Positions 1-64,000 of a stretch of 64,000 nucleotides of DNA are shown piece after piece. The notes beneath the pieces were generated by a model. That model was not told the DNA's origin and ran no database searches. It saw only the letters and a list, made by a program, of their open reading frames with translations. Location of the stretch: positions 1,312,001-1,376,000 of the forward strand of contig CBDEUK010000002.1 in NCBI GenBank assembly GCA_965243205.1, written 5' to 3'. The stretch comes from Gammaproteobacteria bacterium. GTDB taxonomy: Bacteria; Pseudomonadota; Gammaproteobacteria; Eutrophobiales; Eutrophobiaceae. A program made the position numbers and the translations under genes. The stretch's first letter is position 1. Each line of letters starts with the position of its first letter.

Positions 1-18
1 TTGAAACAGTTTAGCCAA
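1..18 (-). CDS. mreC: Probable 5' end of rod shape-determining protein MreC (truncated by window edge)
   Basis: Minus strand reads AGAGG (SD-like) then TTG GCT AAA CTG TTT CAA (MAKLFQ) just downstream of mreB, where mreC normally lies. Only 6 codons are visible. Confidence 0.35.
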
Positions 19-42
19 TGTTGAACTGTCCTCTATTAATAA

Positions 43-1128
<1,086 letters not shown>

Positions 1129-1258
1129 CTACTAAAGCGGTAATTTACAGATGAAATAATCGTTTTTTTATTGTAGTGTTTGCCCCTGTTTTTGGCAGTG
1201 AAAACACTAATTAGCTCCCCATATCCGCTTTATTTTAGTAATAAAAACGCCATACCTT

Positions 1259-1287
1259 AGTGTATCTTTGGATGGCTATTTGGGCAA
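1259..1287 (-). promoter_or_regulatory. Candidate sigma70 promoter for mreB
   Basis: Minus strand TTGCCC-N17-TACACT, about 170 nt upstream of the mreB ATG. Confidence 0.5.
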
Positions 1288-1341
1288 GGTTAAGATTGTG
1301 CTAAATTTCCTATTTTATCAATTAATAACGAGAACAATTTG

Positions 1342-1629
1342 ATGTCACTCGATAATAACAATATCAAAAATATTGCTTGGCTGGCTCGTTTAGCCATTGA
1401 AGAAAATGAAATACCCAAGTACCAGGAAGATCTGAGCCGAATTTTAGGCTTGGTTGAAACCATGGATTCCGTTGATACTTCAGAATTGAAGCCATTAGCC
1501 CACCCACTTGAGATCAATGCAAGACTCAGAGCTGATGAAATCACCGAATCCAATAATCGAGATGAGTTCCAGTCCATCGCACCAGAGGTCGAGGATGGAC
1601 ATTATCTTGTGCCTAAAGTCATCGAATAA
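1342..1629 (+). CDS. gatC: Asp/Glu-tRNA amidotransferase subunit C
   Basis: IAWLARL...PLAHP...LRADE...APEVEDGHYLVPKVIE; first gene of gatCAB. ATG at 1342 preferred over TTG at 1339. Confidence 0.96.
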   Translation: MSLDNNNIKNIAWLARLAIEENEIPKYQEDLSRILGLVETMDSVDTSELKPLAHPLEINARLRADEITESNNRDEFQSIAPEVEDGHYLVPKVIE

Positions 1630-1662
1630 TAATAATCGCTAGTCCTCAATATAATTTACGAT

Positions 1663-3117
1663 ATGCATACTAAAACCCTTACGGAACTCAGCCACGAACT
1701 GAACTCTAAAACCATCAGTTCAGAAGAGTTAACCAAACTGTTCCTTGATCGAATCAAACAGCATGACTCATCTATCAATAGTTTTATCACCGTAGATGAA
1801 GAAAACGCTGTTAAACAAGCCAAACAAGCTGATATTAAACGTTCTAATGGAGAACATACTGCTCTTACAGGCATACCCATAGCCCAAAAAGATATTTTTT
1901 GTACTCAGGGAATAAAAACCAGTTGTGGCTCAAAAATGTTAGATAACTTTATTTCACCCTACGATGCCACTGTCATACATAAATGTAATGAAGCAGGTTT
2001 AGTCATATTGGGTAAAACGAATATGGACGAATTCGCTATGGGTTCATCAAACGAAACAAGTTTTTATGGCAATGTCATGAACCCATGGGATCTGGAACGT
2101 GTACCTGGCGGTTCTTCAGGTGGTTCTGCTGCAGCTGTTGCTGCTCGATTAGCACCTGCAGCTACTGGTACAGATACGGGCGGTTCAATTCGTCAACCCT
2201 CTTCGTTTTGTGGATTAACGGGACTCAAGCCAACTTATGGTCGTGTTTCTCGCTATGGCATGATCGCCTTTGCATCCAGCTTGGATCAAGGTGGTCCTAT
2301 GACGCAATCAGCTGAAGATGCAGCATTATTAATGAACTGCATGGCTGGTTTTGATGCTAAAGACTCTACTTCAGTCGATCATTCAGTACCTGATTACACG
2401 GAAACCCTATCAAACTCTCTCGAAGGTATTCGCATTGGGTTACCAAAAGAATATTTTGATGAGCGTCTTGATTCGAATATCGCAAAACTCATTGATGATG
2501 CCGTTAAAGAATATGAAAAGCTAGGCGCAGTAATTAAAACCATTTCACTACCCAATACAGAGTTATCGATTCCTGCTTATTATGTCGTAGCTCCAGCAGA
2601 ATGTTCTTCCAACTTATCTCGGCTTGATGGTGTGCGTTACGGTTATCGTTGCGATGATCCAAAAGATTTAAATGATCTATACACTCGTTCACGTGGTGAA
2701 GGTTTTGGCAGAGAAGTAAAACGTCGAATCATGATAGGCACATATGCTTTATCGGCAGGTTATTACGATGCCTATTACCTTAAAGCCCAACAAATCCGTC
2801 GTTTGATAAAACAAGACTTCCTATCAGCGCTTGATGAAGTTGATGTAATTTTAAGCCCGACTACTCCTAGCACAGCTTTTAAGATTAATGAAAAAACCGA
2901 TGATCCAGTCAGTATGTACCTATCGGATATTTATACAGTATCTGTCAACCTTGCTGGCTTACCATCGATTTCAATACCTGCGGGTTTTATCGAAGGTTTA
3001 CCTATCGGCTTACAAATGACCGGTAATTTTTTTAACGAACCATTATTATTAAACATGGCGCATCAATATCAACAAGTCAGTGACTGGCACAAACAAATTC
3101 CGGAGGCTTTTCAATAA
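1663..3117 (+). CDS. gatA: Asp/Glu-tRNA amidotransferase subunit A
   Basis: Amidase signature [36 protein letters not shown]; [22 protein letters not shown]. Confidence 0.98.
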
Positions 3118-4562
3118 TGGAATGGGAAACAGTTATTGGTTTAGAAATTCATTGTCAACTTGCGACAAAAAGCAAAATATTTTCTGGCGCAGCGACACAA
3201 TATGGAGCTGCAGCAAATACTCAAGCATGTGCAGTTGATTTAGGTTTACCGGGCGTATTACCAGTGATTAATGAAGAAGTCGTTCGCATGGCCGTGCAAT
3301 TTGGTTTAGCCGTTAATGCTGAAATTGGTATGACTTCAGTATTCGCTCGTAAAAATTATTTTTATCCTGACTTGCCCAAAGGTTATCAAATCAGTCAGTT
3401 TGAATTACCTATTGTCGGTCGCGGTGAATTAGAAATTGAACTCGAAGATGGTACAAAAAAAATAGTTGGTATTACCCGTGCTCATTTAGAAGAAGATGCA
3501 GGTAAATCAGTGCATGAAGGCTTTATGAATATGACCGGTATCGATTTAAACCGAGCGGGTACACCGTTAATTGAAATCGTTTCAGAACCTGATATGCGCA
3601 ATGCGAAAGAAGCCGTTGCTTATATGAAAAAAATTCATAACCTCGTACGCTACCTGGAAATTTCTGACGGTAATATGCAAGAAGGTTCTTTTCGTTGTGA
3701 TGCAAACGTCTCTGTTCGCTTACAAGGTGAAGAAGAGTTTGGAACGCGTACTGAACTTAAAAACATCAACTCTTTCCGCTTTGTCGAACAAGCGATCAAT
3801 TTTGAAGTTGACAGACAAATCGATGTACTTGAATCTGGTGGAGAAATCACTCAGGAAACTCGTTTATACGATCCGAATAAAGATGAAACTCGTTCTATGC
3901 GCAGTAAAGAAGAAGCGAATGACTATCGTTACTTCCCCGATCCAGATTTATTACCGATTGAATTAGAACAAGACTATGTTGATATACTCAAAGCTAATCT
4001 ACCTGAACTACCTGAAGCAAAAAAACAACGTTTTATAGATGAATATTCTTTATCCGATTACGATTCAGGCGTACTAACGGCACAAAAAGAAATGGCGGAA
4101 TTTTTTGAGTCGGTCGTTAACGAATCTAATGCTAAACCTAAACTTTGTGCAAATTGGATCAGTGGTGAATTTAGTGCTGCTTTAAATCGTGAAAACATGG
4201 ATGTCAGTGAATCTCCTATCAGCGCTACTGATCTCGCTCAACTGATTGCTCGTATAGAAGACAATACCATTTCAGGTAAAATCGCTAAGCAAGTATTCGA
4301 AGCAATGTGGTCTGGCGAAGGAACTGCAGACGACATCATTGAAAAGAAAGGTCTTAAACAAATGTCAGACACTGGGGAACTTGAAAAATTAATTGATGAC
4401 ATTATTCAAAGTAACCCTGATCAAGTCGCTCAATATAAAAATAATCCTGATAAACAAGGCAAATTAATTGGCTATTTTGTTGGTCAATTGATGAAAATGA
4501 CTCAAGGTAAAGCCAACCCTAAACAAGCCAATGAGTTACTCAGTAAAAAACTCAACTCATAA
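3117..4562 (+). CDS. gatB: Asp/Glu-tRNA amidotransferase subunit B
   Basis: [46 protein letters not shown]. Confidence 0.98.
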
Positions 4563-4586
4563 AAAAAGGCCTTACGGCCTTTTTTT
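4561..4586. terminator. Bidirectional intrinsic terminator between gatB and the mtdB-like gene
   Basis: AAAAAAAGGCC-TTAC-GGCCTTTTTTT perfect inverted repeat with A/T tails on both sides, between convergent genes. Confidence 0.9.
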
Positions 4587-4607
4587 ATTTTGCTAACTTC
4601 TTACTAA

Positions 4608-5528
4608 TTAAGCCGCCTTATCTTTTTTACTCAAATTTTCCAAAAGACTTGAAGCGTATGCAAAAGCATCTGGAAAGTCGATGATTGCGACCTTTTCTGA
4701 TTTTTGGATCTGTTCAAATAAACCATATTGAGTTTTGTATTTAACATCCCCAATAGCTAGAGAACCAATCGACCAAAATGGTCTACCGTTTGCGTCATCT
4801 TTTACCCCATTATCTTTAGCATCGACATGAGCAATACCGCTCGGAGGAACTGCGTTTGTATCTGCAGCGACTAATAATTTTTCTGCGTGTTGCATAACAT
4901 CAACATCTAAAATTCTTATACCTGCTTTGGCAGCACAAAGAATGACTTCGCTGTCTCTAACAATTTCAGTTTTTTCTTCAAAGGTCTGTCCTGAAACCCA
5001 TTCAATTTCTACGTTATAACGTTCCGCAAAACGTAATGCTGTTTTCGAATCATCGTCAGCTGTTAATTGACATAGTTTTGTTTTAGCTCCATGTTGAGCA
5101 GTTAAAATAGCGATACTAAGCCCTACTGGACCGGTACCAAAGATTGAAACTGTCTTACCATTTAAATCACTATTTGAGTGTTCTTTTAATGCTTTCTCAA
5201 CTAAAGCCACAACGCTGGCTGAAGTGGTATAGGCGCCATTTGGATCGGCAAACACACCTACTTGAAATGGTCCAACCATCGCTTTACTTGCTAAATCCAA
5301 CATATCTTTAGCCTGATGTACGTCTCTACCACCTAGAAATACACCAGTGTCATTAAATCGACCTGGTGGGCGACAAAAAATAGAATCTTGAACTAATGGC
5401 ACAACATCATTTACTTTCACCCCAGTGATTGGTAAAACTTGGTCAAAACCTGCATCGGCAGCAAGTGTGACGTCAAAAGGGCTAATATTCTCACCAGGTG
5501 TTAAAATGTATAAGATTTTTTGGCTCAT
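4608..5528 (-). CDS. mtdB: NAD(P)-dependent methylene-tetrahydromethanopterin dehydrogenase, MtdB-like (divergent)
   Basis: Mtd family motifs: SPFDV..A.DAG, VQDSIF.R, TGVFLGG, FADP.G..TT, GTGPVG, D.NAVPP.GI, IG.LAIG.VKY..Q..LF, DF.DAF. The N-terminus and C-terminal helix fit MtdB better than MtdA. Confidence 0.85.
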   Translation of the reverse strand: MSQKILYILTPGENISPFDVTLAADAGFDQVLPITGVKVNDVVPLVQDSIFCRPPGRFNDTGVFLGGRDVHQAKDMLDLASKAMVGPFQVGVFADPNGAYTTSASVVALVEKALKEHSNSDLNGKTVSIFGTGPVGLSIAILTAQHGAKTKLCQLTADDDSKTALRFAERYNVEIEWVSGQTFEEKTEIVRDSEVILCAAKAGIRILDVDVMQHAEKLLVAADTNAVPPSGIAHVDAKDNGVKDDANGRPFWSIGSLAIGDVKYKTQYGLFEQIQKSEKVAIIDFPDAFAYASSLLENLSKKDKAA

Positions 5529-5587
5529 TTTATTTCTCTCAATCTATTAAATAGGTATAACTTCTTGTTTTGTCTTCCTAATTCTGT

Positions 5588-5614
5588 ATATCGGCGAGAC
5601 TTGCTACAACTTTA
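5588..5614 (-). promoter_or_regulatory. Sigma28 (FliA)-type promoter directed at the mtdB-like gene
   Basis: Minus strand TAAAGTTG-TAGCAAGTCTC-GCCGATAT versus consensus TAAAGTTT-N11-GCCGATAA: 14/16 matches with exact spacing, 60 nt upstream of the ATG. Confidence 0.7.
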
Positions 5615-5638
5615 CTAATAATTTTGATTTCTATAACA

Positions 5639-6436
5639 ATGAACACTGTAGAAAGACTCTATGATCTGGAGGATTCCGAAACAGATAGCCTGTTTGCCGC
5701 CAAAGTTGGGGAACAGACTATAGAGGTCAAAGAATATGAAAACCTTCGATGGCTTACGATTGATGGGGAAGCTATTCAGTCAATCGTCGATATAGAGGCA
5801 CCCTCTGCTTTGATGAACCCCGTGACTCAGATCATGTTAAGTATTTGTTATTTCAGTAAAAAATTAGATTCCATACTAAACCTAGGTATGGGTGGAGGAT
5901 CAATCGAAAGGTTTTTCAACTCTAACTTACCAACGACTACATTAACTTCTGTTGAATCCGAAGAAGTCATCATATATGTAGCACATGAGTATTTTTTTAT
6001 TCCAAATTCATCGATAGTCCATTGTATTGATGCTAATGAATTTATTAATAAATCTTCAAATGAATTTGATCTGATTTTGTGTGATATGTTTGTTGAAGAG
6101 TTTCATCCAGAATTTTTATACACAGAAGCGTTTTATTCCAATATTCAGAATAATTTATCAAAGGAAGGGATTCTTTCTATCAATCTAATTCCTGAAGATG
6201 AAAGCGATCTATTAGAAATTTTACTGCCTCTACGAAAATATTTTACCCATACTTATCTATATGAGCTGGATGAGCATTACAATATTATCCTTTTTGCTAG
6301 TAACCAGCCGCTTGATCTAGATATTCAGAGCCAGCATGAGCAATCGCTAACCCAATCATGCCAACTCTTAGATAAATCAAAATTTTTCAATAGGCTTCAG
6401 ACCCTACCAATAAATAAAAATACCCCAACAATTTAA
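5639..6436 (+). CDS. Spermidine-synthase-like class I SAM/dcSAM-dependent transferase
   Basis: RWLTIDGEAIQS, LNLGMGGGSI, VE..E.VI..A..YF, DLILCDMF, L...GILSINL. ATG at 5639 chosen over TTG at 5624. Confidence 0.7.
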   Translation: MNTVERLYDLEDSETDSLFAAKVGEQTIEVKEYENLRWLTIDGEAIQSIVDIEAPSALMNPVTQIMLSICYFSKKLDSILNLGMGGGSIERFFNSNLPTTTLTSVESEEVIIYVAHEYFFIPNSSIVHCIDANEFINKSSNEFDLILCDMFVEEFHPEFLYTEAFYSNIQNNLSKEGILSINLIPEDESDLLEILLPLRKYFTHTYLYELDEHYNIILFASNQPLDLDIQSQHEQSLTQSCQLLDKSKFFNRLQTLPINKNTPTI

Positions 6437-6546
6437 CATATTGTCATATTTACTCTAAAGGTCTTATTAAAGATCAACGATATAGAGGGTATTCCCAAAA
6501 ATGGTCTCAGATTTGCTAAATACTCTGTATCTTAGGAGTTATAACT

Positions 6547-7467
6547 ATGACACGAACAAATTTTATAAATTTTACGATCGGAACAAAAAGTATTTGTTGG
6601 AAAATTACCCCTCTTATTATATTTAGCCTAGTGTCTTTGAATATAACATTCATCGCTACGGCCTTTTTTGTTGGGACACAAATGAATTCGCAACAATCGA
6701 TTCTATCTCAGGCAGAATTTCCTGATATTAGCCGTACCTTAGAACAACAAAATTCAGCCATTCATCGTGCTAAACTAGACGCAGAAAAAAATATCGATAT
6801 CTTGGGCTCAAAACTTGGTGTTTTGCAACATCAAGTCATTCGACTAAATGCACTAGGACAACGTTTAAGCCATCAATATAAAATTGACGAAATTGATTTT
6901 TCAGAGGATTCTGTCGCTATAGGTGGTGGTGTACAAAGCTCACAAACATCATTTTCAGTCACTGATTTTGTAGCTGAGCTACAACAGTTAGAAGATATTA
7001 TTAAAAAAAATAATGACCAGTTAACAGCTTTAAATTCTTTGTTAGCTAACAAATCATTAGCTAAAAATACTCACCCTTCCATCATGCCAATTAAAGCTTA
7101 TGTTTCTTCATGGTATGGTTGGCGTTCAGATCCTATGAAAAAACATAGCCGTAGAAGTTTCCATGAAGGTATGGATTTCTCAGCAGATGTAGGTACTGGT
7201 ATAAAGTCAGTTGCAGATGGAATTGTTAGTTGGTCAGGTCCAAAGGATCAATATGGTAACTTTGTAGAAATTGATCATGGTAACGGCTATGTAACTCGTT
7301 ACGGACATATTGATGAATTATTTGTTAAAGTAGGCCAACGTGTTAGTAAAGGTCAACAAATCGCTTCTGTTGGTATGACAGGAAGAACAACAGGCCCTCA
7401 TTTACATTTTGAAGTTCAAAAAGACGGGCAACACCTCGATCCTAAAAACTTCATGAAACTGAATTAA
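6547..7467 (+). CDS. M23 family metallopeptidase (N-terminal TM, coiled coil, LytM domain)
   Basis: SS.YGWRSDP, HEGMDF, YG.FVEIDHGNG..TRYGH, GRTTGPHLHFEV; AGGAG SD upstream. Confidence 0.92.
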   Translation: MTRTNFINFTIGTKSICWKITPLIIFSLVSLNITFIATAFFVGTQMNSQQSILSQAEFPDISRTLEQQNSAIHRAKLDAEKNIDILGSKLGVLQHQVIRLNALGQRLSHQYKIDEIDFSEDSVAIGGGVQSSQTSFSVTDFVAELQQLEDIIKKNNDQLTALNSLLANKSLAKNTHPSIMPIKAYVSSWYGWRSDPMKKHSRRSFHEGMDFSADVGTGIKSVADGIVSWSGPKDQYGNFVEIDHGNGYVTRYGHIDELFVKVGQRVSKGQQIASVGMTGRTTGPHLHFEVQKDGQHLDPKNFMKLN

Positions 7468-7474
7468 TTTAAGT

Positions 7475-7509
7475 TATAAAAAAACCGAGCGATGCTCGGT
7501 TTTTTTATA
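7475..7509. terminator. Bidirectional intrinsic terminator (end of alpha operon / M23 gene)
   Basis: TATAAAAAAACCGAGC-GAT-GCTCGGTTTTTTTATA perfect inverted repeat between convergent genes. Confidence 0.92.
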
Positions 7510-7525
7510 CTGAGTTATTTAGTGA

Positions 7526-7912
7526 TTAATCTTCAGCTGATTCTGCTCCAGCAATAGGTCTATCAACTAATTCAACAATTGCCATAGGCGCATTGTCACC
7601 TGCACGGAAACCACACTTTAAGATTCGTAAGTAACCACCAGGACGATCTTTATAACGCGGACCTAGTTCATTAAACAATTTAGTTACAACACCTCGATCA
7701 CGTAAACGTGAAAAAGCTAAACGTCTTTTAGCAACACTATCTTCTTTGGCTAAAGTAATTAATGGTTCTGCTACTCGGCGTAGCTCTTTAGCTTTCGGTA
7801 ATGTTGTTTTAATCATTTCATGCTGCATTAAAGATACTGCCATGTTTTGAAACATAGCTTTTCTATGCGAACTATTTCGATTTAATTTTCTACCGCTCTC
7901 ACGATGACGCAT
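7526..7912 (-). CDS. rplQ: 50S ribosomal protein L17
   Basis: [20 protein letters not shown]...[12 protein letters not shown]...[22 protein letters not shown]. Confidence 0.99.
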
Positions 7913-7942
7913 GATATTTCTCTTCTATTCAAAAATTACAAA

Positions 7943-8938
7943 TTACATGGATAATTTATCTTGATCCAAACTCGCTGGAGGCCAATTCTCTAGGCGCATA
8001 CCTAAAGCCAGTCCACGCGATGCCAAGACATCTTTAATTTCAGTTAAAGACTTTTTACCCAAGTTAGGTGTTTTCAATAACTCAACTTCAGTACGTTGAA
8101 TTAAATCACCGATATAATAAATACTTTCCGCTTTTAAACAGTTTGCAGAACGTACTGTTAACTCTAAATCATCAACTGGTCTTAATAATATCGGATCAAT
8201 TTCTGGTTCATTTTTCGCTTCAGCAATTTGAGCTTCTTCAGCTTCAAGGTCAACAAATACTGCTAATTGACTGCGTAAAATAGTCGCTGATTCTCTAATC
8301 GCATCTTCAGGGTCGATAGTACCATTTGTTTCAATCTCGATAATTAATTTATCTAAGTTGGTTCTTTGTTCTACACGAGCACTTTGCACATCATAAGCTA
8401 CACGTTTAACAGGACTAAAAGAAGCATCTAACTTAATACGACCTATAGTTTGCTCATCATCACTATTACCGATGATAACAGGACGATAACCACGACCACG
8501 CTCTACACGCATAGTAATGTTTAACTCACCTGACTTTGTAAGATTAGCAATCGGATGGTCTGGATTAGCAATTTCAACATCATGATCAACCGCAATATCA
8601 GCTGCTGTAACAAGGCCTTGTCCGCTTTTATTTAAAGTAATAATAGCTTCGTCTTTTGCATGCATGTTGATAGCCAAACCTTTAAGGTTCATTAAGATAT
8701 CAGTAACATCCTCTTGAACACCTTCAATTGTTGTGTATTCATGTAGAACGCCTTGGATTTCTGCTTCAACAACCGCACAGCCAGGCATTGACGATAATAA
8801 AACTCGACGTAATGCATTACCTAAAGTATGACCATAGCCACGATCGAGCGGCTCAATGATGATCTTTGCAGAGTTAGCATTAATCGGTTCAACATCAACA
8901 CGACGTGGTTTAAGTATATCGTGGAAGCTAGTCGCCAT
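7943..8938 (-). CDS. rpoA: RNA polymerase alpha subunit
   Basis: [25 protein letters not shown]; alpha-[17 protein letters not shown]...[12 protein letters not shown]. Confidence 0.99.
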
Positions 8939-8959
8939 ACGTTTTGTTCCTCCGAACGG

Positions 8960-9580
8960 TTACTTAGAGTAAAGCTCGACTACGAGCTGCTCATTGATTT
9001 CAGATGGTAATTCACTACGTTCTGGTACAGCTTTAAAAGTACCTTCCATCTTTTTGGTATCGACTTCGATCCATTCAGGAAAGCCAATCTGCTCAGATAC
9101 AGTCAATGCATCTTGAATACGCACTTGAGTCCTACTTTTTTCTCGAATTGATATCTTATCTGATGGTTTAACAACAAAAGAAGGAATGTTAACAGGCTTG
9201 TCGTTAACAAGAATCGCTTTATGGCTAACCAATTGACGAGCTTCATTTCGAGTAACACCAAAACCCATACGATATACTACATTATCTAAACGAGTTTCTA
9301 ATAATTGTAAAAGATTCTCACCTGTAGAACCTTTAAGACGAGCTGCCTCTTTATAGTATTTACGGAATTGTTTTTCTAAGATTCCATAGATACGTCTTAA
9401 CTTTTGTTTTTCACGTAACTGTAAACCGTAGTCTGATAAACGCTTACGACTACCACCATGCATACCAGGTGCTTTATCAATTTGACATTTTGACTCTAGT
9501 GGTCGAGCACGACTTTTTAAGAAAAGATCTGTGCCTTCACGACGACTTAATTTACATTTTGGTCCAAGATATCTTGCCAT
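8960..9580 (-). CDS. rpsD: 30S ribosomal protein S4
   Basis: [43 protein letters not shown]. Confidence 0.99.
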
Positions 9581-9592
9581 GTAACTTTACCC

Positions 9593-9979
9593 TTATACTC
9601 GACGTTTCTTTGGTGGACGACAACCATTATGAGGAATTGGCGTCACGTCAGAGATGTTTGTAATTTTAAAACCTAATGAGTTTAGTGCGCGAACTGCAGA
9701 TTCACGACCTGGCCCTGGACCTTTAATAAAAACTTCCAGGTTTTTCATACCAAATTCTTGAGCGGTTTCGCCTGCTTTGGTTGAAGCAATTTGTGCTGCA
9801 AACGGTGTACTTTTACGAGAACCACGAAAACCGCTACCACCAGAGGTTGCCCATGCTAATGTATTGCCTTGTCTATCGGTGATAGTAATGATGGTGTTGT
9901 TAAACGATGCATGAATGTGCGCTACGCCATCCACAACCGTTTTCGTACTTTTTTTCCGCGTTCTTGCAGCTTTAGCCAT
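9593..9979 (-). CDS. rpsK: 30S ribosomal protein S11
   Basis: [42 protein letters not shown]. Confidence 0.99.
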
Positions 9980-9996
9980 ATTTCAATACCTATTAT

Positions 9997-10353
9997 TTAT
10001 TTCTTAACCATACGACGTGGACCTTTACGGGTACGCGCATTGGTTTGTGTACGTTGTCCGCGTAGCGGCAAGCTACGACGATGTCTGATACCTCGGTTAC
10101 AACCTAAGTCCATCAAACGTTTAATATTCATTGAGACTTCTCGGCGAAGATCACCTTCTAAATCGTATTTGCCAATATTATTACGAATTGAATCGAGTTC
10201 TTCTTCACTCAAGTCATTTACTTTACGATCAGGAGCCAAACCAGTTTCATTACAAATATCTTTTGAACGAGCTGGGCCAATACCATAGATATATGTTAAA
10301 GCAATCACTAGATGCTTATTATCCGGAATATTTACGCCTGCAATACGTGCCAT
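9997..10353 (-). CDS. rpsM: 30S ribosomal protein S13
   Basis: [41 protein letters not shown]. Confidence 0.99.
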
Positions 10354-10368
10354 ACTAATTCTCCAATT

Positions 10369-10482
10369 CTAGCCTTGTCGTTGTTTATGACGTGGATCAG
10401 TGCAAATAACACGTATTACACCTTTACGTTTGATGATCCTGCAGTTACGGCAAATCTTTTTGACTGAGGCTCTTACTTTCAT
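10369..10482 (-). CDS. rpmJ: 50S ribosomal protein L36 (Zn-binding C+ form); absent from the ORF track
   Basis: Hand translation [43 protein letters not shown], between secY and rpsM. Confidence 0.97.
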
Positions 10483-10508
10483 TCTTAAATCTCCAAAACT
10501 TAGCCGAC

Positions 10509-11840
10509 TTATCGACGGCCTTGCCCTTTAATATTTGCTTTCTTCATTAAACCATCATATTGGTGAGACATAAGATGCGCCTGCATCTGTGACATAAAAT
10601 CCATCACCACTACAACGATAATTAATAAAGAGGTTCCACCAAAATAAAATGGAACATTAAAATTATAAATTAGAAACTCAGGTAATAAACAAATAGCGGT
10701 GATGTAAATAGCACCAGCTAACGTTAATCGAGTTAATACACCATCTAAATATTTCGCAGTTTGCTCACCTGGGCGCATACCAGGGATAAACGCACCTTGT
10801 TTTTTCAAATTATCAGCTGTTTCTCTAGGATCAAACATCATCGCTGTATAAAAGAAACAGAAAAATATAATTGCTGCTGCAAATAAAATTATGTACGTCA
10901 AATTTCCAGGCGATAAATGATTAGTAACGATATCCTGTAACCACTGAGTTCCTTCTCCTTGCGCGAACCAACCAGTTAAAGTGGCTGGAAATAAAATAAT
11001 GCTGGATGCAAAAATCGGTGGTATCACACCAGCCATATTCAATTTAAGTGGCAAATGACTTGATTGCCCTGCATACATTTTTTTCCCAACTTGTCGCTTA
11101 GGATAATTGATCGCTATTCGACGTTGCCCACGTTCAATAAACACAACCAAAGCGGTTACTGCAATCGCTAAAGCAAATAATAAGAACATGCCAAAAATAT
11201 GTAGCTCACCTGTACGAGTCAACTCAATCGTACCTGCAATTGCAGAAGGCAGTCCTGCTACAATACCTGCAAAGATGATCATTGATATACCGTTACCAAC
11301 ACCTCTCTCCGTAATCTGCTCACCTAACCACATTAAAAACATAGTGCCAGTAACTAGACTACTTACAGCCGTAATGCGAAAACCTAAACCCGGGTCTAAG
11401 ACAACACCTTGACCTTCAAGCGCAATACAAACACCAATCGCTTGAAAAGTTGCTAATACTACAGTACCCCAACGAGTATACTTCGTAATGGTACGACGAC
11501 CTTGCTCACCTTCTTTACGTAATTGTTTTAATCTTGGATCGATAACAGTTAGTAACTGCATAATAATCGATGCCGAAATATATGGCATGATTCCAAGAGC
11601 AACTACAGACAAACGCTCTAATGCACCACCAGAGAACATATTAAACATGTCTAAAATTGTGCCGCTTTGTCTTTCGAACATTGCCGCCAATTGTTCTGGG
11701 TCAATACCAGGAACAGGAATATGCGTACATACACGATAAACAAATAACGCAAACAATAAGAACAACAAACGTTGTCTTAATTCTGTTAACTGGCCTAAAC
11801 CCGATAAGCCTCCAGGTAATGTTTGACCACTAGCCGACAT
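10509..11840 (-). CDS. secY: Preprotein translocase subunit SecY
   Basis: [64 protein letters not shown]. Confidence 0.99.
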
Positions 11841-11842
11841 AC

Positions 11843-12277
11843 TTACTCTTCTACCTTACCGCCAGCAGATTCAATAGCTTCTTTAGCACCTTTAGTTGCA
11901 CCTAAGCCTTTTATAGTAACTGCTTTTTTAATTTCGCCAGAAAGAATAACTTTTGCACGTGTAATGCTTTTATTAATAATGCCCGCTGCTTGTAAAGCAT
12001 CAATTGTAATGACATCAGCATCAACTAATTCTAATTCATGCAAACGTATCTCAGCAGTCTGACGAGCTAATTTTGAACGAAAACCAATTTTAGGTAATCG
12101 TCTTTGAACAGGCATTTGACCGCCTTCAAAACCAACTTTATGAAAACCACCTGAACGTGATTTTTGACCTTTGTGACCACGACCAGAAGTTTTACCAAAT
12201 CCTGAACCGATACCACGACCAACACGCTTACCAGATTTTTTTGAACCCGGGTTAGGGCTTAATGTATTGAGTCGCAT
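11843..12277 (-). CDS. rplO: 50S ribosomal protein L15
   Basis: [32 protein letters not shown]. Confidence 0.99.
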
Positions 12278-12279
12278 GA

Positions 12280-12468
12280 TTACACTTCCTCTACATTCAA
12301 TAAGTAAGAGACTTTATTGATCATGCCGCGGTTCTCTGGTGTATCTTGAACCGTCACAGTATGACCAATACGACGTAAACCTAAACCAATCACACATGCT
12401 TTGTGATTTTTAAGTCGTCCATTAGTACTCTTTGTTAATGTCACTTTAATTTCTTTAGCTGCAGCCAT
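12280..12468 (-). CDS. rpmD: 50S ribosomal protein L30
   Basis: IKVTL.KS..GR...HKA...[11 protein letters not shown]...DTP..RGMI.KV. Confidence 0.97.
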
Positions 12469-12479
12469 GTTATCTAACC

Positions 12480-12986
12480 TTATGCTGTAATCTCTTCAAC
12501 AGTCTTACCGCGCTTTGCTGCGATATATTCAGGAGAACTCACTGAAGCAAGACCTTTAATGGTTGCTTGAACAACGTTAATAGGATTTGGCGAACCAATG
12601 GTTTTAGCCAAAATATTATGGATACCCACCACTTCAAATACCGCACGCATTGAGCCACCAGCAATAATACCGGTACCTTCAGAAGCAGGCTGCATATAAA
12701 CTTTAGCGGCACCATGCTCAGCAGTGATTGCGTAATGTAAGGTGTCACCATTTAGTGGCACAGTAATCATATTACGACGAGCATCTTCCATGGCTTTTTG
12801 AATTGCAATAGGAACTTCTTTCGCTTTACCACGACCGAAACCTACGCGGCCATTACCGTCACCTACCACAGTAAGTGCAGCGAAACCAAATTGACGACCA
12901 CCTTTTACTACTTTAGCTACACGATTTACCGCAACTAATTTTTCTAGAAGGTCTGAATTACCCGTATATGATTCTGCTAATGCCAT
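12480..12986 (-). CDS. rpsE: 30S ribosomal protein S5
   Basis: [41 protein letters not shown]. Confidence 0.99.
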
Positions 12987-13000
12987 AATTTAACCTATTA

Positions 13001-13357
13001 TTAAAATTCCATACCGTTTTCACGAGCAGCATCAGCTAGTGCTTTTACACGGCCGTGAAATTTAAAACCTGAACGATCAAATGCTACTTTAGTAACACCC
13101 GCTGCTTTAGCACGCTCAGCAATTGCTTTACCCACTAAACTAGCCGCTTCAACATTACCTGTGTTTTTAGCTTGTCCAGCAATTTCTTTATCTAATGTTG
13201 ATGCGCTTGCTAAAACTTCTGAACCTGTTGGTGCAATAACTTGAGCATAAACATGTCGAGGTGTTCTATGAATACATAGGCGATTCACACCTAACTCTTT
13301 AATGTGAGCACGCACTTTTACAGAACGTCTTAATCTTGATTGCTTTTTACTTTTCAT
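13001..13357 (-). CDS. rplR: 50S ribosomal protein L18
   Basis: [38 protein letters not shown]. Confidence 0.99.
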
Positions 13358-13360
13358 GTG

Positions 13361-13894
13361 TTAACTCTTCTTAGCTTCTTTACGTACAACATGCTCATCA
13401 GAATAACGAACACCTTTACCTTTATATGGTTCAGGTGGACGATAAGCTCTTATTTCAGCTGCAACTTGACCAACTTTTTGTTTATCCACACCTTTAATAA
13501 CAATTTCGGTTTGACTAGGTGTTTCGAAAGAAATCCCTTCAGGTGCTTCATAATTAACTGGATGAGAAAAACCCAAAGTTAAATTCAATGTTTTACCTTG
13601 TGCTTGAGCACGATAACCAACACCGATAATAGTTAGTTTTTTCTCAAAACCTTCACTAACACCAGTTACTAAATTTTGCACAACTGCGCGAGTAGTACCC
13701 GATAAAGCTTTAGCTGCTTTAGATGTATTGTTAGCTTTAAATGTAAGCTGGTTTTCTTCTTGTGCTATAGACACTAAAGAATGAATGCCATGAGACATCT
13801 CACCCTTACTACCTTTAACTTTTATATCCTGACCATTGATAGTCACTTCTACGCCAGAAGGAATTGAAACAGGATTATTCGCAATACGAGACAT
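13361..13894 (-). CDS. rplF: 50S ribosomal protein L6
   Basis: [34 protein letters not shown]. Confidence 0.99.
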
Positions 13895-13905
13895 TTGTTA
13901 TTACC

Positions 13906-14298
13906 TCAAGCAACGACACAAAGTACTTCGCCACCAACACCTAATTCACGTGCAGACTTATCTGTCATTACACCTTTAGATGTTGAAATAATAGCGGTAC
14001 CAAATCCACCTAGTACTTTAGGCAGATCATTTTTCGATTTATATTTACGTAAGCTTGGTTTGCTTGAACGTTGTAGCATTTCAATAACCGGCTTACCTTC
14101 AAAGTATTTAAGTTCAACAGTTAGAGTTTTTAAGGTTTCGCCACTCACTTGATAGCTTCTGATATAACCTTCTTGCTGTAAAATTTCGCAAATAGCTACC
14201 TTTAATTTAGACGCAGGCATATCGGTAGTTTGTTTATCACGTTCTTGCGCATTACGAATGCGGGTCAACATGTCTGCTATTGGGTCTTGTAAACTCAT
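13906..14298 (-). CDS. rpsH: 30S ribosomal protein S8
   Basis: [32 protein letters not shown]. Confidence 0.99.
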
Positions 14299-14317
14299 AA
14301 TCTATTGTTCTCTATTG

Positions 14318-14623
14318 TTACCAACTTGCTTTAACCAAGCCTGGGATATCACCCTGCATGGCAGCTTCTCTTAATTTATTTCTAGCAAGGCCAAATTTAC
14401 GATAATAGCCGTGAGGTCTACCTGTAATTTTGCAACGATTACGTTGACGTACTGAGTTACCATCACGAGGCAGTTTATTTAATTTATCACGTGCAGCGAT
14501 TCGATCTTCGTCACTGGTATCAGCACTTTTAATAATTGCTCTGAGCTCAGCTCGCTTAGCAGCATATTTCTTAACTGCCTTAGCACGCTTCTTCTCTCTG
14601 TTTACCATTGAAACCTTTGCCAT
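14318..14623 (-). CDS. rpsN: 30S ribosomal protein S14 (long, Zn-independent form)
   Basis: [42 protein letters not shown]. Confidence 0.99.
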
Positions 14624-14640
14624 TGTAAATAGAACCCCTA

Positions 14641-15180
14641 TTAATTCCTTAAAGGAAAATTAAATGCTGTTAATAATGCTCTGCCTTCCTCATCGGTTTT
14701 AGCAGAAGTTGTGATAGTAATATCCATACCACGAACTTTATCGATTTTATCGTAATCGATTTCAGGAAAAATAATTTGCTCTTTAATGCCTAAGCTATAG
14801 TTTCCACGTCCATCGAATGATTTTGGACTAAAGCCACGGAAGTCACGAATACGTGGAATCGCAATAGTAATTAGACGATCTAAAAATTCATACATGCGAT
14901 CACGACGTAGTGTTACTTTACATCCAATTGGATAGCCTTCACGAACTTTAAAGTTCGCAACAGATTTTCTAGCATTGCTAACAATAGGTTTTTGACCAGC
15001 AATCTTTTCCATATCAGCCACGGCATTTTGTAATACTTTTTTATCAGCAATCGCTTCGCCTACCCCCATGTTCAAAGTAACTTTAGTTACACGTGGAATT
15101 TCCATTGCTGATTTATAAGAAAATTGCTCTTTAAGCTGAGCCGCAATCTTATCTTTATAAATTTCTTCTAGTCTTGTCAT
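14641..15180 (-). CDS. rplE: 50S ribosomal protein L5
   Basis: [43 protein letters not shown]. Confidence 0.99.
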
Positions 15181-15190
15181 GATCTATAAC

Positions 15191-15511
15191 CTAAACATCA
15201 ACAACTTCGTTGTTAGATTTAAAAAACCGAACTTTAGTACCATCTTCTAGGTGTTTAATACCAACACGATCGGCTTTATTTGAAACTGGGTTCCACAGCG
15301 CAACATTAGAAATATGAATCGGTGATTCTTTTTCAACGATACCACCAGGAACGCCTTGCATTGGGTTACCTTTGGTATGACGTTTAACCATATTCACATT
15401 CTCAACAACCACTTTATCTTCGTCACTAATTACATTAACAACGATGCCACGCTTACCTTTATCTTTACCGGTCAACACTGTGACCTCGTCACCTTTACGT
15501 ATTTTATTCAT
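15191..15511 (-). CDS. rplX: 50S ribosomal protein L24
   Basis: [34 protein letters not shown]. Confidence 0.99.
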
Positions 15512-15513
15512 CT

Positions 15514-15882
15514 TTATAAGACCTCTGGTGCAAGCGAAACGATCTTCATGAATTTTTCACCACGAAGCTCACGGGTTACTGGTCCAAAAATACGAGTACC
15601 AATTGGTTGTAATTGACCGTTCAATAAAACAGCTGCATTACCGTCGAAACGAATAGCAGAACCATCAGCACGACGAACTGCTTTTTTAGTACGTACAACC
15701 ACAGCGTTATACACTTCACCTTTTTTTACTTTACCTCTTGGAATGGCTTCTTTTACGGTAACTTTAATAACATCACCGACATTTGCATAACGACGCTTCG
15801 AACCACCAAGAACTTTAACGCACATTACTTTCCTTGCACCACTGTTATCAGCAGCTGAAAGCATTGTTTGCATCTGTATCAT
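15514..15882 (-). CDS. rplN: 50S ribosomal protein L14
   Basis: [34 protein letters not shown]. Confidence 0.99.
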
Positions 15883-15922
15883 GTGCGTGAACTCCTATAA
15901 TTCTATTAGTTATAAATAATTA

Positions 15923-16189
15923 TTAAATTTCTTGAGCTTTGGTTACGACTTTCTGTAAAGCCCAAGTTTTGTTTTTTGATAATGGTCTTGATGACTCAAT
16001 TACCACGACATCACCCTCGTTGCATTCATTCGCTTCATCATGCGCTAATACTTTCGTACTCTTGCTATGATATTTTTCATAAAGAGGATGTTTCACTGTT
16101 CGTTTAATCAATACTGAAATGGTTTTATCCATTTTGTTACTGACAACGGTACCTTTTAAGGTTTTTACTGGTTTCTTATCTTCAGCCAT
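15923..16189 (-). CDS. rpsQ: 30S ribosomal protein S17
   Basis: [29 protein letters not shown]. Confidence 0.98.
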
Positions 16190-16386
16190 TATTTCTCGCC
16201 TACAGATTTTTCTGTGATCAGAGTTTTAATTCGAGCGATTTGACGTCGAACTCGTTTTACTTCGCTAGGGCGAGTTAATTGCCCAGTGCCTTTTTGCATA
16301 CGAAGATTGAATGCCTCACGTGTTAACGCAAGCACTTCTTCATTCAATTCTTCAACTGTTTTTTCTCTTAACTCTGCAGTTTTCAT
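16189..16386 (-). CDS. rpmC: 50S ribosomal protein L29
   Basis: MKTAELREK...[12 protein letters not shown]...RRQIARIKT. Confidence 0.98.
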
Positions 16387-16799
16387 TACATGATTGTCCT
16401 TTCGACAAATTTTGTTTTAACCGGCAATTTAGCAGCTGCAAGATCGAATGCTTCACGAGCCAGTTCTTCAGTAACACCTTCTATTTCATAAAGCATTCTG
16501 CCTGGTTGAACTAATGCTACCCAATATTCAACACTACCTTTACCTTTACCTTGACGTACTTCTAAAGGTTTTTTAGTAATTGGTTTGTCTGGAAAAATTC
16601 GAATCCAGATTTTCGCACCACGTTTACATTTACGAGTGATGGTACGACGAGCTGCTTCAATTTGACGAGAAGTAATTCGACCACGACCAACCGCTTTTAA
16701 ACCAAATGCACCAAAGCTTACTTTGTTACCAACATTAGCATTACCGCGGTTTCGACCTTTAAATTGTTTTCTAAATTTGGTTCTTTTAGGTAATAACAC
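16386..16799 (-). CDS. rplP: 50S ribosomal protein L16 (true start GTG at 16799)
   Basis: (M)[47 protein letters not shown] upstream of the GTG gives 137 aa; the track ORF is over-extended into rpsC. Confidence 0.97.
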
Positions 16800-16809
16800 A
16801 ATACTTCTC

Positions 16810-17490
16810 CTAGTCTGCCGCTGCTTCAGCTGCTTCGGTTTCAGTTTCACCTAAATCTTGGGGACCAAAAACTTCGCCTTTAAAGATCCAAACTTTAATA
16901 CCGATAACACCGTAAGTTGTATTAGAACGCGCAGTACCATAATCAATATCAGCTCTAAGCGTATGCAAAGGCACTCGACCTTCGCGATACCATTCAGAAC
17001 GTGCGATTTCAGCACCATTCAATCGACCAGCAACATTAATCTTGATGCCTTGTGCGCCTAAACGCATAGTGTTTGTTACTGCACGCTTCATTGCTCGGCG
17101 AAACATAATTCTTCGTTCAATTTGTTGTGCAACACTTTCAGCAACTAATGTTGCGTCAAGCTCAGGCTTACGAATTTCCTCAACACTGACGTGAGCAGGA
17201 ATACCCATCATCTTTGAAACTTCTTGACGAAGACGTTCGATATCTTCACCTTTTTTACCAATCACAATACCTGGTCTTGCTGTATGAATGATCACACGAG
17301 CATTATTAGCAGGGCGGTCGATTTGGATTCGGCTCACAGAAGCATTTTTCAATTTATTTTTCAAATGCTCACGAACTTGCATATCGACATGCAGAAAATC
17401 TGCGTAATCATTGGTATCGGCATACCATTTAGACGTCCAATCTTTAATGATGCCTAAGCGTATACCTGTAGGATGAACTTTTTGTCCCAT
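16810..17490 (-). CDS. rpsC: 30S ribosomal protein S3
   Basis: [41 protein letters not shown]. Confidence 0.99.
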
Positions 17491-17501
17491 CTATCTTCTC
17501 T

Positions 17502-17834
17502 TTAGTTTTCTTCAACAGTCACAGTAAGATGACTGGTACGTTTAATAATTCTGTCTGCACGACCACGAGCTCTAGGGCGTAAGCGCTTCATAGTTGGCCC
17601 AACATCCACATAAATTGATTTCACTGTTAATTCGTCAATATCAGCACCATCATTATGTTCTGCATTAGCTACAGCAGACATCAAAAGTTTCTTGATAATA
17701 TGCGCTGACTTTTTATTGCTAAATGTTAATAAGTCGATTGCTTTATCAACAGGCAAACCTCTAATCTGATCCGCAACCAAACGTGCTTTTTGTGGAGAGA
17801 TATGAGAATGTCTTAATGTTGCACTGGTACCCAT
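17502..17834 (-). CDS. rplV: 50S ribosomal protein L22
   Basis: [37 protein letters not shown]. Confidence 0.99.
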
Positions 17835-17837
17835 AAC

Positions 17838-18110
17838 TTATTTACCTTTCTTATCCGCTTGGTGTCCTCGGTAAGTACGAGTCAAAGCAAACTCACCTAA
17901 TTTATGTCCAACCATATTTTCAGTGATATAAACTGGCATATGATCACGACCGTTATGAACGGCGATAGTTAAACCAACCATATTAGGAAAAACCATTGAG
18001 CGACGAGACCAAGTTTTGATCGGACGCTTATCGTTATTTTCTTTTGCTGCCTCAACCTTGGCCATCAAATGATGATCAATAAAAGGACCTTTTCTAAGTG
18101 AACGTGGCAC
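17838..18110 (-). CDS. rpsS: 30S ribosomal protein S19
   Basis: [28 protein letters not shown]; GTG start. Confidence 0.99.
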
Positions 18111-18122
18111 AATATTTCCTCG

Positions 18123-18950
18123 TTATTTCTTATTACGACGACGAACGATTAATGAGTCCGTACGTTTGTTCTTACGGGTCTTATAACCCTTAGTAGGATT
18201 ACCCCAAGGTGTTACTGGATGACGACCACCCGATGTTCTACCTTCACCACCACCATGCGGGTGATCAACTGGGTTCATCGCAACACCACGAACCGTTGGA
18301 CGAATACCCAACCAACGTTTTGCGCCTGCTTTACCCAATTTTCTTAATGAATGTTCTGTATTACTCACTTCGCCAATAGTTGCACGGCACTCTGCTAATA
18401 CTTTACGCATTTCACCAGAGCGTAAACGTAAGGTTGCATGCACACCTTCGCGCGCAACTAACTGAACAGTTGCACCAGCACTACGAGCTAACTGAGCACC
18501 TTTTTTAGGTTTAAGCTCAATGCAATGAACCATAGTACCGATTGGAATGTTTCTTAGTGGCAAACAATTACCTGGTTTGATCTCAGCTTCAACACCTGAC
18601 ATCAACATATCGCCTTGTTTAACACCATTAGGTGCGATGATGTAACGACGCTCACCATCAACGAATAACAATAAAGCAATATGGGCACTACGATTTGGAT
18701 CGTATTCAATACGTTCTACTTTTGCTGGAATGCCGTCTTTATCGCGTTTGAAATCGACGATACGATAACGTTGTTTATGACCACCACCACGATGACGAAC
18801 AGTAATACGACCATTGTTATTACGGCCTGCACTTTTACTTTGTTTCTCTACTAATGGCTCGTAAGGTTGTCCTTTATGTAAATCAGGATTAACCACTTTC
18901 ACCATAGAGCGACGTCCAGCGGAAGTCGGTTTTGGCTTCATTAACGCCAT
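18123..18950 (-). CDS. rplB: 50S ribosomal protein L2
   Basis: [45 protein letters not shown]. Confidence 0.99.
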
Positions 18951-18951
18951 G

Positions 18952-19248
18952 TTATTGCGCCCCCATAAAATCTATATCAAAGCCTGGTTTTAATTTTACG
19001 TAGGCTTTTTTCCAATCTGAACGTTGACCAAGTCTTTGACCAAAGCGCTTTTGCTTACCTTTAACGTTTAGAGTTTTTACTGAATCAACTTCAACGTTAA
19101 ACATTAACTCTACTGCTGCTTTAATATCTTGCTTATCAGCGTCTTTACGAACTTTAAAAGTGAATTGATTATTCAATTCAGCAGCAACAGTACTTTTTTC
19201 AGTCACTCTTGGCTCAAGCAAGACGTTCATTAATTTTTCTTGATTCAT
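18952..19248 (-). CDS. rplW: 50S ribosomal protein L23
   Basis: P.VTEKS, IK.AVE..FNV.V..V.TLNVKGK, WKKAYV.L. Confidence 0.99.
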
Positions 19249-19862
19249 TTTAAAGACGCCTCAATATTTTCTAATGCCGACTGAGTCATTATTACTTTTT
19301 CAAAGCCAACCAATAAATATGGGTCAACTTCTTCAACATCTATCACATCCACTTTTGGAATATTACGAGCCGATAAGAATAAATTTTCTGATAGCTCGTT
19401 TGTTACAATTAAAGCTTCTTTAACTGAAAGCGCTTCTAATTGTTGTAACATTAATTTTGTTTTTGGCTCTTCTGGCTCAAGTTTATCAACTACTATCAAA
19501 CGCTCTTGTCTAGCTAACTCAGATAAAATAGAACGTAACGCGCCTTTGTACATTTTCTTATTAAGTTTTTGCTCATAGTTTCTTGGCTTAGCTGCGAAAG
19601 CTTTACCGCCACCACGCCATATAGGGCTACGAATGGTTCCAGCACGAGCACGACCGGTACCTTTTTGACGCCAAGGTTTTTTACCGCCACCGCGAACTTC
19701 CGAACGAGTTTTTTGCGCTTTGGTTCCAGAACGAGCGCCAGCCATATAAGCTACAACAGCTTGATGCACTAGAGCTTCATTGAAGTCCACGCCAAAGACA
19801 GAATCTGCAACATCCAGTTTTGATGTGCTCTTTTTACCTGCGCTGTGTAATGTTAATTGCAT
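19245..19862 (-). CDS. rplD: 50S ribosomal protein L4
   Basis: [34 protein letters not shown]. Confidence 0.99.
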
Positions 19863-19874
19863 TGTTTACTACCG

Positions 19875-20519
19875 TTATCTTTTTATTTTTACCGTTGGCT
19901 TAACCAACACTTTGCCGCCTTTCGCGCCAGGCACAGAACCTTTGATTAAAAGCAGATTACGATCGTTATCAACACGTACTACTTCCAAGTTCTGAGTGGT
20001 TCTTTGTTTATCACCCATATGACCTGACATTTTCTTGCCTTTGAAAACTCGGCCAGGTGTTTGACATTGGCCAATTGAACCAGGTGCCCTATGAGAAATA
20101 GAGTTACCATGACTCATACGTTGACTACTAAAGTTATGACGCTTAATAGCACCAGCGTAACCTTTACCGATACTGGTTCCAGTCACATCTACTTTTTGCC
20201 CAGCTTCAAACATATCTACTTTGATTTCTGAACCAGCTTCTAATTCTGGAGCTTCGCCTTCTTCAAGACGGTACTCTAATAAACCTTCAGCAGATTCAAC
20301 TTCACATTTCGCTAATAAACCCGCTTGTGGTTTTGAAATCTTACTGGCTTTCTTTTGACCGTAAGCAACTTGCACTGCTTTATAACCCTGCTTGGCTTCA
20401 TCGGTTAACGCGGTAACTCGATTAGCAGCTGCTTCAATGACGGTAACAGGAATTGACTCACCGTTTTCGGTGAAGATTCGTGTCATGCCACGTTTATGTC
20501 CAATGATTCCAATAGTCAC
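19875..20519 (-). CDS. rplC: 50S ribosomal protein L3
   Basis: [33 protein letters not shown]; GTG start. Confidence 0.99.
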
Positions 20520-20533
20520 TGTCTTAAACCCTA

Positions 20534-20848
20534 TTAATTCAATTTGATCTGCACATCAACACCAGCAGCAAGATCAAGCTTCATTAACGCATCAACGGTT
20601 TTATCTGTTGGATTTACAATATCCATCAAACGTTTGTGCGTACGAATCTCATATTGATCTCGTGCATCTTTGTTAACGTGCGGGGAAATCAATACCGTAA
20701 ACCGTTCTTTTTTGGTCGGCAACGGAATTGGCCCTTTTACTTGAGCACCAGTACGTCTTGCAGTTTCAACAATCTCGCGAGTCGATTGATCGATCAAGCG
20801 ATGATCGAAAGCTTTTAGACGAATTCTTATGACTTGATTATTTGCCAT
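20534..20848 (-). CDS. rpsJ: 30S ribosomal protein S10 (NusE)
   Basis: [36 protein letters not shown]. Confidence 0.99.
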
Positions 20849-20854
20849 TTACCC

Positions 20855-22045
20855 TTACTCAATAATTTTAGCGACGACACCCGCACCGACGGTACGACCA
20901 CCTTCACGAATCGCGAAGCGTAAACCTTCTTCCATCGCAATCGGCGCTATCAATGTAACAGTCATCTTAACGTTATCACCCGGCATCACCATCTCAGTGC
21001 CACTCGGTAATTCACATGCACCTGTAACATCAGTGGTTCTAAAATAAAATTGAGGACGGTAATTGTTGAAGAATGGCGTATGACGGCCACCTTCATCTTT
21101 CGATAACACATACACTTCCGCTTCAAATTTAGTATGTGGTGTAATTGAACCTGGGACACATAATACCTGTCCACGTTCAACTTCTTCACGCTTGGTACCA
21201 CGCAGTAACACACCCACGTTATCACCCGCTTGACCTTCATCTAGAAGTTTGCGGAACATCTCAACACCCGTACATGTCGTCTTTTGGGTCTCTTTAATAC
21301 CCACAATCTCTATCTCATCACCCACGTGGATAATACCGCGCTCAACACGACCCGTAACAACCGTTCCACGACCAGAGATACTGAATACATCTTCAATCGG
21401 CATCAAGAATTGCTGGTCAACCGGACGCTCAGGGACCGGGAAGTATTCGTCCATCTCAGCTACCAATTTCTCAATCGCTGGAATACCAATATCACTGGTA
21501 TCACCTTCAATCGCTTTTAAGGCTGAACCGGTAACAATCGGAGTATCATCCCCAGGAAAATCGTAGCTGTCTAACAACTCACGCACTTCCATCTCAACCA
21601 ATTCTAATAATTCCGCATCATCAACTTGGTCGGCTTTGTTGAGGAATACAACAATGTAAGGAACACCTACTTGGCGAGATAATAAGATATGCTCACGAGT
21701 TTGTGGCATAGGACCATCGGCTGCTGAACAAACCAATATCGCTCCGTCCATTTGCGCAGCACCCGTAATCATGTTCTTCACATAATCCGCGTGCCCTGGG
21801 CAGTCAACGTGTGCGTAGTGACGAGTATCACTTTCATACTCAACGTGAGCCGTCGAAATCGTAATACCACGTTCTCTTTCTTCCGGAGCATTATCAATTT
21901 GGTCGTAAGCCTTAGCCTCACCACCATGCTTCTCAGTCATCACTTTGGTTATCGCTGCTGTCAATGTCGTCTTACCATGGTCAACGTGACCTATCGTTCC
22001 TACATTCACATGCGGTTTCGTGCGTTCGAATTTTTCCTTAGACAC
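20855..22045 (-). CDS. tuf: Elongation factor Tu (str-operon copy, GTG start)
   Basis: [31 protein letters not shown]; downstream of fusA. Confidence 0.99.
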
Positions 22046-22077
22046 GGTTTAATACCTCGCTAATCTATCTCAATTAA

Positions 22078-24180
22078 TTAATGATTCTTCGCTATGATGC
22101 CTTCCGCTATATTCGGTGGCACCTGATTGTAATGACCAAACTCCATGGTATAAGTCGCTCGTCCCTGCGTCGCTGAACGCAGGTCGGTTGCATAACCAAA
22201 CATTTCAGATAAAGGAACTTCCGCCTTTATCACCTTTCCTGATGGAGACTCTTCCGTACCTTGCAAAATACCGCGACGTCGATTTAAGTCTCCCGTCACT
22301 GCCCCCAGATAGTCTTCTGGAGTCACAATCTCTACTTTCATCATAGGTTCAAGCAATACAGCATCTGCTTCAGCTGCACCCTCTTTAAAACCCAAAGAGC
22401 CGGCGATTTTAAACGCCATTTCGTTAGAGTCAACATCATGATACGAACCATCGTATAAAGTGACCTTCACATCGACCATTGGGAAACCAGCTAACACCCC
22501 ATTGGCTATCTGTTCTTGCACACCTTTATCAATGGCACCTATATACTCTTTCGGTACTACACCACCTACGATTTCGTTAACAAATTCGTAGCCAGCACCC
22601 GTATCTTGAGGCTCAATTTTAAAGATCACATGGCCATACTGGCCTTTACCACCCGACTGCCGAACAAATTTACCTTCGGCCTTTTCCACTGTCTTGCGGA
22701 TGGTCTCACGGTAAGCCACTTGTGGCTTACCCACATTCGCCTCGACTTTAAACTCGCGACGCATGCGGTCGACAATAATGTCTAAATGCAATTCACCCAT
22801 ACCAGAGATAATCGTCTGGCCTGATTCTTCATCAGTATGAACCCTGAATGAAGGATCTTCTTGGGCTAGCTTACCAAGAGCTAAGCCCATTTTTTCCTGA
22901 TCGGGCTTTGTCTTCGGCTCTACTGCGACTGAAATAACCGGATCTGGAAATTCCATTCGCTCTAAAACAATCTGTGCACTGCTATCACACAAAGTATCGC
23001 CAGTAGTAACATCCTTTAATCCAACTGCTGCAGCTATGTCACCAGCGCGTACTTCTTTTATCTCTTCACGAGAATTTGCATGCATTTGCAAAATTCGGCC
23101 AACACGTTCTTTATTCTCTTTAACCGAATTAAAAACGCTATCGCCTGATGATAAAACACCGGAATAAACCCGGAAGAATGTCAACGTACCAACAAATGGA
23201 TCCGTTGCAATCTTGAAAGCTAATGCAGCAAATGGCTCATCATCCGATGAATGTCTTTCTGCTTCAGTTTCGTTTTTATCATTCAGATGCCCTGTAATCG
23301 CCGGAACATCTATCGGTGACGGCATAAAATTAATCACCGCATCTAATAAAGCCTGCACACCTTTATTCTTAAAAGCACTACCACAAAATACTGGCACCAC
23401 TTCATTGGCTAAAGTCTGCAAGCGAATGCCTTCAATGATTTGTTCAGTGCTTAATTCACCACTTTCCAAATAGACATCCATTAATTCTTCAGAAGCCTCA
23501 GCTGCCGCTTCCACCATCAGTTCACGATAGTTTTCAGCATCAGCCTGATACTCATCAGGAATTTCTTTCTCTTCGAAAGCAATTCCCATGTTTTCTTCTT
23601 CCCAGTAGATGGCTTTCATCTTTACTAGGTCAATCACGCCTTTGAACTCTTTTTCAGCTCCGATCGGCAATTGCATCGGAACTGAGTTACTACCAAGCCG
23701 TGTTTTAATCTGTTCGACCACACGCAGAAAATCTGCGCCATCACGATCCATCTTATTAACGAATGCTAACCGCGGAACGTTGTATTTAGTTGCTTGCCGC
23801 CATACTGTTTCTGACTGCGGCTCTACTCCGCCAACAGCACAAAACACGGCACAAGCACCGTCTAAAACTCGTAACGAACGTTCTACTTCAATCGTAAAAT
23901 CAACGTGTCCTGGTGTATCAATGATATTGATACGATGCTCATCAAAATCACCGGACATTCCTTTCCAAAAACAGGTCGTAGCAGCAGAGGTAATCGTAAT
24001 ACCTCGTTCTTGCTCTTGCTCCATCCAATCCATGGTGGCAGCACCATCATGAACCTCGCCTATTTTGTGAGAAACACCTGTGTAAAACAGGATACGCTCA
24101 GTGGTCGTTGTCTTTCCCGCATCGATATGGGCCATAATGCCAATATTGCGATAGCGGTTAATAGGTGTAATCCTGGCCAC
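22078..24180 (-). CDS. fusA: Elongation factor G
   Basis: [51 protein letters not shown]; GTG start. Confidence 0.99.
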
Positions 24181-24225
24181 TGTCGTTCTCTAAACAAAAC
24201 GCTCAATTTTCTTTTATTCTTGTTA

Positions 24226-24696
24226 TTACCAACGAAAATGTGAAAACGCTTTATTGGCTTCAGCCATCTTGTGCGTATCTTCACGTTTTTTCATTGCATT
24301 ACCTTTTTTGTCAGCAGCATCAATTAATTCGCCTGCTAGACGCAAACCCATATTTTTTTCATTTCTGTTTTTAGCCGAATCGACTAACCAACGCATCGCC
24401 AAAGTAATACTACGGTCTTGTCGTACTTCAACTGGAATTTGGTAAGTAGCACCACCTACTCTACGAGAACGCACTTCGACTAAAGGACGAACATTATCAA
24501 GAGCAGATTTAAACACTTCTAATGGTTCACTGTTACCTTTCTCACTTACAGTATCTAATGCACCATACACAATTTTTTCAGCAACAGACTTCTTACCGCT
24601 TTGCATAATCATATTGATGAATTTCGCTAATACCTGATCGTTAAATTTAGGATCCGGTAAAATTTGTCGTTTCTCTGCTACTCTTCTTCTAGACAT
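24226..24696 (-). CDS. rpsG: 30S ribosomal protein S7
   Basis: [40 protein letters not shown]. Confidence 0.99.
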
Positions 24697-24728
24697 TACT
24701 TAATCTCTTATTAATTCTTAGGCTCTTC

Positions 24729-25103
24729 TTATGATTTAGGTCGTTTAGCACCGTATTTCGAACGGCCTTGCTTACGTTCTGCAACACCAGAAGTATCTAA
24801 TGTACCGCGCACGGTATGATAGCGAACACCAGGTAAATCTTTTACACGACCACCACGTATCAATATAACCGAGTGTTCTTGTAAGTTATGGCCTTCACCA
24901 CCAATATACGTCGTTACTTCTTGGCCATTCGTCAAACGAACACGGGCAACCTTACGTAATGCTGAGTTAGGCTTCTTCGGTGTTGTTGTATAAACACGAG
25001 TACAAACTCCACGTTTTTGAGGACAAGCCTCAAGAGCAGGTACATTACTCTTCACCTTTTGTCGTTTACGCGGTTTACGCACTAGTTGGTTAATCGTCGC
25101 CAT
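24729..25103 (-). CDS. rpsL: 30S ribosomal protein S12
   Basis: [36 protein letters not shown]. Confidence 0.99.
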
Positions 25104-25133
25104 ATTTTTCTATCTTTTATGTATCTCTACAGT

Positions 25134-25190
25134 AAAAAAAGCCCTCTCCTCATGCCGCGGTCAGAACCAACGATATGTGGCTGGACTTTC
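25134..25190 (-). promoter_or_regulatory. Attenuator-like hairpin plus U7 tract in the rpsL 5' leader
   Basis: Minus strand AAAGTCC...CAT-ATCGT-TGGT-TCTG-ACC-GCGGC-ATG...GGGC-TTTTTTT: an imperfect long stem ending in 7 U, 30 nt before the rpsL ATG. Confidence 0.5.
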
Positions 25191-25314
25191 TATAAATTTG
25201 GTAAATTCTTGAATCTCGCCAGGAGCGGTTAAATCAATAAGAAACCTTTAAAAACCTGGACTTAGTAACTTTGATTAATCAGATTTCAGGCATCCAGTCA
25301 ATCAAGGAGGCGGG

Positions 25315-25343
25315 ATTGTATGACTAGGGGTTTACTGTGTCAA
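25315..25343 (-). promoter_or_regulatory. Strong sigma70 promoter of the str operon
   Basis: Minus strand TTGACA-N17-TACAAT followed by GC-rich discriminator CCCGCCTC, typical of stringently controlled promoters. Confidence 0.88.
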
Positions 25344-25361
25344 GACAAGGTTTGAGGTTTT

Positions 25362-25396
25362 TACAGGAAACCTAAAATTCATTTAGGTTTCCTGTA
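25362..25396. terminator. Perfect 15-bp stem-loop after rpoC (terminator or mRNA 3' stabiliser; no U-tract on the transcribed strand)
   Basis: TACAGGAAACCTAAA-ATTCA-TTTAGGTTTCCTGTA, 6 nt after the rpoC stop. Confidence 0.6.
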
Positions 25397-25402
25397 TGAA
25401 CA

Positions 25403-28400
25403 CTAGGCTTCGCTGCTATTTTCAGAGACATCAGACACTTCTACTGTCGGAATAGAGATATCTTCAATGCCTTCTATTGCTGCTTCAGCAACCTCAAGAT
25501 TAGTCGCGGCTTCAGCTTCCTGTTCGCGTCTAGCTTCATGGTAAGCTAATCCAGTTCCCGCAGGAATCAAGCGACCCACTATGACATTTTCTTTGAGTCC
25601 ACGTAAATGATCACGTTTGCCTGTGACACTGGCTTCAGTAAGCACACGAGTAGTTTCTTGGAACGAAGCGGCAGAAATAAATGATTCTGTCGATAATGAC
25701 GCCTTAGTAATACCTAATAATACTGGCTCCCATTTAGCTGGGGTTTTGCCATCAGCTTCCAAACGTTCATTTTCATCTAAAATAAACGAACGCTCAGTTT
25801 GCTCGCCTTTCAAGAAGCTGCTATCACCTGGTTCACTGATTTCAGCTTTACGTAGCATTTGTCGAACAATCACTTCAATATGCTTATCGTTAATTTTTAC
25901 ACCTTGTAAGCGATAGACATCCTGAATTTCATTACAAATGTAATTTGCTAACGCATGAACACCCATTAAACGTAGTATATCGTGCGGTGTCGGAGCTCCA
26001 TCGACAATCGCTTCACCTTTTTCAACATGCTCGCCTTCAAACACATTGATATGACGCCATTTTGGAATCAGTTCTTCATAAGCTTCGCCGTCTGAATCAG
26101 TAAGTACTAAACGTATTTTACCTTTAGTCTCTTTACCAAAACTTACTGTACCCGTAATTTCAGCCAAGATAGATGGTTCTTTTGGTTTTCTCGCTTCAAA
26201 CAAGTCCGCCACACGAGGAAGACCACCAGTAATATCACGAGTTTTCGATGATTCTTGTGGTAATCTTGCAACAATGTCACCGACTTTCACTTCTTGCCCA
26301 TCTGTTACATTAACAACAGAATTTGGTGGTAACATGTAGTGAGCTGGAATTTCTGTACCAGGGATCATCAACTCATCACCATTTTCATCAACAAGTTTGA
26401 CCACTGGGCGCATATCTTTTGCTGAACCACGTTGTTTAGGATCGGTAATCACCATATTGGTCAAGCCAGTAATTTCATCAACGTTACGATCAACAGTGAC
26501 ACCTTCTACAATGTCTGAGAATTGAACCTTACCAGCCACCTCGGTAATAACTGGATGAGTATGTGGATCCCAACTGGCAACTTGTTGGCCTGGTTCAATA
26601 CTGTCGCCATCAGCTACAGTTAAAACTGCGCCGTATGGCAGTTTGTAACGTTCTTTCTCACGACCAACTTCATCTTGAACCACAGCTTCACCAGAACGCG
26701 AAACCACAATTTGGTTACCTGTTTCTTGATCCAATAACTTAACGTTTTGTAATCGTAAAGTACCAGCACCTTTGACTTCGATATTACTAACCGCTGCGGC
26801 ACGAGACGCAGCACCACCAATGTGGAAAGTACGCATGGTTAACTGAGTACCTGGCTCACCAATCGATTGAGCCGCAACAACACCAACCGACTCACCGATA
26901 TTCACTATATGTCCACGACCTAAATCACGACCATAACACTGAGCACAGATACCATATCGAGTTTCACAAGTGATCGCTGAACGAACCATCACTTGGTCAA
27001 TACCTTTTTCATCCATGACATCGACCCAATGTTCATCAAGCAAAGTACCTTTAGGAATAACGACTTCACCTGATTGAAGATTCACTGCATCCTCGGCTAA
27101 TACCCGACCTAAGACTCGATCACGGAGTGACTCAATTACATCTCCACCTTCAACCACAGGAGTCATTTTCATACCTTCAGTGGTACCGCAGTCTTCTTCA
27201 GTAACGACTAAATCTTGTGCTACATCCACTAGACGACGTGTTAAATAACCTGAGTTAGCGGTTTTAAGCGCAGTATCTGCCAAACCTTTACGCGCCCCGT
27301 GAGTAGAAATAAAGTACTGTAATACGTCCAAACCTTCACGGAAGTTAGCGGTAATAGGTGTCTCGATAATGGAACCATCTGGTTTCGCCATTAATCCACG
27401 CATACCGGCTAATTGACGAATCTGAGCAGCAGAACCCCTAGCACCAGAATCTGCCATCATATAAATAGAATTAAATGAAGGCTGTTTAATATCCTCGCCT
27501 TCTTTATTGCTAACAGTTTCAGTACCAAGTTTATCCATCATCGCTTTAGCAACTTGATCATTGGTTGCCGACCATATATCAACGACTTTGTTATAACGTT
27601 CACCGTTAGTAATCAAACCTGAAGAGTATTGATCTTGGAATTGACGAACTTGATCTTCAGCCTGTTCGATGATGTCATCTTTCGATTCAGGAATAACCAT
27701 ATCTTCAACACCGATTGAAACACCTGCTAAGGTTGAATAACGGAAACCTGTATACATTAACTTATCAGCAAAGATAACAGTTGGTTTTAAACCTAATTTA
27801 CGATAAGCCGTGTTGATTAGATTAGAGATAGCCTTTTTAGACATATCTTTATCAACCATATCGAAAGGCATACCCGCTGGTAATAATCTCGAAAGTAATG
27901 AACGACCAACGGTTGTTTCAACACGTCTTAATTTTGTTTCTGCAACACCTTCTTCATTAAATAAGGTTTCTTCAACTCGGACTTGAACCCGTGCATGTAA
28001 TTCAACTGCACCATTCTCATAAGCACGATGCACTTCATCAACATCACTAAAAATCATGCCTGTGCCTTTCGCACTAGCTGATTCTCGAGTCATATAATAA
28101 AGTCCTAAAACCACGTCTTGAGTAGGCACAATAATCGGTTCACCACTCGCTGGAGATAACACATTATTTGTAGCCATCATTAAAGTACGGGCTTCCAACT
28201 GAGCTTCGATAGATAATGGAACATGAACTGCCATTTGGTCACCATCAAAGTCCGCGTTGAATGCAGAACAAACTAATGGATGAAGTTGAATTGCTTTACC
28301 TTCAATAAGAACAGGTTCAAATGCTTGAATACCTAATCTATGTAAGGTTGGTGCTCGGTTTAACATCACAGGATGCTCACGAATCACTTCTTCAAGAACG

Positions 28401-29629
28401 TCCCAAACTTCCGAACCTTCTTTTTCTACTAATTTTTTAGCTGCCTTAATAGTAGTCGCTAAACCGCGGCGTTCTAACTTAGAAAAGATAAATGGTTTGA
28501 ATAATTCCAATGCCATTTTCTTAGGAAGACCACATTGATGAAGTTTCAATGTAGGTCCAACGGTAATTACTGATCGACCTGAATAGTCAACACGTTTACC
28601 TAATAAGTTTTGACGGAAACGACCTTGCTTACCTTTGATCATGTCAGCAAGAGATTTTAGAGGTAACTTATTGGTACCTGTAATCGCACGTCCACGACGA
28701 CCGTTATCTAATAAAGCATCAACCGACTCTTGTAACATACGTTTTTCGTTACGCACGATAATGTCAGGAGCATTTAAATCTAATAAGCGTTTTAAACGGT
28801 TATTACGATTAATCACTCGACGATATAAATCATTCAAATCAGAAGTCGCAAAACGACCGCCATCTAGTGGAACTAAAGGTCGAAGTTCTGGTGGCAAAAC
28901 TGGTAATACTTTCATTACCATCCATTCAGGTTTATTACCCGAACTTTGGAAAGCTTCTAATAATTTTAAACGTTTCGATAATTTTCTAAGTTTAGTTTCC
29001 GAACGTGTTGCAGGAATTTCTTCACGTAAAGTATCGACTTCTTCATCGATATCTAACGTGACTAATAACTCACGAATCGCTTCCGCGCCCATACGTGCAT
29101 CAAACTCATCACCATACTGTTCGATAGCATCTAAGTAACCTTCTTCCGTTAATAACTGACCACGTTCTAACTGAGTCATACCTGGTTCGATGATCACATA
29201 GGCTTCGAAATACAATACGCGTTCGATCTCACGCAAAGTCATATCAAGCATTAAGCCCATACGAGAAGGTAGTGATTTTAAATACCAAATATGTGCAACT
29301 GGACTCGCAAGTTCAATATGCCCCATACGATCACGACGTACTTTTGAAAGCGTTACTTCCACGCCACATTTTTCACAAACAACACCACGATGTTTTAAGC
29401 GTTTGTATTTACCGCAAAGACACTCATAGTCTTTAATCGGGCCAAAGATCTTGGCACAAAACAAACCATCACGTTCTGGCTTAAAAGTTCGATAGTTAAT
29501 GGTTTCAGGTTTTTTAACCTCACCATACGACCATGAACGAATTTTTTCAGGTGACGCTAGACCAATAGTGATTGAGTCAAACTCTTCGACCTGACCTTGT
29601 TGTTTCAATAATTTCAGTAAGTCTTTCAA
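25403..29629 (-). CDS. rpoC: RNA polymerase beta' subunit
   Basis: Catalytic [12 protein letters not shown], Zn ribbon CLCGKY...CEKC; TTG start with GGAGGT SD. Confidence 0.99.
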
Positions 29630-29697
29630 GGTTTATACCTCCAGAAGACAATTAGGTAATTTTAAAATTTGAAATAAATGCATCAGTATTTTCTCGA

Positions 29698-32600
29698 TCA
29701 CTCTGATTTCTCTTCCTGATCCAAACCAATATCGATTGCTAATGAACGAATCTCTTTCAACAATACGTTAAATGATTCTGGCATACCGGCTTCCATACGA
29801 TGATCACCATCGACAATATTTTTATACATCTTGGTTCGACCATTAACATCATCTGATTTGACCGTAAGCATTTCTTGTAAGGTATAAGCAGCACCATAAG
29901 CTTCAAGTGCCCAGACCTCCATTTCACCAAAACGTTGGCCACCGAACTGAGCTTTACCACCCAGAGGTTGTTGAGTAACCAAACTATAAGGACCGGTTGA
30001 ACGTGCATGCATTTTGTCATCAACCAAGTGATTCAATTTCAACATGTACATATAACCAACGGTTACTTTACGTTCAAACTTCTTACCAGTACGACCATCG
30101 TAAAGAACGCTCTGTCCATCTTCGTCGAGTCCAGCTAAAGATAATAAGGTTTTAATATCTTTTTCTGCAGCACCATCAAAAACTGGTGTTGCCATTGGTA
30201 CACCACCTTGAAGGTTCTTAGATAATTCCAAGATTTCATCATCAGTAAACGAATTTAGATCTTCTTGTTTACCACTGGTGTTATATACCTTATCGAGGAA
30301 CTCTCTTAGTTCATGTGCATTTGCTTGTGCATCCATCATACGTTTAATTTGATGGCCTAAACCTTTAGCCGCCCAACCCAAATGCGTTTCTAATACCTGT
30401 CCCACGTTCATACGTGAAGGTACACCAAGTGGATTCAGTACAACATCAACAGGAGAACCATCTTCAAGGTATGGCATATCCTCTACAGGAACAATAGTCG
30501 AGATAACCCCTTTGTTACCGTGACGACCAGCCATTTTGTCACCTGATTGAATACGACGTTTAACGGCAAGATAAACCTTAACCATTTTTAATACGCCTGG
30601 AGCCAAATCATCACCTGAGGTTAACTTCGCACGTTTTTCTTCAAAACGTTTATCAAATTCTTCTTTTAGTAACTCAAGTTGTTGTGTAGCTTTTTCAAGC
30701 TGTTGGTTGTGATCGTCGTTTTGTAAACGAATGTCTAACCATTTTTCACGTGGTGTATCATTCAAATAATCTTGAGTAATTTTTGAGCCTTTGCTAAGAC
30801 TATTTGGACCACCATCAGCAACTTTACCAATTAACATTGATTCAAGACGTTGGAAAATACCTTCTTCCATAATACGCAATTGATCGTTAAGGTCTTTACG
30901 TACGCTGTTGAGTTCGGCTTCTTCAATTTCTAATGCTCGCGCATCTTTTTCAACACCATCACGCGTGAATACTTGAACGTCAATAACAGTTCCGTTCATG
31001 CCTGATGGAACACGCAATGAAGTATCTTTTACATCAGAAGCTTTTTCACCGAAGATAGCTCTTAATAACTTTTCTTCTGGTGTTAATTGGGTTTCACCTT
31101 TAGGGGTTACTTTACCTACTAAGATGTCACCGATATTTACTTCAGCACCGATATAAACAATGCCCGACTCATCTAATTTACCAAGTGCACTTTCACTAAC
31201 ATTAGGGATATCCGATGAAATCTCTTCCGGTCCTAATTTTGTATCACGTGCAACGCATGTTAATTCTTCGATATGAATAGTCGTAAATCGATCTTCTTGT
31301 ACTAAACGCTCTGAAATTAAGATCGAATCCTCAAAGTTATAACCATTCCACGGCATGAACGCGACTTTCATGTTTTGACCTAACGCTAATTCACCTAAGT
31401 CAGTTGAAGGGCCGTCAGCCAGCACATCGTTCTTCGCAATCTTATCGCCTGGTTTCACTAATGGGCGTTGGTTAATACAAGTATTCTGATTAGAACGGGT
31501 ATATTTAGTTAAGTTATAAATATCGACGCCTGCCTCACCTGCAATCACTTCATCATCGTTTGCACGAACAACAATTCTGCCAGCATCCACCGAGTCGACA
31601 AGACCGCCGCGTTCTGCAATTACTGTTACACCTGAATCCATTGCCACAGTGCGTTCAATACCTGTACCCACTAATGGTTTATCAGCACGTAAAGTAGGAA
31701 CTGCTTGGCGTTGCATGTTTGATCCCATTAAGGCACGGTTCGCATCATCGTGCTCAAGGAATGGAATTAATGCAGCAGCAACGGAAACAATTTGTCTTGG
31801 CGATACATCCATAAAGTTAATCTCTTCAGGAGTCGCCATAGTAAATTCGTTTTGGAAACGACAAGGTACTAATTCATCAATTAATACACCTTTTTCAATA
31901 GACGCATTTGCTTGAGCAATTTTATATTCACTTTCTTCAATAGCAGAAAGATATTCAATTTCATCAGTGACTTTACTATCTACAACCTTGCGATAAGGTG
32001 TTTCAAGAAAACCATAATCATTTGCTCGCGCATAAACTGACAAAGAGTTGATCAAACCAATATTAGGTCCTTCAGGCGTTTCAATCGGACATACACGACC
32101 GTAGTGAGTTGGGTGTACATCACGTACTTCGAAACCAGCACGTTCACGCGTTAAACCACCAGGGCCTAATGCTGAAATACGACGTTTGTGAGTGACTTCT
32201 GATAATGGATTGTTTTGATCCATAAATTGAGATAACTGGCTTGAACCAAAGAATTCTTTGATAACAGCAGACACAGGTTTAGCGTTAATGATTTCTTGAG
32301 GCATCAAACCTTCTGACTCTGCCAAACTTAAACGCTCTTTTACTGCACGTTCAACACGCACTAAACCAACACGAAATTGGTTTTCCGCCATTTCACCAAC
32401 ACTTCTTACACGACGGTTACCTAGATGATCGATGTCATCAATCATGCCTTTACCATTTCGGATATCAATCAACACTCTTAATACATCAACAATATCTTCT
32501 TTTGATAAAACACCTTCACCGTTGATTTCTTTACGACCAACTCGACGGTTGAACTTCATACGTCCAACAGCGGATAAGTCATAACGATCAGGGCTAAAGA

Positions 32601-33786
32601 ATAAATTCTTAAATAAGTTTTCAGCAGCTTCTTTAGTAGGAGGTTCACCTGGACGCATCATACGATAGATTTCAATTTGAGCTTCTAAAGCATCCGTGGT
32701 GGTATCTGCGCGTAAAGTATCTGCAATATAAGAACCTCGATCGAGGTCATTGGTATACAAGGTTTCAAATTCTAAATCGCTTTCCAATGCTTGTATTTTT
32801 TCGAGGACTTCTTCAGTTATTTCGGTATTTGCAGGAATTAAGATCTCACCTGTTTCGGTATCGATGATGTCTTTAGCGATGACTTTACCAATCAAATAAT
32901 CAACAGGTACTTCAATTTGTTCGACACCTGCCTTTTCCATTTCACGAATATGTCTGGCAGTAATTCGACGTTCTTTCTCAACGAATACTTTACCATCAGC
33001 AACAACATCAAAAGGAACAGACTCACCTTTCAAACGCTCAGGGATCAAATCAAGGAACACACTCTCGCCTGAAATACTGAATGAGTTAGTATCAAAAAAT
33101 AATTCTAAAATTTCTTGCGCACTAAAACCTAAGGCACGTAACAAAATGGTGCTGTAAATTTTACGACGACGGTCAATACGACAATACACTAAATCTTTTG
33201 GATCGAATTCGAAATCCAACCAAGAGCCACGGTAAGGAATTACCCTGGCTGAGTATAATAATTTACCCGATGAATGGGTTTTACCTCGGTCATGTTCAAA
33301 GAACACACCAGGAGAACGATGAAGTTGAGAAACAATAACACGCTCCGTTCCGTTTATGACGAAAGTGCCGGTAGGTGTCATCAAAGGCATCTCGCCCATG
33401 TAAACTTCTTGCTCTTTAATATCTTTTACAACTTTATTATTAACGCCCGCATCCTTGTCATAAATCACTAAACGGACTTTCACGCGTAGAGAAGCGGCAT
33501 ACGTTAAACCACGCAACTTACATTCCTTTACATCGAAAACCGGTGTACCAAGATTATAATTAACGTAATCGAGGCTAGCATTACCAGAGTAACTTTCGAT
33601 TGGAAATACAGATTTAAACGCAGCGTGCAAACCTTTGTCTTGTCTTTCATCAACACTAGCATCGCTTTGCAAGAAGTGTTTGAAAGAATTCACTTGGGTT
33701 TGTAATAAATTTGGTACACCCAATATGCCAGGGTTTTTACCAAAGTCTTTACGAATACGTTTTTTTTCAGTAAAGGAATAAGTCAT
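29698..33786 (-). CDS. rpoB: RNA polymerase beta subunit
   Basis: [67 protein letters not shown]. Confidence 0.99.
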
Positions 33787-33824
33787 TATGTTTCCTCACA
33801 TAAGTGATTGGAAATACGTCTTTT

Positions 33825-33885
33825 GGAAAGACAAAAGCAGGTCGGCGACCCAGCAAGGTCACCAACCCGGTTAACATACAGCAAT
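33825..33885 (-). ncRNA. rplL-rpoB intergenic attenuator hairpin (P26-like RNA)
   Basis: Minus strand GGGTTGGTGACC-TTGCTG-GGTCGCCGACCT-GCTTTTG resembles the GGCTGGTGAC...GTCACCAGCCTTTT hairpin at this position in gammaproteobacteria. Boundaries approximate. Confidence 0.7.
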
Positions 33886-33908
33886 TTTGCTGACAAGAAT
33901 CGAGCCAA

Positions 33909-34292
33909 CTACTTGACTTCGACAGTAGCGCCAGCTTCTTCTAATTGCTTTTTGATGTCTTCTGCTTCTTCTTTCGAAACAGCTTCTTTTAATGGAGAAG
34001 GCGCGCCTTCAACCAGTTCTTTCGCTTCTTTCAAGCCTAAACCAGTTACGCCGCGAACTGCTTTAATAACAGCTACTTTATTGTCGCCGAAACCAGCAAG
34101 AACAACATCGAACTCAGATTTTTCTTCAGCAGCAGCGCCAGCGTCACCACCAGCACCTGGAGCTGCAGCAACTGCTACAGGAGCAGCAGCAGAAACGCCC
34201 CACTCTTCTTCCAGTTCATTGATAAGTTCAACCAGTTCCATAACTGGCATTTGACCTAATGCTTCTTTAACTTCTTCACGTGATACAGCCAT
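33909..34292 (-). CDS. rplL: 50S ribosomal protein L7/L12
   Basis: Ala-rich hinge, [33 protein letters not shown]. Confidence 0.99.
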
Positions 34293-34352
34293 TTTATTGA
34301 CTCCTAAAAATAAATTTAAAAATGTTTTATTAAGTAAGTTTCGTACTGAGGC

Positions 34353-34874
34353 TTAAGCCGCTTGATCGCGTTTAGCCGCCAATAATCTTGCGAACTTCGA
34401 TTGAGGTTCAGCAATAGTACGAACAAATTTGGACATAGGCGCTTGCAACAGACCCAAGAACATCGCTCTAGCTTCATCAAGAGATGGCATTTTCGCCAGT
34501 TTCTCAATGTCGTTTGCTGGTAATAACTGACCATCAATTGAGACCAGTTTTACAACGAGCTTGTCATTGTCTTTGCTAAAGTCACGAATAACCTTTGCAG
34601 CAGAGCCTGGCTCATCGTTTGAAAACGCCAGAATCAACTGCCCTACCAAGCCTTCGCGCATGCATTCAAATGACGTGTCTTCTAAAGCTCTTCGAGCCAA
34701 AGTATTTCGAACAACACGCAGATAAATACCGGCTTCTCGTGCTTTGTTACGTAGTTCGGTCATTTCTGAAACCGTTAAACCACTGTACTCAGCAGCGATG
34801 GCGGTAGGAGCCTTGGACGCAACTTCGGCAACTTCTGCAACAATTGCCTGTTTTTGCTCAAGATTGAGACTCAC
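34353..34874 (-). CDS. rplJ: 50S ribosomal protein L10 (true start GTG at 34874, 173 aa)
   Basis: (M)SLNLEQKQAIVAEV, Y.GLTV..MT.LR, VVRNTLARRA; GGAGGT SD directly upstream of the GTG. Confidence 0.97.
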   Translation of the reverse strand: MSLNLEQKQAIVAEVAEVASKAPTAIAAEYSGLTVSEMTELRNKAREAGIYLRVVRNTLARRALEDTSFECMREGLVGQLILAFSNDEPGSAAKVIRDFSKDNDKLVVKLVSIDGQLLPANDIEKLAKMPSLDEARAMFLGLLQAPMSKFVRTIAEPQSKFARLLAAKRDQAA

Positions 34875-34944
34875 AGTAATACCTCCAATTAGTGTGATGA
34901 CATTGGGCGAAACCCAATCCATTTATGTTCATCACGATTAACAA

Positions 34945-35090
34945 TTACGGTGGCTATCTCACAGAAAAATACTGTTAGGGTAACACCGTCTGCGTAGGTA
35001 ATTCTCAGTACATTAAGTAATTTTATTGTAAACAATAAAATTACACCTACGGTCTTTGACGTCTGAACATTCCATTGTCCAGCCCAAAGT
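34945..35090 (-). ncRNA. L10 leader (L10/L12 autogenous operator)
   Basis: Minus strand CAAAGACCGTAGG-[GTAATTTTATTG-TTTA-CAATAAAATTAC hairpin]-TTAA...CCTACGCAGACGGTG, the conserved L10-leader core. Boundaries approximate. Confidence 0.85.
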
Positions 35091-35139
35091 CTATTGACTA
35101 CTTGTTATATAAATACAATTAACAAATAGATGTAAAAAT

Positions 35140-35832
35140 TTAAACCATAGAAGAATGATCAACCAATAAACCTGGGCCCATAGTGGTTGATAATGAAACC
35201 TTCTTCATATAAATGCCTTTCGCACTGCTTGGTTTAGCTTTTATTAAATCTGCAATTAATGATTCGAGATTTTCTTTTAGTGCTTCTGGCTCGAATGAAA
35301 CTTTGCCAATTGCACAATGCACAATACCGTTTTTATCAGCACGGAAACGCACTTGACCTGATTTCGCATTCGTAACTGCTTGACCAACATCTTTAGTCAC
35401 GGTTCCAACCTTAGGGTTAGGCATTAATCCTCTTGGGCCAAGTATCTTACCTAAACGACCTACGATCGGCATGGCATCTGGGCTAGCGATCACAACATCG
35501 TAATTGATATCGCCACCTTTCATGCTAGCTTCTAAATCTTCAAACCCGACCACATCGGCACCAGCTTCTTTCGCTTGATCAGCTAATTCACCCTGGGCAA
35601 ATACAGCTACTTTAACTGTTTTACCAGTACCTTTTGGTAACACGGTTGAACCACGAACCACTTGGTCTGATTTTCTTGGATCAACACCAAGATTCACTGC
35701 AACTTCAACCGATTCGTCGAATTTTACTTTTGAACATTCTTTTAATAATGAAAAAGCTTCCAAAATGTCATAAGTGTTATCTGGGTTAATTTTTTCAGCG
35801 ATCATTTTTGCGCGTTTTGATAATTTAGTCAT
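35140..35832 (-). CDS. rplA: 50S ribosomal protein L1
   Basis: [47 protein letters not shown]. Confidence 0.99.
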
Positions 35833-36264
35833 TTACACGCCCTCCGTATCGATACCCATACTGCGAGCAGTTCCCGCAATGGTTCTTACTGCTGCATCCA
35901 TATCTGCAGCCGTTAAATCAGGCTCTTTAGTTTTCGCAATTTCTTCTAATTGTTCGCGAGTTACCTTACCTACTTTTTCTGTATGAGGTGTACCACTACC
36001 ACTCTTTACACCAGCCGCTTTTTTCAACAAGGTTGAAGCTGGTGTGGTTTTGGTAACAAAGGTGAAACTCTTATCAGAGAAAACTGTAATAACCACAGGA
36101 ACAGGAAGGCCTTGTTCCATAGATTGAGTCTGAGCATTGAATGCTTTACAGAACTCCATAATGTTCAAACCATGTTGACCTAAAGCTGGACCAACGGGTG
36201 GACTTGGATTTGCCTGACCAGCAGGCACCTGTAATTTGACATAAGTGTCGATTTTTTTAGCCAT
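35833..36264 (-). CDS. rplK: 50S ribosomal protein L11
   Basis: [43 protein letters not shown]. Confidence 0.99.
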
Positions 36265-36280
36265 TAGAGACTACCTCCAT

Positions 36281-36320
36281 TGGGTGCAAACGCATATTGT
36301 CTTTCAAATATGCTCCCCGT
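36281..36320 (-). promoter_or_regulatory. L1-binding translational operator upstream of rplK
   Basis: Minus strand ACGGGGAGC-ATATT-TGAAAGAC-AATAT-GCGTTTGCACCCA followed by SD GGAGG; same layout as the E. coli GGGGAGC...GCGTT..ACCCAA L1 site. Confidence 0.8.
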
Positions 36321-36372
36321 TATTTAAATAAACTGAACTATTGTCCAGCAATCATAAAACTTTTAGCAAAAA

Positions 36373-36906
36373 CTATTCTTTTGCAACTTGGCCAAACTCC
36401 AATTCAACAGGAGTTGAACGACCAAAAATAAGAACCGATACACGTAAGCGGCTCTTTTCATAATTCACTTCTTCAACCACACCATTAAAGTCTGTAAATG
36501 GGCCTTCTGTAACTCGTACCACTTCGCCTGGTTCGAATAAGATTTTAGGTCTTGGTTTATCAACGCCATCCTCAACACGCTGTAAGATTGTATTGGCTTC
36601 TTTTTCAGTGATTGGCGCAGGCCGATCACTAGTGCCTCCAATAAAACCTAGAACGCGTGGCGCATCTTTCACTAAATGCCAACTGTCATCATCCATTTCC
36701 ATTTGTACTAAGACATAACCAGGAAAAAATTTACGATCACTTTTACGCTTTTTACCATCGCGCATCTCGACTACTTCTTCAGTCGGCACTAAGATCTCAC
36801 CAAATTTTTCTTGCAAACCACTACGTTCGATACGTTCTTTCAGAGAACGCATAACGTGATTTTCAAAGCCCGAATAGGCATGGACTACATACCATTTTAG
36901 AGCCAC
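36373..36906 (-). CDS. nusG: Transcription termination/antitermination factor NusG
   Basis: [23 protein letters not shown] motif [20 protein letters not shown]; GTG start. Confidence 0.99.
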
Positions 36907-36909
36907 GGA

Positions 36910-37290
36910 TTAACCTCCATGTCCAAGTATCGAACCAATAGACCAGCCCAAAAACATATCTAACAACCAAAGAAATACCGCCATTAATACAACCATAACC
37001 ACAACAAACAAGGTCATTTGTGTAGTTTCTTGTTTGGTCGGCCAAACGACTTTTTTAACTTCTGTTTGGGTATTTTGAAATAAACTCCAATAACCTCGGC
37101 CAGTTTCAGTTTGCATTGCGATAAATGCAGCGATACCCACTGCAACAAGCAAACCTATTACTCGGTACAATAATGATTGATCGGCATACCAATAAAAGCC
37201 AAACACTGCGGCAGCCAATATCAATAAGGCAATTATTAACTTCAGTACATCAAGACCTGAGTTTGAGTCTGTTTCTACTTTTGTATTCAT
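36910..37290 (-). CDS. secE: Preprotein translocase subunit SecE (3-TM form)
   Basis: EVKKVVWPTKQET motif, three hydrophobic segments, between tRNA-Trp and nusG. Confidence 0.97.
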   Translation of the reverse strand: MNTKVETDSNSGLDVLKLIIALLILAAAVFGFYWYADQSLLYRVIGLLVAVGIAAFIAMQTETGRGYWSLFQNTQTEVKKVVWPTKQETTQMTLFVVVMVVLMAVFLWLLDMFLGWSIGSILGHGG

Positions 37291-37325
37291 CTAATAATTT
37301 ATAGTTTCTTATGCTAACCAGTAAA

Positions 37326-37401
37326 TGGCAGGCCAGGAGGGAATCGAACCCCCAACCTACGGTTTTGGAGACCGTCGCTCTGCCAATTGAGCTACTGGCC
37401 T
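37326..37401 (-). tRNA. tRNA-Trp (CCA)
   Basis: AGGCCAGTAGCTCAATTGGCAGAGC-GACGGT-CTCCAAA-ACCGT...GGTTCGATTCC...CTGGCCTGCCA; 76 nt, encoded CCA. Confidence 0.97.
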
Positions 37402-37421
37402 AATTAGCTTGTAATTTCTAC

Positions 37422-38612
37422 TTACTCAATAATTTTAGCGACGACACCCGCACCGACGGTACGACCACCTTCACGAATCGCGAAGCGTAAACCTTCTTCC
37501 ATCGCAATCGGCGCTATCAATGTAACAGTCATCTTAACGTTATCACCCGGCATCACCATCTCAGTGCCACTCGGTAATTCACATGCACCTGTAACATCAG
37601 TGGTTCTAAAATAAAATTGAGGACGGTAATTGTTGAAGAATGGCGTATGACGGCCACCTTCATCTTTCGATAACACATACACTTCCGCTTCAAATTTAGT
37701 ATGTGGTGTAATTGAACCTGGGACACATAATACCTGTCCACGTTCAACTTCTTCACGCTTGGTACCACGCAGTAACACACCCACGTTATCACCCGCTTGA
37801 CCTTCATCTAGAAGTTTGCGGAACATCTCAACACCCGTACATGTCGTCTTTTGGGTCTCTTTAATACCCACAATCTCTATCTCATCACCCACGTGGATAA
37901 TACCGCGCTCAACACGACCCGTAACAACCGTTCCACGACCAGAGATACTGAATACATCTTCAATCGGCATCAAGAATTGCTGGTCAACCGGACGCTCAGG
38001 GACCGGGAAGTATTCGTCCATCTCAGCTACCAATTTCTCAATCGCTGGAATACCAATATCACTGGTATCACCTTCAATCGCTTTTAAGGCTGAACCGGTA
38101 ACAATCGGAGTATCATCCCCAGGAAAATCGTAGCTGTCTAACAACTCACGCACTTCCATCTCAACCAATTCTAATAATTCCGCATCATCAACTTGGTCGG
38201 CTTTGTTGAGGAATACAACAATGTAAGGAACACCTACTTGGCGAGATAATAAGATATGCTCACGAGTTTGTGGCATAGGACCATCGGCTGCTGAACAAAC
38301 CAATATCGCTCCGTCCATTTGCGCAGCACCCGTAATCATGTTCTTCACATAATCCGCGTGCCCTGGGCAGTCAACGTGTGCGTAGTGACGAGTATCACTT
38401 TCATACTCAACGTGAGCCGTCGAAATCGTAATACCACGTTCTCTTTCTTCCGGAGCATTATCAATCTGGTCGTAAGCCTTAGCCTCACCACCATGCTTCT
38501 CAGTCATCACTTTGGTTATCGCTGCTGTCAATGTCGTCTTACCATGGTCAACGTGACCTATTGTTCCTACATTCACATGCGGTTTCGTGCGTTCGAATTT
38601 TTCCTTAGACAT
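37422..38612 (-). CDS. tuf: Elongation factor Tu (tRNA-operon copy, ATG start)
   Basis: Protein identical to the 20855-22045 copy in the ORF track. Confidence 0.99.
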
Positions 38613-38670
38613 TTTTTATCTCCGGACCTATACCTTATATATATGTTAATAAAAATTACTTGTTAAAAAC

Positions 38671-38746
<76 letters not shown>

Positions 38747-38819
38747 AAAACTTTATTCTTATTTGCCCTTAAACCTATAAAAAAGGTTTTATAATTCAAT
38801 CACTTAAAAATCTTTAAGA

Positions 38820-38893
<74 letters not shown>

Positions 38894-38943
38894 GATAGTA
38901 TTCAATTAAGTAGCTCTAATTCTCTCTGTCCATCTAGATTTCG

Positions 38944-39028
38944 TGGTGGAGGGGGCTGGATTCGAACCAGCGTACTCAGAGAGAACGGATTTACAGTCCG
39001 TCGCCTTTAACCACTCGGCCACCCCTCC
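38944..39028 (-). tRNA. tRNA-Tyr (GTA)
   Basis: GGAGGGGTGGCCGAGTGGTTAAAGGCG-ACGGA-CTGTAAA-TCCGT, long variable arm, GGTTCGAATCC...CCCCTCCACCA; 85 nt. Confidence 0.97.
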
Positions 39029-39044
39029 AAAAATCAAGCCGTGC

Positions 39045-39073
39045 ATTGTTATTTAAAGTTCAGGCAGTGTCAA
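39045..39073 (-). promoter_or_regulatory. Sigma70 promoter of the tRNA-tuf-secE-nusG transcript
   Basis: Minus strand TTGACA-N17-AACAAT then GC-rich GCACGGC, 16 nt before tRNA-Tyr. A second TTGACA lies at 39077-39082. Confidence 0.7.
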
Positions 39074-39124
39074 TCGTGTCAAGGAGATTTTTCAAGGATT
39101 TAACAAATCTTTTATATATATTCT

Positions 39125-39697
39125 CTAACCGCCTGGGCGAATGACCTCTCCAGTGATTCCATGGCGTATTTCTGTTGGTTGTTGTCTATCTCCCAAAGGC
39201 CCTGAATAGATGAAATCGAGGTGGTTTTGGAAATAATCGTGTACCTGCTCTGAGGTTTTCGCTGGCTCTTTCATAGCAGGGTTAGCACTGGTGGAAATCA
39301 ATGGCCCTACTTGATGACATAATTTTTTCACAATGGGATGGTCAGAGACACGAACGGCGATAAATTCAGAACCACCCGTGATCCAATCAGAAACTGCTTC
39401 TTTGACAGGTAATAACCATGTCACTGGACCTGGCCATGTATTCTTTACTTCATCAAACCGCATGTCGCCACTTGTATCTATATAGGGATAAAGTTGTTCA
39501 ATCGTTTCTGCTACTACTATAAGACCTTTTTCTTTGGAACGTTGCTTCAAATTAAGTAGTCTTCTTATAGAAGACTCAAATTTTGGCAGACAACCTAGAC
39601 CATAAACAGCCTCCGTTGGATAAGCGATAATACCTCCAGAAACTAATGCCGAAGCTGCTTTATTTAATATAATAGTGTCTTGAGTATGAACATTCAT
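39125..39697 (-). CDS. tsaC: L-threonylcarbamoyladenylate synthase TsaC (YrdC/Sua5 family)
   Basis: IAYPTEAVYGLGC, LKQR...KGLI, WPGP.T, AVRVSDHP, STSAN. Confidence 0.95.
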   Translation of the reverse strand: MNVHTQDTIILNKAASALVSGGIIAYPTEAVYGLGCLPKFESSIRRLLNLKQRSKEKGLIVVAETIEQLYPYIDTSGDMRFDEVKNTWPGPVTWLLPVKEAVSDWITGGSEFIAVRVSDHPIVKKLCHQVGPLISTSANPAMKEPAKTSEQVHDYFQNHLDFIYSGPLGDRQQPTEIRHGITGEVIRPGG

Positions 39698-39719
39698 AAC
39701 TTGATTATTTTATGAATGA

Positions 39720-39887
39720 TTATTTAGACGCTTTCTTTTTTGTAGTTTTCTTACTGGCTTTTTTGGTCGTTTTTTTTGTAGTTTTTTTAGCAACTTTCTT
39801 TGTTGTTTTCTTAGTTGTCTTTTTCGCTACCTTCTTAGTTGTTTTCTTCGCAACTTTCTTAGTGGTTTTTTTCTTACCACGGCGACG
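39720..39887 (-). repeat. Degenerate 12-nt tandem repeat encoding twelve KKxx tetrapeptides (KKTT/KKVA/KKAS) at the TopA C-terminus
   Basis: Protein tail RRRGK-KKTT-KKVA-KKTT-KKVA-KKTT-KKTT-KKVA-KKTT-KKTT-KKAS-KKTT-KKKA-SK. Confidence 0.9.
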
Positions 39888-42164
39888 GCTAGCAGGTGCT
39901 TCAGCAATCATTCTTTGACAATCTTCTAATGTAAGTGATTTTGGCTCGACATCTTTAGGAATTTTTGCATTCTTCTCACCGTCTGTGACGTAAGGACCAT
40001 AACGGCCATTGAGTACAGATATCCCTTCTTCCTTGAATATTTTGATTTCTCGATTAGCATCGAATTCTTTTTTCTCTTTAACTAAGACTAATGCCTCTTC
40101 CAAAGTTACTGTGTATGGATCTTTATCTTTTAGAGATACAAACTTACTGCCATATCTAATATAAGGACCAAAGCGGCCAATATTCGCAGCAACTTCTTCA
40201 CCTTCATCCGTAAAACCTAAATCTCTTGGTAATTTGAAAAGCTCCATCGCTTCTTCAAACGTAATGCTATCCATTTTTTGGCCAGGCCGTAGGCCAGCAA
40301 ATTTTGGTTTTTCTTCATCCTCTTTAGTACCAATTTGCACATAAGGTCCATAACGTCCCATTCGCACAGAAACCGGAGAACCCGTTTTTGGATCCTTCCC
40401 TAATTCTCTAGAGTTAATCGCCTCGTCACGACTAACTGTTTCTTCTTTATCTTTTAATTGCGTATCGAATGGTTTCCAAAATTCTTCCATAACCGGAACC
40501 CATTCTTTTTCTCCACGAGAAATTGCATCTAACTCATCTTCCATTTTTGCAGTGAAAGCATAATCCACATAATCCGTAAAATGTGAGGTAAGAAACTTGT
40601 TAACGATTTTGCCAACATCAGTAGGCTCAAAACGTTTTTTCTCTAATTCAACATATTCACGCGACTTCAATGTATAAATAATGCTGGCATAGGTTGAAGG
40701 GCGACCGATACCATATTCTTCTAACGTTTTTACCAAACTCGCTTCGGTATATCTTGGAGGTGGTTCAGTAAAATGCTGATCGGCTTTAATATCATTAAGA
40801 TCTAATGTGTCACCTTCTTTCATTGGCGGTAAGATCTTTTCATCATTTTCATCTTGTGCATCATCTTTACCTTCTAGATACACCGCCATGAAACCAGGTT
40901 CTTTTATCGTTGAACCCGTAGCACGAAAAATACCTTGCCCACCACAATCTAAATCCACACCGACTGTATTAATCGTAGCGTGGATCATTTGACTAGCAAC
41001 TGTTCGTTTCCAGATCAAGTCATACAACTTAATTTGATCTTTGGATAAAAACTTCTTCAACGAAGCCGGATCTCGATCAACCGATGTAGGACGTATACCT
41101 TCATGAGCTTCCTGTGCATTCTTAGATTTATTTTTATAAACCCTTGGAGATTCAGGCACATTATCTTTGCCATATTTATGTTCTATATATTGACGAATTT
41201 CTGCAATCGCTTCGTTTGCCAATGTTACTGAATCCGTACGCATGTAAGTAATTAAACCAACGGCGCCTTCTCCAATATCAATACCTTCGTATAGTTGTTG
41301 CGCAGTACGCATTGTTTGTTGCGCACTAAAACCTAATTTACGAATCGCTTCTTGTTGCAAAGTAGAAGTAATGAATGGTGCTGTTGGTTGACGTTTACGC
41401 TCCTTCTCTTCAACTTTTTTTACAACTAACTTTCCTTTCGCAGAGCTTAATAAATTTTGTTTGGCTTCTGTCGCTGCTTTTTCATTATCAATCGTGAATT
41501 GTTTTAATTTCTCACCTTGATAAAAAGTCAATTTAGCCGCAACTTTTGATTTTCCTTTTTTGCTATCCGCTTCGATCGTCCAATATTCTTTAGGTACAAA
41601 CTTTTCAATTTCTTCTTCACGTTCACAAATCATTCGTAGAGCAGGACTTTGCACACGACCAGCAGACAAACCTCGACGAATTTTTTTCCAAAGCAATGGG
41701 GAAAGATTAAAACCGACTAAATAATCTAAAACGCGTCGAGCTTGTTGAGCATTAATTAAATCGTCGGATAATTCTCTTGGTGATGCGATAGCATCATTAA
41801 CTGCAGACTTGGTAACTTCATGAAACACAACCCGATGTACATCTTTTTGGTTCAAATCACCTTGCTCTTTCAACATTTCATATAAATGCCATGAAATAGC
41901 TTCACCTTCTCTATCCGGGTCAGTCGCAAGATAAAGTGTATCGGCTTTTTTTAGCGCTTTAGAAATAGCATCAACATGTTTTGCATTTTTTTCAATCTGC
42001 TCAAACTTCATTGAAAAATTGTCTTCGGTATCAACCGCGCCAGTTTTAGGTAATAAGTCTCTTACATGACCATAGGATGCAAGTACTTTAAAACCCTTGC
42101 CTAAGTATCTTTCGAGAGTTTTTGCTTTAGCGGGTGATTCAACAACGACGAGTGATTTACTCAT
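39720..42164 (-). CDS. topA: DNA topoisomerase I (type IA) with Zn-free C-terminal repeats and Lys-rich tail
   Basis: LVVVESPAKAKT, ATDPDREGEAI, SAGRVQS, ITYMRTDS, AQEAHEGIRPT, GIGRPSTYA; three GR(Y/F)GPY repeats and no Cys4 ribbons. Confidence 0.98.
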   Translation of the reverse strand: MSKSLVVVESPAKAKTLERYLGKGFKVLASYGHVRDLLPKTGAVDTEDNFSMKFEQIEKNAKHVDAISKALKKADTLYLATDPDREGEAISWHLYEMLKEQGDLNQKDVHRVVFHEVTKSAVNDAIASPRELSDDLINAQQARRVLDYLVGFNLSPLLWKKIRRGLSAGRVQSPALRMICEREEEIEKFVPKEYWTIEADSKKGKSKVAAKLTFYQGEKLKQFTIDNEKAATEAKQNLLSSAKGKLVVKKVEEKERKRQPTAPFITSTLQQEAIRKLGFSAQQTMRTAQQLYEGIDIGEGAVGLITYMRTDSVTLANEAIAEIRQYIEHKYGKDNVPESPRVYKNKSKNAQEAHEGIRPTSVDRDPASLKKFLSKDQIKLYDLIWKRTVASQMIHATINTVGVDLDCGGQGIFRATGSTIKEPGFMAVYLEGKDDAQDENDEKILPPMKEGDTLDLNDIKADQHFTEPPPRYTEASLVKTLEEYGIGRPSTYASIIYTLKSREYVELEKKRFEPTDVGKIVNKFLTSHFTDYVDYAFTAKMEDELDAISRGEKEWVPVMEEFWKPFDTQLKDKEETVSRDEAINSRELGKDPKTGSPVSVRMGRYGPYVQIGTKEDEEKPKFAGLRPGQKMDSITFEEAMELFKLPRDLGFTDEGEEVAANIGRFGPYIRYGSKFVSLKDKDPYTVTLEEALVLVKEKKEFDANREIKIFKEEGISVLNGRYGPYVTDGEKNAKIPKDVEPKSLTLEDCQRMIAEAPASRRRGKKKTTKKVAKKTTKKVAKKTTKKTTKKVAKKTTKKTTKKASKKTTKKKASK

Positions 42165-42229
42165 AAACGAGAGTTACCTTAACTGATATATCCTGAATAT
42201 GTACTTATCTCAACGCAAGTACGTTTTTA

Positions 42230-42700
42230 TTAATGTATGTTACCTTCTACTTCTTCCATCATGATATCTTCCATCCATGCATAAGCAGCTTCTTTACCTG
42301 GCTGGTTTAACAATACCATTAATATTACCCATTTAAGCTGCTGCAATTCAATTTCTTCTGTATCAAGAGCCATAACCCTATCAATCACAAACTCTCGATC
42401 ATTCGGATCTAAAATATTAGCTTGTTCTAAAAATGTTAATAAACCTCGACAATCGACATTAAGTTTCTGCTGTTCGATATCATTATAAACTCTTAACGAT
42501 GCAGAAGTTTTCAATCCGCTACTGTTTTGCTCGATAGTTAGACCATCAAGCCAGTCAAACGCGCGATTGACTTGCTGATCCTGAAAACCAGCTTCTCGCA
42601 ATTGTAATCGTAACGTTTCTTGATCGGGTGTGTAATTTATTTCTTCATCTATATATTGATCAAATAAATACATCAACACATCCAAGACACTTTCTTTCAT
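42230..42700 (-). CDS. smg: Smg family protein (DUF494)
   Basis: VLDVLMYLF, L..AGF, A.DWL, R.Y...E, RE.VIDR.MAL, LKWVILMVL.N.PG; between dprA and topA. Confidence 0.93.
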   Translation of the reverse strand: MKESVLDVLMYLFDQYIDEEINYTPDQETLRLQLREAGFQDQQVNRAFDWLDGLTIEQNSSGLKTSASLRVYNDIEQQKLNVDCRGLLTFLEQANILDPNDREFVIDRVMALDTEEIELQQLKWVILMVLLNQPGKEAAYAWMEDIMMEEVEGNIH

Positions 42701-42715
42701 ATTCTTCAGCCCGTA

Positions 42716-43828
42716 TTAAGTGATACGTATATAACTGCCACCCAGTTGTGATTGGACAAAACCATTTATCTCCATAGTTAACAGCATGGAACAAAGCGCA
42801 TCCGCCGTCAATCCACTTTTTGTGACCAACTCATCGATTGATATTGGTTCATAACCAATAAATTCAAGTACAATCTGATGGTTTTTATCTAAATTACTTT
42901 CTATATTTTCAGTTGATTTATTCATTTCACAATCATTGTTTTCAACATTGATTTGATATTGAATTTCTTCAACGATATCTTCAACACACTCAACTAACTT
43001 CGCACCCTGCTTAATTAAACTATGACAACCAGAACTCATAGCGTTCAATATTGAGCCTGGTATAGCAAATACTTCGCGCCCTTGCTCCAAAGCATATTTT
43101 GCAGTGATGAGTGATCCACTTTTTTTTGCCGCCTCAACGATTAGGCTACCTAAACTAAGACCACTGATGATGCGATTTCGTTGCGGAAAATTTTGAGGTA
43201 ATGGGGGTGTTAACGGAGGAAACTCTGAAATAACGGCTCCGCTTTGACAAATCATATTAGCAAGATTTTTATGTTTCACCGGATATACATTATCTATACC
43301 ATTGCCTAAAACCGCAACTGTTTTACCTTCTGCCTCTATTGCCCCAAGATGGCTCTGATAATCAACCCCATAAGCTAATCCACTGGTGATTGTAAAACCA
43401 ATTGAAGATAATTTTTCCGCAAACTCTTTCGCCAAGCGTTTTCCTGTCGCTGTTGGCTTCCTACTACCTACAATACTTAGTTGAGGTGAACTTAAAATCG
43501 AGGGATCCCCATCAACAAATAAGAGCAGAGGGGCTGATGAGATATATCTTAACTGCTCTGGGTATTCTTCATCATTAGTCGTCAGCAAAAAATGATTTGG
43601 TTTTGCAAGCCATGCCAAATCTTTTTCAATCATACCCCAATCAGGTTTAGTTATATGGTTGACTGTCACATCTTCCAAACCTAATTGTTTAAGAAAAGAA
43701 CCTTCTTGTTCAAAAACTTCTTGAATATTCGAAAAAAGATTAAGAAGGGATAAGGTTTTACTTGGACCTAACTTGGGAACTCGATGTAGTGCAAGGTAAT
43801 AAGGGATATCTTGTTCGATTCCATTCAT
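42716..43828 (-). CDS. dprA: DNA-processing protein DprA (Smf)
   Basis: IVGSRK, ITSGLAYGVD..SH.GA, SEFPP, FPQRNRIISGLS, VEAAKKSGSLITA, GREVFAIPG; C-terminal winged helix. Confidence 0.97.
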   Translation of the reverse strand: MNGIEQDIPYYLALHRVPKLGPSKTLSLLNLFSNIQEVFEQEGSFLKQLGLEDVTVNHITKPDWGMIEKDLAWLAKPNHFLLTTNDEEYPEQLRYISSAPLLLFVDGDPSILSSPQLSIVGSRKPTATGKRLAKEFAEKLSSIGFTITSGLAYGVDYQSHLGAIEAEGKTVAVLGNGIDNVYPVKHKNLANMICQSGAVISEFPPLTPPLPQNFPQRNRIISGLSLGSLIVEAAKKSGSLITAKYALEQGREVFAIPGSILNAMSSGCHSLIKQGAKLVECVEDIVEEIQYQINVENNDCEMNKSTENIESNLDKNHQIVLEFIGYEPISIDELVTKSGLTADALCSMLLTMEINGFVQSQLGGSYIRIT

Positions 43829-43831
43829 GTT

Positions 43832-43844
43832 CTACTTCCTGTAG
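43832..43844 (-). promoter_or_regulatory. Candidate CsrA/RsmA-binding hairpin over the dprA ribosome-binding site
   Basis: Minus strand CTAC-AGGAA-GTAG, with GGA in the loop; the hairpin ends 3 nt before the ATG. Confidence 0.5.
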
Positions 43845-43849
43845 TTAAT

Positions 43850-43880
43850 AAAAAAGCCGTCTTTGTGAGACGGCTTTTAT
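43850..43880 (-). terminator. Intrinsic terminator after the LysM gene
   Basis: Minus strand AAAAGCCGTCT-CACAA-AGACGGCTTTTTT. Confidence 0.85.
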
Positions 43881-43904
43881 ACTAACAAAAATTATGACAT
43901 GAGT

Positions 43905-45125
43905 TTATAAATTCTTTACTCCGTCATTTTCGTGTACTGGAGCTTGAACTTCCATAACCAATCCATAACTTAGTTTATCAAATGTTCTAATAACCATTAA
44001 TACGCCTGCATATTCATCTGGCAAAATCACTCGATCTTTTTTAGCTTCAGGTCTGCCCAGATACCCTACTAAAGCCGTCTGATCAAATTTCTTTTTGCCT
44101 CTTCGAACAGCATCAATGACCTCAGCAAATGCCGCTGGAATTGCAGCACCATAATCATCAGCCTCACGTTCAATACCTAATGCATCAGAATCATCCTCAG
44201 GCTCACGTTTTTTCACTGCATCTTTATATTCCGTGCTTAAACGATCAACCACTTCTCGACCACTTTGGTAAATGCCAAGTACTGTGCCTTTTTCGATACC
44301 ATCACGCTCACCGACATCCATCACTACTACTTGGTACTGACCTATTTCAGAAACACCATCGATCACTGAAATAATGTTACCTTTGATTTCTTGATTCGGG
44401 TTTTTTGGAATAAAATCAGTATCAATTTCGCCTTCAGATTCATTAATGAGTCGGTCACCAATCAGTACCTCTCGAGTCGAGTTGGAAATTAATGCTGAAG
44501 CTGGATCACCCAAACGATCTACTGCAGCGTCAGCAATATATAGCGCCTCGTAACCCAAAACTTCACCTTCTTCTGTACGATCAGATGTATAAGCATTACC
44601 TTTTCTATAAATTGAATATCGTCCTTCAATTTGGTCATCTTTCATACCTCTGACGTAAACTTTATTACCTGTGCCATTGACTAAATGGCCATCTTTACTA
44701 GCCATTATGTAAGGCCAAGTATCTACTTCATCCTCTTCCATAACTAAGGGATGAGCTAAGAAATTACGTATTACATCTATAGGGATAGAAGGAATCGCGC
44801 CATTTCGTTCATGAGAACGAACACCTGGTGATAATTTCACATCACGACCACCAGCTACCGTCAACATTGGACGACCATCCACATACACTAAACGCACTAT
44901 ATCCCCAGGGTAAATTAAATGTGGATTATTGATATGCGGATTACCCTTCCAAATTTCCGGCCAACGCCATGGTGTACGCAGAAAATGCGCTGAGATATCC
45001 CATAGAGTATCCCCTTTTACGACAACGTGTTCCAGAGGGTGATCCTCCCGAACCTTTAAAACGTCCGCTACTGCCGCAGTAGCGAATACATACAGTGATA
45101 TCAGGTAAGCAATTTTTTTAAGCAT
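43905..45125 (-). CDS. Exported LysM peptidoglycan-binding protein (TsaP-like, type IV pilus secretin-associated family)
   Basis: Signal peptide, LysM (HVVVKGDTLWDIS..FL..PWRWPEIW..NP.I.NPHLIYPGD), VKLSP, E.LGYEA, LPDE.AG.LMV.RTF.K.SYGLV; usual position divergent from def and upstream of dprA. Confidence 0.88.
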   Translation of the reverse strand: MLKKIAYLISLYVFATAAVADVLKVREDHPLEHVVVKGDTLWDISAHFLRTPWRWPEIWKGNPHINNPHLIYPGDIVRLVYVDGRPMLTVAGGRDVKLSPGVRSHERNGAIPSIPIDVIRNFLAHPLVMEEDEVDTWPYIMASKDGHLVNGTGNKVYVRGMKDDQIEGRYSIYRKGNAYTSDRTEEGEVLGYEALYIADAAVDRLGDPASALISNSTREVLIGDRLINESEGEIDTDFIPKNPNQEIKGNIISVIDGVSEIGQYQVVVMDVGERDGIEKGTVLGIYQSGREVVDRLSTEYKDAVKKREPEDDSDALGIEREADDYGAAIPAAFAEVIDAVRRGKKKFDQTALVGYLGRPEAKKDRVILPDEYAGVLMVIRTFDKLSYGLVMEVQAPVHENDGVKNL

Positions 45126-45275
45126 CTCAAGTACCTTAGAGTATTTCCTTAATGTAGATTAGCAAAAAGTCTAGCAGAATTTAAGCCTTGTCACCAAGAA
45201 CTAACTGAAATATCGAACTAGTACCAATTTTTTGTATACTAACAGCATGTTAATCAAATCTTTTTAGAGTAAATT

Positions 45276-45788
45276 ATGGCTTTGTTACCCATTTTGCATT
45301 TTCCAGACGAACGACTGCGAAATATTGCAAAACCTATCGAAAACATCGATGAAGATACTAAAACACTTGCAAAAGACATGCTCGAAACCATGTACGACGA
45401 TGGGGGCATCGGCTTAGCTGCAACTCAAGTAAATGTCGCAAAACGTCTAGTTGTTATGGATTTATCTGAAGATAAAAATGAAGCTATCTATTTGATTAAT
45501 CCAGAGATTATCGACTCTCAAGGTACTGAAAAAACTAAAGAAGGCTGTTTATCTGTTCCCGGCTTTTATGAATATGTAAAACGTGCTGAATGGGTTCGTT
45601 GCCGTTATTTAGACTTAGATGGCAAAGAGCAAGAACTCGAAACTGATGGATTATTAGCAGTGTGTATTCAACATGAAATTGACCATTTAGACGGAAAACT
45701 CTTCATTGACTACCTCTCACCACTGAAAAAAGCTCGGTTGAAAAAGAAACTCGAAAAACAGGAGAAATTGCAGGCTGAACTTTTGTGA
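45276..45788 (+). CDS. def: Peptide deformylase
   Basis: [24 protein letters not shown]. Confidence 0.98.
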
Positions 45789-46711
45789 GTGAGTATTCAC
45801 TTAAGATAGCCTTCGCTGGAACACCTGAACTTGCAGCGATAGCACTCAGTAGAATATTAGAAACAAATTCGATTTCAGTAGAATTTGTATTGAGCCAACC
45901 TGATCGTCCGGCTGGACGAGGCCGCAAAGTCAAAGCTAGTCCAGTCAAAGAACTTGCCCTTGAACATGCTCTGCCTGTTTACCAACCTAATAACTCTGCG
46001 GAAATTGATCCTGAGAATTTATTATCTTCAGTCGATCTCATGGTTGTTGCGGCTTATGGAATGCTATTACCTGAGGAAATTCTAAACCGCCCTAAATACG
46101 GCTGCATAAACATACACACTTCTTTGTTACCTAGATGGCGAGGTGCTGCTCCCATTCAACGTGCTATCGAAGCTGGCGATAAACAAACTGGCGTCACTAT
46201 TATGCAAATGGAAGTCGGATTGGATACCGGCCCGATGATACTAAAAAAGATTTGTGATATTGAATCTGATGATACTGCTGCAATATTACACGATAAATTA
46301 GCTAAACTTGGCGCTGAAGGGATTATTGAAGTACTTAAAATGTACCAATCAGAAAGACCTATCGCCGAAATTCAAGATGATAACAATGCAACATACGCAA
46401 AAAAGCTCTCTAAAGCTGAAGCGAAAGTCGACTGGGAACAATCAGCTGAAATCATTGAACGTAAAATAAGAGCTTTTAATCCTGCTCCTATTTGTCATTC
46501 TGAAATCAATGGACAAACTATGAGAATATGGGAAGCTCGAATTGGAAACGTTAATGGAGCCACTAAACCAGGAACAATAATCGGTAAAATCGATAATGGA
46601 ATTGAAATCGCTTGTGGTAATGGTTCTTTAATCATTACAAGGTTACAACTACCAGGAAAAAAACCAATCACCGCAAAGCAATTTTTAAATGGTCGCCCTG
46701 ACTTTATCTGA
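45785..46711 (+). CDS. fmt: Methionyl-tRNA formyltransferase
   Basis: [42 protein letters not shown]; GTG start overlapping the def stop. Confidence 0.98.
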
Positions 46712-46741
46712 TCACTTTATAATTTAATCCCTTCTAATATT

Positions 46742-48034
46742 ATGCAAACTCGCGCTACTGCTGCCCAAATTATTAATGACGTAGTAGTAAACCGTCATTC
46801 ATTAACTAAGCTACTTGAGCGTATTATTGCTAAAGAAATCGATTCAAGAAATCGAGCAATGCTGCAAGATTTATGCTTTGGCGTATTACGTTGGTATCAA
46901 TTACTCGAACGCTACCTTGAACAATTAATTGAAAAACCTATCAAACCTAAAGATGCAGAATTAAAACAATTATTATTAATTGGTTTGTATCAAATCATAT
47001 ATCAACAGACTCCAAACCACGCTGCGGTTTCCGAATGTGTTAATGCTTGTGATGATTTAAAAAAAACCTGGGCTAAGAAATTAGTCAATGCCGTATTAAG
47101 AAGATTTATTCGTGAACAAGAATCAATAGAAAATAAACTTCATTCGCAAGATTCATTTTCACACCCTGCTTGGCTAATTAAACAATTAAAATCAGATTGG
47201 CCTGAGCAGTTTCAAAACATCTTAAACGGCAATCAATTACAAGCTCCTCTAACTCTACGAATCAATCAAACTAAGATTTCTCGAGATGATTATCTAAATA
47301 CATTAGAACATGCATCTATTGAAGCAACAGAAACAAAACATTCATTGTATGGCATTCATTTAAATAAAAGCATAGATATAAAAAAATTACCTGGTTATGA
47401 AGAAGGTTTATTCAGTGTCCAAGATGAAGCGGCACAATTTGCTGCTATCTTATTAGACATAGAAAAAGACCAACGAGTGTTGGATGCCTGTGCTGCGCCT
47501 GGAGGCAAAACAACACATTGTCTTGAGTCTCAAGTAGAGCTAACAGAATTAATCGCATTAGATAACAATCCGCAACGAATCAAACGTGTTGAAGAAAACC
47601 TAAATCGCCTAAGCTTAGAAGCTACTACAATAGTTGGTGATGCCTCAAAGCCAAATATTTGGTGGGATAATAAATTATTTGATCGAATTTTATTAGATGT
47701 TCCATGTACCGCTTCAGGGATCATTCGTCGTCATCCAGATATTAAGTTTTTACGTCAAGAACAGGATATCGCTAAGGTCATATCTGAACAAACAACTCTC
47801 CTAGAAAATATTTGGCCCCTATTAAAACCGAACGGAAAATTACTCTATTCGACCTGTTCTGTATTTAAAGCTGAAAATGATCAGCAAATTCAATTATTTC
47901 TTAAACAACATGAAGATGCGCAATTGAAGCCTATCGATGTCACATGGGGAAATAAAACGCAATGTGGGGTTCAAGTATTTCCAGGACAAGATAATATGGA
48001 CGGATTCTATTATTCCTGCATAATCAAAACATGA
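46742..48034 (+). CDS. rsmB: 16S rRNA m5C967 methyltransferase RsmB
   Basis: NusB-like N-terminus, VQDEAAQ, LDACAAPGGKT, ILLDVPCTASGIIRRHPDI, YSTCS. Confidence 0.97.
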   Translation: MQTRATAAQIINDVVVNRHSLTKLLERIIAKEIDSRNRAMLQDLCFGVLRWYQLLERYLEQLIEKPIKPKDAELKQLLLIGLYQIIYQQTPNHAAVSECVNACDDLKKTWAKKLVNAVLRRFIREQESIENKLHSQDSFSHPAWLIKQLKSDWPEQFQNILNGNQLQAPLTLRINQTKISRDDYLNTLEHASIEATETKHSLYGIHLNKSIDIKKLPGYEEGLFSVQDEAAQFAAILLDIEKDQRVLDACAAPGGKTTHCLESQVELTELIALDNNPQRIKRVEENLNRLSLEATTIVGDASKPNIWWDNKLFDRILLDVPCTASGIIRRHPDIKFLRQEQDIAKVISEQTTLLENIWPLLKPNGKLLYSTCSVFKAENDQQIQLFLKQHEDAQLKPIDVTWGNKTQCGVQVFPGQDNMDGFYYSCIIKT

Positions 48035-48600
48035 CGTTAAAACCCAGATCATATCTATACTTATTATTGTTGATATCAACAGGGTTATGCATACCAGACA
48101 ATCTTTTGGCACAAGGAATTAGTATTAAAGAGGGTTCTATTAGCAAAGACGATACGAGCTATTACTTCAACGCAAAAGTTGATTGTGATCTATCTGAAGA
48201 ATCTATAGAAGCTTTACATCATGGGGTAGCACTGCAAATCCTAGTAGATATTAAAACCCAAATAAAACGTAAATTTCTCTGGGATAAAACTATAAATCAT
48301 TCCACGATTGCCTACAAAATTGAATTTCATCCGTTAACTGAACGCTATTTATTAACAGAATTGAATCGTTATAAACGACAAGATTTCCAATACTTATCCA
48401 AAGCATTGGAAGCGCTTGGTAAAATTAATGATTGGCCCTTAATTGCATTAGGTGAATTAAATTCTGAGAATGATTATATCGTATTAGTGAAAGCAAAACT
48501 TGATATCGAAGCATTACCTGCACCATTAAGACCCATGGCTTTTATTTCAAAAAACTGGCGAATGAGTAGTGATTGGCAACAATGGGAGTTAAGCCAATGA
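48031..48600 (+). CDS. Exported DUF4390-like protein
   Basis: Signal peptide, AL.HGV.L, YKIEFHPLT.RY, LD.EALPAPLRP.A...NW...SDW; conserved position between rsmB and the NtrY-like kinase. Confidence 0.8.
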   Translation: MTLKPRSYLYLLLLISTGLCIPDNLLAQGISIKEGSISKDDTSYYFNAKVDCDLSEESIEALHHGVALQILVDIKTQIKRKFLWDKTINHSTIAYKIEFHPLTERYLLTELNRYKRQDFQYLSKALEALGKINDWPLIALGELNSENDYIVLVKAKLDIEALPAPLRPMAFISKNWRMSSDWQQWELSQ

Positions 48601-50759
48601 AAAAAAGTGGTCGTCTCATTTTAATCATAGGTTTATTGCTATTTAGTTTTATGCTGTTCTCATTGTTTATGATGAGCAATGCACTGGAAGATTCCCAACG
48701 TTTTGGTAATTTGTTTTTCGTATTATTAATACTGAATACACTCTGCGTTATTACTCTAATCATTTTAATTATTCTTAACTTCAAACGATTAAGACGTGAT
48801 TTAAAACATAATGTAGCTGGTTCATTTTTAACTTTAAGAATGGTTATTATGTTCTCTTTGTTATCAATCACACCGGTTTTGATCGTTTATTATTTTTCCT
48901 TAGACTTTCTATTGCGCGGTATTGATAACTGGTTTGATTTGCGTGTTGAACAAGCGCTCGATGATTCACTTGAGTTAAGTAAAATTTCTCTAGATGGTCG
49001 CATGCAAGAATTATTAAAACAAACAGATCAAGTTGCTGATGAACTCAGTGAAATTAGCGATGCTGCTACTCCATTTGAAATTGATGAACTAAGAGCTCGT
49101 ATTGGCGCAGAAGAACTCACGGTATTGACACGACAAGGTACTATCATCGCTTCAAGTAGTGGTGATAGTTTAAACTTGGTACCAGATAGCCCAGATGAAT
49201 CTGTACTTTTACAATTACAACAAGGTAAGAGTTATGCTGGGCTTGATCCAGTAGGTGAGTCAGGTTTATTTATTCGAATTGCAGTGAATATTCCTGAATT
49301 GAATGTAGGAACCATACCGCGTATTGTGCAAACATTATTTCCAGTAGAAGAACGCATCACTAACCTGGCAAATAATGTGCAAACTGCCTTTGTTGACTAT
49401 CAAGAACTTTCGTATTTACGCGAACAATTAAAACTAAGCTTCGCCATGATTCTTACATTGGCATTACTATTTAGTATATTTAGTGTGTTATGGGCTGCTT
49501 TTTATTCTGCTAAAAAGATTGCTCAGCCAGTTCGTGATTTAGCAAAAGGTACTCGTGCAGTTGCCGAAGGTAATTATGACATGCAACTACCTGTCACCAG
49601 TCGCGATGAACTAGGTTTTTTAGTTGCTTCGTTTAATGACATGACCAATCAAATTGCAAGAGCACGTAACCAAGCAGATGTCAGTAAAAAAGAAGCTGAA
49701 GCTCAACGTTCAAGACTCGAAACCATATTGGAAAAATTGACTTCAGGCGTATTAGTTTTTAATAACGAATTAAAATTAATCATAGCCAATAATAGTTCAC
49801 AACAAATACTAGGGATCGATTTACAAAATGAAATCGGTGAAAACCCTAAAAAACTCTCCGATAAATATCCAAGTTTAGAAAGTCTTTTTGGAAGTATTAG
49901 TCATCATGCCAATAAGTCAGAATCTGATTGGCGAGAACAAATTGAGTTATTTAGTAGTACTGGCCGGCAAGATTTAATCTGTAGTGGCACACTCTTATCT
50001 GTTGTGCCTTCAGTAAATACTGGCTTAGTCGTTGTGTTCGATGACATCACAGCATTAATACAAGGTCAAAGAGATGCTGCATGGAGCGAAATGGCAAGGC
50101 GTCTAGCACATGAAATTAAAAATCCTTTGACTCCAATACAACTTGCAGCTGAACGATTACGACATAAATATATGGATAGCATGAACGACATTGAATCCGA
50201 AATGTTAGAACGATTAACCAACACCATCATTCAACAAGTAGATACGATGAAAAGCATGGTTAATAGTTTTTCAGAATACGCATACACACCGACTATTGAA
50301 TTGACTACTTTTCAACTCAACAAACTAATACAGGAAGTAGCAACGCTGTATCGAAATAATGAAAAGAATATTCAAATCGAATTAGAGCTTGCTGACGATT
50401 TGCCTGAAATCAATATTGATTCAAAAAGAATACGCCAAGTACTTAATAACCTAGTAAAAAATGGACTTGAAGCAAGCAATGAAAATGGACATTTATTCAT
50501 ATCCTCTAAACTAATTATTGAAGGTTCAAACCAATTTATTGAACTTATCATTCGTGATCATGGCCGTGGTATTTCCGAAAATATCCAACAGCAAATTTTC
50601 GAACCCTATGTAACAACCAAACAAAAAGGCACAGGTTTAGGCCTTGCAATTGTGAAAAAAATAATTGATGAGCATTCTGGCATTGTTAAGATAGATAACA
50701 ATGAAGATTCTACTGGTGCCTATGTCATGATACGCTTACCCATTCGTAATCATTCATAA
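48597..50759 (+). CDS. NtrY-like (PlrS/EsaS-type) membrane sensor histidine kinase with HAMP and PAS domains
   Basis: GIDNWF, HAMP (DELGFLVASFN.MT), H-box AWSEMARRLAHEIKNPLTPIQL.AERL, FEPYVTTK.KGTGLGLAIV. ATG at 48597 overlaps the upstream stop (ATGA) and has a GGGAG SD. Confidence 0.9.
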   Translation: MKKSGRLILIIGLLLFSFMLFSLFMMSNALEDSQRFGNLFFVLLILNTLCVITLIILIILNFKRLRRDLKHNVAGSFLTLRMVIMFSLLSITPVLIVYYFSLDFLLRGIDNWFDLRVEQALDDSLELSKISLDGRMQELLKQTDQVADELSEISDAATPFEIDELRARIGAEELTVLTRQGTIIASSSGDSLNLVPDSPDESVLLQLQQGKSYAGLDPVGESGLFIRIAVNIPELNVGTIPRIVQTLFPVEERITNLANNVQTAFVDYQELSYLREQLKLSFAMILTLALLFSIFSVLWAAFYSAKKIAQPVRDLAKGTRAVAEGNYDMQLPVTSRDELGFLVASFNDMTNQIARARNQADVSKKEAEAQRSRLETILEKLTSGVLVFNNELKLIIANNSSQQILGIDLQNEIGENPKKLSDKYPSLESLFGSISHHANKSESDWREQIELFSSTGRQDLICSGTLLSVVPSVNTGLVVVFDDITALIQGQRDAAWSEMARRLAHEIKNPLTPIQLAAERLRHKYMDSMNDIESEMLERLTNTIIQQVDTMKSMVNSFSEYAYTPTIELTTFQLNKLIQEVATLYRNNEKNIQIELELADDLPEINIDSKRIRQVLNNLVKNGLEASNENGHLFISSKLIIEGSNQFIELIIRDHGRGISENIQQQIFEPYVTTKQKGTGLGLAIVKKIIDEHSGIVKIDNNEDSTGAYVMIRLPIRNHS

Positions 50760-50793
50760 ATTCAACAAGCACAGTCTTAAAGGTTAATACGAT

Positions 50794-52149
50794 ATGATGT
50801 CAGCAAATGTTTTGGTGGTAGATGACGAACCTGACATTTGTAGTCTGGTAAAAGAAATTCTGCAAGATGAAGGATTAAATGTACAAATTGCTCACAATGG
50901 AGAAGAAGCAAAGTCATTAAAAGAACAAATCGAACCTGATCTAATATTGCTTGATATCTGGATGCCGGATATAGATGGCATCAGCGTTCTTAAAGAATGG
51001 AAAAATAATAATAAGCTATCCGCACCAGTAGTAATGATGTCTGGTCATGGCACGGTTGAAACCGCTGTTGAAGCAACTAGGCTAGGTGCCTATGACTTTA
51101 TTGAAAAGCCATTATCACTTGCAAAACTTCTACTGACAGTTAAACACGCCCTAGAACATTCCACACTACACAAAGAAAATAAACGTCTAACAAAAATTTC
51201 GCAATTTCAAACAGCTCCGATTGGCAAAAGCCAAATGATGCAAGACCTGCGTAATCAAATCCAAAAAATTGCTAACCATAATACCCCTGTATTAATTACT
51301 GGTGAAAACGGAACAGATAAAGAACTTTATGCGAGATATATACATAATCAAAGTGAACGAGCCAATCAACCATTATTAGCCATAGGCTTCTCAGCTTTAA
51401 CCACAGAAAATGCAGATAATGAATTATTTGGCATACAAAATGAGCACAGAATTGAATCCGGTTTATTTGAAAAAGCCAATGGTGGTAGCTTATATTTAAA
51501 AGATATCACCGATATGTCCGCAAACATTCAAGGAAAAATCCAAGCTGCTTTAGAAACAAAACAAATAACCAGAATTGGTAGCTCGGAGCCCATATCGATT
51601 GATGTACGTATTATTGCAGCAACCCGTGAAAGTCTTGAACCCAAAGTACAATCCGGAAACTTCCGAGATGATTTATTCTATCAATTATCTGTAGTACCGA
51701 TTGAAATACCACCATTACGTGATCATGCTGAAGATATTCCTGAGTTACTCGAATATTATGCAAACGTTTTTGTGGAACGTGAAAACTTAAGCTATCGAAA
51801 GTTTTCAGTCGCCGCTCAAAACCGCCTTCGAGGCTATCACTGGCCCGGCAATGTAAGAGAGTTACGAAATCTTGTACAACGATTATTGATTTTGGGCTCC
51901 AATGAAATTATCGAACTCTCCGAACTGGATTCCAACCTAGGAAAAAATATTGAAAAGACTGCTGAGCTGGATGGTGTCAACTTAGATTTACCGATTCGCG
52001 AAGCCAGAGAACAATTTGAACGTGAGTATTTTGAATATCAACTACAAAAGAATGGAGGAAGTGTGAGCAAAGTTGCTCAAATTGCAGGCATGGAACGAAC
52101 CCATTTATATAGAAAATTAAAATCACTGGATATCGATATCAAAAACTAA
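50794..52149 (+). CDS. NtrX-like response regulator (REC, degenerate AAA+, Fis HTH)
   Basis: LVVDDEPDI, LLDIWMPD.DG, MMSGHGTVETAVEATRLGA.DFIEKP, WPGNVREL.N, REAREQFEREY, GMERTHLYRKLK; no GAFTGA. Confidence 0.9.
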   Translation: MMSANVLVVDDEPDICSLVKEILQDEGLNVQIAHNGEEAKSLKEQIEPDLILLDIWMPDIDGISVLKEWKNNNKLSAPVVMMSGHGTVETAVEATRLGAYDFIEKPLSLAKLLLTVKHALEHSTLHKENKRLTKISQFQTAPIGKSQMMQDLRNQIQKIANHNTPVLITGENGTDKELYARYIHNQSERANQPLLAIGFSALTTENADNELFGIQNEHRIESGLFEKANGGSLYLKDITDMSANIQGKIQAALETKQITRIGSSEPISIDVRIIAATRESLEPKVQSGNFRDDLFYQLSVVPIEIPPLRDHAEDIPELLEYYANVFVERENLSYRKFSVAAQNRLRGYHWPGNVRELRNLVQRLLILGSNEIIELSELDSNLGKNIEKTAELDGVNLDLPIREAREQFEREYFEYQLQKNGGSVSKVAQIAGMERTHLYRKLKSLDIDIKN

Positions 52150-52242
52150 GAAAAACGAAACGAACTCGCTATAATTTTAAAATTCACTCATAATCCGCAA
52201 AATTTAAATCTGCTCTTGGCACTATTAATATAAAATAACAAT

Positions 52243-53616
52243 ATGAAAATCATCATTTTAGGTGCAGGACAAGTTGGTTCATCAGTAGCCATTAATTTAG
52301 TTAATGAAGCTAATGACATCACTGTAGTTGATAGTAACCCAACTTGCTTACAAACCTTGGGCGAACGCTACGATTTAAGAACGGTTCATGGGATTGCTTC
52401 CTATCCATCTGTACTCGCGGCCGCTGGTGCTAAAGATGCTGACATGATCTTAGCAGTAACCAATAGTGATGAAATTAATATGATTGCTTGTCAGGTTGCC
52501 TATACCCTATTCCATACACCTACTAAAATTGCTCGTGTAAGAAACAGTGAATATTTAAATAACACGCCTTTATTTGCTCAAGAAGCATTACCTATTGATG
52601 TTTTGATCAGCCCTGAACAAGTTGTTACCGAATACATTGAACGCCTAATTCGTTACCCAGGAGCTCTGCAAGTCTTAGACTTTTCTCAAGGCCATGCCCA
52701 AATGGTTGGTGTTAAAGCATTCAGACAAGGTCCGCTTTCAGGCCGTACCATAAAAGAACTGCGCGAATACATGCCACAAATTGAATATCGTATTGCAGCT
52801 ATCTTTCGTGAGGGCGAAGCAATTATTCCTAAAGGCGATACTTTAATCTTAGCAAATGACGAATTATTTATACTTGGTGCTCCTAAACATATTCGTGCTT
52901 TAATGAAAGTCATTCGTAATCTTGAAAAGAATGTACAACGCATTATGTTAGCCGGCGGCGGTCATATTGGAATTCGTTTAGCTCAGGCATTAGAAAATTA
53001 TTATTCTGTTAAGTTGATTGAAATGGATCCAGCTCGTGCTGAAATGGCTTCAGAAGAGCTTTCTAATACAATTGTTTTATTAGGCGATGCTGCTGACGAA
53101 GAATTATTAATTGAAGAAAATATTCAAGACATGGATGTATTTTGTGCTTTAACCAACGCAGATGAAGCCAATATTATTTCTTCCATGCTAGCGAAACGTT
53201 TGGGTGCAAATAAAGTGATGTCTCTGATAAATCGCGCAGCTTATGTTGATCTTGTACAAAGTAATATGATTGACATTGCCATTTCACCACAACAAGCGAC
53301 TATTGGTAATTTATTATCACATGTAAGAAAAGGTGATGTCGTTGTCGTTCACTCTTTACGACGTGGTGCTGCTGAGGCCATTGAAGCAATTGCCCATGGT
53401 GATAAAAACTCTTCTAAAGTTGTCGGCAGAAGAATTGATGAAATACCTTTACCTGATGATACTTCAATCGGTGCAATTGTGAGAGACGGTGAAGTTATCA
53501 TTGCGCATCACGATACCGAAGTGCAATCGGAAGATCATTTAATCTTGTTAGTAGCAGATAAGAAAAGGGTCGCCGAAGTTGAGCGTTTATTCCAAGTTGG
53601 CATCACTTTTTTATAA
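52243..53616 (+). CDS. trkA: Trk potassium uptake system NAD-binding subunit TrkA
   Basis: MKIIILGAGQVG, AVTNSDE.NM.ACQ, second GGGHIG, SLRRGAAEAIEA.AHGD. Confidence 0.97.
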   Translation: MKIIILGAGQVGSSVAINLVNEANDITVVDSNPTCLQTLGERYDLRTVHGIASYPSVLAAAGAKDADMILAVTNSDEINMIACQVAYTLFHTPTKIARVRNSEYLNNTPLFAQEALPIDVLISPEQVVTEYIERLIRYPGALQVLDFSQGHAQMVGVKAFRQGPLSGRTIKELREYMPQIEYRIAAIFREGEAIIPKGDTLILANDELFILGAPKHIRALMKVIRNLEKNVQRIMLAGGGHIGIRLAQALENYYSVKLIEMDPARAEMASEELSNTIVLLGDAADEELLIEENIQDMDVFCALTNADEANIISSMLAKRLGANKVMSLINRAAYVDLVQSNMIDIAISPQQATIGNLLSHVRKGDVVVVHSLRRGAAEAIEAIAHGDKNSSKVVGRRIDEIPLPDDTSIGAIVRDGEVIIAHHDTEVQSEDHLILLVADKKRVAEVERLFQVGITFL

Positions 53617-53641
53617 ACCCATACATCATTTATAATAATCT

Positions 53642-55093
53642 ATGCAACTGTCAGTAATACAACGAGTACTTGGAATATTATTGGCGTTATTCAGCTTAAC
53701 TTTATTACCACCAATGGTTGTGAGTGTTCTAACACACGATTCTAATTTTTTAACATTTTTATACGCTTTTTTACTCATTCTTGTTACAGGCATCATTCTT
53801 TGGTATCCAGTAAGAAATATTCATAAAGAATTACGATTACGTGATGGCTTTGTTGTAGTCGTTTTATTCTGGACGGTACTTAGTTTATCAGGCGCTGTTC
53901 CTTTAATGATTGCCGAAAATCCACATCTAAGTCCTACTGATGCTATCTTTGAATCCATGTCTGCATTAACCACCACTGGTGCAACTGTTATTGTGGGTAT
54001 TGATGATTTACCGAAATCCATTCAGTTTTATCGACAAGAACTTCAATGGTTAGGTGGTATGGGTATTATCGTATTAGCTGTTGCCATCTTACCAATATTA
54101 GGCATAGGTGGTATGCAACTGTATCGAGCAGAGACTCCAGGCCCTATTAAGGATTCAAAACTGACTCCTAGAATCACTGAAACTGCTAAAGCACTTTGGT
54201 ATATCTACTTATCGTTAACAATTGCATGCGCTGTTTTATATTGGATATTTGGCATGACGGTGTTTGATGCGATATCACACAGCTTTTCTACAGTTTCTAT
54301 TGGTGGCTTCTCAACGCATGATGCAAGTTTGGGGTATTTTGACAATATTTATATCGAACTTGTCGCGTCCTTTTTTATGTTAATAGCAGGAATTAATTTT
54401 ACCTTACACTATATTGCTTTTAGACATGGAAGCCTTACTGCATATATTCACGATACAGAGTTAAAAACCTATCTATTCGTTCTATTATTAGTCTTTGTTA
54501 TTTGTTCTTCGTATCTTATCAAAACTGGTTTTTACGCTACTGAACATGATGCTATTGTAGATAGTCTGTTCCATACCGTTTCGATTGCTACTACTACAGG
54601 TTTTACAACAACTACATATCAAAACTGGCCAAACTTTCTACCTATATTATTATTATTCGCAAGCTTCATTGGAGCTTGTGCAGGTTCTACAGGTGGCGGC
54701 ATGAAAGTCATTCGTATGGTCTTGTTATTCAAACAAGGTATGCGTGAAATAAAACGTTTAATGCACCCTAATGCTCTCATCCCAATTAAAATTGATAAGA
54801 AACCAGTACAAGAACGAGTAATTAACGCGGTTTGGGGATTCTTTGCAACGTATGTTGCTTTATTTGGTTTATTATTATTAGTCTTAATGGCAACAGGTCT
54901 AGATCAAGTGACTGCATTTTCTGCTATGGCCGCCTGTATGAATAACTTAGGCCCAGGTTTGGGTGATGTCAGTGCTCATTACGGTAACATCAGCGATCAA
55001 GCAAAATGGGTTTTATGTTTCGCTATGTTATTAGGCCGCTTAGAAATCTTTACCCTGTTAGTATTATTTACTCCTGCATTTTGGAGACTCTAG
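53642..55093 (+). CDS. trkH: Trk potassium uptake membrane protein TrkH
   Basis: FESMS.LTTTGAT, QWLGGMGIIVLAVA, GGFSTHD, GSTGGGMK, NNLGPGLG, MLLGRLEIFT. Confidence 0.97.
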   Translation: MQLSVIQRVLGILLALFSLTLLPPMVVSVLTHDSNFLTFLYAFLLILVTGIILWYPVRNIHKELRLRDGFVVVVLFWTVLSLSGAVPLMIAENPHLSPTDAIFESMSALTTTGATVIVGIDDLPKSIQFYRQELQWLGGMGIIVLAVAILPILGIGGMQLYRAETPGPIKDSKLTPRITETAKALWYIYLSLTIACAVLYWIFGMTVFDAISHSFSTVSIGGFSTHDASLGYFDNIYIELVASFFMLIAGINFTLHYIAFRHGSLTAYIHDTELKTYLFVLLLVFVICSSYLIKTGFYATEHDAIVDSLFHTVSIATTTGFTTTTYQNWPNFLPILLLFASFIGACAGSTGGGMKVIRMVLLFKQGMREIKRLMHPNALIPIKIDKKPVQERVINAVWGFFATYVALFGLLLLVLMATGLDQVTAFSAMAACMNNLGPGLGDVSAHYGNISDQAKWVLCFAMLLGRLEIFTLLVLFTPAFWRL

Positions 55094-55102
55094 AAATATT
55101 TT

Positions 55103-55678
55103 ATGACTGATTCAGACGATGCAAAAAAATGGAACGCCATTTATGAAAAAAATGAATTTGCATTTTATCCTCCGTGTAAAGTCTTACATCAAAACATTCA
55201 TTTGTTACCAAAAACGGGCTCTGCTTTAGATCTCGCATGCGGTACAGGACGAAATGCTATTGCACTGGCCAAACAAAGCCTAGATACAACAGCGATTGAT
55301 GTTTCTGAAGTAGCTATTAGTAAACTTCTCAATTATGCGACAACTGAAAATTTAAAAATTAATGCACTAGCCAGCGATTTAAACAAAGAACCTCTAAATT
55401 ACAAATATGATGTCATTGTTGTTAGTCATTACTTGAACCGTAATATTATTCCTAATATTAAATCTGCTCTGAACGAAAATGGCTTAATTTTTTATCAAAC
55501 ATTTATAAAAAATAAGGTCGATGATATTGGTCCTAGTAATCCAGATTATTTATTAGATCAAAATGAATTGCTTGAGCTATTCAAAGAGTACGAAGTTTTA
55601 CTTTATCGTGAAGAAGGCATTGTTGGTGATATCGAACAAGGTTTTCGAAATGAAGCAATGATTGTTGTTAAAAAATAA
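55103..55678 (+). CDS. Class I SAM-dependent methyltransferase (TehB-like)
   Basis: ALDLACGTGRNA, DVSEVA, YDVIVVSHYL.R, GP.NP.YLL...EL. Confidence 0.8.
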   Translation: MTDSDDAKKWNAIYEKNEFAFYPPCKVLHQNIHLLPKTGSALDLACGTGRNAIALAKQSLDTTAIDVSEVAISKLLNYATTENLKINALASDLNKEPLNYKYDVIVVSHYLNRNIIPNIKSALNENGLIFYQTFIKNKVDDIGPSNPDYLLDQNELLELFKEYEVLLYREEGIVGDIEQGFRNEAMIVVKK

Positions 55679-55686
55679 TTACGCTT

Positions 55687-56712
55687 ATGTCTTTATATAA
55701 TCTTGCAAAACTATTTTTATTTCGCTTCAGTGGTGAAAATGCACATTCAATTGCGTTTGCCTTACTTAATCTATCCAAGAAATTAAATATTCTAAAATGG
55801 TTTATAAAAAAACCAAAAAACATACCTATCACAATTGCAAATATTACTTTTCCTAATCCAGTAGGGCTTGCAGCAGGTCTAGATAAGAACGGTGATTACA
55901 TTGATGCCCTGGCTGATTTAGGTTTTGGCTTTATCGAAATTGGTACCATCACTCCACGCCCACAACCAGGCAATCCTAAACCGCGACTATTTCGATTAAA
56001 GGAATATAACGCAATAATTAATCGCATGGGCTTTAATAATAAAGGCGTGAATTATCTTGTAGAAAAAGTAAAGCAATCAAATTTCGATGGCATACTTGGG
56101 ATTAATATTGGTAAAAACTTTGATACTGAAGTTGAAAATGCTGTAAACGATTATTTAATTTGTCTTGAAAAAGTCTATCAATACGCAAGCTATATTACTG
56201 TTAATATTTCTTCTCCAAACACACCTGGGCTGCGTAACTTGCAATATGGTGATACCTTACGTGATTTATTAATTCCTTTAAAAGAAAAACAAACTGAATT
56301 AACTAAAACGTTCGACTATAAACCTATCTTTGTAAAAATCGCACCAGACATGAATGAAGAAGAAATCGAAACCGTCGCAACAACATTAATTGAATGCAAT
56401 ATGGATGGAGTCATAGCAACTAATACAACCCTAGAACGCAACATGATCTGTGAATCTAAGTTCGCTGATGAAGCCGGTGGTTTATCTGGCAAACCCGTAG
56501 AAACATTATCGACTCAAACGATTAAACTGTTATCTAACAAGTTAAAAGGCAAATTACCTATCATAGGCGTTGGCGGCATTCATAATGGAGAATCTGCCGT
56601 TAATAAAATAAAAGCTGGGGCTTCACTCGTTCAAATCTACACAGGCTTTATTTATGAAGGGCCTGAATTAATTTCAAATTGCGTAGAAGCAATTTCTAAA
56701 GAAACTATCTAG
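55687..56712 (+). CDS. pyrD: Quinone-dependent dihydroorotate dehydrogenase (class 2)
   Basis: NPVGLAAGLDKNG, TPRPQPGNPKPRLFRL, INRMGFNN, NISSPNTPGLR, KIAPD, GGLSG. Confidence 0.98.
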   Translation: MSLYNLAKLFLFRFSGENAHSIAFALLNLSKKLNILKWFIKKPKNIPITIANITFPNPVGLAAGLDKNGDYIDALADLGFGFIEIGTITPRPQPGNPKPRLFRLKEYNAIINRMGFNNKGVNYLVEKVKQSNFDGILGINIGKNFDTEVENAVNDYLICLEKVYQYASYITVNISSPNTPGLRNLQYGDTLRDLLIPLKEKQTELTKTFDYKPIFVKIAPDMNEEEIETVATTLIECNMDGVIATNTTLERNMICESKFADEAGGLSGKPVETLSTQTIKLLSNKLKGKLPIIGVGGIHNGESAVNKIKAGASLVQIYTGFIYEGPELISNCVEAISKETI

Positions 56713-57168
56713 ATGTTTCATATAATTTTATACGAACCAGAGATCCCACCTAATACAGGAAATATTATTAGACTGTGTGCAAATACAGGCGCATCACTCC
56801 ATCTAATTCATCCTCTTGGTTTTGAACTCGAAGAAAAAAAATTAAGGCGTGCAGGACTTGATTACATTGAATGGGAAAATGTTAACGAATATCAAAACTA
56901 CGATGACTTAGTAAAACGTTTAAAACCAAAACGTATCTTTGCTATATCGACCAAAGGCAGTGTGCAACATACAATACCTGAATACCAAACAGGGGATGCT
57001 TTTATCTTTGGCCCAGAAACACGTGGCTTACCCGATAACATTAGAGAACATAAAAGTATGGATGGCATTATAAGAATCCCCATGATCGAAGGTAGCCGTA
57101 GCTTAAATCTATCTAACTCTGTCAGTATAATTTTGTATGAAGCCTGGAGACAATTGGATTTTCAATAA
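56713..57168 (+). CDS. trmL: tRNA (cytidine/uridine-34-2'-O)-methyltransferase TrmL
   Basis: EPEIPPNTGNIIRLCANTG, LRRAGLDY, FGPETRGLP, RSLNLSNS...YEAWRQ. Confidence 0.97.
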   Translation: MFHIILYEPEIPPNTGNIIRLCANTGASLHLIHPLGFELEEKKLRRAGLDYIEWENVNEYQNYDDLVKRLKPKRIFAISTKGSVQHTIPEYQTGDAFIFGPETRGLPDNIREHKSMDGIIRIPMIEGSRSLNLSNSVSIILYEAWRQLDFQ

Positions 57169-57171
57169 GTA

Positions 57172-57789
57172 TTAACGAGCTGTTTTATTCAAGGCGACTG
57201 CTTGTGTACGATTATTAACCCCTAATGCTTGTAATATTGCACGCACATGTAATTTAACAGTGCCCTCTGTAAGCTCTAACTTTCTTGCAATCATTTTATT
57301 TGTGTCGCCTTCACAAATAAGCTGAAATACTTCTTGTTGACGGTTTGTAAGACACTCAGTAAGTTGTGAATGAGAAGGTATTTTATTAAGTATAAATTTT
57401 TTTTCGTTATTAGAATTTTCATTATTTGACAGCGTTGTAATTACCGCTCTTTCTAAGCCTGTATTATCTAGTGATTTAGTAAGGAAACTAGTTGCTCCTT
57501 TATTAATAGCAAGCCGACAATCCTCAGCTGATTCAGATCCTGTAATAATTATTATCGGAACTGTTGGATACGTTTGACGCAATTTTTCTATATGATCATA
57601 TGAGTTTCCTCCAGGCATATTTAAATCTAAAAATAAACAATCTGGAAAAATATATTTTGTATTCAACAAACTAAATAACTCTACAAAACTATCTGCTTCA
57701 ATTACATCAACAGATTGATAAAGCCTTTGCATGAGATTTTTTAATGCTTCTCTAAATAAAGGGTGATCATCTGCAATAAAAATATTCAT
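57172..57789 (-). CDS. NarL/LuxR-family response regulator resembling ErbR(AgmR)/ErdR/FlhR-type regulators
   Basis: IADDHPLFREA, FLDLNMPG, GA..FLTKS, LuxR HTH LT.RQ.EV...G.TNK.IA..L.LTEGTVK.HV.AIL..LGV.NRTQA. ATG of MNIFIADD chosen; the track ORF starts at 57813. Confidence 0.88.
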   Translation of the reverse strand: MNIFIADDHPLFREALKNLMQRLYQSVDVIEADSFVELFSLLNTKYIFPDCLFLDLNMPGGNSYDHIEKLRQTYPTVPIIIITGSESAEDCRLAINKGATSFLTKSLDNTGLERAVITTLSNNENSNNEKKFILNKIPSHSQLTECLTNRQQEVFQLICEGDTNKMIARKLELTEGTVKLHVRAILQALGVNNRTQAVALNKTAR

Positions 57790-57894
57790 ATTAAACTGCC
57801 CTAATGGTTTCATGCCTAAATATAGTTATCCCCAAAAAAGCAAAATGCCGTGAGTACTATTTTATTAATATTCACGACATTATATGAATTTATT

Positions 57895-58407
57895 TTATTT
57901 TGAAAAATGTTTTTCTAAACTTTGCAGCCCTGCATCATAAATTCCTGAAACTATCTCCATAGCTTTTTTATCATCAACTCCATCTGAATTAAAATTAGAT
58001 GTCCATGAAACAATTGTTTTACCATTACCGTTTTGATTCACATCTATGGTTGCAACATAATCACTAACAGGCAAAGGTGACTCAGTAATTGTATATGTAT
58101 AAGTCATATTTTCATTACTGTGAGCGACTAATTCTTCAGTAATTTTAGCTCCATCACCTAGTGTTAAAATACGAATAACGCCAGGTTTATTTTCATTCTT
58201 ATTGACTTTGCTACCTACTACAACGGGATGCCATACATCCAAATGATTGTAGTCGCCAATCATTTTCCAAACGGTTTCGGATGAGGCATTTATTTCATAC
58301 TGCTTTTCCACTTTGAGGTTACCCATAGCAGTCACTTTAAAACTACAAACAAAACAAGTCATCACTATAAAAATAATATTTAGATTATTAAAAGTTTTTT
58401 TTTGCAT
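57895..58407 (-). CDS. Exported SRPBCC/START-fold protein, MxaD-like
   Basis: Signal-peptide-like N-terminus (MQKK...VTA), I.AS.E.VW..IGD...L..WHP.V, G..R.LTL.DG..I.EEL, Y.Y.I.ESPLPV..Y.ATI, G.Y.AGL..L; GGAG SD before the ATG at 58407. Confidence 0.8.
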   Translation of the reverse strand: MQKKTFNNLNIIFIVMTCFVCSFKVTAMGNLKVEKQYEINASSETVWKMIGDYNHLDVWHPVVVGSKVNKNENKPGVIRILTLGDGAKITEELVAHSNENMTYTYTITESPLPVSDYVATIDVNQNGNGKTIVSWTSNFNSDGVDDKKAMEIVSGIYDAGLQSLEKHFSK

Positions 58408-58541
58408 TGATTTTCTCCAGTTTTTTACTTCTCTAAGTATCAACTATTAAAAAATAATTCCCATATCTCTCTCGATATATATCTAAAGACATATAAAATA
58501 TAAAAGCGTTTACCTAAGAAATAGCTCATACTATAGAAACA

Positions 58542-60260
58542 ATGTTTATGAACATGCAAAAAAATATTTTTTTAATATCACTTGTAATTTTATCTGGTGT
58601 GTTAATTAGCATAATCAGTAGCTATTTTTTATTACGCTATTCCAGAGAGCAAAATACCATTGAAATAGAACGACATTTTGAGATTCGTGCAGAACAATTA
58701 CAACTCAATATTAATAACACATTACAAACACTAGCATCACTTTCAGGCTTATTTTATTCCAGTAATCATGTTACTAAATCTGAATTTGATAAGTTTGTAT
58801 CTATTTCCACACAAAAACAAAATAGTATTATTTCACTAGCTTGGGTTCAATTAGTAAAAGATAAAGAACGTTCAGTATTTGAAAAGAAGATTTCTGGGCG
58901 CGGAACGCGTGGCAAATATATTTACGACATTAATAGTCATGGATTGGAATCCATTGCATTTAGACAAGCTCAATATTATCCAATCCAATATCTTTATTCA
59001 GAAATCAATAGTGAATTATTTCCAGGGCTTAATTTGGGCACTCAGTATAAAACAAAAAAACGATTCCAAAATGCAGCTAGATCTAAACAAACATTAATAA
59101 CTGAAAAAATATATTTGCGTAAAGGAACATTACTATTACCAATAGTACGAGCTTTTAAGCCCGTTTATAACGACGAAACAAAAAGTTTAGGCTCTTTAAA
59201 GGGTTTTGTATTTGGGCAAATTGATATTAAAGAACTTATGGAGTCTGTATTCGGTAACGAGGATAAACTTTCTATATTATTATTTGATATTGATTCAGAC
59301 TTGGATAAACAAAAACTCTATGCAAACCAAACAGCAAATTTATATCACTCTTCAATTAATAACATTAATGACATAGGTGAAGTCAGTTCAACTTATTGGT
59401 CTCGTTATTACGACATAGGTAATAGACGTTGGCTGGTTACCTTTATAGAAAATAATAATAACACGACATTTTGGTTACCTTTTTTAGGTTTGTTTTTTGG
59501 TTTATTTTTCACTTTTTTCCTTACCATCTATATGATAATTGCTTGGAGCAAAACCCAACAAGTCGATGAATTAAAAAAAGAGAACAAAGCAAAAACACGT
59601 TTTTTACAGGCAATTGGTCACGACCTTAGACAGCCCTTAAATGTAATTGGCTTACACATCACGAATTATGAACAAAAGAATATTGATTTAAGCTCAGAAA
59701 ATAAAACACTCTTAAATAACATACGCCAGTCAATTTCTGGCCTGCATAGCATGTTTACATCTTTGTTGGATATTTCTAGGCTTGAAGAAGGCTTGATAGC
59801 TCCCGAATTTAATCGGGTTAGATTACTACCATTATTTACAGATTTAAGTGATGAATTTGATTTATTAGCGAATCAAAAACATATTGAGATAAGAATGAAA
59901 TGCCAAGATATAGGCATTCACACTGATGAAATATTATTAGAGCGTATGTTAAGAAATCTATTAAATAACGCCATCAAATATACTGATAAGGGGAAAATAT
60001 TTTTTGGCGCCAGGCAAACTAATGAAATAGTAAAAATATATATTATGGATACTGGTAGAGGTATTGCAGATTCTGAAATAGAAACTGTATTGGAAACCTA
60101 TCAAAGAGGAAGTGAAACTGGAGATATTGATGGTCTCGGTTTAGGGCTTGCAATCGTTAAACAAACTGTCGAATTACTTAACATGGAACTTGAAATACAT
60201 TCAAAACAAAATAGAGGAACAACTGTTATAATTAAAATAAAAGAAAATAATAATTTATAA
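58542..60260 (+). CDS. CHASE-domain membrane sensor histidine kinase (no receiver domain)
   Basis: TM1; CHASE-type motifs (VT..EF..FV, LAWV, ER..FE, YYPI.Y, GLNL, PVY, GFV, GNRRW); TM2; H-box KTRFL..IGHDLRQPL; N-box LRNLLNNAIKYT; DTG.GI; GLGLGLAIV. Exact start uncertain. Confidence 0.85.
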   Translation: MFMNMQKNIFLISLVILSGVLISIISSYFLLRYSREQNTIEIERHFEIRAEQLQLNINNTLQTLASLSGLFYSSNHVTKSEFDKFVSISTQKQNSIISLAWVQLVKDKERSVFEKKISGRGTRGKYIYDINSHGLESIAFRQAQYYPIQYLYSEINSELFPGLNLGTQYKTKKRFQNAARSKQTLITEKIYLRKGTLLLPIVRAFKPVYNDETKSLGSLKGFVFGQIDIKELMESVFGNEDKLSILLFDIDSDLDKQKLYANQTANLYHSSINNINDIGEVSSTYWSRYYDIGNRRWLVTFIENNNNTTFWLPFLGLFFGLFFTFFLTIYMIIAWSKTQQVDELKKENKAKTRFLQAIGHDLRQPLNVIGLHITNYEQKNIDLSSENKTLLNNIRQSISGLHSMFTSLLDISRLEEGLIAPEFNRVRLLPLFTDLSDEFDLLANQKHIEIRMKCQDIGIHTDEILLERMLRNLLNNAIKYTDKGKIFFGARQTNEIVKIYIMDTGRGIADSEIETVLETYQRGSETGDIDGLGLGLAIVKQTVELLNMELEIHSKQNRGTTVIIKIKENNNL

Positions 60261-60267
60261 AACGTAT

Positions 60268-61272
60268 TTACATCTCTGCCTTAGGTTCTCTCTGTAATAA
60301 ATTCCTTACAGCTTGTTCAGGTTTACATTCTCCGTTAATGACTTGAAGAACTTGTTCACTGATAGGCATTTCTACATTGTATTGTTTGGCTAATAAACCA
60401 ATTTCTTGTGCCGTGTTAATACCTTCAACCGCTTCACCAATGTCATTTTGAGCTTGCTTTATGGTTTGGCCTTTAGCTAATGCCAAGCCAAATCTCCTAT
60501 TACGAGATAAATCATCCGTACAGGTTAAAACCAGATCGCCTAAACCAGCCAAACCTAAAAAAGTTTCAGCTTGAGCACCCATAGCAGTTGCAAGCCTTAA
60601 GATTTCTGCAAGACCTCGAGTAATTAACGCTGCACGTGTATTTGCTCCAAATCCTAAACCATCAGCTATGCCTGCGGCAATTGCCATCACATTTTTTACC
60701 GCACCGCCAATTTCTACACCTACCACATCGCTATTAGTATATGTACGAAAATTATCGTTGCGAAAATAACAAGCAAAATCTTCTGCGGCGACTTTATTTT
60801 CAGAAGCAATGGAAACAGCGGTGGGTAAACCTTTTGCGACTTCTTTAGCAAATGAAGGTCCTGATAAAATTAATGTTGTTGCATCATCACCAAAGACTTC
60901 ATTGACAACTTCATGTCCAAGTTTATGCGTTTCAGGTTCTAAGCCTTTTGAAGTTAAACAAATACGTAAATGTCTTTGATAGTTTTTATATAAGTTTTGT
61001 AAAACTGTTCGTGAAGCCGAACAAGGTACAGCCATAATAATATCATCAACTTCAAAAGCTATGTCAGTAAAGGTATTGACAGGGTGTAAATTCTCAGGGA
61101 ATTCTATGCCGGGTAAAAAACGTTCATTACTGTTTTTTTCTTGTAGTTCTAAGATATGTTTTGAATCTCTTCCCCACAAAAAAGTAGTATGTTGATTACT
61201 AGCCAATACTAGCGCTAAAGCAGTGCCCCAAGAACCAGCACCGATGACTAAAATGTTTTTTGCGTCAGTCAT
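60268..61272 (-). CDS. gpsA: NAD(P)H-dependent glycerol-3-phosphate dehydrogenase
   Basis: GAGSWGTALA, SKGLE, LSGPSFA.EV, GGAVKNV.AIAAG, GLGDLVLTCT...SRNRRFG. Confidence 0.98.
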   Translation of the reverse strand: MTDAKNILVIGAGSWGTALALVLASNQHTTFLWGRDSKHILELQEKNSNERFLPGIEFPENLHPVNTFTDIAFEVDDIIMAVPCSASRTVLQNLYKNYQRHLRICLTSKGLEPETHKLGHEVVNEVFGDDATTLILSGPSFAKEVAKGLPTAVSIASENKVAAEDFACYFRNDNFRTYTNSDVVGVEIGGAVKNVMAIAAGIADGLGFGANTRAALITRGLAEILRLATAMGAQAETFLGLAGLGDLVLTCTDDLSRNRRFGLALAKGQTIKQAQNDIGEAVEGINTAQEIGLLAKQYNVEMPISEQVLQVINGECKPEQAVRNLLQREPKAEM

Positions 61273-61304
61273 TCAAATAAGAATAACAATGTTTTATGAC
61301 AAAA

Positions 61305-61793
61305 TTAATGTTTAGTATCGCTAGCAGCTTGCTGCTGTTGCATTTTTTGTTGCATCCATAAAACATCAAAATTAACAGGCGACAATAATAATTGAGGAAA
61401 TCCACCTCGTGCTACTAAATCAGCTACCACTTCGCGCGCAAACGGAAATAATATATTCGGGCAAGCAGTTGCTAAAATTTGTTCTAATGCCTCGTCGGGA
61501 AAACCATCGATTAGAAAAATTCCTGCTTGTTTTACCTCGACTAAATACACAGTAGAATCATTCATCTTGACCGTAATAGTCACGCCTAAAGTAACATCAT
61601 AAATATTACTATCGATTTTATTCGTTTCGTTTGCCAGTTCCATATTAACGTTTGGTTCCCATTTGTCCTTAAAAATATTTGGCGCATTGGGCGATTCGAA
61701 AGAAATATCTTTCACATAGACTTTTTGAATTGCTAACTGCCCTGTTACTTCATTTGTAGCACCTGCCTGTGCAGTTGTATTTTCTTCAGCCAT
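61305..61793 (-). CDS. secB: Protein-export chaperone SecB
   Basis: IQKVYVKDISFESP, EVKQAGIF, CPNILFPFARE, GGFPQL.L.PVNF. Confidence 0.98.
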   Translation of the reverse strand: MAEENTTAQAGATNEVTGQLAIQKVYVKDISFESPNAPNIFKDKWEPNVNMELANETNKIDSNIYDVTLGVTITVKMNDSTVYLVEVKQAGIFLIDGFPDEALEQILATACPNILFPFAREVVADLVARGGFPQLLLSPVNFDVLWMQQKMQQQQAASDTKH

Positions 61794-61811
61794 TTTTACT
61801 GCTTCACTCTA

Positions 61812-62234
61812 TTATTTTGAAATGGGTAGGTTAGCATTTTGCCACGCTAATAAACCGCCTTTTAAGAAACTCACATTCTCAAAGCCCGATTGCTTTAATG
61901 CACGGGTAATGCGTGATGATTCATTGCCACTTTGACAATATAAAATAACTGGTGATTTTTTATGTTTTTCGAGCTTCTTTGCAGATGTTTCAAATTCATC
62001 ATGCGGAATATTCATTGCGTTTATAATATGACCATCATTAAATTCGTTCGATTTACGAATATCGAGGACTACAGCATCTTCACGATTAATCAAATTCGTC
62101 ATTTCACTTGGGGAAATCGCTTTATTGCCACTAACCGCATCGCCAAATGAACTCCAAAGGAATAACACCACCAATGCTGCAAACAAAGAACATAAAAATA
62201 AGTGGTTTGAGATAAATTCAGGTAAATTTTCCAT
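61812..62234 (-). CDS. Membrane-anchored rhodanese-like protein (YibN family)
   Basis: EF..NH, N-terminal TM, LINRE.AVV.DIR...EF..GHI..A.NIP, YC..G..S, LKGG..AW..ANLP. Confidence 0.9.
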   Translation of the reverse strand: MENLPEFISNHLFLCSLFAALVVLFLWSSFGDAVSGNKAISPSEMTNLINREDAVVLDIRKSNEFNDGHIINAMNIPHDEFETSAKKLEKHKKSPVILYCQSGNESSRITRALKQSGFENVSFLKGGLLAWQNANLPISK

Positions 62235-62480
62235 CTTTGATAATTTTATTTATATTGATAGATTGATATTTAAGTTAGGCCAGCGATCATACGTTATAAA
62301 TATAAGTTGGCAATGAGATTCTAGTTATTGGCCTAATACATTCTTAGAATTTCATGTTAAAATATGCACTTATTAATTAAAATTTCATTAAATCGTCATC
62401 TGTTCACAATCAATGCCTAATAGAAACGTATTCCTTGATTGAACTAAAATTTTTGTTAAAGACCACTGATTTGTTGTTCC

Positions 62481-64000
62481 ATGCAGCTTGAAAGAAAGCC
62501 TTTTGCACTGCTCATCTTAGATGGCTGGGGCCATACTGATAACACCAGCTACAATGCTATCCACAATGCGAATAAACCCAATTGGGATCGCTATTGGGAC
62601 GAATATCCCCACACTTTAATTAGTGCTTCAGGATTAGAGGTGGGTTTACCAGCAGGGCAAATGGGAAACTCTGAAGTTGGCCATATGAATATAGGCTCAG
62701 GGCGCGTTGTTGACCAAGAGTTCACACGAATTAACCGCGCCTTGGAAAATGGAACATTTTTCGAAAACGACCATTTAAACAATGCCTTCAAAACCGCTGC
62801 TCAAAATAATAAAGCAGTGCATATTCTAGGGCTTTTATCAGATGGCGGTGTACACAGCCACGAAGACCACATTTTTGCCTTAATGGAATTGGCTAAACAA
62901 TGTGGCGTCAAAAAGATCTATCTACACGCCTTTCTCGATGGCCGCGATACACCACCGAAAAGCGCTACTGAATCGATTTTCCGTGCGCAAACAAAAATGC
63001 GAGAACTGAAAATTGGTCAATTTGCTTCTATCATCGGCCGCCACTATGCAATGGATCGCAATCAACATTGGGATCGAACCCAATTAGCCTACGATCTCAT
63101 CACCCAAGGTAAAGCCGAATACGAAGCACCGGATGCGTTTGTTGGATTAGAGCTGGCATATAAACGTGATGAAACGGATGAATTCGTCAAACCAACAGCC
63201 CTCGTTTCAGAACGTTCCGCAAGAGTCGTCGCTGAAGATGGTGATGTGATGGTATTTGCTAATTATCGTGCTGACCGTGCTAGACAATTAGCCAGAGCTT
63301 TAACTAAAGAAGCTTTTAAAAGCTTTGAGCGGGAACATGTACCAAAATTAGAGCGCTTTATTAGCTTAACCGAGTACAAATCCAATTATGAATTTCCTGT
63401 CGCCTTTCCAGCCGAAAAACTTGATAAGGTATTTGGTCAATACATCTCAGAACAGGGCTTAAGGCAGCTGAGGATTTCAGAAACTGAAAAATACGCCCAC
63501 GTCACGTTTTTCTTTAATGGTGGTGAAGAACATGTATTTGAAGGTGAAGACCGCATCTTAGTACCTTCTCCACATGTAAAACGTTATAGTGAAAAACCTG
63601 AAATGAGCGCCTATGAAGTAACCGATAAATTAGTTGAGGCTGTGGAAGCTGAAAAGTACGACGTGATTATCTGTAACTTTGCTAACACCGATATGGTCGG
63701 CCATTCGGGTGATTATGATGCTGCGATTAAAGCCGTAGAAAGTGTTGATGAATGTTTAGGAAGAGTTGTTTCAGCCATACAAGCCAAAGGTGGAGAAGTA
63801 ATTATTACTGCTGACCACGGTAATGCTGAACAAATGCGCGTCTTTACTCGTGAAAAAGTAAAATCTGAACCGCATACCGCGCATACAACCAATCTAGTAC
63901 CTTTTCTATATATTGGCCGTCCAGTCGAAATCATGCCTGGAACCGGCTCACTCTCTGATATCAGTCCAACTTTGCTACACTTTATGGGTCTAGAACCACC
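62481..64000 (+). CDS. gpmI: 2,3-bisphosphoglycerate-independent phosphoglycerate mutase (runs off the window end; absent from the ORF track)
   Basis: Hand translation MQLERKPFALLILDGWG...GLPAGQMGNSEVGHMNIGSGR...DGGVHSH...DGRDTPP...ETEKYAHVTFF...DMVGH...ADHGNAE...LSDISPTLL; frame consistent to 64000. Confidence 0.97.
   Translation, partial: MQLERKPFALLILDGWGHTDNTSYNAIHNANKPNWDRYWDEYPHTLISASGLEVGLPAGQMGNSEVGHMNIGSGRVVDQEFTRINRALENGTFFENDHLNNAFKTAAQNNKAVHILGLLSDGGVHSHEDHIFALMELAKQCGVKKIYLHAFLDGRDTPPKSATESIFRAQTKMRELKIGQFASIIGRHYAMDRNQHWDRTQLAYDLITQGKAEYEAPDAFVGLELAYKRDETDEFVKPTALVSERSARVVAEDGDVMVFANYRADRARQLARALTKEAFKSFEREHVPKLERFISLTEYKSNYEFPVAFPAEKLDKVFGQYISEQGLRQLRISETEKYAHVTFFFNGGEEHVFEGEDRILVPSPHVKRYSEKPEMSAYEVTDKLVEAVEAEKYDVIICNFANTDMVGHSGDYDAAIKAVESVDECLGRVVSAIQAKGGEVIITADHGNAEQMRVFTREKVKSEPHTAHTTNLVPFLYIGRPVEIMPGTGSLSDISPTLLHFMGLEP

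Follow-up and report, generated by a model that had tools for sequence, protein, structure and literature searches.

The three genes at 57172-60260 of the window (the whole stretch of DNA analyzed, 64,000 nt of a Gammaproteobacteria bacterium contig) raise the question of why a small exported SRPBCC protein is encoded beside a CHASE-domain sensor kinase and a NarL-type response regulator. It could be a partner of the sensor, a target of the regulator, an accessory of alcohol oxidation, or a chance neighbor. The features of the locus are as follows.

57172..57813, minus strand: NarL-type response regulator with Response_reg and GerE domains (Pfam)
57834..57881, minus strand: terminator-like hairpin (57844-57881) with a U-tract (57834-57843; RNA folding)
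57879..57906, minus strand: promoter-like site TTTTCA-16-TATAAT (consensus match only, 10/12)
57895..58407, minus strand: exported SRPBCC/MxaD-family protein, 170 aa (Polyketide_cyc2 match)
58327-58407, minus strand: predicted leader of the SRPBCC protein, about residues 1-27 (judged by eye)
58464..58493, no strand assigned: putative operator, two overlapping 7-2-7 inverted repeats (palindrome search, conservation)
58542..60260, plus strand: sensor histidine kinase, 572 aa (Pfam)

The three genes and their products

An ORF check of the window confirmed open reading frames at 57172-57813 (-), 57895-58443 (-), and 58542-60260 (+), i.e., the regulator and SRPBCC genes on the minus strand and the kinase gene divergent from them on the plus strand. 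The SRPBCC protein most likely starts at the ATG at 58407, which gives 170 aa and matches the database copy (P0006); the spacer between the SRPBCC and kinase genes is then 134 nt (58408-58541), as anticipated by the preliminary description of a divergent three-gene unit sharing about 130 nt. For the regulator, Met9 (57789) is the probable start, in line with its homologues. The mtdB-like gene that had also been reported in the window is present at 4608-5528 (-; Mpt_N, E 2e-30).

The kinase has a first transmembrane helix (residues 9-31), a CHASE domain (76-260; 58767-59321), a second transmembrane helix (309-334), HisKA (350-417), and HATPase_c (462-568), and its H-box is GHDLRQPL, with His360 at 59619-59621. 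CHASE (PF03924) scored 70.8 bits against a cut-off of 25 and covered model positions 2-189 of 189, and HisKA (40.8 bits) and HATPase_c (77.3 bits) likewise exceeded their curated cut-offs. The hydrophobic stretches at 9-31 and 309-334, read from the sequence, flank the CHASE domain and predict its extracytoplasmic placement. CHASE was also above the cut-off in 15/15 scanned relatives (11/11 and 4/4, plus L068 and L094). The sensor belongs to a small and separate CHASE subfamily (at E <= 1e-30 there are 6 representative clusters, whereas E <= 1e-3 admits 2245) and is about 25% identical or less to generic CHASE domains. The sole solved structure matched by the sensor profile was AHK4 (3t4j, E 9.7e-4), and to our knowledge a ligand has been established for very few CHASE domains of bacteria.

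The regulator has a NarL/FixJ-type architecture (Response_reg, 76.5 bits; GerE, 62.5 bits; both over the cut-off), and we take Asp63 in LFLDLNMPG to be the probable phospho-acceptor by its motif position. Its closest paralogue in the genome is only 29% identical. With Polyketide_cyc2 (PF10604) matched by the SRPBCC protein at 94.3 bits (E 1e-26, cut-off 27.4), the CHASE, SRPBCC, and NarL-type assignments made earlier were all borne out by Pfam above curated cut-offs. A resemblance to ErcS and ErdR had been proposed as well. These were indeed the best NCBIfam matches, i.e., the NahK/ErcS family C-terminal model NF041832 for the kinase (195.4 bits) and ErdR/CrbR NF041830, best of 101 families, for the regulator (124 bits), but the scores lie far under the cut-offs of 400 and 390, respectively, and thus indicate likeness, not membership. 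The other NahK/ErcS model, NF041831, gave 138.6 bits (cut-off 1500).

The SRPBCC protein starts with a predicted leader (MQKK...FKVTA|MG, judged by eye), which leaves a mature part of about 143 aa. All 17 of the 17 aligned homologues have a leader of this kind, and solved homologues align only from residue 37. The single sequence matched the solved folds 3f08 (E 1.4e-21) and 3cnw (E 2e-20), and the profile matched both at E 1e-33 and the PYL ABA receptors at E about 5e-4. Source records label homologues of 48-65% identity as 'MxaD family' or 'SRPBCC family', and the protein fits MxaD in size and predicted export (roughly 17 kDa); the NCBIfam scan gave no match to an MxaD model.

Recurrence and mobility of the trio

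A search of genome contigs with a profile of the sensor alignment detected three loci (GC 0.38, 0.70, and 0.63), each of which has the SRPBCC and regulator genes in the same layout. Only four of 400 sampled genomes of the same class had sensor matches above 200 bits (G000, G046, G316, and G136), and all four contained the trio; the SRPBCC gene was found in none of the 26 fetched flanks of the next-best CHASE loci in this sample. Metagenome loci (n = 49) were gathered with the SRPBCC alignment, as a scan of the metagenomes with the sensor alignment detected no relative. A CHASE kinase gene adjoins the SRPBCC gene in 34 of them. Five of these have the gene order of the window, and in the other 29 the genes are arranged as regulator <-> hybrid CHASE kinase -> SRPBCC, a second order; 15 loci were without a kinase gene, 9 of these on contigs too short for judgement. 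No receiver domain was detected by Pfam in the window kinase, whereas the kinases of the second order have one, as do P0126, P0130, P0132, and P0134.

The trio also occurs on a Methylibium plasmid, where it adjoins integrase genes. A tblastn search of the plasmid collection with the sensor had no match at E 1e-6, because the sensor has diverged too far to be picked up with one query sequence. Across all loci the GC content of the trio spans 30% to 71%, and no conserved flanking gene was found at the inspected trios. The trio analyzed here has a GC of 0.30, compared with about 0.36-0.38 in the neighboring genes, and a genome of the same genus (G001) has a gene for a 557-aa repeat protein in the same slot, between trmL and gpsA. 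Although the synteny comparison revealed no clean empty site, the low GC and the other gene in this slot indicate that the trio is accessory in this genome. Judged from these sequence patterns, the trio is a conserved, horizontally mobile unit.

Neither two-component genes nor SRPBCC genes are rare, and three unrelated genes could in principle come to lie side by side. The conservation counts refute this explanation, which we regard as having a negligible probability: chance neighbors would not be expected to recur at 30% to 71% GC, in two orders, on a plasmid, and between unrelated flanks. The preliminary description had staked its reading on the trio occurring elsewhere and on the periplasmic domain being CHASE; as the trio is a conserved unit, found in other genomes, metagenomes, and a plasmid, and as PF03924 was matched far above its cut-off, both of these sequence-based objections fall away. 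Literature searches revealed no description of this trio. The CHASE2 three-gene operon of Burkholderia is a different system.

In a phylogeny of the SRPBCC proteins, the low-GC group of the first order separates (9 rows, support 99/99), and the high-GC trio proteins form a polytomy with the rest, so the tree is silent on a single clade for the trio-linked proteins. Homologues exist outside the trio: in G010 and G011 (49-52% identity) there is no kinase or regulator gene within about 7-8 kb on either side, and in two loci the neighbors are other kinases, of MoxY type in L050 and of HAMP type, accompanied by a sigma-54 regulator, in L086.

Sequence signals before and after the SRPBCC gene

The spacer between the SRPBCC and kinase genes contains two overlapping inverted repeats with a 7-2-7 arrangement, TATCTCTCTCGATATA (58464-58479) and TATATCTAAAGACATA (58478-58493), centered 64 and 78 nt upstream of the SRPBCC ATG. 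Both are kept in L051, although the rest of the spacer has diverged. Genome-wide, five sites had at most one mismatch, and the site in the trio alone was intergenic. When the best 7-2-7 palindrome was sought without bias, perfect sites, e.g., TAATCCT-AA-AGGATTA, emerged 64-91 nt before the SRPBCC ATG. The pattern derived from these sites was present in 34/37 kinase-linked loci (shuffles: mean 0.44, maximum 3), a contrast that is overstated since the pattern was drawn up with knowledge of the sites, and many of the loci counted are related, some being probable duplicates (L094/L095 and L096/L097). It was present in 0/6 assessable loci without a kinase gene. The three kinase-linked loci without it are L047, L053, and L113; L113 has a near-site, and the high-GC loci L047 and L053 have other inverted repeats with no motif in common. 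This NarL-like repeat linked to the SRPBCC gene is a new result of our analysis.

The putative operator keeps its place in front of the SRPBCC gene in both gene orders. In loci of the second order it immediately precedes SRPBCC, outside the regulator-kinase spacer, and it stays there even with genes inserted between kinase and SRPBCC; no common palindrome was found in the regulator-kinase spacers of this order. The regulator recognition helix (TVKLHVRAIL) is nearly invariant across the compared loci. The amino acid preceding it varies in step with base 3 of the half-site (His, Ser, or Gly with A, G, or T), a pairing that also holds in the out-of-clade case L081. The recognition helix is different in L047 and L053, the two high-GC loci without a recognizable site.

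A hairpin follows the SRPBCC stop codon (-19.8 kcal/mol, z -3.3), and 0/200 shuffles were equally stable. Hairpins with U-tracts occur at the equivalent place in L051, L078, and L119; the GC hairpin found there in L047 does not exceed shuffles. The promoter-like site between the SRPBCC and regulator genes could drive a separate regulator transcript, and such sites across the region show no excess (14, compared with 18.6 in shuffles). Four sequencing runs contain this stretch, none of them recorded as RNA.

The preliminary description had assigned the SRPBCC protein to capturing a ligand for the CHASE sensor. In its developed form, this explanation has the protein bind a hydrophobic ligand and present it to, or dock on, the CHASE domain, as LuxP, TorT, and ChvE do with their kinases, with the real outputs located elsewhere in the genome. 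The strict linkage of the SRPBCC gene to this CHASE subfamily, its place directly downstream of the kinase gene in the second order, and the distant relation of its profile to PYR/PYL receptors, which dock on their signaling partner upon ligand binding, are all in its favor. However, the putative operator fronts the SRPBCC gene itself and the terminator-like hairpin trails it, so the protein most likely is a regulated target, not (or not only) a co-sensor; the homologues beside the MoxY-type and HAMP kinases speak against a docking surface specific to CHASE; the genome yielded no further operator site; and a host-hopping module without any output gene is harder to explain. On balance, we consider the co-sensor model unlikely. 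A target may nevertheless have an added co-sensor role. A complex prediction for the periplasmic CHASE domain and the mature SRPBCC protein (score 0.00, mark 0.32) weighs neither for nor against binding.

The search for additional operator copies throughout the genome gave nothing convincing; weak sites were indistinguishable from background. With 70 matches in 299 kb of loci, the general pattern occurs too often for a regulon to be defined by it.

Given these patterns, we think it reasonably probable that the trio is a mobile, self-contained module in which the signal would pass from kinase to regulator to operator, with the SRPBCC protein as the dedicated output. The CHASE kinase would sense a small molecule in the periplasm and phosphorylate the NarL-type regulator, which would bind the paired 7-2-7 repeats just upstream of the SRPBCC promoter and activate the gene. 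In the periplasm, the exported protein most likely would bind or handle a small hydrophobic or heteroaromatic compound, either the one sensed by the kinase or a relative of it. It may also exert feedback on the kinase, like CpxP and ZraP in their own systems.

Alcohol oxidation and the closest known systems

What the output does could be more specific. The protein may, like MxaD, boost electron transfer from a PQQ-dependent alcohol or methanol dehydrogenase to cytochrome c, with the CHASE system setting its level by an alcohol-, aldehyde-, or lanthanide-related cue, which is a physiological version of the dedicated-output explanation. The naming of homologues at about 50% identity as 'MxaD family' is consistent with this. 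A paralogue of 41-42% identity in the same genome lies within a ped-like PQQ-ADH cluster, where genes for a MoxY-type kinase and a LuxR-type regulator precede it and a SoxYZ-like carrier is encoded next to it, and more distant homologues are located in a XoxF5 cluster and adjoining fhc genes. The genome encodes three PQQ-ADHs over the TIGR03075 cut-off in addition to the mtdB-like gene, and the best family matches of both kinase and regulator are regulators of ethanol oxidation. However, no PQQ-ADH, cytochrome c, or pqq gene adjoins any inspected trio, including that of the window, so the cluster placement typical of MxaD is absent. PQQ-ADH presence does not discriminate genomes with the trio (present in G000 and G061, under the cut-off in G046 with 441 vs 480 bits, and absent from G062) from relatives without it (present in G001 and G011). 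An operator-like site was absent upstream of the PQQ-ADH genes, the lone near-match in that cluster being within a coding region, and the missing NCBIfam MxaD match also counts against this role. For the tuning of PQQ alcohol or methanol oxidation proposed at first, the link is contextual, at the level of the wider family, which occurs in XoxF and ped-like clusters. We therefore regard the accessory role as possible but doubtful.

A more speculative reading, to which we assign a low probability, gives the SRPBCC protein a double role, as output and as ligand buffer or co-receptor for the CHASE kinase. The two together would detect one periplasmic heteroaromatic or hydrophobic compound, e.g., an algal cytokinin-like purine, PQQ in free form, or a metal-chelating cofactor associated with quinoprotein dehydrogenases. 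This would pair bacterial relatives of two folds known from plant-hormone receptors, CHASE (the cytokinin receptor AHK4) and START/Bet v 1 (PYR/PYL receptors and cytokinin-binding PR-10 proteins), and, if true, would reveal what MxaD-family proteins bind.

Under the dedicated-output reading, the trio ties one MxaD-like protein to one CHASE sensor in a simple, apparently single-target circuit with a recognizable putative operator, and gives access to two protein families about which little is understood. With a reporter fused to the SRPBCC promoter, the CHASE ligand could thus be sought in plate format, and the ligand of the SRPBCC protein could be found by purifying it. Compact and portable (three genes, plasmid-borne, 30-71% GC), the circuit is a candidate biosensor part once the signal is known.

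Each component has parallels in characterized systems. AHK4 of Arabidopsis and PcrK of Xanthomonas (PMC7072313), like the trio kinase, have a CHASE domain between two transmembrane helices fused to a histidine kinase. ErcS/NahK (PedS1) and ErdR/CrbR of Pseudomonas provided the best-scoring, far-below-cut-off models; PMC12997753 portrays ErcS/NahK as hybrid kinases that lack CHASE, and the CrbS input as transporter-like. The receiver is thus shared by ErcS/NahK and the second-order trio kinases, and the window kinase lacks it. According to PMC5715377, ErdR/CrbR acts via an imperfect inverted repeat at -52 to -36, i.e., just upstream of the promoter, as is the putative trio operator.

The half-sites TAATCCT, TATCTCT, and TAGTCCG match the NarL heptamer TACYYMT at 6/7 positions, with base 3 being A, G, or T in the trio and C in NarL. 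NarL/NarP sites consist of two such heptamers, inverted and 2 bp apart (7-2-7). The trio regulator is not a NarL orthologue, as NarL was its second-best NCBIfam match with 112 bits against a cut-off of 250.

For the output, the nearest parallels by description are MxaD of Methylorubrum extorquens and its homologue META1p1771, likewise small exported proteins with an SRPBCC/Bet v 1 fold. The wider family occurs in XoxF and ped-like clusters, whereas the trio gene lies outside any mxa/xox cluster and is tied to a CHASE two-component system. We know of no clear account, since the 1990s, of how MxaD-family proteins work. MxaD stimulates the interaction of the dehydrogenase with cytochrome c, as stated in PMC7391723.

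The overall arrangement resembles another kind of system. In CpxP-CpxAR and ZraP-ZraSR, the gene for a small periplasmic protein lies beside or divergent from a two-component system and is its main induced product. Their folds, sensors, and signals are unrelated to those of the trio, and adjacency to a two-component system is what they have in common. In the trio this adjacency is observed directly, and the co-variation of the 7-2-7 site with the regulator HTH suggests that control of the same type may accompany it.

The three-gene unit and its genomic slot

All domains named in the preliminary description (CHASE, SRPBCC and NarL-type) scored over their Pfam cut-offs, and the unit comprises the following features.

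Features of the three-gene unit
57172-60260: open frames of the regulator (minus strand), the SRPBCC protein (minus strand) and the kinase (plus strand)
Minus strand: regulator, 213 aa, Response_reg and GerE (Pfam, above cut-offs)
Minus strand: SRPBCC protein, Polyketide_cyc2 (Pfam, above cut-off)
Plus strand: kinase, 572 aa, CHASE (residues 76-260), HisKA and HATPase_c (Pfam, above cut-offs)

Hydrophobic stretches flank the kinase CHASE domain on both sides. The SRPBCC protein has a typical predicted N-terminal leader, common to all 17 aligned homologues, and its alignment to solved homologues begins only at residue 37. Its most likely start is the ATG at 58407, which gives 170 aa, matching the database copy P0006, and a divergent spacer of 134 nt. 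The regulator probably starts at Met9 (57789), like its homologues.

The trio (GC ~0.30, versus ~0.36-0.38 in the genes to its left and 0.36-0.44 in those to its right) is accessory in the window's genome. It sits between trmL and gpsA, and in the same-genus genome G001 (89% complete) this slot is occupied by a 557-aa repeat protein (L062:8620-10293) whose N-terminal half is rich in G-x-Y/F-x-G-type repeats and whose C-terminal half is distinct. No close SRPBCC homologue was found in that 89% complete genome (best E 9e-5). The trmL-gpsA slot looks variable. Elsewhere in the window (46742-52149), rsmB and the genes for a DUF4390 protein, a HAMP histidine kinase and a sigma-54 regulator stand in a row, matching a briefly mentioned four-gene operon type of DUF4390, rRNA methyltransferase, response regulator and histidine kinase (PMC5192318).

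Kinase subfamily and conservation of the trio

The resemblance to ErcS and ErdR proposed earlier is real as a likeness, in that these are the best NCBIfam models, but it does not extend to membership: the kinase transmitter is closest to the NahK/ErcS family at 195 bits against a cut-off of 400, and the regulator to ErdR at 124 bits against 390, with NarL second. The sensor region had only 4 other close relatives in a word-based search of 5.8 billion proteins, and exhaustive HMMER searching returned 2245 CHASE proteins at E ≤ 1e-3 and just 6 representative clusters at E ≤ 1e-30; by its sequence, the kinase's CHASE domain belongs to a small, distinct subfamily. Its leading representatives share the kinase's architecture, and some add a receiver domain. 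The cytokinin receptor AHK4 is the one solved structure within reach of the sensor profile, a distant sequence link that is uninformative on the ligand. Elsewhere in the window's genome (L002, G000:C2:1180641-1180901, outside the window), a 740-aa open frame gives another CHASE match, which is partial and scores 47.9 bits.

The trio recurs elsewhere. A scan with the sensor alignment of one genome per prokaryote species yielded three loci (GC 0.38, 0.70 and 0.63), all with the SRPBCC and regulator genes in the window's layout. Scores above 200 bits were obtained in 4 of 400 same-class genomes, each with the trio, and none of the 26 next-best CHASE loci in this sample (≤167 bits) had an SRPBCC gene in the fetched flank. 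From 60 relatives' genomes, 29 loci with an SRPBCC homologue were fetched in addition to the window's, and only one of these 29 carried the kinase and regulator.

A metagenome scan was aimed at the closer SRPBCC subfamily with the pattern [FY]N[HG]L[DY][VR]WHP. The CHASE kinase adjoins the SRPBCC gene in 34 of 49 loci, many of which are related and two pairs of which (L094/L095 and L096/L097) were probably filed twice. The window's order (kinase and SRPBCC gene divergent, regulator after the latter) accounts for five of the 34. The other 29 (19 complete, 10 cut by the contig end) have the regulator divergent from a hybrid CHASE-HisKA-HATPase-receiver kinase (~735 aa) followed by the SRPBCC gene. 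The 15 kinase-less loci include nine too short to judge and six real negatives, five of the latter with identity ≤45%. The trio is also carried, with adjoining integrase genes, by the Methylibium plasmid pT29B (L113:4549-6806), whose CHASE kinase is annotated as two overlapping CDS ('CHASE domain-containing protein' and 'hybrid sensor histidine kinase/response regulator') and is either split by a frameshift or genuinely two-part. Trio flanks vary between loci. Tandem SRPBCC duplicates occur after the kinase in L081 (two copies, 3929-5065) and in the kinase-less L110 (two copies, 3562-4399).

A putative operator and predicted separate transcription units

The spacers of the window and of its relative L051 (58-65% identical) have diverged except for a block holding 7-2-7 inverted repeats. 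The 160 nt preceding every SRPBCC gene were searched, pattern-free, for the best 7-2-7 palindrome. Perfect sites (TAATCCT-AA-AGGATTA, TATTCCT-AA-AGGAATA, TATCTCT-TA-AGAGATA and TAGTCCG-AT-CGGACTA) are centred 64-91 nt upstream of the SRPBCC ATG in both gene orders, and at no locus did more than 4.5% of shuffle trials equal them. The pattern TANNYCN-NN-NGRNNTA, drawn post hoc from the sites seen so that its statistics overstate, occurs in 34 of the 37 kinase-linked loci whose upstream sequence is long enough (mean of 0.44 and maximum of 3 in shuffles). It is absent from all six assessable kinase-less loci and present in four short contigs missing the kinase side. Two sites often share their terminal TA, and those of the window do so (58464-58479 and 58478-58493). 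Where the second order applies, the site is found after the kinase stop and before the SRPBCC start rather than in the spacer separating regulator and kinase, and remains directly 5' of the SRPBCC gene despite inserted genes.

The regulator's recognition helix, TVKLHVRAIL, is nearly invariant, and the residue preceding it tracks base 3 of the half-site (His with A, Ser with G, Gly with T); L081, with Ser and G in its closest relatives, obeys this too. In the two high-GC loci the helix differs and no site can be recognised, and the Methylibium plasmid has a near-site. A genome-wide scan found no further intergenic site with ≤1 mismatch to the window's operator, which fits a one-target circuit and cannot prove it. 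The half-sites resemble the NarL heptamer TACYYMT, which is likewise arranged 7-2-7. ErdR/CrbR has a documented requirement for an inverted repeat at -52 to -36 (PMC5715377).

Immediately 3' of the SRPBCC stop, the RNA is predicted to form a terminator-like hairpin with a U-tract behind it (57834-57881; z -3.3, none of 200 shuffles as stable). Similar structures follow the SRPBCC gene in L051, L078 and L119; the L047 hairpin was not above shuffles. The region's best promoter-like match, a consensus match only, is just 5' of the regulator. Taken with the operator, these results suggest separate regulation of the SRPBCC gene as a unit of its own, with the kinase and regulator expressed independently of it whichever the gene order.

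The SRPBCC protein as target or co-sensor

Homologues at 48-57% identity, many from Methylophaga and related marine bacteria, are named 'MxaD family' or 'SRPBCC family' by their sources. In the periplasm, MxaD stimulates the methanol dehydrogenase-cytochrome cL interaction, and lanthanide-dependent growth needs an MxaD homologue (PMC7391723 and PMC2577659). The wider family is tied to quinoprotein dehydrogenases because a 41-42%-identical paralogue in the same genome lies in a ped-like PQQ-ADH cluster (layout compared with PMC12997753), more distant homologues lie in a XoxF5 cluster, and another adjoins formaldehyde-oxidation genes. The mtdB-like gene reported earlier is present (window 4608-5528, Mpt_N match). 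No quinoprotein dehydrogenase gene stands beside any trio inspected, and in the suggested check of co-occurrence, genomes with and without the trio could not be told apart by whether they have a PQQ-ADH; we consider a PQQ-related role of the trio's own SRPBCC protein rather unlikely.

The ped-like cluster (L050, G000:C2:98000-118000, outside the window) encodes a 653-aa PQQ-ADH (TIGR03075, 553 bits) and, directly 3' of it, a 605-aa ankyrin-repeat protein, an unusual placement. It also includes a periplasmic binding protein, a YVTN propeller, cytochrome c, ABC transporters, three LuxR-type regulators, a LapD/MoxY-type kinase, the SRPBCC paralogue and a SoxYZ-like protein.

The family profile reaches hydroxynitrile lyase and lachrymatory-factor synthase, both Bet v 1-fold enzymes, and the PYL abscisic-acid receptors, all distant sequence links that are uninformative on the ligand. 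Across the SRPBCC alignment, His60, Arg79, Glu91, Tyr103 and Tyr105 (170-aa numbering) are invariant, together with WHP and SPLP motifs; these polar residues stand out in a fold whose interior is usually hydrophobic. In Bet v 1-fold enzymes the active site is lined by an Arg-Glu pair with tyrosines, and because of this likeness the family could accommodate a ligand with a polar head or even have catalytic activity. Lipid-related genes recur beside SRPBCC genes with and without the trio (L051:3260-6515, L047:553-1716, L048:8745-9371, L049:5658-6851 and window 60268-61272), namely CDP-alcohol phosphatidyltransferase, LPG-synthase TM protein, glycosyltransferase 21, PLD-type enzyme, GDSL lipase, fatty-acid desaturase and gpsA; the recurrence could be coincidental or point to a lipid-like ligand.

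The simplest model would be a self-contained module with the exported SRPBCC protein as its single dedicated target. The earlier proposal that this protein captures a ligand as partner of the CHASE kinase is less likely, though a protein may be both target and modulator; SRPBCC homologues adjoin other kinase types, which argues against a CHASE-specific partner. In the metagenome locus L086 (2-3050), one of the six real negatives, a 54%-identical SRPBCC gene directly follows a HAMP histidine kinase and a sigma-54 response regulator, with neither a CHASE system nor a 7-2-7 site, and different two-component systems seem to recruit exported SRPBCC genes. In the open-access literature searched, we found no description of this CHASE subfamily paired with an MxaD-like SRPBCC protein and this operator. 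Two-component systems that have a periplasmic protein as dedicated target or accessory are known already, and the trio, read as a dedicated-target module, would be one of them.
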